DNA from: Hormiphora californensis
Lineage: Eukaryota > Animalia > Ctenophora
Direction: 5' to 3'
DNA: 11,108 nucleotides
Assembly: GCA_020137815.1 (NCBI GenBank)
Contig: WFME01000034.1
Coordinates: 1 to 11,108 of the forward strand
Part shown: positions 1 to 11,108 of the stretch, piece by piece
Position numbering within the stretch: the stretch's first letter is position 1
Layout of the letters: each line of letters opens with the position of its first letter
The notes under the pieces: model-generated
Databases searched by the model: none
What the model was told of the DNA's origin: nothing
The model's input: only the letters and a program-made list of their open reading frames with translations
Translations under genes and position numbers: made by a program

Positions 1-2230
1 TGACAAACTACCAGTGCTTTTTTCCCCTTCAACCCAACCCTAAGGGTTTGGAGAAACCCCTTTTTAAAAAAAACCCCGGCATTTGTGCATGCCCCTTAAA
101 AACATTAGGAATGCCCTTTAAAAAATACCTTTTATGCAATCCCTTAAAAACCCCATGCTATTATGAACCCTGTGACAAAACCCCCCCAGTGGAAAACCCC
201 CCCCAAAAAACATTAAGTGGTTTGGGGGGGCACCTCCGGGCTTAAAGCCCAAAACCCCCCAAAAACCCCCATTAGTGCGATCCCCTTTGAAAACCCCCAA
301 CTTTTGTGGCCGGGAGTTTTAAAATTTAAAAATTTTTAGGCAACCCCTTAAAACTTAGGTTTTGGGCCGGCAAAAAAAAAACCCTCTATTCCGGTTAAAA
401 AATTTCCCCCCCTTTTTAAAACCCCTTTCCCCGGGTAATAGTTTCCCCTTGAAAAATTTTTTTTTAAAAAAAAGGGAAAAAACCAAATTATAAAAGGTTT
501 TTTTTAAAAAAAAGGCTTTATGGATCCCCTGGACAAATTGTGTTTTTTTTCAAACCCCCGGAAAAACTTTAAACCGGGATTTCAGTCCCTTAAAAACAAA
601 CCCCTTTAAAAAGGGGGAAAATTACCGTGTTTGTGGGGAAAAAACCCCCCAAGTGTATTAGTGGTCCCCCCAAAAAAAAAAGTGCGGGGCCCCCTGTTAG
701 AAAACGCCCGGGGGGAACAGACCCCTTTAAAAACCAATAAGGGATTATGCAACCCCGTGCCCAAAATTTAAAGTCCCTTATTTTAAAATTTTTTGGGGGG
801 GGGGGGCCCGGGAAAAAAAAAACTAGGGGGGGAAAAAAAAATTTTTTTGGAAGGGTTTTTAAGAAAAAAATTCCACCCAAAAATTTTTTGGGGGGGTTTT
901 GAAAACTTCCAGTTTTGGGAGATGCCCCTGTAACAACACTTCCGTGCATTTTTCCCCTTCCCCCAAAAATTTTTCCCCATTCAAACCCCTTTTCCCCAAA
1001 AAACTTACCATGCTTTAGGCAAACCCGGAAAAAAACCCTTTTTTGCTTTTTTTGGGAAAAAACCCCCCAAAGGTTTTAGGGGCCCCCCCCGAAAACACTC
1101 CATGATTTAAACCCCCTTTAAAAAAACCCTTAAAAGTCCCCTTGGCCCCCCTGTAACAAACCCCCAGGCCTTTGTTTGGGTTTGGCCCCTTAAAACACTT
1201 ACCCGGCATTAAGTGCAGATGCCCCTGTACGCCATCAACACTTTACCATGGCTATTAGTTCGTGATTCGCCCCTGTAAAAACATCTTAGCCAGTGGCTAC
1301 TTAGATACAGATTGCCCCTGTGAACCAACGACCCTTACCAGTGCTATTATCAGTGCAGATGTAGCCTCCTCGAGTCACCTGGGTAGACTACACTTTACCT
1401 AGTGCTAATTGTTGCAGATTAGCCTATTTTCCTATAGAACACCACTTCAAATTTGCTGATGCATTTTGCAGCGAACGTACTGTCTGGTCTGTCCCTTTAT
1501 CAGACATAAACTTACCCAGTTGCTATTAGTGCAAGATCGCCCCATGTAACAACACTTACCATGTGCTATTATAGCAGATCCCCTGTGAGCCAGACACTTA
1601 CCTACCATTGCTCTTATTTCGAGTGCCCATGCACTGTTCTCTCTCCCCTCGTATAGGTCATACACTTAGCCATTGCATCGCTTAGTGCAGATCTGCCCCC
1701 TGTAGAACCTAAATCACTTAACCACTATGGCCTATTTATAGTGCATTCTTTTCATGCCCTGGTAGAACAAACACTACGCAGGTTCTTGCCTTATTAGTGC
1801 AGATGCCCCCTGTAGCACACACTTACCAGATGCTATTAGTGCAGATGCCCCTGTAGACAACACTTACCAGTGCTATTAGTGCAGATGCCCCTGTAACAAC
1901 ACTACCAGTGCTATTAGTGCAGATGCCCCTGTAGACAACACTTACCAGTGCTATTAGTGCAGATGCCCCTGTAGACAAACCACTTACCAGTGTCTATAGT
2001 GCAGATTCCCCTTTAGCAACACTTACCATGCTATTTAGTGCAGATGCCCTCTGTAACCAATCACTGTACAGCGTGCACTTGTGCATAGTCCCCCGTAATA
2101 CAACCTTACCAGTGCTTTATTGCACGATGCCCCTGTAACAACACACTTCCCAGTGCTATTAGTGCAGAGGCCCTGTAACCAACCTTACCAGTGCTATTAG
2201 TGCGATGCCACCCTGTATCTGTAATCCCAA
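1..2230. repeat. Degraded continuation of the same 40-bp minisatellite
   Basis: Clear units at 1790-1990, indel-rich units at 1200-1790 and 1990-2230. In 1-1200 only remnants survive (e.g. ACTACCAGTGCT at 7-18, GATGCCCCTGTAACAACACTT at 921-941) amid inflated homopolymers. Confidence 0.85.
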
Positions 2231-2450
2231 CACTTATCCGCCAATCGGCCTCTTCGTCTCGTGCGCCCTCGAGGATCAGTGCCTGCTTCTATTGAGCCCA
2301 TGCGCGGATCTCCCTCCGTCTCAGTCCGCTCCTCGTTGCATACGCGGCTGAAGGCGACCTAATAAGCAGAGCGAGGCTGTGCTCTCAACGAGTACGTCCA
2401 ATCCCCTTCCCACTTCTGCCTAGCTGCCTGATTAAGGATCGAAAAACGTG

Positions 2451-5057
2451 AACTCTTACCGTGGCACTATAGTGGCAGATGCCCCTGTAGACAACACTTA
2501 CCAGTGCTATTAGTGCAGATGCCCCTGTAGACAACACTTACCAGTGCTATTAGTGCAGATGCCCCTGTAGACAACACTTACCAGTGCTATTAGTGCAGAT
2601 GCCCCTGTAGACAACACTTACCAGTGCTATTAGTGCAGATGCCCCTGTAGACAACACTTACCAGTGCTATTAGTGCAGATGCCCCTGTAGACAACACTTA
2701 CCAGTGCTATTAGTGCAGATGCCCCTGTAGACAACACTTACCAGTGCTATTAGTGCAGATGCCCCTGTAGACAACACTTACCAGTGCTATTAGTGCAGAT
2801 GCCCCTGTAGACAACACTTACCAGTGCTATTAGTGCAGATGCCCCTGTAGACAACACTTACCAGTGCTATTAGTGCAGATGCCCCTGTAGACAACACTTA
2901 CCAGTGCTATTAGTGCAGATGCCCCTGTAGACAACACTTACCAGTGCTATTAGTGCAGATGCCCCTGTAGACAACACTTACCAGTGCTATTAGTGCAGAT
3001 ACCCCTGTAGTTAACACTTACCAGTGCTATTAGTGCAGATGCCCCTGTAGACAACACTTACCAGTGCTATTAGTGCAGATGCCCCTGTAGACAACACTTA
3101 CCAGTGCTATTAGTGCAGATGCCCCTGTAGACAACACTTACCAGTGCTATTAGTGCAGATGCCCCTGTAGACAACACTTACCAGTGCTATTAGTGCAGAT
3201 GCCCCTGTAGACAACACTTACCAGTGCTATTAGTGCAGATGCCCCTGTAGACAACACTTACCAGTGCTATTAGTGCAGATGCCCCTGTAGACAACACTTA
3301 CCAGTGCTATTAGTGCAGATGCCCCTGTAGACAACACTTACCAGTGCTATTAGTGCAGATGCCCCTGTAGACAACACTTACCAGTGCTATTAGTGCAGAT
3401 GCCCCTGTAGACAACACTTACCAGTGCTATTAGTGCAGATGCCCCTGTAGACAACACTTACCAGTGCTATTAGTGCAGATGCCCCTGTAGACAACACTTA
3501 CCAGTGCTATTAGTGCAGATGCCCCTGTAGACAACACTTACCAGTGCTATTAGTGCAGATGCCCCTGTAGACAACACTTACCAGTGCTATTAGTGCAGAT
3601 GCCCCTGTAGACAACACTTACCAGTGCTATTAGTGCAGATGCCCCTGTAGACAACACTTACCAGTGCTATTAGTGCAGATGCCCCTGTAGACAACACTTA
3701 CCAGTGCTATTAGTGCAGATGCCCCTGTAGACAACACTTACCAGTGCTATTAGTGCAGATGCCCCTGTAGACAACACTTACCAGTGCTATTAGTGCAGAT
3801 GCCCCTGTAGACAACACTTACCAGTGCTATTAGTGCAGATGCCCCTGTAGACAACACTTACCAGTGCTATTAGTGCAGATGCCCCTGTAGACAACACTTA
3901 CCAGTGCTATTAGTGCAGATGCCCCTGTAGACAACACTTACCAGTGCTATTAGTGCAGATGCCCCTGTAGACAACACTTACCAGTGCTATTAGTGCAGAT
4001 GCCCCTGTAGACAACACTTACCAGTGCTATTAGTGCAGATGCCCCTGTAGACAACACTTACCAGTGCTATTAGTGCAGATGCCCCTGTAGACAACACTTA
4101 CCAGTGCTATTAGTGCAGATGCCCCTGTAGACAACACTTACCAGTGCTATTAGTGCAGATGCCCCTGTAGACAACACTTACCAGTGCTATTAGTGCAGAT
4201 GCCCCTGTAGACAACACTTACCAGTGCTATTAGTGCAGATGCCCCTGTAGACAACACTTACCAGTGCTATTAGTGCAGATGCCCCTGTAGACAACACTTA
4301 CCAGTGCTATTAGTGCAGATGCCCCTGTAGACAACACTTACCAGTGCTATTAGTGCAGATGCCCCTGTAGACAACACTTACCAGTGCTATTAGTGCAGAT
4401 GCCCCTGTAGACAACACTTACCAGTGCTATTAGTGCAGATGCCCCTGTAGACAACACTTACCAGTGCTATTAGTGCAGATGCCCCTGTAGACAACACTTA
4501 CCAGTGCTATTAGTGCAGATGCCCCTGTAGACAACACTTACCAGTGCTATTAGTGCAGATGCCCCTGTAGACAACACTTACCAGTGCTATTAGTGCAGAT
4601 GCCCCTGTAGACAACACTTACCAGTGCTATTAGTGCAGATGCCCCTGTAGACAACACTTACCAGTGCTATTAGTGCAGATGCCCCTGTAAACAACACTTA
4701 CCAGTGCTATTAGTGCAGATGCCCCTGTAGACAACACTTACCAGTGCTATTAGTGCAGATGCCCCTGTAGACAACACTTACCAGTGCTATTAGTGCAGAT
4801 GCCCCTGTAGACAACACTTACCAGTGCTATTAGTGCAGATGCCCCTGTAGACAACACTTACCAGTGCTATTAGTGCAGATGCCCCTGTAGACAACACTTA
4901 CCAGTGCTATTAGTGCAGATGCCCCTGTAGACAACACTTACCAGTGCTATTAGTACAGATACCCCTGTAGACAACACTTACCAGTGCTATTAGTGCAGAT
5001 GCCCCTGTAGACAACACTTACCAGTGCTATTAGTGCAGATGCCCCTGTAAACAACAC
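2451..5057. repeat. 40-bp minisatellite, near-perfect part (~65 copies), unit CCAGTGCTATTAGTGCAGATGCCCCTGTAGACAACACTTA
   Basis: Exact 40-bp period from 2481 to 5040 (64 units) with rare variants at 3001, 3011-3012, 4690, 4955, 4961 and 5050. There are no spacers. The last unit overlaps the 3' end of exon K2. Confidence 0.99.
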
Positions 5058-5144
5058 GGTGATTTCTTCCTGTTAAGCAACTCTCAGTCCTCAAGTGACA
5101 CTCGTTGTAGTACGTTTTACCGTCGCTACACACACAGCGTGTTT
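5022..5144 (-). CDS. Exon K2: remainder of the Kazal domain completing the follistatin domain begun in F2
   Basis: TACTTTCAG| acceptor, KHAVC[G]SDGKTYYNECHLRTESCLTGRNHRVVYRGICTNST, then G|GTAAGT donor. One G must be restored near 5129 (123 nt seen, 124 expected). Joined to F2 it gives C-NSD-C-PVEKHAV-C, the canonical Kazal C-x3-C-x7-C spacing. Confidence 0.88.
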
Positions 5145-5178
5145 CTGAAAGTAGTATAGTGAGAGGAGACCCCTTTTA

Positions 5179-5201
5179 GCTGCCACACACAGCGTGTTTC
5201 T
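5179..5201 (-). repeat. Intronic duplicate of the first 21 nt of exon K2 with its own AG acceptor
   Basis: TTTCCTCTAG|AAACACGCTGTGTGTGGCAGC TAA encodes KHAVCGS-stop, 55 bp upstream of the true exon start. Confidence 0.85.
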
Positions 5202-5508
5202 AGAGGAAATGACGCGGTTTTTGGGTCACAGCGTGGATCGCAAAGCACTTATATGGAGCTGAAGACGTCTGACATAGATCAGTCGAAAGCTCCTGTTCTT
5301 AATTGAATATTAGTACTGCAAAATCGTTGTTTCTCTTATATGGAGTCACATGGCCGTTCATTGTGGTTGATTAGGATCGCAAATGAAGCAATTTTGAAGT
5401 GTGTTGCTTTAAAGTTTTTCCCTTTGGTTACCGTTAATAAGTAAATAACTAATTCTTTATCTAATTAGTAAACAACTAATTAGTCAACAAATTATCAGCT
5501 AATAATAC

Positions 5509-5610
5509 CTCGACAGGGCAGTCGCTGTTACAGACACACGTTGGTCCTCTCCTCCTCGTGTTTCTACACACTTGTCCCCAGGGGCATGTTATCATACTAC
5601 ACTTCGTCCT
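5509..5610 (-). CDS. Exon F2: follistatin N-terminal (FOLN, EGF-like) module plus the first two Kazal cysteines
   Basis: (CT)nCTACAG| acceptor, then a 102-nt open frame RTKCSMITCPWGQVCRNTRRRGPTCVCNSDCPVE, then a phase-0 |GTATTA donor. The Cys spacing C-x4-C-x5-C-x9-C-V-C-x3-C is typical of follistatin domains. Confidence 0.88.
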
Positions 5611-5614
5611 CTGT

Positions 5615-5675
<61 letters not shown>
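5615..5675. repeat. (GA)n microsatellite; reads (CT)n on the minus strand and forms the polypyrimidine tract of exon F2
   Basis: About 30 GA units immediately adjacent to the CTACAG acceptor at 5616-5611. Confidence 0.95.
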
Positions 5676-5679
<4 letters not shown>

Positions 5680-5777
5680 CGAGATATAATAGTCAGAGAG
5701 AGCTCATAAGAGATCTCTCTCTCTCTAAGCTGCTAGCATCTTTCTCTATATCTAGCTGATATACTCTCTCTTCCTCC

Positions 5778-5935
5778 CCGTAGACAGGGCCCCATAATGT
5801 TTGAAGACAACATTGCTTTTTGTCTCACATGAGGATCGTCTCAGATGGCAGACAGTCTGATACGTCCTGCCATCAGATCCACAAACTTGTCGAGTTGCGT
5901 GATCCTCGCAACTTTCTAAACATCGTTCCCTCTCT
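5778..5935 (-). CDS. Exon K1: complete Kazal domain
   Basis: Acceptor ATTTCAG|A (phase 2, completing CC+A = Pro from the K0 donor), then ERERCLESCEDHATRQVCGSDGRTYQTVCHLRRSSCETKSNVVFKHYG. Removing one base from the G-run at 5790-5793 gives PCL and supplies the sixth Cys. The donor is not legible, so the end coordinate is approximate. Lies inside ORF 5752..6045. Confidence 0.85.
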
Positions 5936-6732
5936 CTGAAATATTGGGTCAACTTTAGTTTTTCAGGACTTCCTCCTCTGAAAATTGGGGGAGTCACTGT
6001 GATTTCTCCAGGGTTTTCAAATCTCTCTGAAATATGGGGAGTCAACTTTATTTTTCAGGGTTTCCATCTCTCTGAAAAATTGGGGGAGTCAATTTAGTTT
6101 TCAGGGTTTCCCTCTCTCTGATCTCTCGCAATATTGGGGGAGGTCAACTTAGTTTGTCACGGGTTCCCTCTCTCTGACTTTGGGGAGTCAACTTTAGTTC
6201 TTCAGGTTTTCCCTCTCTCTAAATATTGGGGAGTCAACTTTAGTTGTCAGGTTTCCACTCTCTGAGATATTGGGGGGGAGTCACTTTTAGTTTTTCACAG
6301 GGTTTTTCCCTCTCTCGTGAGATATTGGGGGGTCAACTTTAGTTTTCAAGGGTTTCCATCTATCTGAGATATTGGGGGGGGGTCAACTTTTAGTTTCGGT
6401 TTTCCCCTCTCTCGGAGATATTGGGGAGTCAACTTTAGTTTTCAGGGTTTCCCTCTCTCTGAGATATTGGGGAGTCAACTTTAGTTTTCAGGGTTTCCCT
6501 CTCTCTGAGATATTGGGGAGTCAACTTTAGTTTTCAGGGTTTCCATCTCTCTGAAATATTGGGGGAGTCAACTTTAGTTTTCAGGGTTTCCCTCTCTCTG
6601 AGATATTGGGGGAGTCAACTTTAGTTTTCAGGGTTTCCCTCTCTCTGAAATATTGGGGGAGTCAACTTTAGTTTTCAGGGTTTCCCTCTCCCTCTGAAAT
6701 ATTGGGGGAGTCAACTTTAGTTTCCAGGGTTT
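5926..6732. repeat. 46-47-bp minisatellite, 17 copies, unit TTTCCCTCTCTCTGAGATATTGGGGAGTCAACTTTAGTTTTCAGGG
   Basis: Units counted by eye; cleanest at 6421-6730 (period 46-47) and noisier towards 5970-6420. The first unit overlaps the start of exon K1. Confidence 0.97.
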
Positions 6733-6931
6733 ACTTCTGATAGCTCCACTAAATAATATGCATGATACCACTTCTGCATATAAACGATCTGGGAGGAGGC
6801 TGATTTAATCCCAGTGCATGGAACAAGCTGGTGCAATATACCAGTTCCGATAGAAAGAATGAGGACCCTGTACAGGTTTGTGGGGAGTATAACAGTACAG
6901 TACACAAACTGCACAGTAAAGAATGCTGTAG

Positions 6932-8420
6932 TAGTCCAGGAAAAGTTCTAAAAAAATAGGCCAAATTTCGGCATTTCTGCATAAAAGCAAATTCCGGTTG
7001 ATTTTGGTCAATTCGAGTATGCTGATCACGACTATAAACTTTTAGTGAACTTTTTCGATGGGGAAAGTGGCTTAATTGGCCTTAATTGGCCTTAATTGTA
7101 AATGTGTCTAAAATATATTCTGCCTAGCTCAAAAAATCAGGAAGAATTCACTGATTATCGAAAAAAATATTTTCAGATTTTATTTGTGTCGAAAATAGGC
7201 GGAATTGGCCTAATTGGGCATAATTGGGTGTAATTACTAGAATTCAAAATGTATTCTGCATAGCTCAAAAAAATCGGGATAAATTCACTGATTATCGGAA
7301 AAATATTTTCAGATTTTATTTGTGTCGAAAATAGGCGGAATTTGCCTAATTGGGCATAATTGGGCGTAATTACTAGAATTTAAAGTTTATCAAAAATGAG
7401 TTTTATACAGCTTAAAAAATCGAGAAAAATAAGCTGATTATCAGAAAAATACTATTGGAATTCATTTTTGTCTCAATTAGACGGTAGAGCTAATTAAAAA
7501 CCAATTAACTCACCAAATTGATGATGCGTGACATAAATGAGCCTCAGGAATGAGAAATTCAACTTAAAAAGCTATTTCTTCACTAATTGTCCCCAAGGGT
7601 CTCTCCTAACACCACAGAAAATCCTAACATCCGGTGCGAGGACAACAGTTCATTTCCGGGGTATTGTACAAGCACATCATGTGCTGTGAGCGAGAAACTG
7701 AAAATCGTAAAAATCGGAGTTTTGGACCCGGAAAAAGATCGCACCGGATGTTAGGATTTTCTGTGGTGTTAGGAGAGACCCTTGGGGACACATTAGTGAA
7801 GAAATTAGCTTTTTAAGTTGAATTTCTCATTCCTGAGGCTCATTTATGTCGCACATCATCAATTTGGTGAGTTAATTGGTTTTTAATTAGCTCTACCGTC
7901 TAATTGAGACAAAAATGAATTCCAGTAGTATTTTTCTGATAATCAGCTTATTTTTCTCGATTTTTTAAGCTGTATAAAACTCATTTTTGATAAACTTTAA
8001 ATTCTAGTAATTACGCCCAATTATGCCCAATTAGGCAAATTCCGCCTATTTTCGACACAAATAAATCTGAAAATATTTTTTCCGATAATCATGAAGTTTT
8101 TTCCCGATTTTTTGAGCTATGCAGAAACTTTTGAATTCTATTTAATTACACCCAATTATGCCCAATTAGGAAATTTTTCCCCTATTTTCGACACAAAAAA
8201 ATCTGAAAATTTTTCCGATAATCATGATTTTTTCCTGATTTTTTGAGCAGGCAAATATATTTTGACCATTTACAATTAAGCCATTGGCCAATGCCCTTTC
8301 CCCTCGAAAAAGTTCCAAAAAGTTTTTATCGTGACCCAAATCTCGTTTTGCCCAAAAATCCCCCGGGAAATTTTGCTTTTATGCAAAATGCCGATTTTAA
8401 AAATGACGGGGCCGGGACTA
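6932..8420. mobile_element. Foldback/MITE-like non-autonomous element: ~0.7-kb inverted arms around a 99-bp spacer
   Basis: The left arm (~6964-7639) is the reverse complement of the right arm (7739-~8398), e.g. ATCCTAACATCCGGTGCGA versus TCGCACCGGATGTTAGGAT. The spacer is 7640-7738. The outer ends TAGTCCAGG (6932) and CCGGGACTA (8420) are also inverted. No transposase ORF. The inverted repeat is directly visible; the transposon call is inference. Confidence 0.65.
7110..7380. repeat. Two ~135-bp direct subrepeats inside the left arm (a more diverged third follows to ~7495; mirrored in the right arm)
   Basis: TATTCTGC(C/A)TAGCTCAAAAAA...TTCAGATTTTATTTGTGTCGAAAATAGGCGGAATT...TAATTACTAGAATT occurs at ~7117-7244 and ~7252-7380. 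Confidence 0.9.
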
Positions 8421-8426
8421 AAAAAC

Positions 8427-8461
8427 CTCACGCACAGGGCTGGGGCAGGCCCCTTAACTGC
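8427..8461 (-). repeat. Intronic duplicate of the 3' end and donor of exon K0
   Basis: GCAGTTAAGGGGCCTGCCCCAGCCCTGTGC|GTGAG versus exon GCAGTTCACAGGGGAGCCTGCCCCAGCCCTGTACC|GTGAG. Confidence 0.85.
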
Positions 8462-8462
8462 G

Positions 8463-8525
8463 GGTCCCTTATTGGCTGATAACCAGTCACGTGACCTAAA
8501 TAACGAGTTCTGATTGGTTGTTTAC
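8463..8525 (-). repeat. Short interspersed repeat with CCAAT-GTCACGTGAC-CCAAT core
   Basis: Minus strand reads GTAAACAACCAATCAGAACTCGTTATTTAGGTCACGTGACTGGTTATCAGCCAATAAGGGACC (pseudo-translation KQPIRTRYLGHVTGYQPIRD). I recall this motif as a high-copy repeat in Pleurobrachia bachei gene models; this is from memory and was not searched. Confidence 0.6.
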
Positions 8526-8529
8526 TCAC

Positions 8530-8655
8530 GGTACAGGGCTGGGGCAGGCTCCCCTGTGAACTGCAGTCACCGTGTTAGGGGCATTACAATTCCTCATTTT
8601 CAACAAACACATGTTAGTGTACGTCTCACCATTGTTCCCACACACAAAACTGTTC
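8530..8655 (-). CDS. Exon K0 of a follistatin/Kazal multi-domain protein (C-terminal part of a Kazal domain)
   Basis: Manual minus-strand translation gives NSFVCGNNGETYTNMCLLKMRNCNAPNTVTAVHRGACPSPV, matching the Kazal pattern VCGxxGxTYxNxCxLxxxxC...HxGxC. It ends CC|GTGAGT (phase-2 donor at 8529). The 5' boundary is uncertain: 8655 by analogy with the copy at 9717, or 8675 after TTCCTCAG if there is a 1-base error. Confidence 0.85.
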
Positions 8656-8681
8656 CGGAGGGAGGATTGTTACATCTGAGG

Positions 8682-8733
8682 AAGAGAAGAGAGAGGAGAG
8701 AAGGGAGAGAGAGAGAGAGAGGGGAGAGAGAGA
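8682..8733. repeat. GA-rich microsatellite; a pyrimidine tract on the minus strand upstream of exon K0
   Basis: Imperfect (GA)n run next to the minus-strand TTCCTCAG ending at 8676. Confidence 0.8.
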
Positions 8734-9670
8734 GTTTTTTCCATAACAAAGAGAGAGAAGAGCCCTACAAAATAAACGCTCGAAACGAGCGTTCGACGAC
8801 CGATATCGTTGGTTTTAAACCGGTCGTTTTCACGGTCTTTTTGGGAGACGTCTGAAACGATGGACGGTTTTAAACAGCGAAATGCCGTCAGCCCGGGGGG
8901 CTCAAAGCGCGTTTTTTTTCCCATGGATCTTCCTGCAGGTTTCTATCCGACTTTCTTTTGCGTTTTTAAAAAAGGGCCTAACAATCACAAGCAAATTCCT
9001 ATTCTTTACTCTTCTTTTACTTTGCTTTTTTTCACTTTGCTTGTCCTCCAAAAAAAAAGGGGCTTTTTCCCCTCCTCCCTCGGCTCTACTTTTCCCAAAA
9101 TACCCCCCTCCCCGTTTCCCTAAATTTTGGGGGGGCCTATCCTACTAAATTACCGCTTTCTTGGTAAATTTTCCCCCCCCCCCCCGCCCCCCCCACCCCC
9201 CCCCCTCCCCCCCCCACCTCCCCCCAATATAGCGACTTTTGCAAAAACACCACACTAAGAGACAATCCTTGTGTTTGGTGCACTAATCCTTTCGCGTTAA
9301 AAACTAACAAATGTTCTTATCTTCCCATCCCAAGTATTCAGAAACATTTTTTCAGTCCATTGGTGCTACATTCATCACCCCTTTTTTGTGTTTTAAACAT
9401 TTTTTTTTTTCTTCATCTCCATGGGAAAACATACCCTCCCTCATCATCAAAACATCACGGTACCAACCCTCACAAATTCTGTAAGTTTTTACCTGTCCGT
9501 TTGTCGTTCACAGATTGTTAAAGTTTTATTGTGAATGTAATTTACTATTCAAAACACGGTAAACATCGGGATTCCAGACCCAAACTCAAGACATTCTCAA
9601 AGGCAAAACGTTACCTAGTTCCAGACCAATTAGAGAGAGAGATTGTTACTATAACTAGAGAGAGAGAGAG

Positions 9671-9720
9671 ACATGTTAGTATAAGTCTCACCATTGTTCC
9701 CACACACAAAACTGTTCCTG
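9671..9720 (-). pseudogene. Truncated duplicate of the 5' part of exon K0 with an intact acceptor
   Basis: TTTCTACAG|GAACAGTTTTGTGTGTGGGAACAATGGTGAGACTTATACTAACATGT (NSFVCGNNGETYTNM) matches 8655-8609 at 45/47 nt, then breaks into (CT)n. Confidence 0.8.
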
Positions 9721-11108
9721 TAGAAATTACATTTATTGGAAGTGGGGTAATTAATTGGTAGGTAATTACCAGTTAATTAGAGGTTTAATTACCAGTTAAT
9801 TGCGGATTTATCTATACCTTGTTGAACAAGACTTCGGGCATTGGGAAACAATGTTTTTTTGTTTTTCTAAACCATTTCCTGTTCCCTGCAAAACAACACA
9901 CTTTCCTGCGTGGTGGGAGGGAACCCATAAAAAAAAAGGGAAATTTGGGACTATAACTAAAGAGATTGGGACTATACCCCAAAGGGGGGGGTTTTTGGGG
10001 GGGAAAAAACTAATTAGAAAAATATACCCAATTGGTAAAAATAGTAATAAACAAATTCATCAGTTTTTGCGAAACTGGATCATCCAGATTCCAGAAGTGT
10101 ATAGAAATCTGACTCAGTTGCATGTCACAACACATCCTCGCAGTAAATAGTTTTAAATGTTATTATATTAATTTATTTAAATTAAAGAAAGATGAAACCT
10201 TTCTTTCTCAAACTTTTGAAACACTAAGTCTTGCCTAGCTAGACTCTGTTTAGTGCGCCCCGCATAACAAACTTACTCAATAAGGCGTAGTCTCTTCCAA
10301 ATGAGTTTCCCCGAACCACGGATGATGTTCTGGCTAGGGCTGGTATAAGATGGTCGCAGTAAACGCAAAAAATCATTTTTAAAAATTTAAATAATTTAAT
10401 TTTGAAAAACTTTATAAAAAAATAAAGAAAAATTGGGGACTATAACAGAGAGAATTGGACTATACTAAAAGGGGAGGGGGAGGTATCCACCTAGTTGGAA
10501 AAGTTTTTACCAATAAACGCGGTAATCTTTGAGGGAAAAAGGGTTTTTAGAAATTGGGGCTAATTTTTTCACCTAATTTTATCGATTAAAGTATATTTAG
10601 TTTGGGGGAGGGTGGAGGGTGGAGGGGAGGGTGGAGGGGGTTTTTTTTTTTTTTTCTTCGCGAAATAAAGAGAGAGGAGATTACCATAATAAGAGAGATA
10701 ATCATAGCGGCTATTATCAAAGGAGCTTTATATAAATAAAAAAATTTGGGTTTTTGGGCTAATATTTTTATAGTTTTAAATTTTTGTTAAGATCTATAAA
10801 TTAGTATTGCTTCTTTTTAGGCGGTTTAGAAATTTCATATTTATGTTTGGGCTTGTTTTACCCCTGATCCTTTACTGAAATCAAGGGGCGACAAGCAAAA
10901 TTGGGCCGTCCTCTGTTCCCTTGGGGAACCAAACACCCCAAACCCCCACCCTCCAAAACCCCACACCAGGGGCACCCCTGTTCCGCATTACAATGGAGTT
11001 ATTCAAGAAAAGTTTTTAAAGATTTTTTCATTCCAAACGATTTTTTTTCGAACTTTTCAACAAAAAATTTTTGTGGGGGTTTTTCTTCCCCGGGGAGAGA
11101 GAGAGAGA

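What the first reader, a model, noticed from the sequence alone, without database searches (positions are those of the whole stretch)
1..5057. A ~5-kb minisatellite that is an array of 5' splice sites built from the end of a Kazal exon
On the minus strand the unit is GTAA + GTGTTGTCTACAGGGGCATCTGCACTAATAGCACTG: four intron bases plus the last 36 nt of exon K2 (VVYRGICTNST). Every junction recreates CTG|GTAAGT, so the pre-mRNA carries about 65 clean and perhaps about 120 total identical consensus donors. Reading past the first donor gives GKCCLQGHLH-stop, so only the first donor keeps the frame and use of any later one introduces a stop. Copy number could therefore tune productive versus truncated or NMD-targeted transcript, or load U1 snRNP (inference).
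Basis: partly seen in the sequence, partly recalled or inferred. Interest (0 to 1): 0.75.

Follow-up and report, generated by a model that had tools for sequence, protein, structure and literature searches.

The report
Splice-donor minisatellite in a Kazal gene
The last 36 bases of an exon and its splice signal are repeated at least 64 times into the next intron of an animal Kazal-domain gene, a repeat type already known from human and lancelet genes; it is likely harmless because splicing likely uses only the copy next to the exon.

Summary
The array is real: 64.7 copies of a 40-nt unit at 2470-5057, with 64 exact CTG|GTAAGT sites, also present in short-read contigs of two samples. Below 2470 the window is noisy, so 'about 120 identical donors' is not shown; depth in one sample suggests roughly 57 copies per haploid genome. 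The exon is a Kazal exon. The early stop is confirmed but unremarkable: 53% of shuffled units have one. One RNA contig leaves the exon 4 nt past the first donor and holds no full unit. That fits first-unit splicing but has other readings. This is a 'mirage' exon-boundary minisatellite, as in human F7 and CBS and lancelet globins; length-dependent tuning has a precedent (ABCA7) but no support here. The same gene also has acceptor arrays at two exons, one with 1, 2 and at least 4 copies in three sources. This scan found the same kind of array before on other DNA (19 notes, at least 13 genomes). Verdict: new member of a known kind, low interest.

The parts
2470..5057 (-). Clean 40-nt donor minisatellite: 64.7 copies, 64 CTG|GTAAGT sites, the first (5022|5021) being the exon-proximal donor
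   Evidence: short-read contigs
1200..2230 (-). About 24 noisy further copies of the same unit (75-90% matching, many indels); likely sequencing or consensus noise
1..1200 (-). Homopolymer-rich low-quality sequence with weak residual likeness to the unit; the far end of the array is not in the window
2230..2470 (.). About 240 nt largely unrelated to the unit, inside the array; unexplained, possibly read noise
5022..5144 (-). Exon K2, Kazal domain; one base missing in the window near 5128
   Evidence: Pfam Kazal_2 E 5.5e-08; inserted base in X5 contigs, open frame in X1 contigs, RNA contig of X10 on 5018-5097
5125..5201 (-). Acceptor-side repeat of exon K2 (about 55 nt: 34 intron plus 21 exon); 2 acceptor copies in the window, 1 in X1, at least about 4 in X5; the upstream copy reads into a stop
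5509..5610 (-). Cys-rich exon that looks like a follistatin N-terminal module (label recalled; no Pfam hit above cut-off)
   Evidence: covered by X1 and X5 contigs
5780..5935 (-). Exon K1, Kazal domain; its donor lies in noisy sequence and was not fixed
   Evidence: Pfam Kazal_2 E 6.6e-11
5926..6732 (-). 47-nt acceptor minisatellite, about 17 copies, 37 intron plus 10 exon letters, ending at the K1 acceptor; an upstream copy reads into a stop
8530..8675 (-). Exon E0, Kazal domain
   Evidence: Pfam Kazal_2 E 3.6e-10
8427..8453 (-). Single partial copy of the E0 exon end with its GTGAG donor, about 98 nt into the intron (26 matches over 29 columns)
9671..9718 (-). Single 48-nt copy of an inner 5' part of exon E0 (46 of 48 identical) behind an AG, 1062 nt upstream

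Best explanation
This is an exon-boundary ('mirage') minisatellite: 40 bases spanning the end of a Kazal exon and the first four intron bases are tandemly repeated at least 64 times, likely through a local duplication amplified by unequal exchange or slippage, and the gene likely tolerates it because the spliceosome would pick the exon-proximal donor and remove all other copies with the intron. Shown: the unit, its boundaries, its homogeneity, its presence in two samples, and a stop before donor 2. Inferred: first-donor use (one RNA contig plus precedent), the mutational route, and near-neutrality. The last GT of each GTAAGT is the first two letters of the copied exon piece, so the perfect consensus at every junction needs no selection. 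Acceptor arrays at two exons of the same gene are the mirror case: only the exon-proximal acceptor gives an open frame.
For: Anatomy. Independent short reads hold the unit: X1 unit contig depth 2500 against flank 43.5; X5 235 records laid, many variant units. Homogenised units with a differing boundary copy (60 of 63 identical, exon copy differs at 5050) match the turnover described for mirages (PMC3087553 passages). The RNA contig of X10 covers 5097-5018 and then leaves with no full unit. [quoted passage not shown] Lancelet globin, Adh3 and troponin C mirages were reported not to disturb splicing. The stop is a chance-level feature. Exon E0 also ends five codons after its last cysteine, so 5022 is where an exon end is expected. 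The K2 acceptor repeat varies from 1 to at least about 4 copies between sources, as a drifting VNTR would.
Against: RNA evidence is 1 contig (193 nt, depth 4.1) from an environmental library; of 4 RNA-labelled runs laid, only X10 touched the exon, and it may be DNA or unspliced RNA. Its match runs 4 nt (GTAA) past 5022, exactly to the unit boundary, so first-donor splicing needs the next exon to begin with GTAA (my rough estimate: about 1 in 100). Contigs drop rare isoforms, so minor use of later donors is not excluded. In CBS and 6-16 the second and third donors are used, and ABCA7 length tracks expression. Three of the four longer tandem arrays seen sit on splice junctions, more than about 6-8% per array would give by chance (window chosen for one of them), which plain slippage does not explain.
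Confidence: 0.75

Rival explanations
1. Length-dependent tuning: downstream donors compete or bind U1, so longer alleles give more stop-containing or skipped transcript and less protein.
For: Donors match the recalled U1 consensus at 8 of 9 positions, against 4-5 of 9 for the other donors seen in this gene. Precedent: ABCA7 VNTR of 12 to about 427 units, retention of one unit seen, expression 33% lower at the largest allele pair (PMC5954066 passages); CBS and 6-16 use nearby pseudo-donors.
Against: No transcript with a full unit was seen (1 contig). The stop is chance-level. ABCA7 length had no effect on NMD. F7 pseudo-donors do not compete even when strengthened to a consensus value of 91. 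No evidence of selection on copy number was obtained.
Confidence: 0.1
2. The first unit's donor is used but leakily: the RNA contig records a +4 shifted donor (GTAA kept in the mRNA), a frameshifted by-product of the GTAAGT junction.
For: The X10 match ends exactly 4 nt into the intron at a GT. The 30 loose letters are open both in the exon's frame and in the frame that a junction at 5022 without GTAA would give, and the latter ends in Glu-Pro-Val as before a Kazal cysteine (motif recalled).
Against: The +4 site has a poor U1 match (sequence), a minor isoform is unlikely to be the one assembled at depth 4, and the expected earlier cysteine of a Kazal domain is missing from those residues. This changes the reading of one contig, not the class of the repeat.
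Confidence: 0.07
3. Newborn intron: the duplication happened inside an exon that originally ran on through GTAA; the junction created the GTAAGT donor, and the array is removed as a new intron or is absent from some alleles.
For: The RNA contig's match stops exactly at the unit boundary 5018, as an unduplicated allele would. The loose 30 nt are 47% GC like the exons (46-53%) rather than the introns (28-39%) and are open in frame; 98 of 831 intronic 30-mers meet both tests. Each unit also holds a branch-like CACTAAT 25 nt before an acceptor-like CTACAG. Intron gain by tandem duplication is an accepted mechanism (PMC3443670 passages).
Against: Precise excision needs AG|GT; the donor is CTG|GT and no AG in the unit is followed by GT. 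Use of the in-unit acceptor would add 23 nt and shift the frame. 5022 lies where Kazal exons of this gene end anyway. GC content and an open frame fit a spliced next exon equally well.
Confidence: 0.05
4. The array is an assembly or read artefact.
For: The window is noisy: frameshifts in 3 of 4 exons, homopolymer junk below 1200 and above 8750.
Against: The unit is at high depth in short-read contigs of two samples, and an X1 contig runs from the exon into the first intron base. Only the degraded tail is artefact-like.
Confidence: 0.03

Closest known systems
Lancelet 'mirage' minisatellites (Adh3, globins BflGb6 and BflGb9, troponin C, PGBD5); PMC3087553 and PMC3902484, passages read; the Adh3 paper itself was not held
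   Same: Tandem duplications that span an exon-intron boundary, on both 5' and 3' boundaries, carry GT or AG signals, vary in copy number between haplotypes and are homogenised inside the array.
   Different: Copy number is far higher here (64 or more, against 3-6 in BflGb6). The host is probably a comb jelly (earlier notes, not tested here). Harmlessness was checked by RT-PCR there, only by one contig here.
Human F7 intron 7 37-bp VNTR, with CBS IVS13, 6-16, LMNB2 and PDGF; PMC1557585 abstract, Introduction and Discussion read
   Same: The first unit spans the exon end, so the authentic donor is followed by identical pseudo-donors.
   Different: F7's unit is 4 nt exon plus 33 nt intron; here it is 36 nt exon plus 4 nt intron. 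5-25 copies there, 64 or more here. The donor here is much closer to consensus.
Human ABCA7 intron 18 25-bp VNTR; PMC5954066, passages read
   Same: Array starts at the donor; use of the next unit's donor gives an out-of-frame product; very long alleles occur (about 427 units).
   Different: A length effect on expression and exon skipping was measured there; nothing of the kind is shown here.
Intron gain by tandem genomic duplication; PMC3443670, passages read
   Same: Tandem duplication of exon sequence that yields splice signals.
   Different: The model needs a duplicated AGGT; this unit has none.

Membership tests
Exon-boundary ('mirage') minisatellite | Tandem repeat whose terminal unit spans an exon-intron boundary | tested here: met
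   Unit is 36 exon plus 4 intron letters, 64.7 copies; the boundary is called from sequence and exon pattern
Exon-boundary ('mirage') minisatellite | The adjacent exon is a real coding exon | tested here: met
   Kazal_2 E 5.5e-08, above cut-off; open frame in X1 and X5 contigs; one RNA-library contig
Exon-boundary ('mirage') minisatellite | Copies carry the splice signal | tested here: met
   64 exact CTGGTAAGT in 2470-5057
Exon-boundary ('mirage') minisatellite | Concerted evolution inside the array, boundary copy left out | tested here: met
   60 of 63 units identical; the exon copy differs at 5050, a variant found in 1 of 63 array units
Exon-boundary ('mirage') minisatellite | Length varies between haplotypes | tested here: inconclusive
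   Donor array: about 57 per haploid genome in X1; 49 to 1528 in X5 because overlapping contig depths are summed. The K2 acceptor repeat does vary: 1, 2, at least about 4
Exon-boundary ('mirage') minisatellite | Normal splicing at the exon-proximal site | tested here: inconclusive
   One RNA contig without a full unit, but with a 4-nt overrun that has several readings
Length-dependent splicing VNTR (ABCA7 type) | Splicing or expression tracks repeat length | not testable with these tools
   No matched DNA and RNA; only contigs were served
Length-dependent splicing VNTR (ABCA7 type) | Transcripts that use a later donor exist | tested here: inconclusive
   None in 4 RNA-labelled runs laid, of which 1 touched the exon; contigs drop rare forms
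Intron gain by tandem genomic duplication | Duplicated segment holds AG|GT usable as both acceptor and donor | tested here: not met
   The three AGs of the unit are followed by TG, GG and CA; the donor is preceded by TG
Intron gain by tandem genomic duplication | Exon resumes right after the last unit | not testable with these tools
   The far end is outside the window; no genome held; two metagenome scans empty

The most novel reading that the evidence does not exclude
The array is an intron being born: a 40-nt duplication inside a Kazal exon made a perfect GTAAGT donor at its own junction and expanded, while the mRNA (or an array-less allele) still reads straight on through GTAA. With acceptor arrays at two more exon edges and an allele that uses a different acceptor sequence, this gene would show exon edges being rebuilt by duplication within a living, probably comb-jelly, population.
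Probability: 0.05. Interest if true: 0.7.

Novelty: new member of a known kind. Interest (0 to 1): 0.22.

Why it matters
As it stands it is a large, clean example of a known repeat class. It could serve as a natural test of 5' splice-site choice: 64 or more identical near-consensus donors, in a lineage far from the mammals and lancelets where the class was studied if the comb-jelly label from earlier notes holds. My search with ctenophore and repeat terms (20 of 78 papers listed) showed no such report among those listed, which is weak evidence of absence. The cluster of junction repeats in one gene (one donor array, two acceptor arrays, two partial copies) hints that exon edges are duplication-prone, an open point for mirages, whose mechanism PMC3087553 calls unclear. 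Only the intron-birth or length-tuning readings would lift it above ordinary.

Tried and rejected
No whole genome is held for this window, so neither the array's far end, the next exon nor the genome-wide frequency of such arrays could be read. Protein searches found no orthologue: K1 against longer proteins, no candidate; K2, 2 candidates and none scoring; phmmer of K1 gave 1717 hits at E 0.001 or better, of which the 150 listed are multi-Kazal proteins at 34-51% identity, and tblastn of those 150 gave at best 53-59% per Kazal exon. The gene is therefore named only by its domains. The Atlas look-up gave no result. Metagenome scans for the exon end plus GTAA and for part of the RNA contig's loose end found 0 matches each. 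The loose end has no match in the window (score 15-17 against shuffled mean 19). RNA-labelled runs X19 and X16 gave 0 contigs and X7 only a dispersed intron repeat; this is no proof of absence. The in-unit 23-nt micro-exon idea was considered; it would shift the frame and has no RNA support. The unit folds into a modest hairpin (-9.4 kcal/mol); no shuffle control was run, so nothing is claimed. PMC10078293 (passages) gave no case of this layout in the passages shown. The look-ups for earlier notes near this locus and in relatives were empty.
Full report
Observation. On the minus strand the window holds four coding exons followed by a tandem array. TRF gives a 40-nt array at 2470-5057, 64.7 copies, 99% matches. 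There are 64 exact CTGGTAAGT sites in that span, the first intron base is at 5021, and 60 of 63 full units are identical. The unit is GTAA plus a copy of the exon's last 36 nt, which differ from the exon at one synonymous base (5050). Read-through gives GKCCLQGHLH-stop, with the stop 32 nt into the intron, before the second donor.

The tail. Below 2470 the sequence decays: about 240 nt largely unrelated, about 24 noisy units in 2230-1200, then homopolymer-rich sequence that scores only modestly above shuffles (186 and 193 against maxima of 133 and 142). Only 4 exact CTGGTAAGT lie in 1-2469. The window also has frameshifts in three exons. I read the tail as sequencing or consensus noise, so the count of about 120 identical donors is not shown.

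Independent data. No genome is held. The run search listed 19 runs, six DNA runs of one organism holding 14-45% of the sampled words. In X1 a 69-nt contig of the unit has depth 2500 against 43.5 for the exon flank, about 57 copies per haploid genome; the tool warns that depth is no true copy number, so this is rough. In X5, another sample that differs at several exon and intron sites, 235 records were laid, many of them variant units; its copy number cannot be fixed (49 to 1528). The array is therefore real and shared. X5 contigs carry an extra base at 5127/5128 and X1 contigs also give an open frame, so the window's frameshift in exon K2 is likely an error.

The gene. Exons at 8675-8530, 5935-about 5780 and 5144-5022 each hit Pfam Kazal_2 above the cut-off; the exon at 5610-5509 is Cys-rich with no hit above cut-off and looks like a follistatin N-terminal module (recalled). 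No orthologue was found. Earlier notes on other pieces of this genome call it a comb jelly; I did not test that.

RNA. Of four RNA-labelled runs laid, one (X10, oligo-dT, seawater) gave one contig of 193 nt at depth 4.1. It matches 5097-5018 with one difference whose place is not shown, then goes on for 113 nt unlike the stretch. It holds no full unit. The match runs 4 nt past the donor, exactly to the unit boundary. Four readings remain: spliced at 5022 to an exon starting GTAA (my estimate a little over half); a +4 donor (about a quarter to a third); DNA or unspliced RNA of an array-less allele; or an exon that originally ran on, so that the array is a new intron. The 30 loose letters shown are exon-like in GC and open in two frames. 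These odds are my rough judgement, not a computation. The first two readings use only the first unit.

Is the stop meaningful? No. With donor and exon end fixed, 53% of 20,000 shuffled units have a stop before donor 2, and 40 is not a multiple of three. The final GT of each GTAAGT is the start of the copied exon piece, so the duplication itself yields the consensus (sequence).

Surroundings. The same gene has more junction repeats. A 47-nt array of about 17 copies (5926-6732) repeats the K1 acceptor with 10 exon letters. The K2 acceptor lies in a repeat of about 55 nt: two acceptor copies in the window; one in X1, where two contigs join 5124 to 5179; and at least about four in X5 (two contigs of summed depth 2047 at 5182 against flank 464). 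X1's single acceptor is the upstream sequence, not the exon-proximal one of the window. Upstream copies of both acceptors read into stops. Exon E0 has single partial copies of its end, with donor, and of its 5' part. Three of four longer arrays on junctions is more than the 6-8% chance per array, though the window was picked for one of them.

Mechanism. Most likely a local duplication across the exon end was amplified and homogenised as any minisatellite is (inference), and it persists because the exon-proximal site is chosen (inference from one contig and precedent). Arrays that ran the other way would break the exon and would be lost (inference). Why exon edges are prone to this is unexplained; one idea, untested, is that repair between very different haplotypes ends where conserved exon meets diverged intron.

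What is known. PMC1557585 (abstract, Introduction, Discussion) describes the F7 VNTR and lists CBS, 6-16, LMNB2 and PDGF; the most upstream donor is used, with the next two also used in CBS and 6-16. PMC3087553 and PMC3902484 (passages) describe lancelet 'mirages' on both boundaries, unstable in length, reported not to disturb splicing, and propose them as a route to intron gain. PMC5954066 (passages) gives the length-effect precedent, ABCA7, but reports no effect of length on NMD. PMC3443670 (passages) gives the AGGT model of intron gain, whose key feature this unit lacks. No supplements were read. The scan's own index holds 19 notes with these words from at least 13 genomes, 8 shown; they are unchecked and not counted as support.

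Verdict. Real, correctly described in its clean part, and a new, unusually long member of a known class. The regulatory reading is possible but unsupported (about 10%); intron birth is a long shot (about 5%). Interest 0.22.

Noticed in passing
window 5926-6732 (-): [quoted passage not shown]
   Followed up: partly
window 5125-5201 (-): The acceptor of exon K2 is itself a variable repeat of about 55 nt: 1 copy in X1, 2 in the window, at least about 4 in X5; X1 keeps the upstream acceptor sequence, so alleles likely splice at different intron ends.
   Followed up: partly
window 8427-8453 and 9671-9718 (-): Single partial copies of exon E0's end with its donor and of its 5' part behind an AG; possible seeds or remnants of junction arrays.
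   Followed up: partly
window 6968-8394: Long inverted repeat, arms 6968-7639 and 7739-8394, 624 of 642 aligned bases identical, 99-nt spacer, with 131-136-nt subrepeats; a foldback-type element or a read artefact.
   Followed up: no
window 5257-5337: Short dispersed repeat in the intron before K2: many contigs with different flanks, summed depth up to 40,000 in X1; two contigs or alleles skip 5250-5335, so it may be polymorphic.
   Followed up: no
each 40-nt unit, e.g. 4982-5021 (-): The unit also has a branch-point-like CACTAAT 25 nt before an acceptor-like CTACAG, framing a possible 23-nt micro-exon up to the next donor (consensus motifs recalled); both come from the exon's codons.
   Followed up: partly
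window 5615-5775 (-): The short intron after K1 starts GA-rich and ends in (CT)35, a weak inverted pair (71%); the sequence is noisy and the K1 donor could not be placed.
   Followed up: no
window 2230-2470: About 240 nt of GC-richer sequence unrelated to the unit inside the array; unexplained.
   Followed up: no

What the first reader, a model, noticed from the sequence alone, without database searches (positions are those of the whole stretch)
2451..9728. Systematic duplication and amplification of exon edges with their splice sites: five cases in one gene
Seen in sequence: five of the six ends of the three Kazal exons have copies in the adjacent intron. These are the K2 donor (40-bp array), K2 acceptor (5179-5201), K1 acceptor (46-bp array), K0 donor (8427-8461) and K0 start (9671-9720). 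Each copy is 10-47 nt of coding sequence plus a GT or AG signal. Both minisatellites in the window are anchored on a splice junction, although junctions are a tiny fraction of the DNA. Inference: either a mutational process is focused on exon-intron boundaries (intron-end turnover, junction-templated repair, unequal exchange between alleles with diverged introns), or selection filters duplications, because those straddling a junction leave one intact exon. Tandem duplication across splice sites is an established model for intron gain and sliding, but I do not know of this density in one locus.
Basis: partly seen in the sequence, partly recalled or inferred. Interest (0 to 1): 0.85.

Follow-up and report, generated by a model that had tools for sequence, protein, structure and literature searches.

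The report
Polymorphic "mirage" repeats at exon edges
Five of the eight exon edges of an animal follistatin/Kazal-domain gene have been copied, splice signal included, into the neighbouring intron, and the copies differ between samples; this kind of repeat is already known from lancelets as "mirages" and is likely spliced out harmlessly.

Summary
All five copies are in the window. Four were laid on contigs of three DNA runs and each is supported in at least one run, so they are not mere assembly artefacts. All 17 exon variants seen in other runs are synonymous, so the gene is live. The copies are polymorphic. The K2 acceptor unit (55 bp) is skipped by both haplotype contigs of run X1 but multi-copy in X4 and X5; X1 shows extra copies at only 1 of 4 tested edges, X5 at 4 of 4. 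This is the known "mirage" class (lancelet Adh3, globins, PGBD5; human F7), and this scan has noted it before (27 findings, at least 8 genomes). Short introns plus purging of exon-internal duplications explain much of the density; enrichment is unresolved (post hoc P 0.13 to 0.0001). One odd detail: alleles with and without the K2 duplication must use two unrelated acceptors. No RNA covered the exons.

The parts
8530..8655 (-). Exon K0, Kazal domain; donor GT at 8529-8528; start at 8655 inferred
   Evidence: Pfam Kazal_2 E 3.9e-10; 8 of 8 variant alleles synonymous; cover in 3 of 3 DNA runs ends at 8656
9671..9719 (-). Copy of the first 47 nt of K0 behind an AG, followed by a (TC)n run; truncated, 1.06 kb upstream of K0
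   Evidence: 46 of 48 identical to 8609-8656; summed depth over 8626-8655 is 1.0x in X1, 3.2-5.4x in X4, 2.0-6.4x in X5
8427..8466 (-). Copy of the K0 3' end with GT donor, period about 99 nt (noisy in the window)
   Evidence: Alignment, period; depth at 8556 is 3.8x in X5 and falls to 1.0x at 8565 where the homology ends; 1.0x in X1 and X4; window 8396-8455 itself uncovered in all runs
8463..8526 (.). 64-bp piece of a very high-copy interspersed element; forms the intronic part of the K0 donor unit
   Evidence: Summed contig depth 20,000-36,000x the exon depth in 3 of 3 DNA runs, many different flanks
6968..8394 (.). 1.43-kb foldback (inverted-repeat) insert in the K0-K1 intron, likely a transposon; outer right arm noisy
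5926..6732 (-). 46-bp minisatellite: 36 nt intron end + AG + about 10 nt of K1 start, 17 copies
   Evidence: TRF; alignment to junction; not tested on reads
5781..5935 (-). Exon K1, Kazal domain; acceptor AG 5937-5936; no GT donor readable in the window (likely sequence error, untested)
   Evidence: Pfam Kazal_2 E 3.7e-10; PDB hits agrin, rhodniin, follistatin
5509..5610 (-).
   Evidence: AG/GT flanks; best PDB matches follistatin and FSTL1, weak E 0.12-0.49, cysteines aligned; 4 of 4 variants synonymous; no Pfam hit above cut-off
5145..5201 (-). K2 acceptor duplication: distal acceptor A (AG 5201-5200) + 21 nt exon copy (5199-5179) + 34 nt intron end B (5178-5145, AG 5146-5145); 55-bp unit
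   Evidence: Joint 5124->5179 in 2 X1 contigs, depth 52 (unit absent); loose ends of tandem type and depth about 30-38x in X4, 6-30x in X5; A and B unrelated (1402 of 2000 shuffles score as well)
5022..5144 (-). Exon K2, Kazal domain; donor GT 5021-5020; window lacks one base at 5127/5128
   Evidence: Pfam Kazal_2 E 1.8e-7; 5 of 5 variants synonymous
2470..5057 (-). 40-bp minisatellite: last 34-36 nt of K2 + GTAA(GT); 64.7 clean copies, degraded traces down to position 1
   Evidence: TRF; unit census; 9 of 13 200-nt bins in 1-2600 beat all 100 shuffles; 'goes back 40' joint in 3 of 3 DNA runs, summed depth ratios 117, 247, 972 (rough, not copy numbers)

Best explanation
These are 'mirage'-type repeats: short duplications across exon-intron junctions of a live follistatin/Kazal-domain gene, varying in presence and number between samples, that likely arise by ordinary slippage or unequal exchange and are likely tolerated because one intact exon remains and the extra splice sites would be skipped. 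Shown: the anatomy, the polymorphism, purifying selection on three of the four exons, and stops or frameshifts if a copied site were used. Inferred: (1) a 40-100-nt duplication arises at random in a gene whose introns are only 170-310 nt once arrays and inserts are removed; (2) duplications wholly inside an exon are purged, those straddling a junction survive, so a quarter to a third of survivors are junction-type; (3) a two-copy seed expands or collapses by unequal crossing-over; (4) exon definition picks the exon-adjacent site and nonsense-mediated decay removes the rest.
For: Unit anatomy. Read support for 4 of 4 laid cases in at least one run; extra copies at 1 of 4 edges in X1, 3 of 4 in X4, 4 of 4 in X5. 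17 of 17 exon variants synonymous, 16 at third positions. Read-through gives stops at the K2 donor, K2 distal acceptor and K0 donor, and a 46-nt frameshift at K1. Compact-gene null: 37% of surviving duplications span a junction, P(>=5) = 0.03 of 6, 0.07 of 7, 0.13 of 8. Short matches at unit edges (GT at the 40-bp unit, AA(C) at the 46-bp unit). Same class with haplotype length variation and undisturbed splicing in lancelets (PMC3087553 section 16; PMC3902484 passages); silent downstream donors in human F7 (PMC1557585 abstract).
Against: With longer ancestral introns the null is rejected (P 0.004-0.02 with 500-nt flanks, 0.0001-0.0006 with the foldback kept). Only one intron-only duplication lies in the read-supported part. 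Three of four tested copies appear to segregate within the species, which implies a high birth rate at junctions. The 34-nt intronic part of the K2 acceptor unit is unrelated to the intron end it sits beside, which simple slippage does not produce. Splicing was not observed: RNA run X19 laid 0 contigs and X7 held only the interspersed element. Depth ratios are summed contig depths that the tool says are not copy numbers, and 'not seen' for K0 copies in X1/X4 could be filter loss.
Confidence: 0.65

Rival explanations
1. Duplications are generated preferentially at exon edges: in a species whose intron alleles are highly diverged, recombination or repair starts in the conserved exon, loses homology at the edge and switches template, joining one allele's junction to another's; the seed then amplifies.
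For: K2 acceptor: X1 has A|exon, the window has A|21 nt exon|B|exon, with A and B unrelated, as expected from an out-of-register join of two alleles with different intron ends. The F-K2 intron differs between haplotypes by many substitutions and indels, including an 86-nt insert. 5 junction copies against 1 intron-only copy in clean sequence.
Against: No allele with B alone was seen in 3 runs. The 40- and 46-bp units look like plain tandem duplications. Single locus chosen post hoc; compact null not clearly rejected.
Confidence: 0.25
2. The copies are kept because they tune expression (unproductive splicing to decay) or yield alternative isoforms or new introns.
For: Every unit keeps GT or AG; F7 pseudo-donors are functional when the real one is lost (PMC1557585 abstract); mirage-based intron gain has been proposed.
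Against: Presence and number vary between samples; units of 40, 46 and 55 nt break the frame or carry stops; lancelet RT-PCR found normal splicing.
Confidence: 0.05
3. The copies are assembly or long-read artefacts of a noisy window.
Against: Tandem joints, tandem-type loose ends and depth steps that coincide with the copy boundaries in runs from 3 samples and 2 studies. Copy numbers in the window may be wrong, but the copies exist.
Confidence: 0.05

Closest known systems
Lancelet 'mirage' minisatellites (Adh3, globins BflGb6/BflGb9, troponin C, PGBD5). Read: PMC3087553 section 16 and passages; PMC3902484 passages. The original Adh3 paper (Canestro et al. 2002) was not held and is known here only through those citations.
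   Same: Unit spans an exon-intron boundary and keeps AG/GT; both 5' and 3' boundaries affected; unit sizes 10-160 bp; copy number differs between haplotypes; more than one per gene (two in PGBD5).
   Different: Unnamed species; five edges in four exons; arrays of up to 65 or more near-identical units; apparent presence/absence variation; one unit whose intronic part is unrelated to the neighbouring intron end, and one that includes a piece of a high-copy element. Splicing and somatic instability untested here.
Human F7 intron-7 37-bp VNTR (Borensztajn et al. 2006, PMC1557585; abstract and outline seen)
   Same: First unit spans the exon-intron boundary, followed by identical donor pseudo-sites; the most upstream donor is the real one, as for the 40-bp array here.
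   Different: Single donor array; its scanning rule does not cover the three acceptor cases here, where the real site is the most downstream.
Intron gain by tandem genomic duplication (potato RdRp case, PMC4974935, search listing only; model summarised in PMC3087553)
   Same: Tandem duplication of sequence carrying splice signals.
   Different: Here existing junctions are copied and existing introns lengthened; no new intron or shifted junction in the coding sequence is seen.

Membership tests
Mirage minisatellites | Repeat unit spans an exon-intron boundary | tested here: met
   Direct for K2 donor, K2 acceptor, K1 acceptor, K0 donor; for K0 start it rests on an inferred acceptor at 8656/8657
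Mirage minisatellites | Copies carry AG or GT splice signals | tested here: met
   All five in the window sequence
Mirage minisatellites | Head-to-tail, minisatellite-like arrangement | tested here: met
   40-bp and 46-bp arrays; 55-bp unit tandem by loose ends in X4 and X5; period 99 at K0 donor. K0 start arrangement unresolved (copy 1.06 kb away across noisy DNA)
Mirage minisatellites | Length variation between haplotypes or individuals | tested here: met
   K2 acceptor unit skipped by both X1 haplotype contigs, multi-copy in X4 and X5; depth ratios differ at the other three laid edges
Mirage minisatellites | Normal splicing undisturbed | tested here: inconclusive
   No RNA contig covered an exon (0 of 2 RNA runs laid); indirect support from 17 of 17 synonymous variants
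Mirage minisatellites | Somatic instability (reported for Adh3) | not testable with these tools
   Only contigs were available; no raw reads or tissue series
Intron gain/sliding by tandem duplication | A new intron or shifted junction in the mRNA created from the duplicate | tested here: not met
   Exons stay contiguous in contigs and copied sites lead to stops or frameshifts; mRNA itself not seen
Junction-targeted mutational process | Genome-wide excess of duplications at junctions over a length- and selection-matched null | not testable with these tools
   No genome held; single-locus null inconclusive, P 0.13 to 0.0001

The most novel reading that the evidence does not exclude
Splice junctions in this species turn over within the population: out-of-register exchange between alleles with unrelated intron ends installs a new acceptor 55 nt downstream of one that other alleles use, so two different 3' splice sites for the same exon segregate, and the same edge-focused process seeds mirages at most junctions faster than chance.
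Probability: 0.22. Interest if true: 0.65.

Novelty: new member of a known kind. Interest (0 to 1): 0.33.

Why it matters
As it stands it is a dense, population-variable example of a described but little-studied repeat class. The origin of mirages is called unclear in PMC3087553, and none of my 8 paper searches (listings only, open-access library) returned a genome-wide enrichment test. This locus adds a natural experiment: alleles with no, one or many upstream decoy acceptors for one exon, where the decoy is the only acceptor in another allele. That tests how 3' splice sites are chosen and whether intron ends are replaced by allele exchange. It also warns that such loci are collapsed or corrupted in assemblies.

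Tried and rejected
No whole genome is held, so no genome-wide test. Two homologue searches with single exons among proteins of about 75-2000 aa found nothing (weak evidence; longer proteins such as agrin are outside the range). The representative-protein search never ran and the Atlas gave no result, so gene orthology and taxon stay open. RNA runs X19 and X7 did not cover the exons; this says nothing on expression. Uncovered stretches 8396-8455 and 8657-8682 are not taken as proof of absence. Homology between acceptor ends A and B was rejected; no longer source for B was found in the window (longest other match 9-10 nt). A first-glance K0 start at the AG at 8677-8676 was rejected because no run supports 8657-8682 and the frame breaks. 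Exon F has no Pfam hit above cut-off. Three paper look-ups failed (Adh3 mirage paper; Zhuo et al. 2007). PMC12783039 and PMC10078293 (passages) held nothing on junction-spanning units. No supplements were read; the BflGb6 alignments in PMC3087553's supplement could bear on unit anatomy. No earlier scan notes exist for this genome or the 64-bp element.
Full report
What the window is. The window is eukaryotic intron-exon DNA with a gene on the minus strand. Pfam confirms three Kazal exons (Kazal_2 E 1.8e-7, 3.7e-10, 3.9e-10), and K1's best solved relatives are agrin, rhodniin and follistatin. F and K2 together likely make one follistatin domain. The orthologue and species are unknown (run labels are coded). 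The gene is live: all 17 variant alleles that other runs show in K0, F and K2 are synonymous, 16 of them at third positions. Sequence quality is uneven: 39-62% of bases in 1-1200 lie in homopolymer runs against about 10% in the clean array.

The observation. All five copies are present. K2 donor: 64.7 copies of a 40-bp unit, 60 of 65 blocks identical, made of the exon end plus only 4-6 intron bases; traces continue towards position 1 (9 of 13 bins beat all 100 shuffles). K1 acceptor: 17 copies of 46 bp, about 10 exon and 36 intron bases. K2 acceptor: 21 exon bases and an AG repeated 55 nt upstream. K0 donor: about 36 exon bases plus GT at period 99. K0 start: 46 of 48 identical, 1.06 kb upstream. 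Of all 8 exon ends, 5 have a copy beyond every one of 200 shuffles and 3 do not (two donor windows were 2-4 nt off the junction). So the count is 5 of 8. The K0 acceptor is inferred: the window has no AG at 8656/8657, and cover in all three DNA runs ends at 8656, exactly where the copy has its AG.

Independent data. Two stretches were laid on contigs of three DNA runs from three samples and two studies. X1 is the best holder and may not be independent of the window. The 40-bp array shows a 'goes back 40' joint in 3 of 3 runs, with summed depth 117, 247 and 972 times the exon depth (rough, the tool says these are not copy numbers). The K2 acceptor unit is skipped by two X1 contigs whose depths add up to the diploid level (joint 5124->5179, depth 52), so both X1 haplotypes lack it. 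In X4 and X5 the loose ends are of tandem type and depth is about 30-38x and 6-30x. The K0 donor copy shows as 3.8x depth in X5, dropping to 1.0x at 8565 where the window's copy ends; it is not seen in X1 or X4. The K0 start shows 3.2-5.4x in X4, 2.0-6.4x in X5 and 1.0x in X1. 'Not seen' may be filter loss; only the K2 acceptor absence rests on a positive joint. Neither RNA run covered an exon.

Is the density more than chance? With arrays and the foldback removed, the three inner introns are about 304, 170 and 309 nt. If duplications fall at random and exon-internal ones are purged, 37% of survivors span a junction; P(at least 5) is 0.03 of 6, 0.07 of 7 and 0.13 of 8 events. One intron-only duplication lies in clean sequence and three or so more in noisy sequence, so n is about 6-9. 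Longer assumed introns give P 0.004-0.02 or 0.0001-0.0006. The outer introns' original lengths are unknown and the locus was picked for this pattern, so the test is inconclusive with a lean towards some excess.

How it most likely works. Shown: use of a copied site gives a stop within the first unit (K2 donor), after seven codons (K2 distal acceptor) or at once (K0 donor), or a 46-nt frameshift (K1). Inferred: junction-straddling duplications leave one intact exon, exon definition picks the adjacent site, decay removes errors, and two-copy seeds expand and collapse by unequal exchange (general knowledge of minisatellites; also proposed). I put this at 0.65. One case does not fit plain slippage. 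In X1 the K2 exon follows acceptor A directly. In the window A is followed by 21 exon bases, a stop, and a 34-nt intron end B with its own AG. A and B are unrelated (1402 of 2000 shuffles align as well). Alleles with the unit must therefore skip the acceptor that X1 alleles would use. An out-of-register join of two alleles with different intron ends would give this, and haplotypes here do differ strongly in introns, but no B-only allele was seen. I put edge-focused mutation at 0.25.

What is known. Tandem repeats spanning exon-intron boundaries are named 'mirages' in lancelets: Adh3 (units 10-72 bp), globins BflGb6 and BflGb9, with both boundaries affected, haplotype length differences, normal splicing by RT-PCR, an unclear origin and a proposed route to intron gain (PMC3087553 section 16). 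PGBD5 carries two and troponin C is also cited (PMC3902484 passages). The Adh3 paper itself was not held; I recalled the term before finding it. Human F7 has a 37-bp donor VNTR with silent pseudo-sites (PMC1557585 abstract). Four of six mirage features were met, splicing was inconclusive and somatic instability untestable. Earlier notes of this scan hold 27 such findings in at least 8 genomes (unchecked), one reporting no excess over chance in a wider sample. None of 8 paper searches returned a genome-wide enrichment test in its listing.

Verdict. Real, somewhat overstated, and a new member of a known kind. The added value is the within-species variation and the two-acceptor polymorphism at K2, which make splice-site choice and the origin of mirages testable. 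Interest 0.33.

Noticed in passing
window 5248-5345: A multi-copy interspersed element (about 5257-5337) flanked by 11-nt direct repeats is skipped in one X1 haplotype and in X5 (joints 5249->5336, 5251->5337): a presence/absence insertion in the F-K2 intron.
   Followed up: partly
window 8463-8526: 64-bp piece of an extremely abundant short element (20,000-36,000x exon depth) starts 2-3 nt after the K0 donor GT; loose ends on both sides look like inverted termini. Family unknown; also matched in RNA run X7.
   Followed up: partly
window 6968-8394: 1.43-kb foldback element with a 99-nt loop and internal 136-bp repeats; arm identity decays from 0.99 to 0.80 outward with errors on the right arm, as nanopore reads of hairpins are recalled to do (recalled, not checked).
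   Followed up: partly
window 1-2450: Corrupted continuation of the 40-bp array, homopolymer-inflated below 1200; the true array is probably at least 5 kb. 2201-2400 has no unit signal and may be a short unrelated insert or noise.
   Followed up: partly
window 5615-5684 and 8683-8734: (AG)n microsatellites lie just upstream of exon F and about 30 nt upstream of K0, forming (TC)n pyrimidine tracts on the coding strand; another follows the K0 start copy at 9657-9671.
   Followed up: no
   Followed up: no
window 9929-9991 and 10418-10478: A 63-nt pair at 81% identity resembling 9631-9666; possibly remnants of another minisatellite in the noisy upstream intron.
   Followed up: no
window 5056: One X4 haplotype and X5 carry in the K2 exon the same base as the array units, while the window and X1 differ; a synonymous change that could reflect conversion between exon and array.
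   Followed up: partly
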